NCBI GenBank assembly: GCA_965240325.2
Contig: OZ251233.1
Span: 806,001 to 870,000, forward strand
Source: Rebecca billardiae RCC1528
Lineage: Eukaryota; Protista; Haptophyta
Reading direction: 5' to 3'
Length of the DNA: 64,000 nucleotides
Shown here: positions 1-64,000 of the stretch, one piece after another
Layout: every line of letters starts with the position of its first letter
Numbering within the stretch: position 1 is the first letter of the stretch
The notes under the pieces: generated by a model
What the model was told of the DNA's origin: nothing
The model's database searches: none
Seen by the model: the letters and a program-made list of their open reading frames with translations, nothing else
Position numbers and translations under genes: made by a program

Positions 1-1123
1 ACGCGTCGGCGACAAAGACCTTGCGGCGCACGTCGTAGTCAAACTTGTTGAACGTGTCGTAGATCATCTTCTCCTTGGAGAGCTGGAAGTTCCACGAGCC
101 GTAGTGCTTGCCCACCTCCGTCAGCATCGACTTCTTCATCTCCGCCGTCGTGCGCAGGATCTCCGCCGACTCCTCGAGCCGCTTGTCCACCTCCGCCGTC
201 ATCGTCGCCTTGTCGGCGGCCATGTCGGGGTAGGCGTAGAGCGTGCCGCCAAAGTAGGTGGCGATCTTCGAGATCTTGCTCTTGAGCATCTCGCCCGCGA
301 CGAAGATCTGCGCGCGGTGTGCGTGCGGCGCGCGGCGCGAGGGCGGCACGCGGTGAGCGTCGGGCGCGCGCGCACGCGCCGCGCCGCGCGCCGCGCGCCG
401 CGCGCCGCGCGGGCTCGGCGACGCTGCGGGCTCCGAGCGCAGCCGCGGCGCACGCACCATGAAGAAGTCCTTCTCGACCTCGTGCTTCTCGTGCGTCTTG
501 AGGTCGTAGTCGTGGAGGACCTCGTCGATCGGCTTCGAGTTCACGATCGCGTTGCCGCGCGTCGAGCGGAACACCACGCGCTGGAACGACTGCATCGACA
601 TGCGCGGCATCACGCCGGCGACGTACGAGAGCATCGTCGTCGCCGTCGCCGACGCAAAGTCGGTGATCTCGAGCTCGCCGGCCGAGATGCCCTCGACGGC
701 GGAGCCCGGGGCCTGGGCGGCGTAGATCTTGCCGCCCAGGTCGAGCACGTACTTCTGCTCGCGCAGCGCGTTGTGGTTCTTGAGCAGCACCATCTCCTGC
801 TGCGTCATGTGATCGAGCTCCTCCTCCTTCTCCGAGAGCATCGCCGCGAGCGCCTCCGTGGAGGACACCTCGCTCGTGTCCTCGGAGACCGGCACGCCCG
901 ACTCATCGAGAGCGTCCTTGAGCGCTTTGAGCTTGCGGCCCGTCTCCTCAGCGTGCTTCACCTCCTCGGTGAACGCGCGCTTGTGGAATGGCTGGCCCGC
1001 GTTGAGGTCGCGGAACTCCACCAGGCCACACTCGCCAAAGGCCTCCACGACCGAGTGCGCAGCGTCGTTCTGCACGATCATCTGCACCAGCTGCATCTTC
1101 TCGGAGCGGAAGATCGTCCCCAT
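1..1123 (-). CDS. ATP6V0A: V-type H+-ATPase V0 subunit a (Vph1/Stv1 family), 5' part; continues off the window start
   Basis: ATG at 1123 gives MGTIFRSEKMQLVQMIVQNDAAHSVVEAFGECGLVEFRDLN...KRAFTEEVK, the classic subunit-a N-terminus (FRSExM...FRDLN). Removing GT-AG intron 457..308 joins EKDFFM to IFVAGEMLKSKISKIATYFGGTLY. Confidence 0.95.
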   Translation of the reverse strand, partial: MGTIFRSEKMQLVQMIVQNDAAHSVVEAFGECGLVEFRDLNAGQPFHKRAFTEEVKHAEETGRKLKALKDALDESGVPVSEDTSEVSSTEALAAMLSEKEEELDHMTQQEMVLLKNHNALREQKYVLDLGGKIYAAQAPGSAVEGISAGELEITDFASATATTMLSYVAGVMPRMSMQSFQRVVFRSTRGNAIVNSKPIDEVLHDYDLKTHEKHEVEKDFFMVRAPRLRSEPAASPSPRGARRAARGAARARAPDAHRVPPSRRAPHAHRAQIFVAGEMLKSKISKIATYFGGTLYAYPDMAADKATMTAEVDKRLEESAEILRTTAEMKKSMLTEVGKHYGSWNFQLSKEKMIYDTFNKFDYDVRRKVFVADA

Positions 1124-1450
1124 GGCTGCAGACGCCCCCCTGGGCCCTCGCGCTGCGCGGTGCTGCTCTCCACCACCACCACCTTCGGCACTCCGATGAA
1201 GGCCGAGTGATTGCGGGGTCTGCAGTGCAGCGCGGGCAGGCCTGCCCGGGCGGGGCCGCAGCGAGGGTATCGGGCGAAAGTCCGGGAGGTCCCGAATCCC
1301 GCGCTGCCCAAGGGCTTGGTCCGGGTGGACCTCCTGAGTCCGGGAACTGGGCAGCCGCCATCGTCGCAGCTTGGCTTGCAGCGGTTTTTTAGTCTTGCAG
1401 CGGCGCAGGCAGTTGCACGCACTCGACCGGCGGGGTCGCGAAGCGTGACC
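1124..1450. promoter_or_regulatory. Probable bidirectional promoter between V-ATPase a and LC8
   Basis: 327 bp separate the two divergent ATGs. Confidence 0.55.
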
Positions 1451-1922
1451 ATGGCCGTGCGCGATGTCGTCAAGATGTGCGACATGCCCGAAGAAATGGA
1501 GCAAGGTACGCGCGTCCGATTGCTCCGCACGCCAAGTCCCGGCGAGCGCAGCGCCGTTTGGCAGCGGCTGAACGCGCCGCGCCCGCTGTCGCTGTGACCG
1601 CCCGCGCAGATGCCATTGAGGTGGGAGGCAGGGGCCTCGACGAGCTCAACTCGGAGAAAGAGGTTGCACAATATCTCCGCTCGTACTTTGTCAACAAGGT
1701 GCGAGCACGTGCGCACCGCGCATCGCTGCCGGCCGCCGCTGATCAGAGCGCGTCGTGCGCGCTTCGCTCTGGCGGCCGGCGTTGTGTGCATGTGCGCAGT
1801 ATGGGGGCGTGTGGCACTGCATCGTTGGGCGCAACTTTGGCTCGTTCGTGACGCACGAAGCAAAACACCAGATCTACTTCTACAGGGGACAAACAGCGAT
1901 CTTGCTCTTCAAAACGGGCTGA
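1451..1922 (+). CDS. DYNLL: Dynein light chain LC8 family protein (3 exons: 1451-1505, 1610-1698, 1800-1922)
   Basis: Splicing two GT-AG introns gives [24 protein letters not shown]...[66 protein letters not shown] is the LC8 signature. Confidence 0.96.
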
Positions 1923-2449
1923 CACGACAGCGGCTCGCACACATGGGGTGTGTTGAAGCTCGCCGAGTCCACGGCAGGCCTCGCTTCTCGCCGGTCCGGG
2001 CGGCACTGTCGCACGGTGCCGTCGCCGTTATCGCTGCGATTACGGGTACCGCGATGATGATGGGGCGGCGGGGCCGTGGATGGCATCAGGCCTTCCGCAT
2101 CGACAGTCGACATTCCGGGCGTGGCGGCAGGCGGACCGGACTCTGGAGACAGGAGAGTGCGCGCCAGCGCGAACGCGGGTCCGCCGGTGAGCGTCGCACA
2201 GCCCGGTCTCGGATCGGCGAGTGGGCGAGTGGCGGCGGATGCAGTCACAGACGCCGTTGTGTCAGTGGCACATGGTCTGCAGCGTGTGGACCCGTGCCGC
2301 AGCACATTCGCTCCTGAGAAGCCTGCTAGTTATGCCACATCGGCACATGTCAATACACGGTCGGATGTGACTTTCGGCACCTGGTCCTGGTCCTGCGCCG
2401 GCCGCTGCGCTCCGGACTTTCTGGGGTGAAGATCGGAATACGCGCCAGC

Positions 2450-3586
2450 ATGGTGCCGCTGGCGTGCTGCCTTGTCGCCGCGGTGACGAACGGTGTGGCG
2501 GGCTCGAACCTTGTGCAACGCGCCCTCGTTGGCGCTCTCCAGTCCGTGGTCGACTCACCGCTGTACCGCCAGGTCGTCGTGCCGCAGGCACGCGCCACCA
2601 TGGTGCGCACGGCTGAAGCGAACGGGATCGACTGGGGCGGAGCGCTGGACTGGATCCGCGCGCAGGGCTTCGACGAGGCCGAGGTAGATTCGCTTGCGCG
2701 CGGCGTCGAGGTGCCCGCGTACTACCGCGCGCCGTTTCACGCTTACGACGAGGGTAACCTGTGCTTCGAGGCCGCGTGGGAGCAGGAGATTGCGAGCGCG
2801 GCGGTGGGCGCGCGCAACTTTCCGCTCGCGCCCGACGGCGAGGAGGCCTTCCGCACGAGCTTCGACGAGGCGCTCGCGTCGATCGGGGCGACGTGCCCGG
2901 AGGGCGGCGTGCTGGTCGACGTGGGCTGCGGCACGGGCACCTCCACCCGCCGCCTCGCGCGCCAGTTCCCGCGCGCCGCCTCCGTGCTTGGCCTCGACCT
3001 CTCTCCGCACATGGTGGCGGTCGGGCGCCGGCTGCTGCAGCTCGCGCCGGCCGACCGCACGCGCGGCGAGTGGATCACGCGCGTGGAGCACGACGCGCGG
3101 ATCTCGCTCGAGGTGCGTGACGCCGCGCGCACGCAGCTCGCCGACGAGAGCGTCGACGTCGTCGCGCTCACCCTCGTGATCCACGAGCTGCCGCCGGCCG
3201 AGATTGGCCGCGCGTGCCGCGAGGCGCTGCGCGTGCTGCGGCCCGGCGGCCAGCTGTGGGTGTGCGAGATGGACTTCGAGACGGATGGATACGTCAAGCT
3301 GCGCGCGAACCCTCTCCTCTTCTCCCTCATCCGCTCGACGGAGCCCTACCTGGACGAGTACGCTGAGTACCACCCAAAACTGGCGAGCGAGCTCGCGGAC
3401 ATGGGATTCGGCAGCGTGCGGCTCGTGGCCGCGACGGGCAGGCATTTTGCACTCGTCGCGACCAAGCGGCGTGCGGGCGAGGAGGGGCTCGAGGCGGTGG
3501 TGGATGACCGGCGCGCCGAGACAGCAAAGGCGGACACGCACCTGCAGACGTGGGAGGCGCGCCGGCAACCCGACGACCCGCAGTAA
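2450..3586 (+). CDS. Class I SAM-dependent methyltransferase (UbiE/Methyltransf_11-like), possible signal/plastid targeting peptide
   Basis: Motif I LVDVGCGTGTST, then VLGLDLSPHM, DARTQLADESVDVV and LRVLRPGG. The PAYYRAPFHAYDEGNL block resembles cyanobacterial/algal methyltransferases. Hydrophobic N-terminus from ATG 2450. Confidence 0.9.
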   Translation: MVPLACCLVAAVTNGVAGSNLVQRALVGALQSVVDSPLYRQVVVPQARATMVRTAEANGIDWGGALDWIRAQGFDEAEVDSLARGVEVPAYYRAPFHAYDEGNLCFEAAWEQEIASAAVGARNFPLAPDGEEAFRTSFDEALASIGATCPEGGVLVDVGCGTGTSTRRLARQFPRAASVLGLDLSPHMVAVGRRLLQLAPADRTRGEWITRVEHDARISLEVRDAARTQLADESVDVVALTLVIHELPPAEIGRACREALRVLRPGGQLWVCEMDFETDGYVKLRANPLLFSLIRSTEPYLDEYAEYHPKLASELADMGFGSVRLVAATGRHFALVATKRRAGEEGLEAVVDDRRAETAKADTHLQTWEARRQPDDPQ

Positions 3587-4064
3587 TAAGCTGCGTTCAG
3601 GAAAGCTGCAGTGACAGCGGCCTGACAGTGTCAGCAGTCAGCACGGGCTACGCCGTATCTACTGACGATTGCGCCGGCCGTGCGGCGTGACGCGCCTGAG
3701 GCGCGGGCGGATTGTGATATGCGGAGTACTACTGCGTCACGCCGTACGTAGACGAATGTGGCCGCCCGACTGTTGCAAGCAGGCCCGCGGACCGTGCTGG
3801 TGAATGCTGGCGCCGGCCGGCCAGATGGCGCGATGTCCATCATCGATGATCAGCAATATATTATTATAGCAGCATCGATCGGCGACGCGGTTCCCGGACT
3901 CGGTGAGACTTGACGAGTCGTCAGTGATTCACTCAGTAGCTAGACCTAGACACCGCTGCTCACTCACTCACTCGGTGGCACTATCGAGATACGGTTCCGA
4001 ACGGCCATCGTAATTCGTATCAACATACGCTACAGGCAATCGCGGGCAATAAGGAGCTGTCACG

Positions 4065-4510
4065 TTAAGAAACTGGGGCTTGCTATCTGCGGATCTGGCC
4101 TAGAAACTGAGGCTAGCGATTGGCTGGTTCGCTATACGCATAGTCACACTAAGAAACGGGGACTACGTCGTCCCGGCTGACGAGTGGTCCGCCGAGGGGC
4201 GAGGGCGGCGAGGCGCAGTCGGCCCGTCGGGGACGCGGCGCGCGGCCCGACTACGAGTACAGGCCAAGTCCCGACTTCTCCTGATGACTGACTCCTGGCC
4301 AGTGCACCGCAGCATCCATGCAACATCATGCCAGATTTGCTCCAAAAAGGCCCAAAATTTTCGTCGGCCTCGCCGGCCGGGCCTAAAGACTCAGCGGGGG
4401 GCTCTGCCCCCCTGCGCCGGCCCCGCGCCTGCGCGGCGGGCGGACCTAGCTAAGAAACTGAGACTCCGTAGGCGCTCGGGCTACCGAACGGCTAAGAAAC
4501 CGAGACTAGC
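4065..4510 (+). repeat. Five dispersed copies of a ~15-bp motif (C)TA(A)GAAACNGRGRCT
   Basis: Copies start at ~4066, 4100, 4149, 4450 and 4492. Confidence 0.6.
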
Positions 4511-5017
4511 CGTGAGATCTCTGACTTCTTATTGCCCGCGATTGCCTGTAGCGATATCGGCCTGGAGGAGGTCCGCGTCGGGCGTCTCCCAAACAAAGCA
4601 GCTGCTGGTCGTTTGCTGCTGCGCTGCTGCGTGGTGCACGTGCGCAGCCGAGGGACGACTTGCTGAGACGAGTTGATGGTGGGCATCCTGTGGTCGAAGG
4701 ACGAGGCGAGAGACTGTACCTGGCGCGCTACGTCCTCGATCTAAACTCGTGCGGCCCGGAGTACCGGTGATGCTGACGGGAGCAGCGTCGGCCTGTGAGC
4801 GGCCAGCGCGTCATTCTGACCGCTGCAACACCAGCATGCGCTCTATGGCATTGATGAGCGAGCTAGCAAAGCGCTCGACCCGCCAAAGCAGCAAATTGGC
4901 ACTTGGGGGCCATGCTGATGCTGTCCCGTGTACGCACGTTGTGTGAACGGGAGCAGCATCTGCAGCGGCAGTCGCGTGCGGCGCGGGTGTCCGGAGGTGC
5001 TGCGGGAGCTGCTCGTG

Positions 5018-5326
5018 TCATGAACACCCAGCTGTATTACTCTGTTGCGGCGGGCAAGAGCTCAGTGTGGCGGGATCGCCACTCTCGCCACCCCTCAAGC
5101 CATTCCCTGCAGCTTGCATGCCCGCCACGTGGTCCCAGAAGGCCGTCCATGCTTGTACCAGATTGCGCGTGGCGAGCATGAATACGATCCACGCGAGCAC
5201 GATGCGCAGAATGGATTTGACAGTGAACCATGGGTCGGGTCTGCCCTCCACTCGCTGCTCCTCGAGCACGGGCGTTGCGACCGGCGCCGTCGCGCCGTGC
5301 TTCCGTCGCTTGGCGCTGCCACCCAT
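5018..5326 (-). CDS. Small hypothetical single-pass membrane protein (102 aa)
   Basis: MGGSAKRRKH...WFTVKSILRIVLAWIVFMLATRNLVQAW has a basic N-terminus and one hydrophobic helix. No family recognised. Confidence 0.4.
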   Translation of the reverse strand: MGGSAKRRKHGATAPVATPVLEEQRVEGRPDPWFTVKSILRIVLAWIVFMLATRNLVQAWTAFWDHVAGMQAAGNGLRGGESGDPATLSSCPPQQSNTAGCS

Positions 5327-5914
5327 GAGATCGCTCGACAGACCCGGACGCACGGCCGCCGGCAGCCCTGCCCAGGCCGGACCAGCAAAAGCTCCGTGCC
5401 AGCAAAACTCAGCCCTGGCGGGCGGGGGGGTCGGCGGGCCGTGCCAGTGCTGTCGCAATATTTCCCCAGCGGGTTCGCGTCTTTTAGCGGATTGATGACG
5501 CAGGCAGGATGACGAATAACAATGCGACATACAGATGATGGTGAGCTACCCGACGGCACTGACGAATAATAACGCGACAGATGACTCTGGTGCGAGCTCA
5601 CCGACAGTGTGATTGCGCGTGTATTCGTGTACCCACTGCGCTACTCGTCATCGTGCTGAGCCGTCGACTGCGCGCACGCACTGCCAACTGATTGGCGTGC
5701 GACGGGCAGGCGCTTTCCAGGGGATGCCGTTTAGTTTCCGGACAGACGATAGTATATGAACTACTGGATAAGGGGTACCGGTTGGATCGCCGCCGCCAGA
5801 GTTGTGAGAATGGCAACGACGTCCCTATCTATGGAGTGCACACACAATTAAAGGGGGCGCAGCTGGGTGTCACGAATTGAAATTGTTTAAAGCTGTGATC
5901 ACCACAAAACGACG

Positions 5915-8900
5915 CTACTCGTGCCCGTCGGCGCGCGCCGCGCGCCAGATTGTGCACGAGGCGCAGCCGTCGAGCGCACACGCGAGCCGATCGTCGTCGT
6001 CGACGGCGGCGGCGGCAGCGCACGCGGCGTCGCGCACGCCGTCGTCGCAGGCCGCGTCGAGTCGCGCGAGCAGCGCCACCCAGCCCTCATCGCTCATGTG
6101 CGGCGCCATGCGCGCGCGCGTCGCGGCGTCGAGCTCGGCGACGCGCTGGCGCTCGATCTCGGCGTCCGCGCGCCACGCGGCGTTGTTGATCGCCATGAAG
6201 TTCTCGAGCGTGAGCGAGGCGGCGAGCGCAAAGTCGCGCGCGCGGCGCGGGCGCGTGAAGGCGACGTACGTCGACCTGGGCCAGAGCGCCTCGGTGTTCA
6301 GGCCGCTGCTGAAGTCGAGGTGCACGACAATGCGCTTGATCATCTCCTTCTCGCCCACGGTGATGCCCTGCACCTTGAAGAACGTCACGTGCATGCCGGG
6401 CTCGAGCGGCACCATCGTGCGCGAGCAGCAGTGGGCGTCGCAGTCCTTAGCGACGGGCGCGTACGCCACCCACGTCGGCGGCCAGCCCGCGGCAATCGGC
6501 TCGCCCTTGTACGTCGGTTGGTGCACGACGACCGCCGCCGGCTGGTGCTCGGGCGCGCCCTCGCCCGGCGCGTACATGGCGGCGACGCACGTCCCGCGCG
6601 TGGCGTTGGCGATGCCGCACGGCGCGCACAGCTCGGGGTAGCCGCCGCCGTTCGCGCAGCACACGAGCACGGACGAGGGCGCGAGGTGCGTGTACATCGG
6701 CAGCTGCCCGACTTGCTTGTTCGGGTCGCGCGAGGCGCGGCATCGGCCGACGCTCGTCGTGGCGCGCACTGTGGCGGCCGGCTCGTCGCGCGCGGCGGCC
6801 AGCGCGTCGACGCAGCGCACGTTGCCGTCGTTCACGTCGGCGCGCCGCCCCCACACGTGCATCACCTCGTCGACGCGCTCGAACAGCTCGCGCTCCTCCT
6901 CCGACATGTTGCCGAGCACGCGCGTCTGCGCCCAGTCAAAGTCTTGCCGGTCGAGCAGCCCGTGCTTCATGTGGCGTTGGAGCCGCTGCAGCGCGCGATC
7001 GTCGTCGTCGACGAGCTGCAGCCGCTTCTGCTCGGTGAGCACGATGGCGTCCACGAACTCCTGGCGGTAGCGCACGCCGCCCAGCCGCTGCAGCCCCTGC
7101 AGCCGGGCGAGCGGCCAGTCGAGGTTGTTCTTGCCGACGGGGTCGAGCTGCGACGGGTCGCCGGCTACCGTCTGATCGAAGGGCAGCATGCGCGTGAGGC
7201 GCGCGCCGGGCGCCGCCGCCGGCACGGGCATGCCGAGCGCCTGCGCAAAGTCCATCACGACGCTCTCGAACTGGCGCGCCGTGAGCATCGACGACTCGTC
7301 GATTTGCACCAGCTCGAGCGCCGAGCGCAGATCGCCACTCGCCTGGTCGACGCACGCGAGCGCGCGCAGCGCGTTGACGCGCTCGAGGCTCAAGCTGCCC
7401 GCGTCGTCAGCGCCGTTCTTCCGGTCGAGGCGCTCCGGGCACGTGCTTGCGACCGTGCGCGCGCGCGGCGACATCGAAACCGCGGCGGCGCCCGTGGGCG
7501 CGAGTCCCCCGGCGCAGCGCTCGCCGGCGGGGCGCGCGCCGAAGAGGCGGTGCGCGCAGCGCTCTTGTCCGCGCAGAACGACGCTCTTACCCGTGCCCGC
7601 CTCGCCGTGCAGCAGCAGCCGCGAATACTGAAAGTCCGGCGCGGCGCCGCTCGTCGTCGGACTCGTCGCCCGTCGGAGCATGGAGAGCAATGTCACGGCG
7701 ATGGCCGCGCGCTGGCTCGGCGACGCTCGCAGCAGCGGCACGTCCAAAGGCGCGAGCTCGAAGGACCGAACTGTCGCGTCCGTGCGCACAGCGGCGTTCG
7801 CCGTCGCGCCCGGCGTCGTCTGGCCGGCGCCGTTGGCGAGTGCGCTGTGCGCGCGCGAGGCGAGTTGGCGCGGCAGATGGTCGGCCAGCGCGCGCTCGAC
7901 ATCGGCGCCCAGCGCGGCGAGCGCCGTCGGGGCGTCACAGTCGTAAGCGGCGAGACCGCGCGCGAGCGCTTCGCGACCCGCCGCGTGCCAGTTGAAGCCC
8001 GGCGGCGCGGGTCGCACGGTGTACGTGCCCACGCCGTCGTCGGCGCCGCCGGCGAGCGCCGGCGCGACGCGCGCCGCCGATGCGAGCGCCTCGAGATCGT
8101 TGGCGGTGCGCGCGCGATCGGCGCCGTCGTCGCGCTCGCTGTCGGAGGCGTCCGTCTCGCCGTCCGCGTCGCGCGCGTCGGCAGCTGGCGCGCGCTCCTC
8201 CTGTTCGCGTTGCCGCCGCTCCGTGGCGCGCTGCCTCGCGCAAGCGGCCTGCGCGGCGCGCCGGCGCCCGCGGAAGGTGCTCGCGGTGTGCGCGTGCTTG
8301 ATGAGCTCCACGACGCCCGGCGGGAACTCGCCCGACGCCCAGCGCTCGCCCCGCGCGCGCGGCACGTGCGAGCACGGCAGCTCGTTCGCATGCGTGTCGC
8401 ACGACTCGACGGACCGACGGAGCTCGCCGTCGTCGTTCTCGTCGAGCCAGCACGCGTCGAGCAGCGCGTCGTGCGCGGACGCCGTCGGCTGGCCGTCGAG
8501 CATGACGAGCACGTCGGCCTCGGTGAACCACCGCTTGCGCGAGTGGAGCAGCAGCTGCATCGTCGCCCACCCTTGCTGCATCGGCCAGCTCACCATGTAC
8601 GTGACGCCCGTCGCCTGCACGAACAGGTTGCGCTGGCACGGGCACGTCTCTGGCGGCGACGTGTTGCGTGCGCACTGGCAACGCACGAGCCACTCGTGCA
8701 GGCTGAGCCACTCGGAGTAGCCCTCGTCGATGCGCTCCTCGCGGTAGTCGATGTACTGCTGCATGACGGGCTTCTTGGCCTCGACGCGCGACGCTGGCCA
8801 CATCGACGTCGGCGGGCGCGGCGCGGGCTCGCCGTTGGGCATCAGTGCCGTCGGGCGCGCGCGCAGCACGCGGCCGCCGCCCATGCCGACGCGCACCGGC

Positions 8901-11900
8901 CGCGCCGTCTGCCGCGTGATCGGCGTGCCCGAGTTGAGGTGGTTCGCCTGCTGGTGACGGAGCGGCACGAGGCCCACGGCGCGCAGCGCAAAGCTGTATG
9001 CGATGTTGGCGGCGGTGCGCACGTCGCCGGCCGGCGGCGGCTCGGCGGCAGCGGCGGCCGGCGCGCCGTGCGCAGCGGCTGCGCCAGGCGCGCCGAGCGA
9101 CGCGGCGGCCGGTGCGCCGGGCGGTGCGCTGTCGAGAGCGTGGTCGGGCTCGGCGGCCGGGGGCGTCGCGTCGGTCGTCGCGTGCGCCGTCGCGGCCGTG
9201 GGGTCGCTCGCGTCCGCGTCCGTCGGCGGCGGCGCCAATGCGCGCGGCTCGTTGGCATCTGTGGGCGGCGGCGGCAGGGCAGGCGGCTCGAGCAAGCTGC
9301 GGTACAGCCGCCGGCACTGATCCTCCGTGTCGTGCGTCTTGAACGCGTAGTCGCACACGTAGTGCACGTGCTCGAAGATGAGGTCGCCGGCCGAATCGCG
9401 CGTCTCCACCGCGATGATCAGCTTCGTGTCGTTGTTGCCCTGCCACGACGTTCCGCTGCGCGGCTGTGCGAGCCGTGGCCAACAGTCCGTGGGGCTCTCG
9501 TACCGGTAGTGCCGGCCGTGCTGCACGAAGTGGCCGTCGCCCGAGTCGATGGCGCGCGTCTCGGCGACCACGAGCCGCTTGTCGAACGTGGCGATGCCGA
9601 AGCGGCACTTCCAATGCGTCTCGCCGTCCTCGTCCGAGCGGATCGCCTCCTTCACCTTGTGCAGGCAGTACGAGCACATGCACGTGTGCATGCACGACGC
9701 GTTGCACGAGTCGATGCGCCACCGGAAGAGCTTGGCCTCCGAGCCGTACATCTCGGGCAGCGTGCGCGCGCACGGGTGGGCCGCGCCGCGCGGCACGCGC
9801 GCCGTGCCCGCCGGCTTGCCCCACTCCGCCGTGTTGGGCTCGTGCGCCTTGCTGTCGTCGTTCCACGTCGTGCCGGCCGGGTGGTAGGAGTCCACCTGCC
9901 AGGTCGACCAACCGTCCGCGCGGCGCACCTCGCAGCCCAGCTCGTCGTCGTGCACGTACTCGTCGGCGGCGGTCGTGTGCAGCACGGCGTGCAGCTGCGT
10001 CGCAAAGTGGCGTCGGAAGGTCTCGTCCCACTCGCGCACGCTCTTGGCGCGCTCTGCGGGGGCGCCGTCGTCATCGGCGTCGATGGGCTCCTCGGGCGGC
10101 CGACCCTCGCCCTTCTCGTCGCGCGTCGCGCGCTCGGCCTTGTCCCGCGCGCCGTTGACCGCGCGCGAGGCGGCGTGCGAAACGCCGCACCCGTGGCTGT
10201 GGATGAAGCTGCGCAGCTCGGCGTACTCGTACTTCCACATCGCGTCGTTCATGTGGTCCGCGTGGATGCCAACGGTGTTATGAAAGTTCACGCAGCGCCA
10301 GTCGAAGTACGCTGTGACGATCTGTGGCATCGAGCGGATGGCGTTGCGCAGCTGCGCGCGCGGCTTGTGCTCCCAGAGCTCGAGCGTGGTGCGGCGCGCC
10401 GCGGCGGCGTCGTTGCCCATCGCGGCGGCGGCGGCGGTGGCGTGCTCGGCGGCCGCGTCGCGCAGCGCGCGCGCGAGCGGCAGCCACCAGTACTCGGCGC
10501 ACGCGCGCGAGAAGAAGACGAACGACGGCGGCATGCACTCCATGTTCTCCACCTCGGTGAACGTGCGCTCGTGGTACATGGCCAGCATCTCCTTCATCTT
10601 GGTCTTGGTCGAGGACGAGGTGCCCGGGACGTTGCCCGTGAGGCCGTACAGCGCGTTGAAGATCGTCTCGTCGCCGGCCTCCATGCGCTCGCGCATCGTC
10701 TCGACGGGCAGGTCGGGCTCGTTCAGGTGCACGTTGATGCCAAACGCCGCCTGGCCGCTCGCCTGCTTCTGCATGCGCAGCCGTTGGAGCACGATGCCGA
10801 CGAGCGGGTGCGCGGCGACTCGGCCGGGCGCCGCCCACGTGACGTGCTCGATCCAGTGCAGCGCGTCGAGCGTCTTCTCGGTGGACAGCGTGCCGTCGCC
10901 GCCGCCGCCGGAGAAGACGCGCACGAAGAGGCCGCTCCAGAAGCCGGGGGTCTTCCACGGGTCGACGAGCGCTGCGCGTCGGCGCTGCAGCGCGGCGGCG
11001 GCGACGCCGCGGCCGGAGCGCACGTAGGCGTCGCGCGCGGCCTCGCCCACGGAGTCGGCGAGCGACTGCATCAGGGCCTCGTGCACGTCCACGTCCGCTG
11101 GGATCTGCACGAAGCCCGCGACCTCGTCGGCGTCCACCTCGGCGTCGTCGCCGGCGCGCGTCCACCGAGGGCGCCCGTTCACGTCTGCGTCGGCTGCGCC
11201 GGCGTCCGGGTGGCCCGGCGGCACGCGCACGACGAAGAGGTCGTTGGGCACGGCGCCCTCGGGGAGGCTGGCGAGGCTCTCGTGGCGCACGTTCACGTCG
11301 TGGAACGCGGGATTGGGCATTCGGTCGCGGCGGAAGAAGCGCCCGCGCAGGGGCGTGTGCGCCGCCGAGCCCGTGTGGGTCAGCACGCCGTTGTGGTCGT
11401 TGTACGGGTAGCGCACGTAGTTGGCTGCGGCCTCGCCGAGCGGCACGGCGGCGTGCCCCCCCTGCGGCACGCCGACGCACAGCGAGCGGATGGCGAGCGC
11501 CAGCCGCGATCGCGACACGACGTAGCGCTTGCGCAGCCGCCGCTCGCCGCTCGCGGTGGTGGGCACGACGACGACGTAGTCCACGTCCGTCGGCAGGCGC
11601 GGCAGCCAACGGCTCACCTTCACGTCGTCGATGAGGAAGGTGATGCAGCCGCGCTGCTCGAGGCCGGCGCCGCCCTGGAGCGCGTGCAGGGTGGCGGCGC
11701 ACGCGTACTTGCCCAGCAGCTGCAGCTCGAACTCGGTGCACGGCAGCAGGTACTCGGACACGGGCAGGAAGTGCATGTTGTTGTGGTGGAGGTCGCTGGA
11801 CATGTCGCCGGCGGGGCTGGAGAAGCCCGAGTAGGGGTGTGCCTTGAGCTCGTTGTTGTCCGGCGTGCGGCGCCGCGCCGCGCTGGTGTTCAGCGCCATG

Positions 11901-14047
11901 CAGATCTTGCACATCACGCGCGACTTGGGCGCGCCCGGATAGCGCTGCGCGCGCGGCTGGCAGTCCCACGGCGCGGCGATGACCGTGTTGAACCCTGGGC
12001 GTGCGCTCAGATCGGCGCCGGAGTCGTGGCCAATGTTGCGCACCTGCAGGCACACGGTGCACATGCCAACGGCGTGCTTCTCCTCGCCGCGGCTGAAGGT
12101 GAGCATCGCTGCGCACGAGTGCGTGTTCGCGTGGATCCTCCCCTGCACGTGCTGCGACGGGTCGAAGTCCGGAGTCGGCGGCGGGATGCCCGTCGCGCCG
12201 GTGGCGTCGGCCTCGTCGTCGCTCATCGGGTCGCCGACCAGGTGGCCGTCGGTGGGCGGCGGCGCGCCGGGCTGCGAGGCGGCCAAGGGGGCGGCGCCGC
12301 TCGGCGTGGGGTGCGGTCTGGAAAGCGCCGAGTCGCGCGCCGACGTCTGCGAGCGCAGCACGCGCGCGTGTGGCGGCGCCGCCATGCTCGTCACGCCGGT
12401 GGCGTCGCCCTGGTCGTCGCTCAGCGGCTCCTCGGCGACGTGGTCGTCGGCGCGCGGCGGCGCGCCCGGCTGCAAGGCGCCCACGGGCGCTGCGCCGCTC
12501 GGCGTGGGATGCGGGGCGGATGGCGCCGAGCCGTGCGCTGGCGCCTGCGAGCGTAGCACGCGCGAGTGCCGCGGCGGCGCCGTGCCGCGGTTCGACGCGA
12601 CGGCGTCATCGAGCGCGTCGCACGACTCCTCCATGTCCACGCGCATGGCGTCGGCAACGGCTGGGAGCCCGGCGATGGGGGCGGCTGGGCTCGCTGTCGC
12701 GTCCGCGGCGTTGGTCTCCGCGGCGAGCGCGGGGTCGGAGGCGCGTTGCGCGATATGCGGCGACGGATGCGAGCGCGCCGACTCGCGTGCGCCTTCGACA
12801 CACGTCGCCATCGCGTCGGGCTGTGCGCACGTCCCTGCCACGTCGGCAAAAGACTTGCCCGTGAGCGCCGTGAGCAGCATCAAGCGCCGCCACTCCTTGG
12901 GGTCGAACGGCTGGCTCATGCCGCACGGCGCGTGGCCTCGCACGGTGTCGAGGACGTACGCGAAGACGAGCACCGCGCAGTGCACCGTGCCCGGCACCTG
13001 CCGCGCCATCGTCAACGGCAGCTCGCGCGCGCGCTCGAACACGCGCCACGTGGAGGGGTCACGCTGCGCGCATGTGCGCGGTGTGCGCTGCTGCTGGGCC
13101 TCGTGCGCGTCGGCGAGCAGCAGCTGCACGTTCGAGACGAACTCGATCATGTCGCCTCCGCCCAGGGGCTCGCGGTACTCGATGATCTCGCGGCGCAAGT
13201 CGACGACCCCCTGCGCCCAGTGGTTGCCGTCCTGGTTGATGATGAAGGAGAGCACGTCGTACTTGTTCAGGTCGAAGAGCGCAAAGATGTCGGCCACCTT
13301 CTCCCACGCGTACACGCCCGCGCCCATGAGCAAGGTCCACACCCACGAGGGAACGTGCAGCACGCGGGGCGGGACGGGCAGCCCGTGGCTTCGCGCGAGC
13401 TCGCGTACGCGCTGCATGTGCCGCATCTCGACCGCGATGACGTAGTCGAGCGCCTCGCCGCCGACGAAACCGCCAGAGGAGATCGTGAGCATCTCCTCGT
13501 GTCGCCAGCTGAGATCGTGTGTCGCGAGGATGCCAATGTCCGCTCCGGGCACGATGGGCTCGGCGAATGTCGCGTCGGCGTCGTGCACGGCCGCCACGCT
13601 GCGCAACAGCGCGTCCAGGTCCAAGCGCTCGTCGGCGCTCGCCGCTCCGCGCGACAGGTCCGGCACTCGCACGTTCGGCGGTATCAGGAGCTGTTGGCGG
13701 TGTACGCGCGCGCAGTGCGAGAGCGTGTGCCACTCGCGATCGACGGTGGGCACGCGCTGCTCGAGCAGGCACACGAAGCGCAGCGCATGCGTCACCGGCT
13801 TCACGACGTTGGCCTCCTCCCGCAGCGCCCGTGCCATGGTGGAGGATGGCGCGGCGATCTTGCACGCTCGGCGACTCATTTCTCTGCGAAAGAGCGCTTT
13901 GGCTCGGTCATAGCGCGCTGTCGCCTGCGTCGCCGACTCGCCAAGACGCGGTTCCTGCCACGGCTGCAACCCCGGGAGGTGCGTGCGGTGCGCGTCGTAC
14001 GCCGCTTTGCGCTGCCCCTCCGTCGCATCGCTCACCGTCGACGCCAT
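5915..14047 (-). CDS. Helitron Rep-helicase polyprotein (2710 aa): Ulp1/C48-like protease, Zn finger/DUF6570-like, HUH-Y2 Rep, PIF1 helicase
   Basis: HUH IHSHG (10193-10201) and Y2 YVCDYAFK (9338-9361). Helicase motifs: Walker A GEAGTGKS (7583-7606), APTGAAA, IDESSML, GDPSQLDPV, LTEQKR, KVQG, YVAFTR. DUF6570-like LPRLP...VSR...NPAFHDV. N-terminal NHW...Q...HC protease triad. Confidence 0.93.
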   Translation of the reverse strand: MASTVSDATEGQRKAAYDAHRTHLPGLQPWQEPRLGESATQATARYDRAKALFRREMSRRACKIAAPSSTMARALREEANVVKPVTHALRFVCLLEQRVPTVDREWHTLSHCARVHRQQLLIPPNVRVPDLSRGAASADERLDLDALLRSVAAVHDADATFAEPIVPGADIGILATHDLSWRHEEMLTISSGGFVGGEALDYVIAVEMRHMQRVRELARSHGLPVPPRVLHVPSWVWTLLMGAGVYAWEKVADIFALFDLNKYDVLSFIINQDGNHWAQGVVDLRREIIEYREPLGGGDMIEFVSNVQLLLADAHEAQQQRTPRTCAQRDPSTWRVFERARELPLTMARQVPGTVHCAVLVFAYVLDTVRGHAPCGMSQPFDPKEWRRLMLLTALTGKSFADVAGTCAQPDAMATCVEGARESARSHPSPHIAQRASDPALAAETNAADATASPAAPIAGLPAVADAMRVDMEESCDALDDAVASNRGTAPPRHSRVLRSQAPAHGSAPSAPHPTPSGAAPVGALQPGAPPRADDHVAEEPLSDDQGDATGVTSMAAPPHARVLRSQTSARDSALSRPHPTPSGAAPLAASQPGAPPPTDGHLVGDPMSDDEADATGATGIPPPTPDFDPSQHVQGRIHANTHSCAAMLTFSRGEEKHAVGMCTVCLQVRNIGHDSGADLSARPGFNTVIAAPWDCQPRAQRYPGAPKSRVMCKICMALNTSAARRRTPDNNELKAHPYSGFSSPAGDMSSDLHHNNMHFLPVSEYLLPCTEFELQLLGKYACAATLHALQGGAGLEQRGCITFLIDDVKVSRWLPRLPTDVDYVVVVPTTASGERRLRKRYVVSRSRLALAIRSLCVGVPQGGHAAVPLGEAAANYVRYPYNDHNGVLTHTGSAAHTPLRGRFFRRDRMPNPAFHDVNVRHESLASLPEGAVPNDLFVVRVPPGHPDAGAADADVNGRPRWTRAGDDAEVDADEVAGFVQIPADVDVHEALMQSLADSVGEAARDAYVRSGRGVAAAALQRRRAALVDPWKTPGFWSGLFVRVFSGGGGDGTLSTEKTLDALHWIEHVTWAAPGRVAAHPLVGIVLQRLRMQKQASGQAAFGINVHLNEPDLPVETMRERMEAGDETIFNALYGLTGNVPGTSSSTKTKMKEMLAMYHERTFTEVENMECMPPSFVFFSRACAEYWWLPLARALRDAAAEHATAAAAAMGNDAAAARRTTLELWEHKPRAQLRNAIRSMPQIVTAYFDWRCVNFHNTVGIHADHMNDAMWKYEYAELRSFIHSHGCGVSHAASRAVNGARDKAERATRDEKGEGRPPEEPIDADDDGAPAERAKSVREWDETFRRHFATQLHAVLHTTAADEYVHDDELGCEVRRADGWSTWQVDSYHPAGTTWNDDSKAHEPNTAEWGKPAGTARVPRGAAHPCARTLPEMYGSEAKLFRWRIDSCNASCMHTCMCSYCLHKVKEAIRSDEDGETHWKCRFGIATFDKRLVVAETRAIDSGDGHFVQHGRHYRYESPTDCWPRLAQPRSGTSWQGNNDTKLIIAVETRDSAGDLIFEHVHYVCDYAFKTHDTEDQCRRLYRSLLEPPALPPPPTDANEPRALAPPPTDADASDPTAATAHATTDATPPAAEPDHALDSAPPGAPAAASLGAPGAAAAHGAPAAAAAEPPPAGDVRTAANIAYSFALRAVGLVPLRHQQANHLNSGTPITRQTARPVRVGMGGGRVLRARPTALMPNGEPAPRPPTSMWPASRVEAKKPVMQQYIDYREERIDEGYSEWLSLHEWLVRCQCARNTSPPETCPCQRNLFVQATGVTYMVSWPMQQGWATMQLLLHSRKRWFTEADVLVMLDGQPTASAHDALLDACWLDENDDGELRRSVESCDTHANELPCSHVPRARGERWASGEFPPGVVELIKHAHTASTFRGRRRAAQAACARQRATERRQREQEERAPAADARDADGETDASDSERDDGADRARTANDLEALASAARVAPALAGGADDGVGTYTVRPAPPGFNWHAAGREALARGLAAYDCDAPTALAALGADVERALADHLPRQLASRAHSALANGAGQTTPGATANAAVRTDATVRSFELAPLDVPLLRASPSQRAAIAVTLLSMLRRATSPTTSGAAPDFQYSRLLLHGEAGTGKSVVLRGQERCAHRLFGARPAGERCAGGLAPTGAAAVSMSPRARTVASTCPERLDRKNGADDAGSLSLERVNALRALACVDQASGDLRSALELVQIDESSMLTARQFESVVMDFAQALGMPVPAAAPGARLTRMLPFDQTVAGDPSQLDPVGKNNLDWPLARLQGLQRLGGVRYRQEFVDAIVLTEQKRLQLVDDDDRALQRLQRHMKHGLLDRQDFDWAQTRVLGNMSEEERELFERVDEVMHVWGRRADVNDGNVRCVDALAAARDEPAATVRATTSVGRCRASRDPNKQVGQLPMYTHLAPSSVLVCCANGGGYPELCAPCGIANATRGTCVAAMYAPGEGAPEHQPAAVVVHQPTYKGEPIAAGWPPTWVAYAPVAKDCDAHCCSRTMVPLEPGMHVTFFKVQGITVGEKEMIKRIVVHLDFSSGLNTEALWPRSTYVAFTRPRRARDFALAASLTLENFMAINNAAWRADAEIERQRVAELDAATRARMAPHMSDEGWVALLARLDAACDDGVRDAACAAAAAVDDDDRLACALDGCASCTIWRAARADGHE
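12195..12566 (-). repeat. Two-copy 198-bp (66-aa) tandem duplication in the Helitron ORF linker
   Basis: RVLRSQ...PHPTPSGAAP...QPGAPP...SDD..DATG occurs twice. The anchor gagcg(c/t)agcacgcgcg is at 12351 and 12549. Confidence 0.85.
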
Positions 14048-16194
14048 GCAGGCCGGGCGTGGGTCCTCGAGCGCCGATCTTTGGCCGCGAGCTCGCGAGC
14101 GCGAAAGATGATCGCTGGTCAGGAGTCAGGACCCTTTGCTGTGCGGTAGCAAACGGATTTGCATGCGCCCGACCTTGCCAACCGGGGCACGCGACGACAG
14201 TCCGGTGTGTGGATTCCGGTTATGGTGTTCAGAAGGCCGCGCCAAATCTTGCGTCGCGTGCGATGGCGCTTCCCGCCCGCGAGACACCTCGTGATGAAGG
14301 CCTCTCCGCACCGAGCCCGACGCGCGGCGGTGGATCGCGCGAGGTGGCTGTCGTGCGCAGCGCTTGATGCTATGGCCAGTGCGAGCGCTCGACGTGCACG
14401 TCGGGCGAGGACCGCCCCAGGTCGCACGATCGTGTCGACGCGCCGAGCGTGCCTCCAAACGCGTCGACTTTGGCCCCCGTTCGACCTGCACGCGAGACGA
14501 CGAGGGCAGCAATCGCGAATCGGGCGAAAACCCCCCTCGGGAGTCTTCTCACGATGTCCACGCCGGCGTTGGATTCGGCGCGCGCGGCCCACGCGCTCCG
14601 CGCCATCCAGGACTCTCTTTCGGCCGAGCGTCCCCAGTGGGAGCTGCGAGGGCGCCCGGTAGTGAGCGAAGCGACCCGGCAGTGAGCGAGGCGATTTTCT
14701 TTTCTTTGCGAGGCGATTTTCTTTTTTCCTTTTCTTTTTCTTATCTTTTTCCCGGGCACTACAAGGGGCGGACCTACGGCCCGCCATTTATTGGGTATTT
14801 GATGGTCCTTTGGTGCCAGCAAGACCTTTGGACGTGCGGGATCCGAAGGTTCCGTACTTCCGTTGCGGCCCGAAGACACCGAAGATGGCGACGGAATGTT
14901 CAATGTGTCGCATGCTCGCATGCTGGGTTCTCCGGCGGACGCAGCGTGTAATGTAGGGAGTGACATCGCTGTAGCGGCGACACTGCCTCCGCCGCAGGGA
15001 TGCCGGATGCGTAGCGATCTGTGGCCTTGTCTAATGTCTTGGCTCGTGCACGGGTCGATGCGTTCCATGGGCTTTTGTCTTCACTCCGGTACGGGTCACC
15101 AGTGGTGTTGTGTGCGCTGGTTTCAGGTTTGGCCGGGTCAGCCCTTTGACCGTCCGACCGTGACCGCAGCGTAGGCCGCCTGCACGCAGTGCGGACCATG
15201 CTTATCGGCCAGCGCTTGAAGCTTAAATGTCTTGTTATCGCAGTTGGCGGGCGTTAGCTAGCTCACCCTGAACTGTCTGACCCACACACCTCTCACGAGG
15301 CTGGCCGGCGCAGAGGCTACCCGGGCCCTTTCCCCTTGGCGCTATTTCTTCTTTACCGCGCCGATTGCGCCCTGCTTCCGACGCCTCGGCCTGGTCCGCG
15401 TTAGTTATCAGCTGCGACCTCCACTTGAAGCGGCAGGCGGCAGCCCGCAGCCGGCTCGGCGGCGGGGGCACTGGGCAGCTGCAGCAGCACGGGTGCGGAG
15501 CCCGGCGCCGCCGGCAGTCTCATTCGTGACAGTGGCGTTGGACCCGAGTAATGGAATACTGCTACTATAGTCCTAAGATGCGCGGCCCGGGACTGCAGCA
15601 CTGTGGCCGGCTGCAGTACGCCTCGGATGAATCACAGCTCGTCGGCTCAGAGTGCAGGGTCTGCATCATCGACTGTCGTCGTCAAGAGGTACCGCCGTGC
15701 GTTCATTCCGAACTATCATATTAAAAGATGACGCGGTTAAACCCCTCATACAAGACAGGTAAAGAATACCCCCCGGCAAGCTCACACTCGTACCCCCATA
15801 AGGTATCTTTGACGTTTGCGCCTGTTGGCATCACGCCCTGTGCATCCCCTGCCCTGCTGCTGAGCCAAGGGGACTGACTCCCCTTGGCTGAGCACTTGTG
15901 GCACTGGTGCAGTGTGCACTCGATCATTGCGGCGAGTGCGGGACTCAACAAATCAACATTACTACAATCCGAATACCGGCTTACCCTCCGTCGACGATTC
16001 TTCTCCAATCGCCCCCTATTTTTGGGCGGGAGGCGGACGCATCTTCGTCGTTAGATAACCCCATTCATGACTGTCATAATGAAAATCGGTACCGGCCACG
16101 GTTACTGGGCGAAGATCCCACACAATACTACCCGCTCACGACCCCGAGGGCGTGGTGCGTCAACTTGCGCGATCGCTCATCACCCACATTGAAC

Positions 16195-18238
16195 ATGTGG
16201 GCGAAAGTCATCCACGGCATACCCGCCTGCCGCGGCGAGATGGTTCTGCTCATCACGGTGGACCCCGCCGTGATCGAGCGCTTCAGGCGAGCCCTGCGTG
16301 ATGCAGGGCATGCGCACGTCTTGGTCGCCTCGACCCTCCCCGAGGCCACGTCTCTCCTCGACGTGTCGCACACGACCACGCGCCCGATCGAGCACGTGAT
16401 TGCTGATCTCGACTCCACAGAGGTGCGTCGCACGCGTCCGCGATACGCGCGCGTCGTGCCATCGGGCGTGTCCTGACGCGCAGTCTTGCGGCATAACCCT
16501 CGACCGCCGGCGATGCGCCCACTCGCCCTGCACGCAGGCCGATCCATGGACGCTGCGGCTGCTTGGCGAGCTCACTGCGCATGGCGTGCGCACCTTCTCC
16601 GTGATCGCGCCTGTGGTGGGCTCGCACATGGCGCTCACGGGGTTGAAGGGGATGGCGTCGCCGGTCTCAGTCATCGAGAAGAGCCTGGCTCATCCATTCC
16701 TCGTCGACGCCCTCGCCGCTGCGCTGGGAGGTGCGCCTGCGGCGCGGGCTGGTCGCTCCTCTCGCCTCTCGAGCGACAGCTGGTGCAGCGGCAGCTCGGT
16801 CAATGGGCTGGCGCAGCTCTCCGACGCGGACACGTCGCGGCGGAGCGAGAGCAGCAGGCGCAGCATTGCGTCCCGTGCTGAGCCGAGCTTGCGCATGTCA
16901 CCCACGTCCTCATCCACATGCTCGCCAGAGCCATCGCCGCAGCCCGTCTTGCAGTCCACGGCGCCCGCTGCGCGCGAGCGCGAGCTGCCTCGGCTGCCGA
17001 ACGCGCCGGTGTGTGCGAGCATCACCACGGAGGAGAGCAGCGCGGCGCGTGCGCTCGCGGAGGGCGCGGCAATCATGCTGCACCGCCTGCTCGCCCAGGC
17101 AAGCAATGCGTGCCCGCTCTCCCCGGGCGCGGTGGACCTCGACGCCCTGGAGGCAGGACATGCGCACGCGCGGGACGTAGCAGTTACTACTGCTGCTGCT
17201 GCTCCGGCTGCGAGCGACGCGACCGCGCTCATGCTGCGCGCGCTGCTGCGCGTGGCGCCCGAGCTGGTGGCTGAGGACGAGCTGGTTACTGCCACCGCCC
17301 TTGCACGCCGGGCGCTGGCATCGGGGCGGCTCGACCAGGCTCAGTGGCGTGCGCTGCTCCTCGGCGCCCTCATCGTTGCAGCGAAAATTCACAGTGCGCG
17401 CGCGCGCGCGTGCACGCGTACGGCGCGCGCGCGCACGCGCGCGCTCGCTGCGAACATGCCGCTGATGCGCCCGCGCCCGCGCCCGCGTGCCCCCGGCCGC
17501 GCCTCGCGCATCGCAGACGACGCGCGCGTGTACGTCTCCGACTTCGAGTTCGCTCTCCTCCGCGTCGGCTGGGACGTGGGCAGCGGGGAGCTGAGCGTGC
17601 ACGAGCTGGCGGTGCTGAGCGCGCTCCACTTCGACTCGAGGGTGAGCGCGGAGGAGCACGAGGCGCTGCGGAGCGAGCTGTGCGAGCTGCACGGCGAGAG
17701 CGAGCGCAGCCGGTGCAGCGCGCAGGCGCCGGAGGCGCAGCCGACGAAGCGCTCGCGCCCGGTGCCCGTGCCACATGGCAGCGCGCCGCTGACGGCTGGC
17801 TGGGGCTTGCCGGCGTGGCCGCTCAGCGCATGGAACCTACCCATGGATGCGGCGGCTGCGTCCGATGGACTGAGGGCGCCAGCGACGCCCGGGCGCAATG
17901 GCGACTTGGCCCAGTCCAACTCCGCGACGTCGCTGCCCTCGTCGAACACACTCAGCGTGACGGACCTCACTCGCCTACGCCACGGTGCGCGGTCCGAGCC
18001 CGCAGCGCAGGCCATCGCGGTTGGTGGAGAGGCGCCACAGCTGCCCCTTGCGCGCAGCTCGACCAGAGCAGCTCCGGGGCTGTGCGCGAGTCTGACGGGC
18101 ACAGCCTCTACGGCGCTTCCTCCGGAGCAGAACGTGGGCCTGGCCGTGGGGGGAGGCTTGATACGATCGAGTGCGGGGTGCATGCAGCTGCCGCAGGTGG
18201 GGTCACCGCTGGTGACGGTGACAGTTCACTGCTCTTGA
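16195..18238 (+). CDS. Receiver(REC)-like domain plus cyclin-Y/PHO80-like cyclin box protein (exons 16195-16422, 16538-17393, 17517-18238)
   Basis: The spliced N-terminus VLLITVDPAVIERFRRALRDAGHAHVLVASTLPEATSLL...HVIADLD...SVIEKSLAHPFLVDALAAAL follows the REC beta/alpha pattern. QWRALLLGALIVAAKIHNDARVYVSDF...LSVHELAVLSALHFD matches the cyclin-Y box. Both introns are GT-AG and phase-compatible. Confidence 0.75.
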
Positions 18239-18515
18239 AACCGTACCAGGACGAGTGTGAATAGTAGTCAGTATCGTCAATGTAATGATGTGCGATTAAC
18301 TGATGCGCTGCTGAATCGCGACTAGCTGCTGCTGATCACCAGCCTTCTGAGATATGATCGATATGATATGACGATATAACGGCTAGCATTGTCGATCGGA
18401 CAGTCCGTCGTCAGTCGTCGTAGAGCGATAGACCTCGGCAGTCGGCTTCATCATCATGGATAACATGGATTCTGTCTTGCTGACTACGAGTCGGGCGGAT
18501 GTGATATATGACGAG

Positions 18516-19442
18516 TCAACACCAGTCCTGGAAAAGGCTCCCGTCGTCGTCATCGTCATCGGACGCGTCGTCGGAATGTGCCACTGCCATCAGGTCGACG
18601 TCGCTGTAGCATGTGCTGCTCTCTCGCCGCGCAGTCATGTGCGCCACCTCGTCATCTCTCTGGAGCCGCGTTGGGCTGCCGCCTCGCGCGTCCACGCACC
18701 GCTCTGCGGCGAGCGCGCAGAGGCGCTGCTCACCGAGCTCTTGGAGAGCGGCGTGGTAGCCGAAGAAGGCCAGCGTGGAGACGTGCAGCTGGAATCCGAG
18801 AAGGCGGGACATGTGCGCCTCGAGCGCGCCGAGCTTGAGCGCGGGCTCGCGCAGCGCCGCGCTCGCCACCGCACCGATCACGCTGCTCGGCGGCGGCTCA
18901 TCCGAGACCATCTTGTGAGCAAGGCTGATAGCCGTGCCAAGCACGGCGCGCCAGTTCACGGGGGTGACGAGCCGTTGGTCGGGGGTGGCGAGAATGCACC
19001 GCTCGATCAGTGCCAGTGCGATGATCGGAGCCGCGTCGTCGAGCCGGAGCTCGGCGCGCAGCAGCTGCAGCGCGCAAAAGCACTCGCCCTCGTCGTACGC
19101 GCACGGTTGGGACGCGGCGCACGATGGCGGCTCAAAGGCCACGCCAGCAGGAGCGCCGTCACACAGGCTGGCGTCGATGTGAATCGAGAGCGCGGCGGCG
19201 ATGCCCGCATCGATCGCGTCATTCGGCTCCTGCGGCAACGTGTTGAGACCGATCGTGCGCGCGATCGCCTTGATCTCAGTGGCCAACGGCGGCATAGAGG
19301 AGCAACGGGGGTGATGCTCGTCGCGCGCATTGGTGATGTCGACGGCGTGCGATGCGCTGGTCGTGCCGGAGGATTTGAGGGGCGTGTGAAGATCTCTCGC
19401 CGAGTCGTAGCCGTGCGAGTTGGCGCACGTCGTCATGATCAT
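18516..19442 (-). CDS. Cyclin-Y/PHO80-like cyclin
   Basis: IIALALIERC...LVTPVNWRAVLGTAISLAHKMVSDE...LGALEAHMSRLLGFQLHVS...FFGYHAAL parallels cyclin Y (VYLER...[22 protein letters not shown]...LERQFLELLQFNINV). Start codon uncertain. Confidence 0.82.
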   Translation of the reverse strand: MIMTTCANSHGYDSARDLHTPLKSSGTTSASHAVDITNARDEHHPRCSSMPPLATEIKAIARTIGLNTLPQEPNDAIDAGIAAALSIHIDASLCDGAPAGVAFEPPSCAASQPCAYDEGECFCALQLLRAELRLDDAAPIIALALIERCILATPDQRLVTPVNWRAVLGTAISLAHKMVSDEPPPSSVIGAVASAALREPALKLGALEAHMSRLLGFQLHVSTLAFFGYHAALQELGEQRLCALAAERCVDARGGSPTRLQRDDEVAHMTARRESSTCYSDVDLMAVAHSDDASDDDDDDGSLFQDWC

Positions 19443-19775
19443 CAGAGTGTCGGCAGGCCGTGCACTTCTCGCTCAAACTCGGTGCTTCGTGCTCAGATTC
19501 TTTGATCAGCGCCATCTGCTGGCGAGCGGAATCGCGGTGAACCAAGGGTCAACACTTCCAAGCATTATATTTTGGGATTTCTGGATTTTTTATCCTTACG
19601 TACCTCGGTTTCGGCAAGAATAAGACGCACACCGGCACGCGCGCGATCAGCCATCCATCAGCAATCTCCGCAAATTGCGGCTGTATCATAAATTTTGACG
19701 GGCTCCCGCCACGTGCACAGTGCACAGGAATGTGGATCTACCGTCGCCGTCAGGATACCATCAATCCATCATTAA

Positions 19776-21287
19776 GGTGGCACCTCCGGAACAGACGGCG
19801 GGAGGCAAGATGGCGAAGAAACAGCCCCGGCGTCGCGCTCGCTCGAGGCTCGGAGGTCCGTGCGAGCCGACGGGGGCTCGAGCGGCACGGGGCGCACGTC
19901 GGGCGGGCAGACCATGCACGTGGGCCTTCCGAACCGCTCGCCGACGGCCTCGCTCCGCCGCTTCTCGCGCTCGCGAGCTGTGTCCGTGCGCGCGCGGTGG
20001 GCGGGCGTCGCGCAGCTCGACGCGAGGCGTCCACGGCGGAGATTGGGCCCAGCTGGGCGCTCGAACGGCTTCGACGTGCGGGGCCGGTCATGTACGTGCG
20101 CGCGCGCGCGCCGGAGCCGTCCGGCGACCTTGTGGTTGTGCTGCGGGAACGACGTCACACCCGGGCGGCACTGCGAGGTTCTGCGCGGGCCCATGTGCAT
20201 GCATGTGCGCGAGGCGTGGGTGGGCTCGCGATGGCGGGGCGCGTTGGTCGAAGCTGCGCCATGGTCGTCGGCGCCGGCTAGGTGCCGTCGGGCGCGCGCG
20301 GCGGTCCATTCGGGGCCACGCGGGCCGCCGGGAGCTCGTGCGCAGCCGCTCGGCCAGATAGGTGGCCCCGGCGGCAGTCTGAACGAGGTCAGCACTTCAC
20401 ATTTCGACAAACTCCGCACCCCCGCTCGTGGTGGGCCACCAAACCCCGCGCAAGGGGGTGCGCACAAGCAGCCGTCCCGAGGAAACTGTCGGTGGGATTC
20501 GAAAATATTATCGAAAATGTCGAAATAAGGGCTTTTTCAAGGATTTTCCGTATTATTTTCGAATCCTACCGACAGTTTCCTCGGGACGGCTGCTTGTGCG
20601 CACCCCCTTGCGCGGGGTTTGGTGGCCCACCACGAGCGGGGGTGCGGAGTTTGTCGAAATGTGAAGTGCTGACCTCGTTCAGACTGCCGCCGGGGCCACC
20701 TGATCTGGCCGAGCGGCTGCGCACGAGCTCCCGGCGGCCCGCGTGGCCCCGAATGGACCGCCGCGCGCGCCCGTCGGCGCCTAGCCGGCACCGACGACCA
20801 TGGCGCAGCTTCGACCAACGCGCCCCGCCATCGCGAGCCCACCCACGCCTCGCGCACATGCATGCACATGGGCCCGCGCAGAACCTCGCAGTGCCGCCCG
20901 GGTGTGACGTCGTTCCCGCAGCACAACCACAAGGTCGCCGGACGGCCCCGGCGCGCGCGCGCGCACGTACATGACCGGCCCCGCACGTCGAAGCCGTTCG
21001 AGCGCCCAGCTAGGCCCAATCTCCGCCGTGGACGCCTCGCGTCGAGCTGCGCGACGCCCGCCCACCGCGCGCGCACGGACACAGCTCGCGAGCGCGAGAA
21101 GCGGCGGAGCGAGGCCGTCGGCGAGCGGTTCGGAAGGCCCGCGTGCATGTTCTGCCCGCCCGACGTGCGCCCCGTGCCGCTCGAGCCCCCGCCGGCTCGC
21201 ACGGGCCTCCGAGCCTCGAGCGAGCGCGACGCCGGGGCTGTTTCTTCGCCATCTTGCCTCCCGCCGTCTGTTTCCGGAGGTGCCACC
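19776..21287. mobile_element. Non-autonomous, almost fully palindromic (fold-back) DNA transposon with TTAA TSD, Kolobok-like
   Basis: TTAA (19772-19775) | GGTGGCACCTCCGGAA ... TTCCGGAGGTGCCACC | TTAA (21288-21291). The arms are inverted copies of each other up to a centre near 20531. Confidence 0.9.
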
Positions 21288-21461
21288 TTAATTAGTTTTC
21301 TGTACTGCGCCGAGGCACTCGCGTGAAGCGAGTGCGATGGCGGAGAGTACCAGCCAGGTGTTGGCCCGTGTTGCGTCGTCGGCCGAGTGTCGCGCGGGCC
21401 AACTGCTGCGGGCTGCGCTGCTGCGGCGACACGTCGAGCATAATGTGATCAAGGGCCCTTG

Positions 21462-22825
21462 CTATGACCGCGGCGCATCGATAGGCGGTAGCGGCGAGCG
21501 CTGCGATGGGAACGGCTCGGCACTCGGCTGGTACTGGACGGGCTGCGCGGACTCAGCTCGGCGGAGGATGGAGGGCGACAGGGTCAGGCGGCGCGCCCGG
21601 TGCCCGGCGGTGCTCGTCGTGCGGAGCGGCGCCAGGGTTGGACTCGCGGGCGGGAGCTGCGGTGCGCCGGACTCCGGGCTTGCCGCACTCGATGCCGACG
21701 CCGCGGCAGGGTGCGCGTCCGCTCGGGGCTGCCCACGCACCACGAAGGTGGGCGCGAGCTCCATCTTGTCCGTGGCCGCGCGCAGTGCGGCCAGCCCCGG
21801 GCTGCGCATCTTGCCGCCATTCGTGAGCGGGCGCGCGGGCAGTGCGCCGAGCAAAGCGCCAGCCGCGCTCATGAGAGGCGCCATCAGCTGGCTGGGCGCG
21901 GGCGCACAGCTGGCGGGCACCTCCGGCACACTTGGCGCGACGACCCCGCGCCGCAGCGCGTTGGGCGACGCGTCGTGCCCGAGACGCGTGCGCAGCACAT
22001 GCGCCTCCACCGACTGCTGCCGACGCTTCGTCGCGTGCAGCGATGCTGGGTGCGCAGGCCAGCTGCTGTCGTCCGCGTTGAACGTGTGATGCCGCCTCCG
22101 CGCGCGCGTCGAGAGGGCGTGCGCTTCCGCGAGCGCGTCGACGTGAGAGGCCTCGGCGGAGCAGCCGTGGGCCTTGGCCGCAGAGGGCGACAGAGAAGAC
22201 CGCTCGGCGGCTCCCCTCGGCTCGGCAGGCGGCTCGGACGGCCCGCTGCCTGCGGACGGCGCCGACAATGGCGGCAGCTCGGGTGGCGGGAGTGACGCGC
22301 GCCCTGGGCGCGAGCCCACCGAAGTGCCCGCCCGCGCGGCGTTCGCCGTGCGCCGGGAGGCATGCCCACCTGCCGGATCCCGCCGTGGGCGCGAGGCCAG
22401 CACTCCCTCCGTTTCGCCGGCCGTGCACGCGAGCGGGCTCGCACCTTCAGCCTGCGCGTCGTCCCCGGCCGGCTCCGCGGCGTGCGCGTCCGCGGCCGCG
22501 CGCGAGCCGTGTGCGGCCGAGCCTGCTGCCCGGCCGTGGGCGCTGCTGCCGTGGGCGCGCGGCTCGGCGGCGGGAGAAGACCCGCGCCGTTGCGTCTCGG
22601 GCGAGAGGCCGGGAGGCGTCCGCTCCGCCGACCGGCGGCCGCCGAGCCCAGGCTCGGCGCCCCTGGAGTGGACCTCCCGCACGCCACCACCCGTTGCCAG
22701 CGTGCGGCTGCCACCGGGCTGGGCAGGCGAGGCCGCCTTGTGCGCTCCGTCGAAGGGTGGGCTGCTCGAGCGCCAGCTCGTGGCCCCCGAAGCTGCGCGC
22801 GGCTCGATCGAGCTGCTGCTGCTGC

Positions 22826-22856
<31 letters not shown>

Positions 22857-25385
22857 GCTGCCGGTTGGGCGCGAGTCTCGCGGGTCCTCTGGCCCCGCGC
22901 GCTGCGCCATGGCAGCAGCTGCTCGCTGGGTGGGGGATCGGCTGTGGGCGGGGCGCTCGCCGCGCACGGGCGAGCGGGCTTGGGTACGAGAGCGGCCCTC
23001 GGATGGCGCGCGGTCGCTCGCGGGAGAGCTGTCAGCGCTGCTCCTGCCGCTGGCGGTGGCGGGCACATCCATCACGGTCGGGCGCGTGTCGATGGACTCG
23101 TTGCCGGCGGGGCCGCCGCTGTCGCTGCCGAGTGCCGGCTCGGCGCCGTCGCGCGTGCTGCTGCTCGCTGCGGTTGATGCGTGCCGCGCGGACGTGGCAG
23201 CATCGTGCGCTGCCGGCGCACTGGGCAGCCGCTCCTGCGCCGCCAGCGGCGGCACACCTGCGAGCGCCGACGGCCGCGGCGTCAGCCCCGCCGCTCCGTG
23301 GCGCTCTGCACTCAGCTCGCGCGCGGCGCGCGCTGAGAGCGCGCCCGCTTCCGCGCTGAGCTGCAGCACGCGGTCCAGGTGCAGACTCAGATCCGGCGTC
23401 GCGCCCGGAGCGTACGCGGCCGCCGGTGGCTGCTCACCCGCCGCGAGCGGGCCGACCCATTCCGATCCGAGCGGGCTCGAGCTCTCGCGCCCGTGCGGCT
23501 CGGACGCCAGGCCCGCGGTCGCGTCCGCAGCCGCGGCAGTCGTTGAGAAAGCACTCTCGGGCACGGGCAGGTCCACGGCGCGTGCGCGATGGATCGTGGA
23601 CTTGCGCTCGTGCGCCTCATGCGCGAGCATCTCGAGCAGGATGTCGACCCCCGCCGCAAACGCCGGGCTGTGATCCTCCGCGCCCGCCTCGACCGCCGCG
23701 CTGAGCGCGGCGGTCAGCTGGTCTGCGTTGGGCTGCTCAGGCGGCTGCGCGCGGCGCGCAGGGGCGGCGGCGCCGTCTGCGGCGGCGGTTTGCGCGGCTG
23801 CGCCCTGCGTGCCGCCCTCATCAGCGCTGCGCCCGGCGCCCTCCGTCGGCTCCAACGGAGTCGGTGCGCTGGCGCCAGCCGAGCCGCCGCGCAGGTACGC
23901 GCGAATCTTCTCGATGAGCTCCGCCAGCTCTGCCTCGGCCTCGTGCGCCCACCGATGCACCTCGCGCTGTCGGTCGTGCGCTGCCGTGCGCGCGGCGCTC
24001 GGCGCCACGCGCGCCACCTGCTCCTCGGCCTCTGACACGTCCGTCGCCTGCGCAGCGCCGGCGGCTCCGTCAGATGCGGTCGCTGCGGCGTCGGCGGCGC
24101 GTGGCGTGAGTGCGCGTGGCGTCGCAAAGCCGTTCATCTCCAGCGCGGCGCGCATGTCTTGCACGAAGGAGGCGGCGGGCGAGCAGTCTGCGCGCGGCGT
24201 GGTTGGGAGCCCGGACGCCGGGCCCGAAAGCTCAGCCCCCGCGGGCAGGGCCAGGAGCGAGCCTCCGCCGAGGCGTTGCTGCAGCTGGTCCGCGAGACTC
24301 GCCGAATCCTCGAACGGGCGCAGCCCGCCCTTGAGCGACGGCCGGCCCGAGGTGGGCAGCGAGCCGCAGGGCGAGCGCAGCATGCCCACGATCGACGGCC
24401 GCCCGGAGCTGAGCAGGCTGGGCCGCCTGCTCGACGCGGCCGAGCGCGCGGCGGAGAGCTCGCTGCCGTCCTCGCTGCGGATGTCGCTCACGTCGGCAAA
24501 GGTGCGCGGCGCGCGCGCGAGCTCTGCGGCAAGGGCGAGGCGGCGCTCGAGCGCCGAAGAAGCATCAGACGGGCGCCGGCGCTCGAGCAGCACGCGCTCG
24601 GCGCTGCGCTGCTGCGCCAGCAGCGCGGCGCGCCACGCGGCGCCCGGCGCTGCCGGCCGCGTGATGCGCCGGAAGAGCTTGGCGAGGAACGCCACGTACG
24701 AGAACTCCTGGATCCCATCGGTCCAGACGTCAGCGAGCTCGAACAGCCCCGCGCAGAACGCCTCGATCGGCATCCCCTCGCGCGTGTCGTACGCCGCCAT
24801 GTCCGACGCCCAGTCGGCGAGGATCACCTCGCGGCACGCCGCACGGGGCTCGTCGACGTCGATCACGCCGAGCGCGCGCCCGATGCGCTCGTACAGGTCA
24901 ATATACATCTCCTCCGTCATGTGCTGGTCGCACGTGAGGCCCATCGCGTTCCAGAAGCGCGCCAGCGTCTTGAGGATGACGGGCGAGCGGATGAGCGCCT
25001 GGCGCTTCTCAAGGTCTTGCGCGCTCTCCTTTGCGGTGCCGAGCATGTGGTACGGGACGCGGCCGCGCTCCTGCTGCTTGCGCGCGCGCTCGAAGTGGAA
25101 GGATTCCCCAGCGCTCGGGGGCGTCGGGTCCACCTCGTCGACGAGCACGTGCGGAGAGGACTCTGCGTCGAGGGCCATGGCGGCCGCGACCTCGAACCCG
25201 CCGGCGGCGGCTGGCGCGGGCTGCTCGCCGAGCAGCGCGTCGAGCGAGGCTGGCTCGAGGTGGTGCACATGGGCAGGTGTACGGTCGAGCGCATCGTTCA
25301 CACTCACACTGCCGTCATGCGTCGCGTGGCGGCGCTTGGGCCGCGCGCGCCACTCGGCGTCAGAATCGAACTCGGGCATCATCAT
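21462..25385 (-). CDS. Uncharacterised 1307-aa protein with an N-terminal 'FELADxWT' EF-hand-like domain and a long low-complexity tail
   Basis: Long ORF with host codon usage. The conserved block VPYH..G...RQAL...FW...Y...DW..D...FCAGLFELADVWTD....Y..FL..LFRRITR is shared with the gene at 43408-45558. Confidence 0.8.
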
Positions 25386-25764
25386 TGATGGCTGAGGTCG
25401 TGTTTTCCAGTTTGGTTTGCGTGCGACGAACGGAGCGGTCAGGAGTTGGCAGTTTGGGTAGTTGTGGGAGTTTTCGACTAGTCGGCCGGTACTATTACTA
25501 GAATCTTGAACGCGCAGCAGGTTCGGGGAGGGATCGGGGAAGCACGATTACTAGGGCCAACCTCGGTCATCTCGGGGACTTTGCCTAAACAGCTTGCTGA
25601 TTGCCTTCGGTCCAGAAGGCGGGTTGGAGGGATCGACGAGACCACTATTCGAGGCACATACTTTACCAGCACTTTAGCCAATCTCCTAGTTGTGCGGTAG
25701 CTCCTGGACCACTCGAGTCTTCCAAATCATAGCAGGATGGCTAAAATAATGGGTGGACGAACAC

Positions 25765-25827
25765 TTCCACCCTTTCGCCTTACGTACAAGTGAAGTTTAT
25801 GGCGAAGTTTATGGCGAAAGGGTGGAA
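25765..25827. repeat. 15-bp perfect inverted repeat enclosing a 12-bp tandem duplication
   Basis: TTCCACCCTTTCGCC (25765-25779) and GGCGAAAGGGTGGAA (25813-25827). GAAGTTTATGGC occurs twice at 25792-25815. Confidence 0.8.
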
Positions 25828-27016
25828 TATGTACCGAATGCCTACAGATCAGGAGAGCTGCGCCCTCGTGTCTGTGTCTTTTAAAAATCATAGAATTAGT
25901 GTGCACGTTAAAACATAGTAAACTGTCTGCCTGAGCTGTGTCGTGCGTCTCTTTTTCTTAGTAAACTGTACATATCATATGGGGGGTGAATGACCTCGCT
26001 GCACCCTTTGCATGTTGATGGCACCACCTGCATGTTGCATGGGGCGTGGCAGTGCCCACGCCGCGGCCCGACCGCTGTGCCGCCTACTCAGCTACGTGAG
26101 GCGGAGGCCGAGCTGGCGCGTAATCTGCGTGCGCAGCGCGGTGGGTGGCCAGTAGCACTGCGCGTGGTGGCATTTGTAAAATCAAAATGTTCCCTAGCGC
26201 GCTGCCTCGATCGCGCACGATCCCACTTGACGCGCTGCTACTCAGTGCACTTTCTGCACTAGCTTGGCCGGCGTCCACGATGTGGCTCGCAACGAAAGGT
26301 TCCATCCGCCACTGGCGCTCCCTGGGCAGTACCGTAGTGGGCGTTCAGCCGTTTGGAGCTTACGGCTCTACTCCTCATCAGCAGTGCGCTGCGAGCTTGC
26401 TGCGCATTTCGCGCGCCCAGATCCCCCGGTCGCCTGCGTCTGCCGAACCGAGCCCAGCTTCACTCCCCGCACCGCACGCACTAAGCTGCGCCAGGGCGGT
26501 GGCGCCCGAGCGCGATGAGATCGGATGACCGCACAGCGCGCCTTGACGGCGCGATGGGGCAGCTTCGTTGTGCGCGTGGTCCTCAACCGGACCCGTAGTA
26601 TGACCGCAGCGCTGCCGACGTGCGCGCACGTGCCTCGTTTAGCGGGTGTGTCGTCAACGACGCGTGGGGCCAACGCAGGCCGCCATCAAGCGGTCGTCAT
26701 CGTCGGCTTTTCGCGCGGCCGTTCGGCTTTGGCCGCTTGGGGAGCTTACACCAAGTTTCCTTCAAACACCGTACGGTACCTGTGGGGAGAACAACAACCT
26801 CAGTACATTGAAACGTAAGATTCGTTCCGAACGGAACCTTCTCCCACTGCTCCCCAAGTCCACCCGTTCCGGATCGGAGACAGGTACTAGTGATAGACTT
26901 GGAGATCGCTCTGAACTTTAACCTCCCGCCCTTTTCCACCACAATTCCTCGCCGCCCAAACTGCTGGAACGGCCGCACACGAACCCCTCCTGGACTCCTG
27001 AAGCCCTGCACCATCG

Positions 27017-27607
27017 ATGCGCGCTTGCTCTGCGGCCGCACGCTCCTCTTCGAGCGCCGAATCGTCGAGCCACCCGGTCGGCATCCGCAAGCTCAAGCGC
27101 GTTCGGCACATGGAAGCTACAGCGGCTCGGGTCAAGGAGAACGTCAAGGCCGTGGCCGCTAACGTCTGCCGCGTGACGGATGGACACCGACCTCACTTTG
27201 TTCCCGACCACGCATCGAGTGCTGCCTCTGAAACTACCTCTGCGAGCATCGGCGCGAGCCATGTCGACCGCTTGGAGAGCTCCATCTCACCGCCAGACAC
27301 GCCCACGTTCGCGCGCGTCGACTCCGACATTCGCGAGCGCATCATATCCTTGTCGGCGCAACTCGTTCTCTCTGCGACGTCCGACCAGTCCGAGAGGAAC
27401 GGTGCGCTCGTCAACGCACTGGTCTTCCAGCTGGCGTGCGTCACGGAGGAGCTGCGACGTCGGCAGGTTTCTCGTCTGAGGGATGCAGTGCAGGTGGCAG
27501 CGTTGCTTCGGCTGCGGACTGCCAAGGGAATGGAGCATCTCGACGCACTGCGGCAGACGGCCACGCAGCCTGCTGTGCCAGCTGCCGATGTCGCGTCGAC
27601 GGACTGA
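27017..27607 (+). CDS. Hypothetical protein, or last exon of an unresolved gene
   Basis: Helical, non-repetitive composition (IRERIISLSAQLVLS...ALVNALVFQLACVTEELRRRQVSRLRDAVQVAALLRLR). The 5' structure is unclear. Confidence 0.4.
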   Translation: MRACSAAARSSSSAESSSHPVGIRKLKRVRHMEATAARVKENVKAVAANVCRVTDGHRPHFVPDHASSAASETTSASIGASHVDRLESSISPPDTPTFARVDSDIRERIISLSAQLVLSATSDQSERNGALVNALVFQLACVTEELRRRQVSRLRDAVQVAALLRLRTAKGMEHLDALRQTATQPAVPAADVASTD

Positions 27608-28064
27608 TGAATGGTCGTTACAAGGAGCCTATGGTCGTCATTCGCGAGCAATGATGGGGCATTTCATTCCTCAATGGTGTCAGGCCTGGCTCAGTCTTGA
27701 TGAGGTGTCGTTTCTACACGGAGTCGGCCTGCCCAGCCTTGCGCAGGACCGCCGAGTTGACGCAGAGCTGCTGGCTGGCACCGCTCGTACAGTCACACGT
27801 TCTAGCTATCAGTATCATATATGATGAGTTTCGATCCGAGGCGGAACAACTTAGCCCATAGTAGCTTATGTACCATATATGTAGTCTTACTCTGAATCTT
27901 GTATCACGCCGCGTGACTCCGCCATGCTCGGCAGTGTGCCTCGCCTCCTCGCTGCAGTTGGATGGCGCAGGCGCTCCGTGCCGCGGCACCACACCGCTGA
28001 CCGTGCGCATGGCCAATTTGGCCACGGACCGCGCGCTTTGCACTTGCAGTCGTCACTGCTGTAG

Positions 28065-29597
28065 TCAGCACGAGACGCGATGACACCTTCGTGGCTCGTG
28101 GGCGTCGCACCGTGCAGGCGGCGTCCAAGCGCCCGGTGGCAGCGGCTGTCGCTCGCTGACGGGGCAGCGCATCATGTCGCGCACGAGCAGCTCCCCCCCG
28201 GCGAGCTCGATGTAGTTGCCCGGTCCGAAGCGCACGTCGCACAGCCAGCTGAGCCGTGCGCCGGTTGGGAGCTGCTCGTCGTCGTCGCCACTGCTGACGT
28301 CCTGGTCATCGTGACGAGCGCTGCCGTTACTATCTGCCTCCACCGAGCGCAGCTCGCTACGCAGCTCGTCGACTGGCATCACGACCCACAGCAGGTCGAG
28401 GGGCAAGTCGACCTGCGCGGCGAGCCCGCGAGGCGGGCGGTACGTGCCAGACATGTTGGACCACGCGAGCACCTCGCCAGTCTCCCCGAGCAGCACCTCG
28501 CCGGCGAAGAGCACGCTGGCCTCGGTAGCGAGCTGCGGGTGGCCCGCGACGTTGCCAAAGTGCGCCGCGTGCGTCGAGATGCGCAGCCGGCGCTCGCCAG
28601 GCACGAGCACGAAGGCATGCGAGCCCGGCTTGAGCGGCGCGTCCTTGTGCACGGCGTAGAAGGCCGCGTCCTGCGGCAGCCGGACGTGCAGGTCGGAGCG
28701 CCCGCTCTTGCGCCAGCTGGCGGCGTAGGGGACGTACTGCTCGCCGCTCTGGATGAGCACCGGAGCGTGGCGCGATGACGACGCGCAGGACGTGCCAGAG
28801 CTCAATGACGACCACGACGAGCCCTGCGACTGCAGTCCGGGCTCGTCATCCGCGATGGACCTCGGGGACGCAAACACAGGCCTCGCCAGCCTGTGTGTGC
28901 GCGGGCGCGCAGGCGCGAGCAGGTGGGCGCGTACGAGGCGCGGGTCGCAGAGGGGCGCAGTGGCGTGAGCGCATGGCTGGAAGGACGTGAAGGGCGCGCT
29001 CGGCCGCGCGCGGCGGACGAACGCGCTTACAGGTGGAAAGACGGCCTCTGGTGCACGCTGACGGGCGTCAGCGGCGCCGTGTGCCCCGTCCACGCGGTGA
29101 TGGTCTTGAGGCGCTTACGAGCCTCGGCGAGCGCACTCGGCAGGAGCTTTGGCGTCGAAATGGACTGCTTCTGCAGAACTGCGGGCGGACTGGTCACACG
29201 CCGGCGGAAGCTCTTGCTCGCGCTTCCCGCGTTTCCCGAAAGCGACGGTGCGTCGCACGAGTGCAGAGCAATCCGTCTCTGATGCACATCGTTGGCGATG
29301 CCGGCGCGCGCGGCGTCGTCTTCGCTCACATGATGCTTGCGTGGGTCAAGTCCTGCGCTCGGATCACGAGGCGCGTGCGAGGCACAGGTGAGGGAATCGT
29401 CCTGGTTGCAGGCGAGGTCTGCGCGTTCGCGCGCGCGAACGCGGCGCACCCGCATCGACGAGGAGCGCCGCGTATGTAGAGCCATGGAGGCGAAGGCCAC
29501 GTTCCGTAAGCCACTCCGCCAGGTCAGTCGCGGAGCTGAGAGGCCCCTGCGCGCCGCATTCGGTCGGCTCGGACGGCACATCGCCGACGTGCAACAT
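28065..29597 (-). CDS. SAM (sterile alpha motif) domain protein with a C-terminal H..LA...AGE...SNxSGxYxP domain (exons 29597-29450, 29352-29031, 28890-28065)
   Basis: Two phase-compatible GT-AG introns give DLAEWLTERGL...YAALLVDAGLD...EDDAARAGIANDVHQRRI (SAM-like) and GHPQLATEASVLFAGEVLLGETGEVLAWSNMSGTYRP. Confidence 0.75.
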
Positions 29598-29879
29598 GGG
29601 CGCGTCGGGCGCGTTGGACGGCTTGGTGCTGACGGTAATTTTAGAAGCGCCGCTGCGCCGGAGGGCGGGGGGGAATCGGTTTTGATTCCGGGGTTGTGGG
29701 GTGCACGAAGACCTATCGCACACTATTCCCGTTGATTAATATGGGCTCTGGGTGCGTTTAAGCGGCGGCGGGCAATCAAAAGCCCCGATATATTCATCTA
29801 TAGCCGACACAATTCCAGCAATGTGCTTGGGGGGGGCTGTACAGTTTACTTAAGAATAAGAGACGCACACCGTACAGCT

Positions 29880-29940
29880 CAGGCAGGCGAGATTATCTCC
29901 CTTAACGAGATAATATTAAGGCAGGCAGGCGAGATTATCT
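29880..29940 (+). repeat. 19-bp direct repeat next to the Helitron derivative
   Basis: CAGGCAGGCGAGATTATCT at 29880-29898 and 29922-29940. Confidence 0.75.
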
Positions 29941-29954
29941 ATTAATACCCCCAC

Positions 29955-31452
29955 AGTTCCCGGGGAAAAGATAAGAAAAAGAAAAAGGACCGCCTCGCAA
30001 AGAAAAGAAAATCGCCTCGCTCACTACCGGGCGCCCTCGCAGCTCCCAGTGGCCAGTGGGGACGCTCGGCCGAAAAAGAGTTGCGTCATGGCGCGGAGCG
30101 CGTGGGCGGCGCGCGCCAAATCCAACGCCGGCGCGGACATCGCGCGAGGACTCCCGAGGGGTTTTTTCGTCCGATTCGCGATTGCTCCCCTCGTCGTCTC
30201 GCGTGCAGGTCGAACGGGAGCCAAAGTCGACGCGTTTGGAGGTACGCTCGGCGCGTCGACACGATCGTGCGACCTGGGGCGGTCCTCGCCCGACTTGCAC
30301 GTCGAGCGCTCGCACGGGCCATAGTATCAAGCGCTGCGCACGACAACCACCTCGCGCGATCCACCGCCGCGCGTCGAACTCGGTGCGGAAAGGCCCTCAT
30401 CACGAGGTGTCTCGCGGGCGGGAAGCGCCATCGCACGCGACGCAAGATTTGTCGCGGCCTTCCGAACTCGATCGCCGGATTCCGCGCACCGGACTGTCGG
30501 TCGCGGTCCCTCAGCCGCCAGCCGCCCAGCCCGCCGGTCCGATGGCGTCGACGGTGACCAATGCGACGGAAGCGCAGCGCCAACGGCGTACGACGCGCAG
30601 CGGACGCACCTCCCGGGTCTGTCGCCGTGGCAGCAACCGCGTCATCGCGAGTTGGCGACCCTCGCCGCAGCGCGACACAGACAAGCCCGTGATGCCATCC
30701 GCAGAGAGATGAAACGTCGAGCATGCAACACCGCCGCGCCATCCTCGTCCATGGCGCAGGCGCTGCGGGACGAGGCGGAAGTCGTCACGCCGGTGACGGA
30801 TGCGCTGCGATTCGTGTGCCCGCGTGAGCAGCTCGTGCCCACTCTCGATCGCGAGTGGCACGCGCTGTCGCTGTGCGCGCGCGCGCGCACAACCAACAGC
30901 TCCTCGTGCCGCCGAACACGCGGGCGCCAGACCTGTCGAAGAGGCGAAGAGCGACGAGCGCGTGAACGTCAACGCGCTCGTGCTCAGCGTGGCGACCGTG
31001 TACGATGTCAACGCGACCTGCGCCGAGCCCATCATGCCCGGAGCGGACATCGGCGAGCGTCCTCGCGACGACCGCTCTCGGCTGGCGTCAGGAGGACATG
31101 CACATGATCTACTCTGGCGGCTTCGTCGGCGGCGAGGCGCTCGATTACGCCATCGCGGTCGAGATGCGGCACATACAGCGCGTACCCGCGCTCGCGCGGA
31201 GCAACGGGCTACCCGCCCCGCCCCGCGTGCTGCACGTTCCCTCGTGGGTGTGGGCCTCGCTGATGCGCACGGACGCGTACCCGACGTTACCGTACCGCAC
31301 GTGGTCCGAGAACTTCACAGGTGGAGCATCACGGGTCCGACTGTCCGTCACCCACGACGACCACGAGCGAATGCTGTAGAAAGACGCGAACCCGCAAAGG
31401 ATACATTGCGACAGCACTGGCACGGCCCGCCGACCCCCCCGCCCGCCAGGGC
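29955..31452 (+). mobile_element. Internally deleted non-autonomous copy of the Helitron at 5412-14786
   Basis: Collinear with 14760 to ~13325, including the leader repeats AAGAAAATCGCCTCGC and the ORF start MASTV.. at 30542. After ~115 bp of unmatched sequence it joins the same 3' end (AAAGACGCGAACCCGC...GCCCGCCAGGGC). Confidence 0.9.
30542..31379 (+). pseudogene. Frameshifted, truncated Helitron ORF (N-terminus to the start of the Ulp1 domain)
   Basis: The peptides RREMKRRAC...ALRFVC, AEPIMPGADIG and SGGFVGGEALDYAIAVEMRH...PPRVLHVPSWVW lie in different frames. Confidence 0.85.
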
Positions 31453-31968
31453 GCACAAGTTCATTACTTGTAACTATATCCTAATAAAGTTCGAAGTCAT
31501 TGCCATTGGCAGCGATGTATGTCATGATGTCATATCGTCCACTCAAATGCGCTCTTCACACCTAAATCCACCTACAAAAAAACCCAAAATCCTGCGCGCA
31601 ACCTCTTTTTGATTTTGCGGAGCACGTGCGCCGCCCCCGGCCGGCTTTCGCTGACGCTCAGTCAGACCTTTCGGGGGGGCCGTGCGCCATTATCGGACAG
31701 TGTCATCATTATTTTTAATTTCTGAATATGACCGCGTTCCGCGGGCGGTCCTTTTCCGTAGAACGAACGCGTAGTTCGGGGCCCGCGGTGGCCGGTGCAC
31801 CCTCCGTCGCGCAGTCGTCTAGACTGTCATTGACAGACCAGTTATTGGCAGTTGCATGCCCGTACAACTAGACTCCAGCGGCGCGCCGCCGCCTCGGCCG
31901 CGCCGGGCGGGCCCAGTCGCAGCCGCCGCCGGCGCGGCGCCGATATTGTGCCTACAGGCGGATGCGAC

Positions 31969-32300
31969 GAGGCGTGATTGATCGGCGCATGAGCGCGACT
32001 CCACGTGCACGCCAGGCCACGCGGAGCTGACAGCCAGGGAGCACGGTGCGGGGCCGCGGATTCGTTCGGGCCGCTGCGCCTGCTGCTGACCGCGCTGTCC
32101 GGTCACCGCGCGCCGGCAGCGCCACGGGATAGATGATTTGCACTGGTCCGAGTAGGGTTCGACCAGCGCCTGCGCGACGGCCGACAGGCGGGCGCGAGGC
32201 GTGATCGACGCATGAGCGCAACTCTACGTGCACGCCAGGCCACGCGGAGCTGACAGCCAGGGAGCACGGTGCCGCGGTGCGAGGCGAGGCCGCGGATTCG
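31969..32300 (+). repeat. ~100-bp dispersed direct repeat (two copies)
   Basis: Copies at 31969-32064 and 32196-32300. The 47-bp identical core is at 32003-32049 and 32226-32272. Confidence 0.85.
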
Positions 32301-33180
32301 CGCTCCGAGCACCCACAGCACCGGTGCCTTCGCGCGCGCCGCGCGTGGACCGGGTGACACACCTCGGTCAGGCTCGGCACGCGTCGTCTTCGCAGAGGCA
32401 CGGCCAGCTCTGGGAGCGTCGCGCACCACCGTCGCCCGCGCTGCTCGTCCTCCTATCACTATGTCCGTCCGTCCAGAGCTAGACAGACTTGCCGGCGCGG
32501 GCTGATGACCCAGCCATTTCAACTTTCATGCAAGCATATGCCGCTCTGCGCATCGATGGGACACGCGTGCGGAGGCGCGTGGCGGCGCACTCGAGGTGAG
32601 TGAGCAGGGCGCGAGGGGAAGACTGACGTCCGCGGGACCCCGCCACAACTGCCCGCTGCCCAGGCGCGGTGTGTCACGGCAGCGTACAGACAGTACCGTC
32701 GCCTGCTCGGTTAGTCCGTCTTCCGTGGGAGACCCCGGGAAGGCATGACGAGGGTCGCTCGAGGGGGGCGCGTTGCCTTGCCGTTTTCATCGGTTGGCGG
32801 TTGGCGGCAATCTCATACTTAAAATCGCGCTCGTCTAACGAACCGTTACGTTAAAGTTACGGCCGCTCACGTCCCGTCCATCGAATTCGATTGAATAGGG
32901 GACGGAGGGGACGGAATCTCGTGGGCGCGGTTTTTTCTCCGTAATGCGTGTCTAGAGACGAGGGTCTCAAAAATCGAAACTCGGTCTCCGCCAGCCCTAA
33001 AAATCGCCCCGTTATTTTTTCGCCCCCCGTCCCTTTTTTCTTGATGATCGTCAAAGATCTTTTTGAAACGTGGTTAGGGCCCACGACGGAGCGGGCTTCA
33101 CGCTCACGCTGCGCGTTCCGCCCTGCACCGCGGGCCAATGGGCCATCATTTAATTACAGTATATTTATATTATAATATAT

Positions 33181-33371
33181 GTGGGGTTATTGGCCGCGTC
33201 TCGTCGACGGCGAGCGGCATGCCCACCGCATCTGCTGCCGCTCGCCAAGGCATGAGGACACGTAAATCCCACTGAGTAGGAACACACGCAGCCGCCTCGG
33301 CATCGACATGCCAGGCGGCGTGCCCACCTTCGGCCAGCAGTTGGCGTCGGCGTTCACGAGGACGGCTAGAC
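33181..33371. mobile_element. 191-bp member of an unclassified GT...AC element family in a TA repeat
   Basis: tatat | GTGGGGTTATTGG ... GGACGGCTAGAC | atatat. The termini match the elements at 35326-36985. Confidence 0.6.
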
Positions 33372-33385
33372 ATATATATATATAT

Positions 33386-35322
33386 TAGCCTGGTCCATCT
33401 CGATTTTCGCCAGTGAAAAAGCCTTTTTCGGATTTTGGGCGCCTCATTTCTCCCGATTTTTCTCGTCGCTCGTCGCGCTCGTCAAAAATCGCCACCGGCC
33501 GTCCGACGGCTCGCCGCGACGAAGGTCGAAGGGGCTCGAGAGCCTCGACTGGACGACTGCGCCGCCTCATGTCAGGTGTAGTGCTGGACACATCGTTCGG
33601 GTGCCCCGGTGGTGTGCGTGCACACCTTGAGCGACATGTCTGCGTTGCTTCCGCCGCCCGCGGTCCGTCGCCAGGTCGACTTCTCGCCCGACGGCGCGCG
33701 TCGAACGCTCAGCTGCTGGGTTGCGCCGCGCCTTCGAGCCGGGCCAGTTTGGGCCAGATGCGGGCCACGCGACCGCTCGTGTCGGCCTAAGCCTACCCCT
33801 AGCGTGCACTCGATGCCTTCACCAACGTTGGGCGCGCTGCGCATCGCCAACGCTTCATCCGGCCAGTCCCGTCACGTTTGCGCATGGGTCGCCCAGGGCG
33901 GCGGCAGTCGATTTGTGCTTCTCGTGGAGCTGTATGACGGGCTGGGGGCGAACAGGATGGCTCGCCTTGCGGGGCTGGGTATATACAGTTACATTGTAGT
34001 GGCTGCCGGCTGACTCCAATCCCCTGGGTGCTGCTTTACCGTCATGGCCTTTGCTGCGAGCACAAGGTCGAGGATCGTACCGCGGTCTGCGAGGCAGAGT
34101 CGACGGAGTCGTCGCTTGGAGATGGTTGAGAGCGCTCATACGTCTTCCTTGGTGTCGTGCGGCTACTTCAGCACGCAAGGCTCGCGCTCTGGCACGTGTT
34201 TGGTGTCCATGGGTGGCACATTGTGCCATTCGGGTGGCTCGGAAGCACGTGCTCGGGTGTCTTTCCCGTTTACGCGCGGTGGGCCAAGTCACCACGCACG
34301 GCCAGAGCATGTCATGGCACGCAGAGGGTGCCCATGAACGATCCCCACCCCGGTGGTGGCCGTAGGCGCACTCGAAGCGGTCGCATCGTCACCCGCGGAT
34401 CACATCAGTCCGCCGTTGAGGCTGTCGGGCGAGCAAAGACGTGCGATCTGACCCTTGGACGGGCAGCTAGAATCGCGATTATGCCTCATCTAAGGACGCA
34501 CATGTCGTCGTTGTAGGCAGTACTGATGCCCCAAGTGAAAGGGCGGGCGTGGCACGCGATTTGACAGCTTGAATGACTCGATGCACGCCGCCATGGACAC
34601 GCGAACCGGATCCGTTGCGAACCTGCCGTGTGGCTCACGGCGGCGCGCGTTGTGCCGCATATCGGCCAGTCGCCACGCAGGAGATGGTCTCCAGACCAGG
34701 TCCAGCACCTGACCGACAGCCGCACGCCTGGCCGGGTGGGAGTCCGGCCCTCTTCTTGTCTGCAGGAGTGCGCGGAAGGCCAGGCGGAGCCTCGTCCGAC
34801 CACTGCACCCCGAGCGCCGCACTAATCGTGCAGCCTGGGACAGCTACCCACCTATGGCGAATATGTAACGGCATAGTGTTATTTTAATTATACAGATCAA
34901 AAACGCATATTTATGCGGGTACATTGCCCATAATATGCGGGTATAAATGGGTAATATAGTCGATCTTGCAGTAGTTGAGTACGGCCACTTGCGCACAGAC
35001 CACAGCCCATCCTAATGGCCTGTACCAAGGTTCATGCTCGCCTCGACGTACGCCAATAAGTAAGTTCGTGCGTTTGGGCTCATTTCGGGTAAGTACTTAC
35101 CCACATTCAGACTGACGATTCTCTATGTGTCCGTAGTTGTCCGCAGCGCGCGCGCGCACGCTCACAACGGGCCGCGGATGCGATTTTTAGGCCGAAACTT
35201 TTGCTCCGCCCGGGCTGGGCCCATTTGTTACGCTGTTTCCGGGTGTGAGCGCGTGCCTAGGGGCCCGCATTCATTTGGCGATAAAATCCCCGAAAGTGCT
35301 CCAGTGCGTTTGGACCAGGCTA
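33386..35322. mobile_element. Non-autonomous DNA transposon, Academ-like (TAG termini, 3-bp TSD)
   Basis: 12-bp TIR TAGCCTGGTCCA (33386-33397) / TGGACCAGGCTA (35311-35322), flanked by TAT on both sides. No transposase recognised inside. Confidence 0.72.
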
Positions 35323-35325
35323 TAT

Positions 35326-36198
35326 GTGGCGTTATAGGGAACCTATAACTGAGTGTCTATGAGCGACGCCAAGAATCCGGCTCGCACGGCATTCCTGCGT
35401 TGTCCTGTGCGCACCGCCGCGCGCAGGAGTCCTGGTGCGCTGCCAATCTGGCCCACAGCGGCGCACCCGCAGGACTCGGTTGGTTACCGCTCACATCGGA
35501 TCGATCAGGCTTCGCTCTCGGGGGCGCCATGGGGCTGCTCACGACGAAGGCGCCGAGCTGGGCAAGGGAATCGCCTGCATCGAGCACTGCCGGGTGCACT
35601 CTCCGCTGCAGGAGGTGCACCGCAGTCGCGCAGCCCCTCTGCTCGGTAAGGTCGCTGGCTGTCTGTGTGGCCCGGCTCCCCGCCTGATCGTTCGGCGGCG
35701 CGACGACATCATCTACTGTCTTCGCCGCGTCGCCCCTCATGCAATATGGTCTCCTGCTCTCGCCGCTGTCGCGTCAACCCGCACGCTTCATCGTTTGAGA
35801 TACGCGCTCGCCTCGCGCCCGTGCGTCGCGCGGGTGCGGCGCACTCTGACGCGTGTCTGCTCGCCGCGCGTCGCGATCGATCGTGCGCGCGCGGCCGCGC
35901 AGTCCTCGTCTCTTCTATTTCTAAACGGGATTCATCAACGACTACTTGGACGCCCGCTCCAACTTATAAACGGGACTCGCGGGCGCCCTCTCGACCTCGG
36001 GCAGCAGCTCAACCGCCACGCCGCTGCCAGCGCCCGCTGTCGTTCGTTGCTCAAATCCCAACATAGCTAACCTGATCGTTCCATGATTGATCATTGTGGT
36101 CTGTCTACTCCACGACGCCGCGCGCCGCGACCATCCAGCTCCAGAGTCCATTCGTACCCGACGCCTTGTACGAGCCGGGCATGGCGGAGTGGCTAGAC
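35326..36198. mobile_element. GT...AC element, tandem unit 1 (873 bp)
   Basis: GTGGCGTTATAGGGAACCTATAAC ... GGAGTGGCTAGAC, joined directly to unit 2. Confidence 0.75.
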
Positions 36199-36985
36199 GT
36201 GGCGTTATAGGGAACCTATAACTGAGTGTCTATGAGCGACGCCAAGAATCCGGCTCGCACGGCATTCCTGCGTTGTCCTGTGCGCACCGCCGCGCGCAGG
36301 AGTCCTGGTGCGCTGCCAATCTGGCCCACAGCGGCGCACCCGCAGGACTCGGTTGGTTACCGCTCACATCGGATCGATCAGGCTTCGCTCTCGGGGGCGC
36401 CATGGGGCTGCTCACGACGAAGGCGCCGAGCTGGGCAAGGGAATCGCCTGCATCGAGCACTGCCGGGTGCACTCTCCGCTGCAGGAGGTGCACCGCAGTC
36501 GCGCAGCCCCTCTGCTCGGTAAGGTCGCTGGCTGTCTGTGTGGCCCGGCTCCCCGCCTGATCGTTCGGCGGCGCGACGACATCATCTACTGTCTTCGCCG
36601 CGTCGCCCCTCATGCAATATGGTCTCCTGCTCTCGCCGCTGTCGCGTCAACCCGCACGCTTCATCGTTTGCCCGCCCGCCCACCCTCGGCCTTGGCGGAT
36701 ATGGAAGCACTGCAGTGTCAGCGAGCCATCAGCCTTAATCGACCTTGCTCAGTGACTGACGACTCGCGGGCGCCCTCTCGACCTCGGGCAGCAGCTCAAC
36801 CGCCACGCCGCTGCCAGCGCCCGCTGTCGTTCGTTGCTCAAATCCCAACATAGCTAACCTGATCGTTCCATGATTGATCATTGTGGTCTGTCTACTCCAC
36901 GACGCCGCGCGCCGCGACCATCCAGCTCCAGAGTCCATTCGTACCCGACGCCTTGTACGAGCCGGGCATGGCGGAGTGGCTAGAC
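36199..36985. mobile_element. GT...AC element, tandem unit 2 (787 bp)
   Basis: Appears identical to unit 1 except for the internal segment 36671-36760. Followed by ATATAT. Confidence 0.75.
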
Positions 36986-37085
36986 ATATATATTATTATA
37001 TATTACGTAAACCGTATTCAGGTACTAGCCCGAGTCAGCCCATCAGCAGCGACGGCAATCGACATCGGTTGTCCTCAGCCGTCAT

Positions 37086-39999
37086 TCAACGCGTGAGGAT
37101 TTCGTCGAAGTCCCACTCGCCCCCGAGGGACGCCACCTGGTCCTGGGGCTGCGGGCGCGGCGCCGGCCGCGCGCGAGCATGGCCATGCGCCGGCGTCGGC
37201 CCCGTCGATGCGCCATGCTCAGCACCGTCCGCCCCGGCGGGCGCTTCGCTGCCCCGGCCGCCGAGGTGCAGAGCACGGTCGGCGAGCGGCGAGGGCCGCC
37301 CGGCCGCCGCGGCCGATTCCGGGGGCGACCTGCTCGCGCGGCGCGTGCCCCGGACCTCGTCTGTGAAGTCGCCCACCTGAGGCCGGCGCACGCGCGCACG
37401 GACGCGGCCGGGCGAGAGGGCGGGGCAGCGCGCGGCCGTGCGCACGGCCGGTCAGCAGAGGCGCCGTGCCGTGCGCGGGCGGCAGTGCGCGCGCGCCGCG
37501 GGCGGGATGTGTCCTGTCTGTCCGCCTGCCTCCGCGCCACGGGCGCGGCCGCGGGCGAGGGCGCGGCGGCCGGGGCATGGCGCGGCCGCCTCACCCAGTG
37601 AGCACTCTCATGCGCGCGGCGCGCGCGCTCCGCGTCCTCGAGCGCCGCCGGCGTGCGGCCGTATGCCTCGGCAGGATCGGCCGCGGGGGCGAGCGTGCCC
37701 GTGGCACAACTGCTGGCTGCGCTGCGGCCGCCACCGGCGCGCGCGCTGGCCGAGGGCTGAGTGACGGGCGTGAATGAGGCCGCCCCGGCACTCCCGTCGC
37801 CACCGCCGCCACCGCCGCCATCCGCGGCCACACTGCATCCATGGCCCGCGTCCGGATGCGGCCAGGTGAGCGCCTCGGCCGTCGAGTGCGCGGGCTCGAC
37901 GACGCGCGGCGGGCTCGGGCTGTGCCGCTGCGGCGGCGGCGCCATGGCGTGCGTGTCATACAGGGCGGCGAGTGGCCTGCGCACAGAGCGTGCCGCGGCG
38001 TCGCGCGGTGTCGGGGGCGGCGCGGATGGATGGCAGGAGGCGGAGGCGGAGCCGAGGGGCGGCGCGCGCGTGCGTGAGCGACGCGCGCGCGCGGGAGCCC
38101 GCACGTGCGCATGCCGCGCGGCGCGCCTGCGGCGTACCCTTGCAGCAGGTCGTCCGCAATCTCGACCGGCGTCGGCTCCGGCGGCGGTGCGCCGTGCTCG
38201 CTCGTGCTCGAGCGCGGCGGCGGCCGCTGCGGCACGCTCGCGTCCACGCCCACCACCGAGTGCGTGACCTGCTGGTTGAAGTGCGCGTGCCGTCGGCGCT
38301 CGGGCAGCGGGCGCGAGTGCGGCGAGTGCACGCCGAACGAGCCGTCCGCGCCCGCGCCGTTCCGCGCCTGCAGCTCCGCCACGCGGTGCCGCGCCTCGCG
38401 CCGCCGCCGCTCCTCGGCGGCGGCTGCCGAGTCCACGTGCTGAATGTGGCTGGGGCGCGCGCCGCGCCCGATCACACCGCTCGAGAGGCGCGCGTGCGTG
38501 CGCGGCGAGGCCCACGCCGTGCCCCGCGCCGCGGCCGCCGCCCGGCCTGGCCGCCCGCCGTTCGGCGTGGGCTGCGCGCCCGCCGACTGCGGCCGCGGCG
38601 ACGGCAGCGGCCGCCCGAGCTCGCGCGCCGCCGCCACCTGCGCAGTCTCCCAAATCCGACGCGCCGACGCGGCGGTGAGGCGCTCCTGCACTGGCACGGC
38701 CGGCTCGGCACGCGGCGGCTGGCGCTGCGGCTTGCGCGGGAAGTACTGCCCGCGCGCCTCGCGCCCGTCGACGGGGAGCCGCGCGTCGCGCGCGCGCGCG
38801 GGCGGCGTGCGCGCCCGCCCGCCCGCGCCGCCCGCGCCACTGCCCACGCCCGCCTCCGCCGCGCGCGGCCGATCTGCCACTCGCGATGTGCCGCGCGCCG
38901 TGCGCGCGCCAGAGCCGCGCGCCGTGCGCTCGCGCGAGACGACGGCGGCAGCCGTCGCTCCGCCCTCCTGCGCGCCGTCCGCGCTACCATCAAGCTCGTC
39001 CGCCTCCGCAGCGGAGCGCGCGGCGCGCCCGGCCGAGCGCGGCGCTTGCGCCGCGCGGCCTGGCGCGCCGCCGCGCGGCGCGCGCGATCCGCGCGCAGCC
39101 GGCTCGCGATCGTGCGCGCCCGCGGCGCTCGCCTCGTCCGGGTCGTACTGACAGCCGCGGCTGGTCATCTCCTGCTGCCACGCGTGCGCCGCGCCGCCGC
39201 CGCCATCGTGCGCCTCCGCGCCGCCAAACCCGCCAGCGCCGAGGTCCATTTCCATTTCCCGATAAAACAAATCGGCAGAGGTCGCCGCATGCCGCTGCGG
39301 CGCGCCGACGCCGCGCGGCGGCGTGGCTGCCGGGCCGCGCGCGTGCGGACGAGCGGGCGCCTCTTCGTACTGGGCGTACGCAGCTGCCCCGCCCACACCA
39401 CCACCGCCGCCGTACCCCTCCGCCGGCGGGTGGAACAAGCAGCCAGCGCGCGGCGAGCGCGCGTGCGCGCCGCCAGACGGCTGCTGCCTGCGCTCTGGTG
39501 GCTCATCGACGTACTCGAGCGCGCGCGCGGCGCTGGCGCGCTCGGGCGAGGCGGTCGCGCGGGTGCGCCGGCCGGCGGGCTCGGGTGCGAAGCGTAGCGC
39601 CGCCTTCTCGCGGCTCACGGCGTCGGCCGACGCCCGCCCGCCCGCAAAGTCGCGAGGCGCGTCGAGCACGCCGCCCGGCTGGTACCACCACACGGGCTGA
39701 TGGTCCGGGCGCTCCTGCCACGGGCGGAAGTAGTCGTCGTTGGTCGGCTCGGAGACGCCTGCCACCGGTGTGGGCGACTGGCCCCCGCTCACGGGCCAGC
39801 CCTCGTCGTTGACCAGGAAGCCCTCGCGCCAGCGCGACGACGGCCGCGCGCGGATGTGGGGCGGCCGGGGCTGCGCCGGCTGCCCCATCGGCGCCGGACC
39901 GGGGGCGCCGGCGCGCCGGGGCGACATGCGCGCCTCTTCCGTCTTTGGCGGGAGCTTGATGTGCACCGCGCGCTGTGCGCGCTCCTGCGCGGTCAGCAT
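37086..39999 (-). CDS. Hypothetical low-complexity protein (exons 39999-38138, 37976-37595, 37376-37086)
   Basis: Three ORF pieces are linked by phase-compatible GT-AG introns (DDLLQG|PLAALYD; SAHW|VGDFTDE). Ends WDFDEILTR*. Confidence 0.7.
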
Positions 40000-40246
40000 G
40001 CCCAAAGTCGCCAAGCGCGAGGAGCTCGCCACGCCGACGACGCCGCAGGGTGCCTGGCAATGCCGACTGGCCGACTCCACTGCTGTTGCTCGCAGTTGAA
40101 AAGTCCGGCCCGGTCCGGAAAGCCTTGTGACTTTGTCAACGGACTCGGTTGTCGAGATTGCTCAGCAGCGCAGGGTGACCACCTAACCGCTCCACCGGGC
40201 CCCCGCACAGGGCGTGAGCGACTGAGCGTTCTACTCGGAGCGCGCG

Positions 40247-40651
40247 ATGGTGAGCGAGGGCGAAGTGGACGTGGAGGCGCTGCGCGCCAAGTACTCGCAG
40301 CCCGGCTATCGCGAGCAGCTCGTCAAGGAGGGGGTGCGCACCAGCGGCGGCGCGCCGAATGCCCAGCACACGCCGGCAGAGGACAAGCTGTCCAAGATCC
40401 GGATCTGCCAGCGATGCCAGGCCATGGGCTACGTGAAGCGCGAGTACAACTACCGCGTGATGCAGGAGCAGTGTCCCGACTGCGGTGGCGAGGGCTTGCT
40501 CGGGACGAAGCAGCCCTCGCAGGAGGTGACAGATGACGCGGCGCGCCGACGGCGTATCACTGCGCTCGAGGCTGCGATCGCAACAGCTGAGAGCGTCGAG
40601 GAGCTCGACGAACTCGAGGCCGAGCTCAAGACGCTCGAGCCGACGCGATGA
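40247..40651 (+). CDS. Small DnaJ-type zinc-finger (CxxCxxxG) protein with a C-terminal coiled coil
   Basis: ICQRCQAMG...QCPDCGGEG; the tail RITALEAAIATAESVEELDELEAELKTL. Confidence 0.82.
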   Translation: MVSEGEVDVEALRAKYSQPGYREQLVKEGVRTSGGAPNAQHTPAEDKLSKIRICQRCQAMGYVKREYNYRVMQEQCPDCGGEGLLGTKQPSQEVTDDAARRRRITALEAAIATAESVEELDELEAELKTLEPTR

Positions 40652-40887
40652 GCTAATCCCGTGCCGTCACGCTCGCCTGAGCTGCGGAGGTCGCTCCGAG
40701 GCCGAGCTTGTCTATGACAGCACCCATGGCACAAGCCGCGGCTGCGAGTCGCCGCCCTGACTCTGACAGTGACAATCATGCGAGTCAGGCAGTCACCCGA
40801 CAGCCGTCCCAGCGGTGCCAGCTGCCAGGCCGCTGCGACGCCGCGTGACCGCGGAAGCGGTACTTTATTGCCGCATCATCATGCAGC

Positions 40888-40908
40888 ATATATATATATA
40901 TATATATA
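40888..40908. repeat. (AT)n microsatellite
   Basis: About 10 AT units. Confidence 0.9.
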
Positions 40909-41357
40909 GCGATGCAGCCCTCCGCGCGGCGGGGCGGCGCCAGTCACTAGTCAGTAGCTGTCAAGTTACTCGGAAGTACAGGCCTAGGTACCGCTGCCGC
41001 TTAGCTGCGCCTGCTGCCCGGCGGCGCTGCCGCGATTCACTCACTTATCACTACTCAGAGTGACTGGCCAAGCCCAATGGGCCATTCAGATTGGCGGCTG
41101 TCGGACTCGCGCGGAGTCGGCGCTGCGCCGCCGGCCCGCCGGGGCGGGCCCGGCCGGGCGGGCCCGGCGGCGGCGGTCATTAATATTATGATTATATTCA
41201 CTCATTAGCTTATGCCTATAATTATAGCGACAGCGGCGCCGCCGACTACTATGGTAAGTGGTAACGCCAGTGTCCCGGCACAGCTCTCCATCTGCACCGA
41301 CTTAGTCTTAGACTACCAGGGACTGGCCACTCTGGGACCGCGTTGCATGGTCTCCAG

Positions 41358-43076
41358 TAGGGGGGCCAAACCGCTCATTTAAAAAAGAAAATCAAAGCCG
41401 CGGCGCATTTTCGCTCCTCCCTCGGCCTTTTAGGGTGGCGCGGAGCCTTTTTCTCGGACCCCGCTCGAAAATCGAGCTCCGACGCGTTCGGGCGCTCAGA
41501 GCTCGGTTCCGCTCCAGCACGAGCGGCCGGAGGCAGTGGACCGCCGCGCGCTCGCGTCCCATGATACGCCGAGATGGTCTCGGGAGCGCGCGCGCGTGAC
41601 GCTGGTGGGCGCTTCTGACCCTTGTCTTTGCGCCACCAGCGGCTCACCACCCGGTTCTTGGCCACCTCGCGCCGTGCGCGGCGCGCGTCGGCCGGCTTGA
41701 ATTGCTGCGCTGCGTACGCCCGTCACGCTACCCCTCCTTGTGGCTCAAGATCAACTCGCCCCGGCGAGATCGATGCTCGCCCCAGGTGTTCATGTGTATC
41801 CGTGGATGCCCAGCTCGCCTAACCTGCCCTGCTGCGCCGGAATCGCCGTCAGCAGACCGGCGCGAGCTCGCGCGCAACACCTCCGCGGAGCCCGCAACTG
41901 TCATGTTCCGCTCGTAGGGCCCGTGTTTGCACCTGCCGTGGCACTTGCGATGGTCAGCACGTTGGGTATGGGTCACGCGTGCCCCCAGATGGCGTCGGGG
42001 CGCCTCCCATTCGCCTCTCAGGACGTCGCGGACGTGCTCGCAGGCACCGGTTGGCTCATTCGACAGGTCCGACGTGCACTCGACCGTGCCTACAAGCGCG
42101 CCCCTGTGACGCGCATGCCTGCAGAAGCAGACGCAGATGGGCCTCAATGCACCGTGGTGCGCCCAAGACCGGCGGGAGCGTCAGAGACCGTCTCAATCTT
42201 GACACCTTGCACACGCCGGCGCTTGCCATTGGGCTCCGCGCAGCCAGTCAGGAGCGCCGAACAGCGCCGGATCAGCCTCTGTAGGCCGAATATCCGCCCC
42301 AACGCCCAGAAATAGCGCGGGACAGGGTAGGGCGTACATATATGGACCGATCCTATGCAGCCTGGTTTGGTGCAGAGACGCCAGCCACCACCTGGAGCAG
42401 GCGTTTGCTGCCGAATCGCATGCTCGGCACTGTGCCGCACTGCGACGACGACAGATTTGACCTGCCTCGTAGGTCTCGGCCATGGAGCGGTGACGGTTGG
42501 CTCGAGTGACGTTAAACCTTGATTATGACCGAGAGTACTCCCGGGCTGAGGACATGGGGCCGGTGCTTTGGGTCTACTATGTCTGCAATACGCCGTACGC
42601 ATGGCCGTATACGTACAGTCTGAAAACGTATCTCGCGGCTCGAGATCAGACGAGACTGTATTCATCAGCATGGCGTCTATATACACGGTGGGTATGTAAC
42701 GACCAGTGGCTTCCGGGAAACTACGTGTTTGACAGCCTGCCAGTACACAGCCTATATCGCATGTTGGGACCTGCTGCTGCTGGGGACCCAGAACGATCTC
42801 GCCGAGATGCTCTATCAAAGTGAAGTCGACATGGTCTATATGTCACAAATAAGACAGCCGTTACATGCCGTTTCCAATAAGTTCAGGCTCATTCTAATAA
42901 CTAAATATGCTAGCCGTTACGCCCTATATTCAGGGTATGTGAACCTGATTTTTTTACTTGGCTGGCCCAGACCCCTCCAGAGGGCATATGATCCAGCCCC
43001 AATTCAGCGCTAAACACTCGCTAGGACCAGCGCTCGTAGCCGTCAGTCACGTCACAGTGCCACTTTGGCCCCCCTA
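41358..43076. mobile_element. Non-autonomous hAT-like DNA transposon (13-bp TIR, 7-bp TSD)
   Basis: TCTCCAG | TAGGGGGGCCAAA ... TTTGGCCCCCCTA | TCTCCAG. Confidence 0.8.
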
Positions 43077-43407
43077 TCTCCAGACTCCAGACTCCAGAGA
43101 CGTCTCGCCGGGAGCCTCCCACTCCCTGAGGCTGAGCTGTGAGCTAGTGATTAACAGAGTGAGAGCCGCACTGTGCTGTCCGCCGATGCGGCACAATACT
43201 GTAGTACAGCGGTTGCAGTTGGCGGCGCCGCGGCAGTTTCCGGTCTGGCAGCCTCGCGGCTGGCACAGCCGACTCGTCAGACGATTGAGTCGTGGCCCGC
43301 ATGCCAGGATCAGGGACTCGCGGATGAATACGATGATGATCACAGCCGGCGAACCGGCGGCGGAGGACCGGGCCTCAGACGATTCCCCGACACGCACGCC
43401 GCGGCGC

Positions 43408-45558
43408 TCACACCGCCATGCGCAGGCGCGGCTGCGTGGGCATCCCCCCGCCGATCCCCGTGCGCATCGCGCTCATCGAGCGCACGCCGTGCGCGGCCGC
43501 GCGCAGCGTCGCGCTCGCCGCGCTGTTCGCCTCCGGCAGATCTCGCATCGGCTTGGGTGCCGTCGTGCCGATCAGCGCGGCGGCGACGCCGACGCCGCCG
43601 GGCACGCCGCCGTCGGCCGCGCCGGCGCGCGGCGGCGCGGGCACGCCGCCCGCCCGGCCGCGCATGCTCGGCGGCGGCGGCAGCGGCGCGCGCGGGTTGG
43701 ACGGCATGCCGGCGGCGGCGGGCCCGGCGCCGTGCGCGCCGAGATGCGCGGCCGCGGCGCCGCCGCTCACGTGCGAGCCCGCGCCCGCGCCGAGCGCGTA
43801 CTGGTTGGCGTCCGAGCCGGCGTTGAGGAATGCCTCGAGCTCGCTGATCGAGATCTGCCCCGAGCCGTCCAGGTCGAGGTACGCGTGCAGGTCGAACACG
43901 TCGACGGGCGGCAGCACCGCCGGCGGGATGCGCAGCACGCGCCGCATGAGCGCCATCAGCTCATCCACGTTGAGCTGCCCAGAGTGGTCGCGGTCCACCT
44001 TGGCGAAGATCTTGTCCCACGAGCGGCCGTACGTGGCGGCGGCCATCTTCTTGCGCACGCTCTGCAGCGTGGCGGGCGGTGGCGGCAGCGTGTGCGCGCG
44101 CGGCTCGTGCGCGCCCTCGCCGCGCCCGCCGCCGCCCTCGCCGATCGGCGGCATCGGCGCGCGCCCGCCGCTGAGCGACTCCGCGGGCGAATGTAGCTGC
44201 GGCGGTTCGACCTCCTCCGCCGACGAGCCGACGATGGGGCGCAGCCGCGCGGTGAGGCTGATGCGCTTCTGGTGCAGCTGCCACTTCCGCGCGGGCTCGC
44301 TGATCTCCGTCGAGCCCGCCAGGATCGCCGTCGACGGCCGCTCGAGCTCCCGCGCCTTCCGCCTCGCCTGCAGGTTGGCATACCAAGTGAGCACGCGGCT
44401 GGTTGCGTCAAGGCCGACCGGGGCGTCTGTGACGTCGATGATGCCGGGGCCGGGGTCGGAGGTGGCGCGGTGCGCGGGGCCGGCGGGCGTGGGCGGCGGC
44501 CTCGCGGCCTCGTCGCGCTCGTACTCCCCGTGCAGCTCGCGCGACTCCTTCGACTCCCGCCGGAGCAGCGTCGCCGTCACCGCGTGCACCTCGGTCAGCC
44601 GGCAGTAGGCGCGGCGGAAGTCGTCAAGCACGTCACCCGCGCGCCCGGCGACGCGGCGCGTGATGCGGAGGAAGAGCATCTCGATGAAGTGGAGGTAGTC
44701 CTCGATCTCGACCGAGTCGGTCCACTGGTCCGCCAGGTCGAACATCGCGTCGCAGTAGTCGTCGAACGAGATTGTATCTTGGCCGTAGGAGTCGTGCGCC
44801 CAGTCCTGCAGCCCGGCGCGCTTGGCGTCGCGCGCGGGCAGCCGCGGCGCGAGCGCCATGCAGATCAGCCGGTGGATCTCGAGGTAGCGCGTGCGCGACA
44901 TGCGGTCGTCGGGGGAGAGGTTCGCCGCGCGCCAGAACGAGCCGACCACCACGCGGAACGCCTGCGCGCGCGTGCACGCGCGCGGGCAGCCGCGGGTGAG
45001 CGCCACCGGCCGCGCGCGCGCGCGCGCAAGGGCTGTTCGCGCGCGCGCCTCGGCACTCTCGAGCTTGACGACCTGCCGCTCGGCGAGCATGTTGACCGTC
45101 TCGTACGAGCGCGAGCCCTGCTTGTAGTACGGCACGCCGTCGCGCTCCGCCCCCTCGTGCTTGAAGCGGTGCATGGCCGAGTGCGTGGTGGAGGCGCTCT
45201 CCCCGAAGATTCGCGTCTCGCTCGGGTCGAGGTGCTTCGGCCGGAGGTCCGGGGAGCCGCCGCGGCTGGAGGCCGAGCCGGGGCGGCTGGCGGCAGGGGA
45301 GTTCGAGCCCGCGGGCGACGCGGGCCCGGGCGTGCCCAGCGATTGCCGCCTGTGCCGGCTGTCTTGCTCGGGCACCTCCATCGATTTGCGCGCCTTGCGC
45401 GCGGCGGGCGGCGGCCGCGGTGGGACGGGCGGCTTGCGCTCGAGGGAGTTGTGCTTGCTGGAGGCGGTGGGCGCGGGCGGGGGGTCACTGACCGTGCGGG
45501 CCGGCGGCAGGCCCTGCACGCCCATGCCCATCGCGAAAGCGCCGTCGATCTGCGCCAT
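43408..45558 (-). CDS. EF-hand Ca2+-binding protein with an 'FDLADQWT' domain
   Basis: Canonical EF-hand pair DRDHSGQLNVDE and DLDGSGQISISE. Upstream block YCDAMFDLADQWTD...YLHFIEMLFLRITR. Probable in-frame intron 45048..44962. Confidence 0.85.
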   Translation of the reverse strand: MAQIDGAFAMGMGVQGLPPARTVSDPPPAPTASSKHNSLERKPPVPPRPPPAARKARKSMEVPEQDSRHRRQSLGTPGPASPAGSNSPAASRPGSASSRGGSPDLRPKHLDPSETRIFGESASTTHSAMHRFKHEGAERDGVPYYKQGSRSYETVNMLAERQVVKLESAEARARTALARARARPVALTRGCPRACTRAQAFRVVVGSFWRAANLSPDDRMSRTRYLEIHRLICMALAPRLPARDAKRAGLQDWAHDSYGQDTISFDDYCDAMFDLADQWTDSVEIEDYLHFIEMLFLRITRRVAGRAGDVLDDFRRAYCRLTEVHAVTATLLRRESKESRELHGEYERDEAARPPPTPAGPAHRATSDPGPGIIDVTDAPVGLDATSRVLTWYANLQARRKARELERPSTAILAGSTEISEPARKWQLHQKRISLTARLRPIVGSSAEEVEPPQLHSPAESLSGGRAPMPPIGEGGGGRGEGAHEPRAHTLPPPPATLQSVRKKMAAATYGRSWDKIFAKVDRDHSGQLNVDELMALMRRVLRIPPAVLPPVDVFDLHAYLDLDGSGQISISELEAFLNAGSDANQYALGAGAGSHVSGGAAAAHLGAHGAGPAAAGMPSNPRAPLPPPPSMRGRAGGVPAPPRAGAADGGVPGGVGVAAALIGTTAPKPMRDLPEANSAASATLRAAAHGVRSMSAMRTGIGGGMPTQPRLRMAV

Positions 45559-45822
45559 GGTCGACGAGCAGCCGCGCCACAACGAGGCCCAGCGCAGGCC
45601 GGGCCAAGGGGGTGCCGGGCTGCCTGGCTGGCTTGCTTGATTGACGACCACAACGTCAAAGGTAACGACGGCAGTAACGCACCGGATTGAATATGAGAGC
45701 CGGCGAGGCAGATGTAACGATTTCGTCGTCCCTTGCGGACACCCGCCTGCCAATCATAGTTAGAGACTCACTAAGACTATTCACTGGATCGTACGTAGCA
45801 TGTACAGTAGCAACCGCTCAGA

Positions 45823-47700
45823 CTACGTCGACGTCGACGTGGCCGCCGCGTAGTGCGCGGGTGCGACCCCTCCCGGCGCGTGCGCGGCCGCGCCCCCGCC
45901 GGGCTGCGCGCGCGAGAGCGCCCCCTCGCGCCACGCGTTGAGCCGCGCCTGCAGCTCGTCGTGCAGCAGCGCACACGTGGCCTCGTCGTCCGCGCTCACC
46001 TCGTACCCGACGGTCGCGCCGCCGGCGGCGCTGCCCAGCGCCGGGCCGCCCGCGCCGCCGGCACCCCCGCCGCCGGCCGCGCCGGCCGCGCCGGCCGCAC
46101 CGCCGCCGCCGCCCCCGCGCGGCGCGTCCGCGCGCACGCCGGCCGCGCCCTCGTCCGCGCGCGCGCCCGCGCAGCGCAGTGTCACCAGGTGGCGGGACGG
46201 CACTCGCTGGATCGAGATGAGACGGCGCCACGCGACGTGCCACCGCGGCGTCCACCGCGTCGAGCGGAGGCAGACGACGCGCTCGGTGGTGCAGAGCACG
46301 GTGAACCGCCCCAGCCCGACGTACGACACCACCTGCTCCCCCGGCTCCCCCACCCCGGACAGGTCCAACACCTCAGCCAATGACGCGTCCAGTCGGTCGT
46401 AAGGCGGCAGTGGCGCGCCCGCGACCACGCCCGCGCGCCGCGGCCGCACGCGGCCGCGCGCGCCGGAGGCGGCGCCGGTGCCGTCGGCGGTGGCGTGGCG
46501 GAGCGCCTCGGATGAGCGCGTCGCGAGCTCGAGCACCCCCGCCGCCGGCTTCACCGCCACGCCCACCAGCCCCTTGGCCACGCCCACCATCGCGCCGCGC
46601 AGCCCGTCGCGCTGCGCGCCCTCGAGGGGAGATTGAATCACGCCAGTGGCGCCCTCCACGATGGCGCGGCCGAGGTGGTGGGCGGAGTGGACGAGGCCGC
46701 GGTGCACGCCGCTGCCGGGCGGCGGCGTGGGCTGCGCGAGCCGCCGGTTCCGCCGCTCGATGTACTCCGCGTCCATCGAGAGGTACGCGATCCCCTTCCC
46801 GACCGAGCCGGTGATGCGCGACGTGGCGCCCGCCGTGCCAGACAGCGTGTTGCGCAGGAGCGAGGCGGTGCCTCTGACCAGCCCCGCGCCCACGCCGAGC
46901 GCGGAGCCGCCCGCGGCGGCGGCGGCGACGGGCTCGAGGATGAAGTCGCGCACGCCCGAGCCCAGGTTCGAGAGCAGCCCGGCGGGCGAGCCCAGGATGT
47001 CCGAGTACCCGAGCACCTTGTACGCCTCGCACAGCGCCGCGCGCGTGTAGTGCGCGCCCACGCGCGCGCGCAGCTCAGCCGGCGGGACAAACGGATCCGT
47101 GATCTGAAGCCCGCCCAGCCGGAGCGGCGCGCGGTCGACGGCGGTGGCGAGCTCGAGCACGTGCAGCAGCGCGGCGAGCGGGTTCGCGCCGCCCGGACCG
47201 CTCGGCACGTACGACACGTTGATCCGCAGCGGCGCGATCGAGAGCGCGCCGACGTACACGCGAGCGCGCGCGCGCGCCGACGCGGGCGACGCGCCCGCGG
47301 CGCGGCGGTCGTCGTCGTCGGCGGTGGCTGCGCCGGCGCGCGCCGATCCCGGGCGCGGCTTGGCGGGGCCGGTCGTGGGCGCGCCTGCCGAGGGCACGCG
47401 CGGCGCGGCGTCCATCGGGCCCGGCGACACCGTGCCGCCGCCCTCGCCCGCGCCGCACACCGCGCCGTCGCTCGCGCCGCCGCCGCGCGCGTGCGCCGAG
47501 CGCGCGCCGCCGCCCGGCCGCACCCACAGGGGCGGCGCGGGCGTGCGCGTGGCGCCGTGCTCGGCGGCAGGCAGCGCGCGCAGCACGGCGGCGTGCGCCG
47601 CCTCGTCCGCCTCGGCATCGGCGCGGCGCGCCTCGCTCGCCGCCGCCGCCGCGCCGAGCAGCGCCAGCTCCTCCGCCGCCAAGACCGCCGCCTCCTGCTG

Positions 47701-47761
<61 letters not shown>

Positions 47762-48404
47762 AGCAGGCCGCTGCCGCCAAGCCACCAGCCGCCGCCGCCG
47801 CCGCCCGCGCCGCCGCCCGCCGACGCGAGGAGCCTCGGCACGAGGTGCGGCGGCAGCGCGCGCAGCACCGCCGCGCCGAGCTGCACGATCAGCGCCTCGT
47901 CCACCACCGCGTCCGTCTCCGCCAGCTGCAGCGAGATTGCTCGGAGATACAGCATGGCCGCCGAGCGGTGCTCTAGCAGCGCGCTCGCCTGCACGTGCGG
48001 CGGCGGCGCGCGCGCGCCCGGCGGCGCGCCGGCGGCGGCGGCGCCGTGCTGCTGCTGCTGCTGCTGCTGCTGCGAGGGGAGCGTGGCGCCGTCGGCGCCG
48101 CCCTGCGCGCCCGGCGGCGCAGACGCCGCCGACGGCGCGAGCACGACCGGCGCGCGCGCGCGCCGCGTCTGATTATCCAGCTGCACCGCCGAGATTGCAA
48201 TCTCGACGGTCGAGACGGCGCCGCCGCCCGCGCTCGCGCGCGGCTCGACGGCGTAGCCCGCGCTCAGCCCGCGCACGGTGGCGTACAGCAGCTCGGCGGG
48301 CGAGCCGTCGACGAAGCTCACGCCGGCGCCCGCGAGCTCGAGCCGCAGGTCGAGAGAGTGCCGCCCCGACAGCACTCGAGACAGGAGGTCGAGCCGCGCG
48401 CCGC

Positions 48405-48435
<31 letters not shown>

Positions 48436-49645
48436 GGCGGGCTGCGCGCGCGCCGGCGTCGCGCCGCGCGCGGCACCGCCCGGCGGCTCGGCGTCCGCCT
48501 CGCCCGCCGCCGCCTCCGCCGGCCCCGCGCCAGCGCCGCCGTGGGGCGACGCCGCCGCGGGCGCGTCGTGCCACCGGACGGTGAGCACGCGCGTCGGGCC
48601 GTCTGCCTCCACCTCCGCGCGCAGAACCTTCTGCGGAACCTTCGGCGGAAGGCGCGCGGAAGGTTCCGAGGGCTCCGCGCCGGCCGCGCCGTCGTCGTGC
48701 GCCGCGCCGCCGCCCGGCGCGGCGGCGCCCGCGCGCAGCTCGAGCGCGTGCGAGGTGCCCACGCGCGCGAGGTCCACCGTGCCGACCACGCCCACGCCGG
48801 GCACCGCCAGCTCAAGCCACGGCGGCAGCGACGGCTCATCGCATGCGTACGCAGCGGCATGGCCGGGGGGCAGCGCCTCGGAGGCGCCCTGCGCGCCGCG
48901 CTGGGCGAAGCGGAGGTGCGTGTCGGGCGTGCCGTTGATGATCCGGAACGGCGGCGCGCGCGGGTCCTCCGCGCCCAGGCTCACCACCGTCACGCCGCCC
49001 ACCAGCCGCACCTGCGCGCGGGCCAGGTAGGGCGGCGCGCCGCGGTCCGCGCGGTCGCGCAGCTTGAGCACGAACTCGCCCGGACTCTCGATCCGGAATC
49101 CGGCGGACCACGCCCAGCGGGACGTGTCCTCGAAGCAGAGCGCGAGCGTCGGCGCCGCCGCCGCCGAGCCGCCGCCGCCCGCGGGCGCGTGCGGCCAGTG
49201 CCACGCCAGCCGGCCGCCGCGCGCCAGCCTGGTGCTCGGCGCGTCCGCGCCGCCGCCGCCGCTCTGACTCAGCAGCAGGTCGCACGCCATGCAGTTTCGC
49301 AGCTCGTACCGGTGGCGCACGGTGAGCACCTTGGTGCGCCAGAACGGCCCGCGCGCGAGCTCGATGCTCGTCGCGAGCTCGTACGACATCCGCCGCCCCG
49401 CGCCGCCGCGGGGCGCGGGCAGCTCGCGCGGCACCGACAGACTGCCGGCCACGCCCACAGACGCAAGAGCAAACGGCCGCGACCAGACTGACGGCCCGAC
49501 CCGCAGCCGGCAGCGGTGGCCGAAGAGGTCGAAGGCGGGGTACGAGAAGATGGTGAGCGCCTCGGCGCGCGGCGCAGCGCCGGGGGCATCGCCGCCGACG
49601 ACCCCGCCGCCTGCCCACGACGCACCGCCGTCCTCGAGCCACGGC

Positions 49646-49681
<36 letters not shown>

Positions 49682-50979
49682 TCCGCGCCGCCGGGCGGCG
49701 CGTGCGCATCGCCCGTGCCGCCCGCGCCCGCGCCGCCGCCCGCGCCGCGCGGCTCGGCGGCCTCGAGCGGGAACGCGTGCTGCGGCGGTAGCTGCGCGCC
49801 GAACAGCGCGTCGCGGCTGCAGTAGTTCGCGTACAAAGCGCGCGGCGGCAGCTCGCTCGGGCAGAGCGCGCGCGCGGGCGCGGCGCCGCCGCCTTCGGCC
49901 GGCGGCGCATCCGCCGAGCCCTCCTCCGCCGCGCCCGCGCCGCCGCCGGGCGCGCCGCGCTCGGCCTCGGCGCGCGAGGCGCCGCCGCCGCCCTCGCGTG
50001 CCGCGCCCGACCCCACCGCGCCCGCGCCCGACCCCGCCGCGCCCGTGCCCGAGGCCGCCGGAGTCGCGCCGCGCGCCGCGCCAGAGCGCGCGCCGCCTGG
50101 CTGCTGCGCCGCGCCCGCGCCCGACCCCGCGCCCGGCGCGTGCGCGTGCAAAGGCGGCGGGATGGCGTGGAACTGGGAGAGGGAGACGGGGAGTCCGGTG
50201 CAGTTGTGCACCCAGAAGGGCGCGTACACGCAGACGACGAGCTGCCCGCTGCGCTCGAAGCGCTGGCTGACCGAGAGCGCGAAATGCAGCGCGTGCCCCG
50301 CAGCGTCGGCGAGCGTCACCACGAGGCGTGACGTTGCGCCTGCCGCCGAGCTCGCTGCACCGCCCGCGCCGCCGCCCGCGCCGCCGCCCGCGGCCGCCGG
50401 GCGGCGCGCGAGCGCGAGCTCGCCCGACCAGCTCGAGTGCGGCAGCTGCACGCGCAGCTTGAGCTGCTGCGTGCGCTGCGTGTCCACGCCGCTCAGCACG
50501 GACCACTCGCCGCCCGCGCGCAGCACGCGCTCCTCGCGGTGAGCCGGCGGCGCGCCGTGCCGCGAGCCGTCGGCGCGCGCGCCGCCACCTGCCGCGCCGC
50601 CGAGGCCGCGCCGCCGCGCGCCGTGCGCCGCTGCGCCGCTGCCGCCGCTGCCGCCGCCGCTGGCCGTGCGCGGCGGCAGGTCCGGGCCGGCGGCGTCCGC
50701 CCCAGTCTCGTGCGCGCCCGGCGCCGGCCCCGCCGCCACCGCGCCAGCGCTCGTCGCGCGCGGCTCCGCGCCGCCGTCCGCGGCCGCGGCCGCGCCGCCG
50801 TCCGCCACCGCCCGCGCGGCCGCGGCCTCGGCCGCCGCCGCAGCGCGTCCGCACCCGCAGGCTGCGCCGCCGGCCGCGCTGGCGAGGGCGGAGTGCTCGC
50901 GCTCGGGCTCGTCGTCATCGGCGCCGCTGCCCGAGGCGCCGCTGCCTCTCCGCACGCCGACGGCACCGCCGCCCTCCGA

Positions 50980-51044
<65 letters not shown>

Positions 51045-54000
51045 TACTCGACTGCCGAGCCTCGCTCAGCGCGAGCGCGACAGGGCAGGGCAGCAGGCAG
51101 CGCAGCCGCACCGGCGCGTGCAGTTGGATCGAGCACGGCCGGAGCAGGGAGATCCGGCCCGAGCCGCCGGCGCCGCGCGAGCCGAGCACGACCTCGAGGC
51201 CGTTGGTGGCGCGTGCGCCCTGCTGCGCGCGCCGAGCGCCGGCGCCGCCCGCACCGCCGTCGGCGCGCGCCGCGCCGCCACTCATGCCCGCGCCCGCGCC
51301 GCCGCCGTGCGCTGCGCCGCCAGGGCCGAGCACCTCGCCGCCGACGGGCTCGACGCGCGCGCAGCACAGCCACAGCGGCGCAGGCGACGCGGCGCTGCTC
51401 TGCGCACTCTCCCGCTCCGCGGGGAGCTGCTGCGGACCCGCCGACCCGCCGTCCACCGCAACACCGACAGCGGCGGCGGCGCCGCCGCCGTTGCCGCCGC
51501 CGCCGCCGCCGCGCGCAGGCGCGCGCGGCCGGCAGCGGACCATCTCGACGACGCCCGTCGCCGTGACAGTGAGCGGCGGGCTCCACGCGTACGCGGCGGC
51601 GAGGGCCTTTTCGCCCTCGCCCGCCGCGCCGCCCCCCGCCCTCGGCGCGAGCGGCCGGACCCGCACCACCGGATCCGCCGCCATCTCGAGAGGGACACAC
51701 GCCGCGGCTCCGGCCGGCAGCAGCAGCCGCCGCTCGGCCGCGAGCGAGGGTGAGTAGAGGAGCACCTCGAGCGGCGAGGGGAGGGCGTTGGAGAGGCGCA
51801 GCGCAGAGAGCACGTGCACGCGCACGTTCTGCGCCTCGCGCGTCACGCGCACCACGAGGCGCACCGGCAGCCGGCGCGCGGCCGCCGCCAACCCCTCCGT
51901 CGCGCGCTCGCGCTCGGCAGAGCGCGCGCGCGCGCGCGCCGCGCCGCGCGCGGGCGTGCGCGGGGGGCTGGGCGCGGCGCCGGCGTCGGCGGCGCGCGTT
52001 GCGTGGGCGAGTGGCGTCGGGCGCCACGCCGCGCCGCCGGTGGCGGCTGGCAGCACCGCGCTGCCCCGCAGCGCGCCCGCCGCCTCCTCCGCCACCGCCG
52101 CCGCGTCCGCGCCGGCCGCGCGACAGGCCGCGCGCGCTCGCACAGTCGAGTGCGAGCGCGCGGCCGCGGGCGGCGTGGCCGCTGCGCGCGCGGGGCGGAG
52201 CACGTGCGTGGAGACCCCTGGCACGTCGATGCGCATGGCGACGGTGTCCGCCGAGACTGACGGCAGTTGCAGCGCCACCACGCGCGGCGGCGGGGGTCGC
52301 AGCAGCGTCCCGAGCGAGGCGCCGAGCCGTGAGCGCGCCCCGCCGCCCCACAGCCGGAAAGCCTCGGTGCTGCCGGCGGCGACGCGAAGGATGCCGCCGG
52401 CGGGGCGCCACGCGGCGCCGCCCGCCGCGCCGTCGGCGCCATCGGCCGCGCCCGCCGCGCGCACCAGCAGCAGATCCACGCCGCACTCGTTGTGCACGAC
52501 GAACGGACGGCGGCGCGCGCCGCCGGCCGCGCGCTCGGCGCCGGCGCCGCCGCGAGGCGCGGCGCCGCGCGCGCGCTCGCGAGCGGCGGCGACGAGCGCG
52601 GCGGCGGCGGCGGCGGCGCCGGCGGGCGCGTCGTCGGGTGCGGGCATGCGCGGGGCGAGCTGCGCGATCAGCGCGGCGAGCATCGCGTGCGTCACGCTGA
52701 GCTCAAGACGCTCCGCCGCGCGCACGCTGAGCGCGCACCCCAGCCCGCCCACAATCCGCACGCGCGCGCGCGCCTCCACCGCCCACGGCTCCAGCAGCGG
52801 CTCCCAGCCGGCGCAGCGCTCCGCGTAGTGCGAAGCCTCGAGCCCCTCGCAGCGGCCCAGCACGTCCACGCCGTCCAGAAGCCGCGGGAACGAGGCGCGC
52901 AGTGAGAGCGCGCGCGCGCAGCCGAAGAGCGCGGGCCGCGCGCCGCGCGCGCCGTCCAGCGCCAGCACGCGCACCGCTCCCAGCTCGACACTCGCCCGGT
53001 ACCGCGGCCGCTTGAGCAGCGCCGCCACCAGCCCTAGGCGGATGCGCGCGGGGTAGATGGCAAATTCTGCGAGCGCGCGCAGGCTCGGAGCGTGCAGCAC
53101 AGCGTCGAGCGGCGCGATCGCGATCGAGATCGTCATCTCGGACGCGGGGCCGTCCGCGCCGCGCGCGCCCGCCGCCGCCGAGCCGCCGCTCCCGCCGCCG
53201 GTGTCGGCCTGCGGTGCGCGCGCGCGCGGCTCCAAGCGGCGGTGCGTGCAGCGGAGCTCGTAGAAGGGTCGTGGGGAGAAAGGACGCGGGCCGCCCGGCG
53301 CGCGCGGCGGCTCGAACGGCCCACTCGAGCCCCCCTCGCCGCCGCCTCCGCCGCCGTCACCGCTCGGGGCGGCGGCTGCGGAGGCGGCGGCGGAGGCGGA
53401 GGCGGCGTGAGCGCAAAACGAGTCCCAGGCCCCGCCCCAGCCCTCCAGCTCCGCGCACGCTGCGCCGGGCTCGGCGCGCACGGCGGCGCGCGGGGCGCCA
53501 TCCTCGTCCGACGTACTCGCTGACAAGGAGGTGCCCTGGGAGAGAGCGGACGCCGAGCGGCGCAGAGCGGCGGGCGCGTCCGCGTCTGCGTCCGCGCGCG
53601 CGCACGCGCGCGCGGCGCGCGGCGCGGCGGCCGCGGCGCACGCCGGCGCCGCGCCGGGGCCAGTGCTGCGCGGCGGCGGCGCAGGGGGAGTGCCGCGCGC
53701 GGGCAGCGAGGAGCAGCCCTCGGCGGCGGGCGGCGACGCCGCCGGCGCGGCACAGCCCGGACCGTGCGCCGCCGAAGGTGCCGCCGCCGCCGCCGCCGCG
53801 CCCGCGCCCGCGCCAACGCTCGCCGCAGACGGCATGGCCGCGGCACCGGCCGCGCGTCCGCTCCCAACTGTCGAGCTGGGCGCGCGTCGCGCGGGCGCTT
53901 CGTGCGCGCCCTCTGCCGCGGCGGCGGCGCGGAGCTCGGCGGCGGCGGCGCGTGTCTCCGAGTCCCACTGCTCCGGCGGCGGCGAGCACAGCACCTGCGC

Positions 54001-56349
54001 GCACGGCGAGTCCGCCGCCGCGAAGTCGGTCAGCTCGAGCGCGCGCACGGCCGCGGCCGTGTGCACCGCGCCGCCGCCTTCGGTGCGCAGCCGCAAGCTC
54101 ACGTCCAGCACCGCCAGGGCAGCGATGGGCCGGAGCGCAGCGGCGGCGTCGGCGGCGGCGTCGGCGTCGGCGTCGGCGGCGGCGGCGGCGTCGGCGTGGT
54201 CGGACGGCACGCCGGGCGCACGCGCACGCGCGCCGCCGCCCGCGACGCCGCAGCTCGCGTGCCCGGCCGCGCGCACCGGCGGCGTCGGCGGCGCGGCGCG
54301 CGGCGTGCCGCCCGCGCCGCCGCCCGCCGCTTCGGCCGCGTCGTCAGCCGGACCAAGCAGCAGCACGTGAGCGCTGCGCAGGTCAAAGGTGAGGCGCACG
54401 CGCAGCGCGTCCGCCCCGCCCTCCGCCTGCGCGTCGTCCAGCGCGGCGGTGAGAGACGCCTCGGCCTGCGCCGGCGCGGCCGCGGCCGACGCCGCCGCGG
54501 CCGCGGCCGCGCGCTGCGAGGCCGGCGCCGCCTCGCCACCGCCGCCCGCGGCTGCGTCCGCGCCCGCATCTGCCGTGCCGCGCGGCGCGGCCGCGGCGCC
54601 GCCGCCGCCGCCATCGCCGCCACGGCGCCACTTGCCGAAGATGGAGCCCCACCCGCCGCCGCCGCCACCACCGCCACCGCCGCCGCGCGCCCCGGCCGAG
54701 TGCGGCGCCGCGTCGCCGCCGCCCTTGGCTTGCACCGCCGCCGCGGCCGCGCGCGCGCCCGCGCGCGCCGCGCGCGCCGCTTCGGCCGCGGCAGCGGCGG
54801 CGCCCCAGGAGCGGAAGAGGAGCACATCTTGCACGCTGAGCTCGTCCTCGATCGCGAGCAGCTCCTCCGCCTCGCGCCTCGAGCGGAACGTCGCGCGGTG
54901 CAGCTCCAAGTACCGCAGCCGCGCGCGCCGCCGCGCGCTGAGCGCCGAGCCGCGCAGCCTGAAGCGCCGGCAGCGCGCGGCCTCCTCAGCGCACACGCAC
55001 TCGACGGCCCAGCGCCACCACGCGCGCGCGCACGCGCCGTGCCGCGGGCGCGCGCCCGGCCGCTTGCGCCAGTGCGCGTACCACCGCCGGATGTTCGTCC
55101 CGAACTCGAGCAGCCGGAGCAGCGCGCGGTACTGCCGGCGGCTGAGCGTCACTCGCACCGGCGCGAAGGCGACCGTGGCGGACAGCAGCGCGGCCGGCGC
55201 GGCCGGCGCGGCCGGCGCGGCCGGCGCGGCGGTTGGAGGCTCGCGCGCGTCGGGCGCGGCGCGCGGGGAGGAGGCGTCGGCGGCGGCGGGGCGGCTGCTC
55301 CCGCGGCGCGCGCTCCCGCCGTGCGCGCTCCAGCCGCCACCGCCGCCCCGGCCCCCGCCGTCCGCGCCGCCCGCGCGCGCGCCGCCCGGCGCGCCGTCCG
55401 CGCCGCGCCGCGCGCTCAGCTCCAGCGCGGCTCGCAGCGCGAGCGGGTGCAGGACGAGCGCGGCGGCGGTGGGCGTGAGCATCTGCTCGAAGCAGACGCG
55501 CAGCTCGGACACGCGCGCGCTGCCCTCGCCCGCCCGCGCGATCACGTCGAGGAACTCCACCGGCACCTGCCGCCCGCCCGGCTCCAGATACAATCTCGCG
55601 CCGCTCACGTGCAGGGCCTTGCGCAGCTGGCCGGCGGGCGCGCGCGCGGCCGCGGGCGGCGTGTGCGCGGGATCGGGCGCGGACGAGGCCGCGGGCCCGC
55701 CGGCGGGACTCCCCGCCCCCGCGCCCGCCTCCGCGCCCGCGCGCTCCGCCGCGCCCTGCCCCTGCGCCGCGCGCGCGCGCAGCTCGGCGCGCTCCAGTAG
55801 GACACCGAGGTTAAGAGGCCCGCCCGTCAGGCTGCCCTCGTCCTCGAGGCGGACGTGCACGTTGCGCAGCGTGACCTGCACCGAGTCAAGGAGCTGCGTG
55901 CCCAGCCGCACGTAGAACGAGTTGCCCGAGAGCAGCCCCGCCAGCTGGCCCGCGCCGCGCGCGCCGGACGAGCGGACGAGTTGCTCGGCCGCGGCGATGC
56001 GCTCCTGCTTCTCCTTGCGCGCCTCGGCGGGCGAGCGCGCGGGGCGCAGCGAGATGCCGCGCCCGTCGGAGCGGGGCGAGAGGAGCAGGTAGGCCGACTC
56101 GATGTGCACCGCGATCGGCTCGTGCCCCAGCCGCGACACGCGCGGCAGGTCGACGCGCAGCCGGCCGACGCATCCCGCCTTGATCGCGAGCGGCAGGCCG
56201 TGTCTCTCGAACGCCTCGCGGCGCACCTCGAGGTCGCTGAGCTCGAGGTGGCCCGTGGCAAGGCCTGCGCGCAGCGCCGACGCGTCCACCTTGACGTACT
56301 CGCCGATGTACCGCTGCAGCACGTCGACGAGCAGCGCCGTGAAGACCAT
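45823..56349 (-). CDS. VPS13: VPS13-family bridge-like lipid transfer protein (~3508 aa, apparently intronless)
   Basis: Chorein-N MVFTALLVDVLQRYIGEYV...GHLELSDLEVR...LPLAIKAGCVGRLRVDLP; WEPLLEPW; VAB-like VYAPFWVHNCTGLP and RTKVLTVRHRYELRN; QLDNQ; C-terminal DILGSPAGLLSNLGSGVRDF...GVAKGLVGVAVKPAAGVL...RVRPRR and a PH-like tail. Confidence 0.95.
47703..47760. repeat. (GCC)n coding microsatellite (poly-Gly in VPS13)
   Basis: About 19 pure units. A second similar tract lies at ~50980-51042. Confidence 0.9.
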
Positions 56350-56607
56350 GGCGCCGGCCCTCCGGCCGCCACCGCCGCGCGCTCCGCCAAAAAAGCGTCC
56401 GCTTGCTTGGCGCTTTTCAGCTTGACGAGGTCGCCTGTCGCGCCCGGACCCGGACCACGGTGCCGAGTCCGGCTGAGCAGTCGAAGACGGGCAAGTCGGC
56501 AGCTCGAACCGCGCCGCCCAGCCCTTTCTGCGGCCGGCAACGACAGCTCGCGCCGCGCTCGGCCGACGTCGGTGGCCTCGCACGGCCGCGCGCGCCCCCG
56601 CCCGAGC

Positions 56608-57789
56608 ATGCCCGTCCCACGCGCCCACCCCGTCCGCCTCGCCAACCTCTTCGACTGGGCACGCGGCGACGCCATCGTGCGCGCGCGCGGGCGCGTGCTC
56701 ACGCACGAGGAGCTCGTCACCCGCTTCACGCACCAGCGCGAGCGCACACGCCGGCTCGCGGCGATGTCCAGCCTGCACGAGAGGTCGGTCATGGCGATCG
56801 TGGACGTGGGCACGCGTCTGGCGCGCACCGTCGACGAGCTCGAGGCCGTCTCCCTGCAGAAGCGCAAGGACGAGCGCGAGCACGTGCGGCTGATGACGCT
56901 GATCAAGCACAAGCACGTGCCCGACACCGCGTCGATCGCGACGGCGTTCAAGCGGCTGTGCCAGGACGCGAGCGAGCGCGAGTCGCAGGAGATCGACACC
57001 TCGCTCGACGAGTACTTCCGCTCGAACATCGGCATCAACACGCTGCTCGACCACTCGCTCGCCATCCACGAGCACCGCGAGGGCGGGCCCAAGTGCGGCG
57101 TCGTGAGCGACGAGGTGGACGTGCGCTCGCTCGTGCTCGACGTGTGCGAGCTGGGGCGCGAGCTGTGCGAGCGGAACTTCCCGCAGCTGCCCGACGCGCC
57201 CGACCACGACGTGAGCGTGCACTGCAAGCGCGAGAGCCTCGAGGTCACCGGCCAGAAGGACGCGGACCACCCGCGCTACCCGACCGTCGTGGGCGTGCCG
57301 CACCTGATCCACGCGGCCATGCTCGAGGTGGTCAAGAACGCGATGCGCGCGACCGCCGAGTTCTCGATCGCGCACAAGGTGGAGATGGCGCCGCTGCGCG
57401 TGGCGATCGCTGAGTCGGACGACGAGGTGAGCGTGCTCTTCGAGGACCGAGGCGGCGGCATCCCGCGGCACAAGGCCGAGCGCCTGCTGTTCGGCTACTG
57501 CCGCTCGTCGGTCGAATCTCAGCTCGACGAGATTGAGGACTCGTACGGCCGGCCGGGCCACGGCTCCTCGTTCAACCCGTCGGACAGCCCGATCGCCGGG
57601 TTCGGCGTCGGCTTCCCGTACGCGCGCGCGCAGATCCGGTACTTTGGCGGCGACCTCAAGGTGCTCTCGGTCCCCGGGCTCGGCACCTCCGTGTGCTTCC
57701 ACCTGCCGCGGGATCCGGACCAGGCGGTCGAGGAGATCCCGACCGAGGCGCCGTGGCGCGACGACCTCGCGCAGGGAAGAGGCCGTTGA
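56608..57789 (+). CDS. Pyruvate/branched-chain ketoacid dehydrogenase kinase family protein (PDK/BCKDK)
   Basis: LDEYFRSNIGINTLLDH; N-box EVVKNAMRAT; G1 EDRGGGIP; G2 IAGFGVGFPYARAQIRYFGGDLKVLSVPGLGT. Confidence 0.92.
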   Translation: MPVPRAHPVRLANLFDWARGDAIVRARGRVLTHEELVTRFTHQRERTRRLAAMSSLHERSVMAIVDVGTRLARTVDELEAVSLQKRKDEREHVRLMTLIKHKHVPDTASIATAFKRLCQDASERESQEIDTSLDEYFRSNIGINTLLDHSLAIHEHREGGPKCGVVSDEVDVRSLVLDVCELGRELCERNFPQLPDAPDHDVSVHCKRESLEVTGQKDADHPRYPTVVGVPHLIHAAMLEVVKNAMRATAEFSIAHKVEMAPLRVAIAESDDEVSVLFEDRGGGIPRHKAERLLFGYCRSSVESQLDEIEDSYGRPGHGSSFNPSDSPIAGFGVGFPYARAQIRYFGGDLKVLSVPGLGTSVCFHLPRDPDQAVEEIPTEAPWRDDLAQGRGR

Positions 57790-58406
57790 GCGCGGCGGGG
57801 GTGCTCCGCTCGGCGCTCCTCCGCGGCGAGCTCGTGGGGCGGGTGGGCGTCGTCGGCCACGCGCACGTGCGCGCCGCATGGTTGGGCCGGGGCGTCTGCC
57901 GCCGCGCACATTTGGCGTGCCGGACGGTGCCAGTGGCAGCTCGTGCATCATCAGCCTGTAGTGCAATGGCGACCGTGTCACTCGCTGTGCACCAGCGTAG
58001 TGCGTGCAGCGCAGGCCCGCGCAGATATCCGACCGGCGCGCGCGGGGGGCACGCTATACTTCTAAGTTCTAACTGATACTGATCTGACGCGACTGCTGCG
58101 GCCTACTAGTACTAGTAACAGTGTACACTACCGTAGATCGATGCTCATCACTACGAAGCCTGCTGAGACTGTCGTCACTACTCCTACTACTGAGAAGCTG
58201 ACGATGAAGTTGATCACGTCCACGACTACGAGGACGGAGGAATGAGCGTGGTGGCTGGTGCCGTACTCCGCCGACGTACTGTACTCCGTAGCCGCCTGAC
58301 GTCATCCGCGCTCATCACGATGATCATCCACACGTCTGCCTCCTCGAAGCGCGCCGTGCGGGGCGCGGGGCGCCATGTAGAGCACGTACGCGCATCGCCC
58401 GGCTCC

Positions 58407-59219
58407 TCACGCCGCGGGCTGCGCTGCGGCTTGGGCCTGCCCCGGCTCTGACAGCGTCGGCTGGTGCCGGAGCGCGCCCGCCTCCTGCAGCTGCACCTGC
58501 TTGGCCATGTTGAGGATGATCTTGGCGAGCCGGTGGTGCCTGTTGTACCGCGTCTGGTAGAAGATCACCAGGGCCCAGCGCTCCCCGGACTGGATCGGGT
58601 TGCCCTGGTGCCACACGTAGTTGTCCAGCGCGCAGATGTCGCCGGGCCGCATCGGGTATTCGTGAGCCACCTCCGGCGCTCCCTCCCACACCGTCACGCC
58701 GCCGCCGCTGAACGCAATGTCGATGGGCGAGCCCGAGCCGTCCGCCCCGGAGAGCGCCAGGATGATGGAGCCGTCGACGTGGGCGCCGTCGATGTGCCGG
58801 AGCAGCCCGGCCTCCTGGTCGACGGGCCGGTAGCGCGTGACGAAACTCTGCAAGCGCACGAGCTGCTGAATCGAGCGCGCGCCGTGCGTTTCGCGGTACC
58901 AGCTGCTGAACACCTCGTCGCAGCGGGTGAGCAGCGGCTCGCACGCGTGGAGGAGCTCGCGCGAGGGGACGACGGCCTTCTGCATGGCCCCGCCGTCCTC
59001 CGCGACCTCGCAGTAGCAGCTCGCCTTCCACTCCACAGACGCGCCGTGCTTGCCGTCCTTCTCGGCAATGTTGGGGTTTGTATTGCCGTACCGGACTGAG
59101 TGCGGGACGAACGCCGCCTGGATGGCGGGAAAGAGGCGTGCGATCTCCGCGGGGTCGATCGCGCCTTCGTACACGCGGTGGCGCAGTGACGCGCCCCCCT
59201 CCGCCGCCTCGCTGGGCAT
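58407..59219 (-). CDS. 2-oxoglutarate/Fe(II)-dependent dioxygenase (prolyl-hydroxylase-like)
   Basis: FVTRYRP...LRHIDG (HxD), FSGGG, WHQGNPIQSGERWALVIF (distal His and 2OG-binding Arg). Start codon uncertain. Confidence 0.88.
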   Translation of the reverse strand: MPSEAAEGGASLRHRVYEGAIDPAEIARLFPAIQAAFVPHSVRYGNTNPNIAEKDGKHGASVEWKASCYCEVAEDGGAMQKAVVPSRELLHACEPLLTRCDEVFSSWYRETHGARSIQQLVRLQSFVTRYRPVDQEAGLLRHIDGAHVDGSIILALSGADGSGSPIDIAFSGGGVTVWEGAPEVAHEYPMRPGDICALDNYVWHQGNPIQSGERWALVIFYQTRYNRHHRLAKIILNMAKQVQLQEAGALRHQPTLSEPGQAQAAAQPAA

Positions 59220-59513
59220 CGGCGGCTTCGGCGCGAGCCAAGGGAAACGACGCGCCTCTGCCTCGGCTTCCAGATGCGCTGCCGCCACGGTTGGCCGCTC
59301 GGCCACGGCTCGGTGCGAAAATGCTGCCGGGGGCCGGGGCTCGGATTTCGTCGGTCAACTCCACCTCTTGTTCTTTTTTTTCGCCGCCATTATTTTCTTC
59401 ACGCGGGCCTTTCTTCCGCTCGCGCACCGTGCTCCAGTGCGTCCCGGAGACCGCGAGCTGCCGCTGTGTCACTGCGAGGGCGGGGTGGCGTCGGCCGCCC
59501 GCGGAGGTTCGAG

Positions 59514-60287
59514 ATGAACCCCTTCGCGCAGCGTGGGTTCGACGCGCTCCGCGCAGATACGCCGTGGTCGCGGCGACCGCGCACGCTCATCGGGGGCCTC
59601 ATCGCCACGCTCGTCGTCTTCCTGTACGTGTGCAAGCTCGCGCACGACCAGGACGAGAGCGTCGTGTGGATCTGGATGGGCATCCGCTCCGATGGCAGGT
59701 GTGGCAAGGACTTTGGCACCGAGTACCTGCAGGAGACGAAGTGCGGCTCGAGCATGCCCTGCTGCAGCACGCACGGCTGGTGTGGCATCACCGAAGAGTA
59801 CTGCTCGCCCACCCTGGGCTGCCAGAGCGGCTGCTGGGACGAGGACCATCCGAGAGAAGTGGAGCTGCGCTCCGGCTCGGCGTACCCGTCCTACCCGGAT
59901 GACTGGGACGCGTACAACGACACGCACGGCGAGTGGCACGACAACGAGGACTACGACGATTACCACGGGTACCACGACGGCTGGGACGACGCCGAGCACG
60001 ACGGCTACGGGCACTACGTCGATCCGGCGGGCGGCGGCGCTGTCCGCCCGGGCGAGGCCCATGATTACGGCCATCGACACGGCCGGGGGTTCGGCCGGCA
60101 TTACGACGCCGACGACGACTACAGCGGGTTTGCTGGGCACGACGAGAACGACGACTTCGGCGAGGAGTTCCATCCCGACGAGCCCGAGGACATCGACGAC
60201 GACAGCGAGCGCGCAGTGGAAGGGGTGGACCCGCACGCGTGGACGGCGGACGAGCTGCTGTACCACGGGCCGGAGGCTCCCGAGTGA
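59514..60287 (+). CDS. Membrane-anchored hevein/CBM18 chitin-binding-domain protein with an Asp/His/Tyr-rich tail
   Basis: TM helix LIGGLIATLVVFLYVC; DGRCG...C...CCSTHGWCGITEEYC...CQSGC; acidic tail DDWDAYNDTHGEWHDNEDYDDYHGYHDGWDD. Confidence 0.85.
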   Translation: MNPFAQRGFDALRADTPWSRRPRTLIGGLIATLVVFLYVCKLAHDQDESVVWIWMGIRSDGRCGKDFGTEYLQETKCGSSMPCCSTHGWCGITEEYCSPTLGCQSGCWDEDHPREVELRSGSAYPSYPDDWDAYNDTHGEWHDNEDYDDYHGYHDGWDDAEHDGYGHYVDPAGGGAVRPGEAHDYGHRHGRGFGRHYDADDDYSGFAGHDENDDFGEEFHPDEPEDIDDDSERAVEGVDPHAWTADELLYHGPEAPE

Positions 60288-61396
60288 CGCGATGGCGGGG
60301 GTGACGGCACCTGGCGTGCGCGCCTTGGAGCTCGCATGAGCGCAGTCCTGCTCGCACCGCGCGCCCTGGGTCTGGCGCCATGTCGTCTACTTGTCAACAC
60401 TGTCGCGTCGGCGAGACCGCCGTCTGGCCAGTCTGGACTTGGAAGTTGGAGCCCGCCTGCTGGGCCATGGCCATGGGCCGCGCAGGCTGCATGGCCATGC
60501 TATGCCACTATGGTCCACATCTCCCGACGGTACTGGCGGTTGTTACATATTCGTAATGTGACGCCATTACGGTGGTCGTCATCTAACTTAAAGCAGTCGT
60601 ACGTCGGCCCGATGGCGATGGCGATGGCAGTCATGGCAGTGACATGAACACGACCGAGTGATTCAGTCACATTCAGTGATCGGACCGCGATCCGGTACCG
60701 GCAGTCAGTTACTGCTGCCACTACTACTGCCACTGGTGCACACGCGTGAGTTATTAACTGCTGCTAGCGTTACACGATGAGGCCCGCGATCGACCGCTCA
60801 CATCCCGCCGCGGAATAAATAACTGCTTAGTGCGTGGCCTTGACTCTTGAGGCCGAGTGCCCGTGACCGCGGGCGGTGCCCCGGAACTCTTCAGGCGTGT
60901 GCTGCCTGTGCGGCCTGTCGCTCGGTGGCGCGGTGGCGCCTGCATGCAGCATATGGCGCCCTCATCGCCTGATCGGTGGCGGCCGGCCAATATATGCACG
61001 AGTCTGTCGCCTGTCCGCTGTCGGGGATTAGCGGGATCAAGATTTAAGACTGCTGGCGGCGGCGGATTAACTCGTCTTCCGGTGCCTCGTCAGATAGTCA
61101 TCACGGCGCGGGCACGTAGCTAACTATATAGTGAAAAATTACTGAGTCGCTGAGAGAGTGAGTGGCCGACTAGCAGTGCCGACTAGCAGTAAGAGTAAGC
61201 AGTACTATAAGCGTAGCCATATCGCGGGCGGTATAGCTCGGCGGCGACCTGACGCATCTCAGAAACGCGGTAGCTAGTGACATGCATCAGAGCTATACGC
61301 CAATCAATACGGTCTACGAGGACGATGACAGTTGACGTGACGTGACTGAGTCTGATGAACTCATAAACGTCAGCACGCGCGCGAGGTCGTCCCAGG

Positions 61397-64000
61397 CTAC
61401 GGCGGCGGCACGGCGCCAGTGCGGATGGGCAGCTCGGTCGTGCGCCGCCTGACAAGCGAGCTGCGCGCCACGTGGAGAGGCGGGAGCGGCGCGTCCGGCT
61501 CGACCGGCTGCGACCCGACGAGCGAGTGCCACGACGGGCTCGGCGGGCGCCGAGCCGCGCCGTCGTCGGTGGGCGAGTGGAAGGCGTCGAGGGGCGGAGT
61601 CCACGGGCGGTGCTCGGCCGCGCCCGGGCTCCGCGCGCGCTCGTGCGCGTGGCTCGCGGCGCGCGCCATCTCGCCGGTGGCCCCAAGCGTGGAGGCGCGC
61701 GTGAGCGCGCGGTGCGGGGGGCCGCGCGCGAAGCCGCCGTCCGGCGGCTGCGCAGCCGTGCGTCCGCGCAGGGCAAAGTCAGCCGGCAGCTCAACCAGCT
61801 CCGGATTGGCCTGCTGGTGGAGCGAAGCGAGGCCTGCGGAGCGCATCCGCGCCGCCGGCGTGCGCGTGCGCGCTGGCGGCGAGAGCGGCGGCGCGACGCG
61901 CGCGCCACGATGCGCGGATGCGGCTGGCGGCGGCGAGAGCGGCGGCGCGGCGCGCGCGCAACGGTGCGCGGATGCGGCTGGCGGCGGCGAGCGCGGCGGC
62001 GAGGCGCGCGCGCTGAAGCTGGCGGCGCCCTGCAGCTGCCGATCGTCCGCAGCCGCGCCGCTTGTCCGTGGCCGCTGAGGCGCGGCCTGGGGTGTCCCTG
62101 GGGCGTGCGCATCGGCCGAGGGCTGGCGGGGGAGCGGCGGCTCCCGCGAGGCGTGCGGGTGCGCCGCCGCCGCATCGCGCGTGTCGCCGCCAGCGGCGGC
62201 GTGCGCGGGCTCGTACGCGTCGGCGACGTGCGCCCACACGGCCGACCCCGCGGGAGCAGAGCGGCGCGCGACGCGCGCCGAGGAGCCAGCCGCGTGCGTC
62301 ACGCGCGCAGACTCGTCGCGGTCGAGCGAGGGGGAGGAGGCCCTGTGCCACTTCGCGGCCGCGCGCCGTGCGGCGGCGTCGATGGCCGCGTCCGCGTCCT
62401 CGTCGGCGAGCGCGCCACCGCCCGTGCCGGCAGCGAACGCCACCGAGACGGTGCTCGGCCGCGGCGGAGGGGCGTCCGCGCACGAGCTCGGCGCGTCCGC
62501 GCCCGCCGTCAGCGAGCGGAGCCGGTCGGCCGCGCCGCCCGCGAAGCGGTTGACGCAGCCGGCGGTGCCGGGCGGCGAGAGGCCCGGACGCCTGGCCGCG
62601 CCGCCGAAGCCAGGCGACGGCGACGGCTCGCGCGGTGGCGCGGCGCCGCCGCCGCCGCGGCCGAAGCTGCTGCCGCCGACGTCGGCGCCATGGTCGCTCA
62701 GGCGGGCGGGCCGCGGAGGCAGCGCGCGAGCGGCGCGCATGCTGCCTCCACCGTGGTCGCTCAGACGGCCCGGCCGAGCCGCGATCGGCGAGACCGACAC
62801 GCACGCCGCGGGCGAGGGCGGGCGCGCCGCGCGCCCCGCCGCGCCGCCGCCCGCGCTCGATGCGACCGAGAAGGACGCCGCGTGCTCGTGCGCGTGCGCG
62901 GGCGGGCGCGTGCCCGGGCGCCTTGGAGGCGTGCGCTGCCGCGCCGCGCCCGCCGATGCGTGCGCGGCAGGGCCGCTCGCGCGCTGCGGGCCGAAGCTCG
63001 CCGAGCGAGCGTCCTCGCCGCCCGCGTGCCGCCCGCCGCCGGGCGGCATCGTCACGCGCCGGGGCCTCAACGAGCTGCCCTGCGAGCCCCGCGCCTGGCT
63101 GCTGCGCCTCGCCTCTCGGCGGCGCGGGCGGAGCGAGCGCGCCGCGCGCGCCGACAGCGCGCCCGCGTCCGCGCCCAGCTGGAGCAGCACGACGTGGAGC
63201 TCGGCGCCGTGCTCGCCCTCGGCCGCGGCAGCGCTGCCTCCCGGCGAGGCGCCCGGCCCCTCCGGCGCCGCCGCCGCGCGCGCCTCGTGCGCCACGTGCG
63301 CCTCGTGCACAATCGCCTCGAGCAGCGCGTCGGCGCCCGAGGCGATCACGTCGCTCGTCTCGTCCGCGCCGCGCTCGAGCGCGGCCGAGAGGGCCGCCGT
63401 GAGAAGCTCGACCTGTGCGTTGGCGTCCGCGGCTCCGCCGCCACCGCCGCCACCGCCGGCGCCGCCGGCGCCCGGCGGCGCGCGCGGCTCCGCGGCGGGC
63501 GCGTGCGCCGGCTCGTCCGCGCCGCCCCCCGCGTCGTGCCGCCGCAGGTAGCCGCGCACGCCGGCGATCAACTTTGCGAGGTCAGACTCCGCCTCCGCTG
63601 CCCACTCACGAACCTCGCGCTCGTGCGCGTGCGCATCGTCGCGCGCGCCGCTCTTGGGCGCATCGGGCGGGCGGAGCCACAGCAGCGGCATCTCGTCGTC
63701 AGAGGAAGACGACGCGCCCGTGCTCGCGTCGTCCGCGGCCGGGGCCTCGGCGGCCGGCGCGCCCGGCGCGCCGATGCCGAGTCTATCGAGGGCCGCGCGG
63801 ATATCCGATGCGATCGAACTGCTGCGAGAACGCGCCGTCGCCGCGCCGCGCGGCGAGACGAGGCCGGTGCCTCGCGGCGACGCGGGGCCGAGGGCGCGCG
63901 GCGACGGGAGCGGCGAGGGCGTGCGCAGGCCCGAGCCGACGCCCGCCAACGGCAGTTGCAGCGACGTGACGCGGCCGTCGCCGAGCGCGCCCTCGCCCTC
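61397..64000 (-). CDS. Paralog of the 21462-25385 protein (3' part; start lies beyond the window)
   Basis: Shared blocks in the same order: DIRAAL, REVREWAAEAESDLAKLI..VRGYLR, LTAALSAA.E.GA, G.D.LLE...HEAH, LQL.A.AGALSARAAR. Internal 54-bp repeats (SPPPAASAHR) at ~61875-62000. Confidence 0.82.
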   Translation of the reverse strand, partial: EGEGALGDGRVTSLQLPLAGVGSGLRTPSPLPSPRALGPASPRGTGLVSPRGAATARSRSSSIASDIRAALDRLGIGAPGAPAAEAPAADDASTGASSSSDDEMPLLWLRPPDAPKSGARDDAHAHEREVREWAAEAESDLAKLIAGVRGYLRRHDAGGGADEPAHAPAAEPRAPPGAGGAGGGGGGGGAADANAQVELLTAALSAALERGADETSDVIASGADALLEAIVHEAHVAHEARAAAAPEGPGASPGGSAAAAEGEHGAELHVVLLQLGADAGALSARAARSLRPRRREARRSSQARGSQGSSLRPRRVTMPPGGGRHAGGEDARSASFGPQRASGPAAHASAGAARQRTPPRRPGTRPPAHAHEHAASFSVASSAGGGAAGRAARPPSPAACVSVSPIAARPGRLSDHGGGSMRAARALPPRPARLSDHGADVGGSSFGRGGGGAAPPREPSPSPGFGGAARRPGLSPPGTAGCVNRFAGGAADRLRSLTAGADAPSSCADAPPPRPSTVSVAFAAGTGGGALADEDADAAIDAAARRAAAKWHRASSPSLDRDESARVTHAAGSSARVARRSAPAGSAVWAHVADAYEPAHAAAGGDTRDAAAAHPHASREPPLPRQPSADAHAPGTPQAAPQRPRTSGAAADDRQLQGAASFSARASPPRSPPPAASAHRCARAAPPLSPPPAASAHRGARVAPPLSPPARTRTPAARMRSAGLASLHQQANPELVELPADFALRGRTAAQPPDGGFARGPPHRALTRASTLGATGEMARAASHAHERARSPGAAEHRPWTPPLDAFHSPTDDGAARRPPSPSWHSLVGSQPVEPDAPLPPLHVARSSLVRRRTTELPIRTGAVPPP

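Follow-up and report, generated by a model that had tools for sequence, protein, structure and literature searches.

The gene at positions 16195-18238 (+) of our window, a stretch of 64,000 nucleotides from the haptophyte Rebecca billardiae RCC1528 (contig OZ251233.1), is, with a probability of roughly 0.68, the most diverged member of a receiver-cyclin family of this genome, that is, a real three-exon gene in which the receiver has become degenerate. Receivers and cyclins are each textbook modules when taken separately. The preliminary description of this locus knew of no characterised REC-cyclin fusion, and our literature search likewise found no published description of the receiver-cyclin architecture. 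Within this genome the architecture is common to seven loci, of which the present gene is the seventh and the other six are the following:

G000 C26:157323-158883, receiver-cyclin paralogue
G000 C24:1171983-1173099, receiver-cyclin paralogue
G000 C16:1977794-1979110, receiver-cyclin paralogue
G000 C27:181513-183072, receiver-cyclin paralogue
G000 C33:576901-578615 and 581912-583625, receiver-cyclin tandem pair, A and B

These six paralogues share with the present gene a fixed order of parts, namely a receiver or pseudo-receiver, a low-complexity linker, a helix with the pattern G-x-A-x-x-L, and a cyclin box ending in LH. In the C26 paralogue, Pfam recognizes Response_reg at 53.1 bits (cut-off 30.2), and this is a canonical receiver with a complete active site, which the present copy does not have; in the C24 paralogue, Cyclin_N scores 31.6 bits (cut-off 23) and Response_reg 16 bits. 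The distance of the present gene from the others is apparent from its cyclin box, each half of which reaches about 21 bits, versus 83-200 bits among the others.

Gene model and shared introns

The gene is divided as follows, with a slash marking a splice junction:

16195..16422, + strand: exon 1 (228 nt, 76 codons; ATG at 16195, second in-frame ATG at 16240), putative N-terminal pseudo-receiver half, running through beta1-alpha1-beta2-alpha2-beta3 to five residues past the beta3 Asp
16423..16537, + strand: intron 1 (115 nt, phase 0), GTGCGTCGC...GCACGCAG
16538..16747, + strand: exon 2 start, presumed C-terminal half of the pseudo-receiver (alpha3-beta4-alpha4-beta5-alpha5), with the Lys in IEKS
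16748..16984, + strand: Ser-rich low-complexity linker inside exon 2, as read from the translation; coding score poor
16985..17393, + strand: exon 2 end, EGAAIMLHRLL helix motif followed by the first half of the cyclin box
17394..17516, + strand: intron 2 (123 nt, phase 1, in frame, stop-free, (GC)n-rich), A/GTGCGCGCG...CATCGCAG/AC GAC
17517..17713, + strand: exon 3 start, second half of the cyclin box, DARVYVSDF...HELAVLSALHFDSRV...ELCELH
17714..18238, + strand: low-complexity C-terminal tail with TGA stop (18236-18238); frame open to 18238, coding score weak

As judged from sequence, this model holds up on indirect evidence, the first part of which is its coding signal. We measured this signal as third-position GC (GC3) together with codon-usage log-odds trained on genes of the same genome, and by these measures the proposed frame is favoured in exon 1, in the exon 2 start and in both halves of the cyclin box. 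By codon log-odds, it is the best of six frames in exon 1 and the exon 2 start; GC3 is 0.83 in exon 1 and 0.98 in the exon 3 start, which also carries the strongest coding score of the gene. Within intron 1 no frame has a coding signal by either measure, and the reading frame indicated by third-position GC moves by one across it. All motifs quoted in the preliminary description were located in the translation (VLLITVD, VLVASTLPEA and HVIAD in exon 1; IEKS in exon 2), and its motif positions and frames stand, while its predicted splice sites are backed by the introns shared with paralogues; the REC pattern on which it also relied is, taken alone, not above chance against Pfam and a general REC profile.

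The second part of the evidence comes from the introns themselves. Both have the donor GTGCG and the acceptor GCAG, as do the homology-proven introns of the other cyclin genes of this genome. An intron matching intron 1 in position and phase is present in both tandem C33 paralogues, where it likewise lies five residues past the beta3 Asp; the C33 counterpart is 117 nt long and has its first nine intron bases in common with intron 1. Intron 2 interrupts the codon after K-x-H, the same codon and in the same phase as introns of the C26 paralogue and of both C33 genes, and the C26 gene additionally shares with it the donor GTGCGCGCG and the acceptor context GCAG/AC GAC. The nearby introns of canonical cyclin-Y-like genes occupy other positions, one or two codons away.

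Searches beyond the genome returned no relatives. Word-based protein searches with the whole frame and with the box only found no homologues, and phmmer with the stretch from exon 2 to the box gave 0 matches against 1.84 billion representatives. A PDB sequence search yielded no cyclin or receiver, its rows being non-significant Rossmann-type matches to exon 1 only, and Rfam found nothing in the window. Within the genome, a match of exon 3 on contig C39 was rejected as a translated microsatellite rather than a paralogue, and the matches of the C-terminal tail were all spurious low-complexity ones. Capture of the gene by a Helitron was also rejected, as the Helitron element ends well upstream of 16195 and the gene is single-copy. 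The convergent neighbouring gene is a cyclin-Y-like gene without a receiver; it has no Pfam match, and direct BLASTP between it and the present gene gave no useful result.

The cyclin box

For the cyclin box, we used a family profile (A2) built from receiver-cyclin genes elsewhere in the genome, including the C24 box. When searched over the whole 72-Mb genome, A2 matches the locus twice, at 17237-17404 of the window (model positions 8-66, E 0.012) and at 17507-17695 (model positions 60-120, E 0.023). The two matches are colinear and in the same open frame, with intron 2 between them. In an hmmsearch with 1059 six-frame window decoys as background, the first half-box has an E-value of 8e-5 and the second of 1.7e-5, the only scorers being this gene and its neighbour. 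The alignment of the first half-box stops at the end of exon 2, in other words at an exon boundary that coincides exactly with the family's intron. The cyclin-Y-like box that had been proposed for this locus is supported by genome-wide significance against the family profile and by the position of this boundary, and we judge the box to be real.

Other comparisons agree with this assignment. Shuffle z-scores of the box against the canonical cyclin-Y-like boxes of the genome reach up to 7.0, and cyclin clusters, one of them mostly haptophyte, make up 87 of its 100 ESM look-alikes, at a score of 0.93 and with 188 features in common. The first half ends in the pattern W-R-x-L-L-x-x-L-I-V-A-A-K-I-H, and in the alignment to the family profile IVAAKIH falls on vvalkah and VHELAVLSAL on qleaavlral, so that the Lys and the Glu of the box are both kept. 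In the solved cyclin A-CDK2 complex, the Lys of the A-x-K helix and the Glu of the E-L-x-x-L helix touch the CDK.

More general models matched the box weakly or not at all. With the read-through frame of exons 2 and 3, Pfam gave no match up to an E-value of 10, a genome search with PF08613 listed nine places with this locus absent, and an alignment of canonical cyclin-Y-like genes (A1) matched 21 columns in exon 2 and none in exon 3. A single-sequence AF2 model of the read-through cyclin region is all-helical, with a pLDDT of 45 that is too poor for Foldseek. Trees of the half-boxes exclude the gene from the clade of canonical cyclin-Y-like genes (support 96/94 for the second half) and place it, as a long branch, towards the receiver-cyclin genes. 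The A2 profile scores the canonical, receiver-less cyclin-Y-like genes above this locus, so that membership of the receiver-cyclin clade has to be argued from introns, architecture and these weak trees.

The receiver-like N-terminal domain

For the N-terminal part, we used a receiver profile of the same-genome receiver-cyclin family (A3). Exon 1 aligns to A3 by hhalign with an E-value of 0.0015 over 41 columns, in register from beta1 to alpha2. By hmmsearch, exon 1 is the top match against the window decoys at a non-significant E-value of 0.46, and the genome-wide search with A3 did not reach the locus. The remaining sequence searches were negative: Pfam had no match at E up to 10 with exon 1 or exon 2 each alone, a six-frame PF00072 search of the genome listed 51 loci with this one absent, and a profile from 28 of the genome's own receivers gave 0.7 and -1.8 bits for exons 1 and 2 separately, or, by hhalign, out-of-register alignments with E-values of 0.16 and 0.59. 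In pairwise comparisons with the family receivers, exon 1 did not rise above shuffles (z up to 1.4). The receiver half of exon 2 aligned to the family profile out of register (hhalign E 0.2), and hmmsearch found nothing there.

Learned features and predicted structure lend the receiver reading slight additional support. Among 100 ESM look-alikes of exon 1, 37 are Response_reg and 4 are OKR_DC_1_N, all family-named ones belonging to the CheY clan, and its ESM features resemble those of N-terminal receiver fragments. Modelled alone by AF2, exon 1 gives about (strand-)strand-helix-strand-helix at a pLDDT of 58; fold searches with this low-confidence model (Foldseek, VIA) were uninformative, with a best Z of 4.4 and receivers at Z 2.7. 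A two-chain fold test predicts packing between the exon 1 peptide and the peptide from the exon 2 start, with a score of 0.39, compared with 0.04 for the best control, in runs whose contacts agree in at least 75% and whose partner pLDDT is at least 56. Of 78 solved complexes, 51 reach the mark of this test, as do 2 of 108 mismatched pairs, but scores of 0.60 or under account for only 5 of the 78 solved complexes and for all 4 passing mismatches; the packing is graded as weak support.

We regard the N-terminal part as receiver-like and probably a pseudo-receiver, a reading that is supported indirectly, through the shared architecture, the shared intron and the in-register profile match of exon 1. 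The same suggestion in the preliminary description gains its footing here from paralogy: Pfam does recognize the receiver in genes of which this one is a diverged paralogue (C26 at 53 bits, C24 at 16 bits). An alternative is that we are dealing with a diverged gene of the cyclin-Y-like kind in which the N-terminus has no receiver ancestry at all, being another sort of alpha/beta unit or an extension specific to the lineage, with the REC pattern and the intron match arising by coincidence. This would account for the missing REC similarity in Pfam, in the general own-genome profile and in the genome-wide A3 search, as well as for the undetectable half in exon 2; the convergent neighbour offers a cyclin-Y-like gene without a receiver, and the GTGCG donor motif is common, at 4.5 per kb. 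We nevertheless consider it unlikely, as coincidence would have to produce the in-register alignment of exon 1 to the family receiver, an intron 1 that equals that of C33 in its offset from the Asp, its phase and its first nine bases, a set of named look-alikes drawn entirely from the CheY clan, and the domain order of six paralogues.

A second alternative, which we hold to be quite improbable, concerns the integrity of the locus, which might be a decaying, pseudogene copy of the family or be mis-modelled. Several alternative splicing patterns would keep the frame: intron 1 could be a 61-nt intron with its acceptor at 16483, and intron 2 could be retained in the transcript, which would add 41 Arg/Ala/Pro-rich residues. 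The gene contains 11 GTGCG sites, and further introns in the linker are conceivable; for one starting from the GTGCG at 16731, the acceptors checked by eye (16779, 16788, 16794, 16942 and 16954) break the frame. The very long branches, the poor quality of linker and tail as coding sequence, and the absence of the locus protein from collections in which a different gene of this organism, or of one nearly identical to it, is present would also fit decay or a faulty model. Against this stand 612 codons of open frame downstream of intron 1, a coding signal that peaks exactly in the two domain regions, intact splice sites at both family-conserved positions, and the preserved key residues of the cyclin box.

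In the preferred reading, that of a degenerate family member, the receiver has probably lost much of its active site. The acidic pair after beta1 is absent: in the A3-register alignment, T-V of this gene (LLITVDP) faces D-D of the C26 paralogue (LIIDDDP), and of the acidic run at the end of beta1 the third, non-catalytic Asp alone is kept. The candidate beta3-end Asp, in HVIADLD, precedes intron 1 by five residues, just as the Asp of FCD precedes its intron in the C33 genes, and is located beyond residue 56, where the statistically supported alignment ends. In a by-eye register without profile support, the position of the beta4 Thr/Ser is taken by Ala or Pro (FSVIAP versus SIVMVT), and, in a register of the same kind, the end of beta5 reads Lys-Ser (IEKS) versus Lys-Pro (LSKP); the spacing from the beta3 Asp to the beta5 Lys is CheY-like. 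A CheY-type receiver that loses its metal-binding acidic pair can no longer take part in phosphotransfer. With this pair and, by eye, also the beta4 Thr/Ser missing, the domain is accordingly classed as a pseudo-receiver, and direct phosphorelay input at this locus is unlikely. The earlier idea of a phosphorelay or clock module gating the cyclin is thus not supported for this copy, given the absent acidic pocket and the apparently absent beta4 hydroxyl residue. That the domain is nonetheless a working, phospho-accepting receiver through which a His-Asp phosphorelay switches the cyclin directly is very improbable: the putative beta3-end Asp and beta5-end Lys with their CheY-like spacing, the complete active site of C26 and the at least 51 receiver domains found by the six-frame PF00072 search, which imply that phosphorelay partners exist, are set against Thr-Val in place of the acidic pair and, by eye, the beta4 and beta5 substitutions.

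Known systems and possible function

The closest known counterparts of the box are cyclin Y and the PHO80-like cyclins (P/U-type; PF08613, PF00134), with which it shares the W-R-x-x-L-L...A-x-K helix, the D-x-x-V-x-x-x-D-F loop and the E-L-x-x-L-x-x-L-x-F helix, while falling below Pfam detection. Cyclin Y and Pho80 differ from the present protein in having no N-terminal alpha/beta domain. Animal cyclin Y carries an N-terminal Met-Gly myristoylation signal; this signal is absent here, where the protein starts with M-W-A-K, or with M-V-L-L from the second ATG. The putative secondary-structure pattern of the N-terminal domain and the spacing between its presumed beta3 Asp and beta5 Lys would fit CheY (PF00072), from which it differs in having no significant profile match, in missing the acidic pair and probably in missing the beta4 Thr/Ser. 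The plant PRR/TOC1 clock proteins likewise have a receiver-type domain whose phosphorylation pocket is degenerate and which presumably serves protein interactions rather than phosphotransfer. In Myxococcus, FrzS has an atypical receiver with a degenerate phosphorylation pocket that lacks the beta3 Asp (PMC1974792), whereas this residue appears to be kept in our gene. The likeness to PRR/TOC1 and FrzS is one of general type, and the output there is a CCT motif or a coiled coil, as opposed to a cyclin box.

We propose that the gene of this Pavlovophyceae-type haptophyte would encode, from its three exons, a protein of about 600 residues. Its N-terminal alpha/beta domain of about 125 residues would descend from a response-regulator receiver that has lost the beta1 acidic pair and the beta4 Thr/Ser and retained the Asp at the end of beta3 and the Lys at the end of beta5; it would be followed by a linker that is disordered and rich in Ser, then by the short helix conserved in the family, a box of the cyclin-Y/PHO80 type and finally a tail that is again disordered. 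Based on the conserved Lys of A-A-K and Glu of H-E-L, the box may bind and activate a CDK of the Pho85/CDK5/PCTAIRE kind. The pseudo-receiver, rather than accepting a phosphoryl group, may serve for docking or dimerisation, its partner possibly being the family member that has a canonical receiver. A further and rather doubtful extension of this proposal is that the family as a whole forms a lineage-specific wiring from His-Asp phosphorelay to CDK, in which the pseudo-receiver copy, itself unphosphorylated, would tune or block the input, either by pairing with the C26 protein or by docking on the kinase or HPt that the two have in common.

The family ranges from a canonical receiver, in C26, down to pseudo-receivers that lie beyond standard profiles, and conserved intron positions recover its diverged members where sequence searches fail. 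The present copy is the least informative member for testing what the family does. If the family works as its architecture suggests, it would connect two-component environmental signalling to a CDK in one step, and, if true, a major marine algal group would have a new route leading from sensing to the control of cell cycle or nutrients.

Gene model and reading frame

The genome searched comprises 72 Mb in 41 contigs, and the window, which spans positions 806001-870000 of contig C16, has a very high GC content, between 62% and 83% in 2-kb steps. The preliminary description of the gene at 16195-18238 had proposed a receiver-like domain joined to a cyclin-Y-like box, and every motif that it quoted was found in the translations of exons 1 and 2. 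The following reading frames are concerned:

16195-16422, (+): exon 1, translated into 76 residues that include VLLITVD, VLVASTLPEA and HVIADLD
From 16538, (+): a 566-codon open frame, running from a peptide with FSVIAP and IEKS through a Ser-rich stretch into a helical region with W-R-A-L-L-L-G-A-L-I-V-A-A-K-I-H
18516-19442, (-): the neighbouring gene, a single 308-codon ORF, convergent, with the two stop codons 277 bp apart

In the frame of exon 1, third-position GC reaches 0.83-0.87, and the signal shifts to the next frame past ~16500. A codon log-odds model, for which 3138 codons from receiver and cyclin genes of the same genome served as training set, ranked the proposed frame first of six in exon 1, at the start of exon 2 and in both halves of the cyclin box, peaking in the second half at 0.78 bits per codon; no frame was preferred in intron 1 (16423-16537), and values were poor in the linker and the tail. 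Both donors (GTGCG, 2/2) and both acceptors (GCAG, 2/2) match introns proven by homology in this genome's other cyclin genes. Frame composition, codon usage and splice sites are thus mutually consistent, and indirectly support the predicted gene model. Intron 1 has an alternative form of 61 nt (acceptor 16483) that also keeps the frame, and retention of intron 2 (17394-17516) in the transcript is conceivable, because this intron is stop-free and frame-neutral.

When these two introns are taken together with those in the compared stretches L007, L008, L014, L051 and L060, all seven start with GTGCG and end with CAG (GCAG in six of the seven). They measure 115-260 nt and abound in GC or GT dinucleotide repeats. 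The GTGCG...CAG pattern is a useful splice-site rule for gene modelling in this genome.

A receiver-cyclin family within one genome

Standard searches, applied to the individual exons or to the natural read-through frame, did not recognize the gene. No Pfam family (E up to 10) was assigned to exon 1, to the frame read through from exon 2 into exon 3, or to the neighbouring gene, and the locus was absent from the 51 places found by a six-frame search of the whole genome with PF00072 and from the 9 found with PF08613. Two word-based protein searches and phmmer against 1.84 billion representatives yielded neither a homologue nor the protein itself, and a PDB sequence search gave nothing relevant; no relatives were detectable outside this genome, in which each exon is single-copy. 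AF2 models made without an alignment reached a pLDDT of 45 (cyclin region) and 58 (exon 1), and fold searches with these low-pLDDT models were uninformative.

An exon 3 match on contig C39 was spurious, being produced by a microsatellite. The stretch in question (C39:172936-176094) holds a 939-codon, ion-channel-like open frame (ion-transport helices, then a cyclic-nucleotide-binding-like stretch), broken by a long (GT)n/(CA)n microsatellite that reads as (CV)n or (TH)n and is probably an intron. The product of the canonical cyclin-Y-like gene on C20 has a 100% identical counterpart, encoded on the 2659-nt Logan contig ERR14847148_28308 from a public run, so that this organism, or one nearly identical to it, has been sequenced there too; the collection that includes this contig contains no protein from the studied locus. 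One cyclin gene of this genome has a box 63% identical to a Diacronema lutheri protein, which identifies the organism as a Pavlovophyceae-type haptophyte.

A genome search with C16:1977794-1979110 as query identified six paralogous loci of receiver-cyclin type, of which C16, C27, C24 and C26 were compared with Pfam:

C16:1977794-1979110: intronless, 439 aa; Pfam Cyclin_N 13.5 bits, under the cut-off
C27:181513-183072: intronless; Cyclin_N 16.7 bits, under the cut-off
C33:576901-578615 and 581912-583625, (-): tandem pair with introns
C24:1171983-1173099: Cyclin_N 31.6 bits (cut-off 23); Response_reg 16 bits across the whole model
C26:157323-158883, (-): intron present; Response_reg 53.1 bits (cut-off 30.2)

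The C33 copies are near-identical genes ~5 kb apart, whose exon structure was confirmed against the intronless C16 and C27 paralogues. The C26 receiver has the complete DDD / D / T / K-P site, and the family thus spans a range from a canonical receiver to pseudo-receivers that are invisible to Pfam.

The studied locus belongs to this family as an additional, strongly diverged member. A profile of the family's cyclin box (A2) and one of its receiver (A3) were built from unaltered translations, with exons as separate rows. Searched against the whole genome, A2 matched both halves of the proposed cyclin-Y-like box, at 17237-17404 (model positions 8-66, E 0.012) and 17507-17695 (positions 60-120, E 0.023), colinear in one open frame and flanking intron 2. 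Against 1059 window decoys, hmmsearch scored only this gene and its neighbour, giving E values of 8e-5 and 1.7e-5 for the two exon pieces, and the first alignment stops exactly at the exon end, on K-I-H. Small canonical cyclin-Y-like profiles likewise matched only these two genes among the decoys (E 0.002-0.005), and cyclins made up 87 of the 100 ESM clusters nearest to the box (score 0.93, 188/256 features). The box Lys and Glu are retained. By sequence comparison, the box is shown to be homologous to boxes that match Cyclin_N.

Both the architecture and the introns follow those of the receiver-cyclin family. In C26, both C33 copies and the studied gene, the codon following K-x-H carries a phase-1 intron, which in C26 splits the box just as here; the donor GTGCGCGCG is also common to C26 and the studied gene, as is the acceptor context GCAG|AC GAC. 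Canonical cyclin-Y-like genes differ, their nearby introns lying right after the Lys (phase 0), one codon later, or upstream of the helix. The studied gene and both C33 copies further share an intron of phase 0, located five residues past the beta3 Asp; its first nine bases are identical (GTGCGTCGC), and it measures 117 nt in C33 and 115 nt in the studied gene. Half-box trees, poorly resolved and with a long branch for the studied gene, place it outside the canonical cyclin-Y-like clade (96/94, second half), among receiver-cyclin sequences.

The neighbouring gene encodes a diverged, receiver-less cyclin-Y-like protein, which hhalign matches to A1, an alignment of cyclin-Y-like sequences from Pavlovophyceae (probability 77%, E 2e-5, 159 columns). 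Its score on the profile of the receiver-cyclin box is 19 bits; it groups with receiver-cyclin sequences on a very long branch in the half-box trees, and may be a family member that lost its receiver.

The probable receiver half

Direct evidence for the receiver-like pattern proposed for the N-terminal region is thin. hhalign aligned A3 with exon 1 in the expected register (beta1 to alpha2; E 0.0015, 41 columns), with LLITVDP opposite LIIDDDP and the Gly after alpha1 aligned. Pfam gave no match, and on a general profile of 28 own-genome receivers the two halves scored 0.7 and -1.8 bits, with hhalign out of register. Exon 1 was the top match among window decoys at a non-significant E of 0.46, its pairwise scores against family receivers were no better than shuffles, the exon 2 receiver half showed no similarity to the family receiver profile, and a whole-genome search with A3 missed the locus.

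Two leads come from fold level. Every named cluster among the ESM look-alikes of exon 1 was of the CheY clan (37 Response_reg, 4 OKR_DC_1_N; score 0.91). When the exon 1 peptide and the first 70 residues of exon 2 were folded together as two chains, the score was 0.39 (three runs: 0.43, 0.39, 0.39; best control 0.04; contact agreement at least 75%, partner pLDDT at least 56). This is graded as weak support on a scale where 51 out of 78 solved complexes pass the mark, as do 2 out of 108 mismatched pairs, and where scores up to 0.60 comprise only 5 of those 78 complexes and all 4 mismatches that passed.

The degenerate acidic pocket of the preliminary description was borne out, as in the A3 register the two metal-binding acidic residues become Thr-Val. 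Read by eye, Ala or Pro takes the place of the beta4 Thr, and Lys-Ser that of Lys-Pro; a putative beta3 Asp and a putative beta5 Lys are retained at CheY-like spacing. On the grounds that the gene as a whole descends from a common ancestor with the family, and in view of the shared intron, of the alignment register and of the two weak leads from fold level, we consider the N-terminal domain a receiver-derived pseudo-receiver, with a probability of roughly 0.7-0.75.

Possible function and the wider family

The phosphorelay gating of a cyclin that had been suggested finds no support in this copy, with its altered acidic pair and apparently altered beta4 position, and a working phosphorelay input here is highly improbable. 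By analogy with cyclin-CDK pairs, the cyclin box would bind a Pho85/CDK5/PCTAIRE-type kinase, and the Ser-rich linker would likely be a phospho-regulated tether. The pseudo-receiver would serve in docking or dimerisation rather than phosphotransfer, by analogy with pseudo-receivers such as PRR/TOC1 and FrzS (PMC1974792).

The PF00072 search of the genome recovers no fewer than 51 receiver domains (98 candidates). Many of them fall into a single expanded subfamily, which is marked by the motifs DNQMP and G(M/L)TGDP and frequently lies in open frames of 600-1000 codons, suggesting a large set of hybrid kinases.

Our literature search found no receiver-cyclin fusion, in agreement with the earlier statement that none had been characterised, and the architecture combines known modules in a new way. 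Phosphorelay input is plausible in the C26 paralogue, which would be the family member of choice for examining whether a phosphorelay really controls a cyclin.
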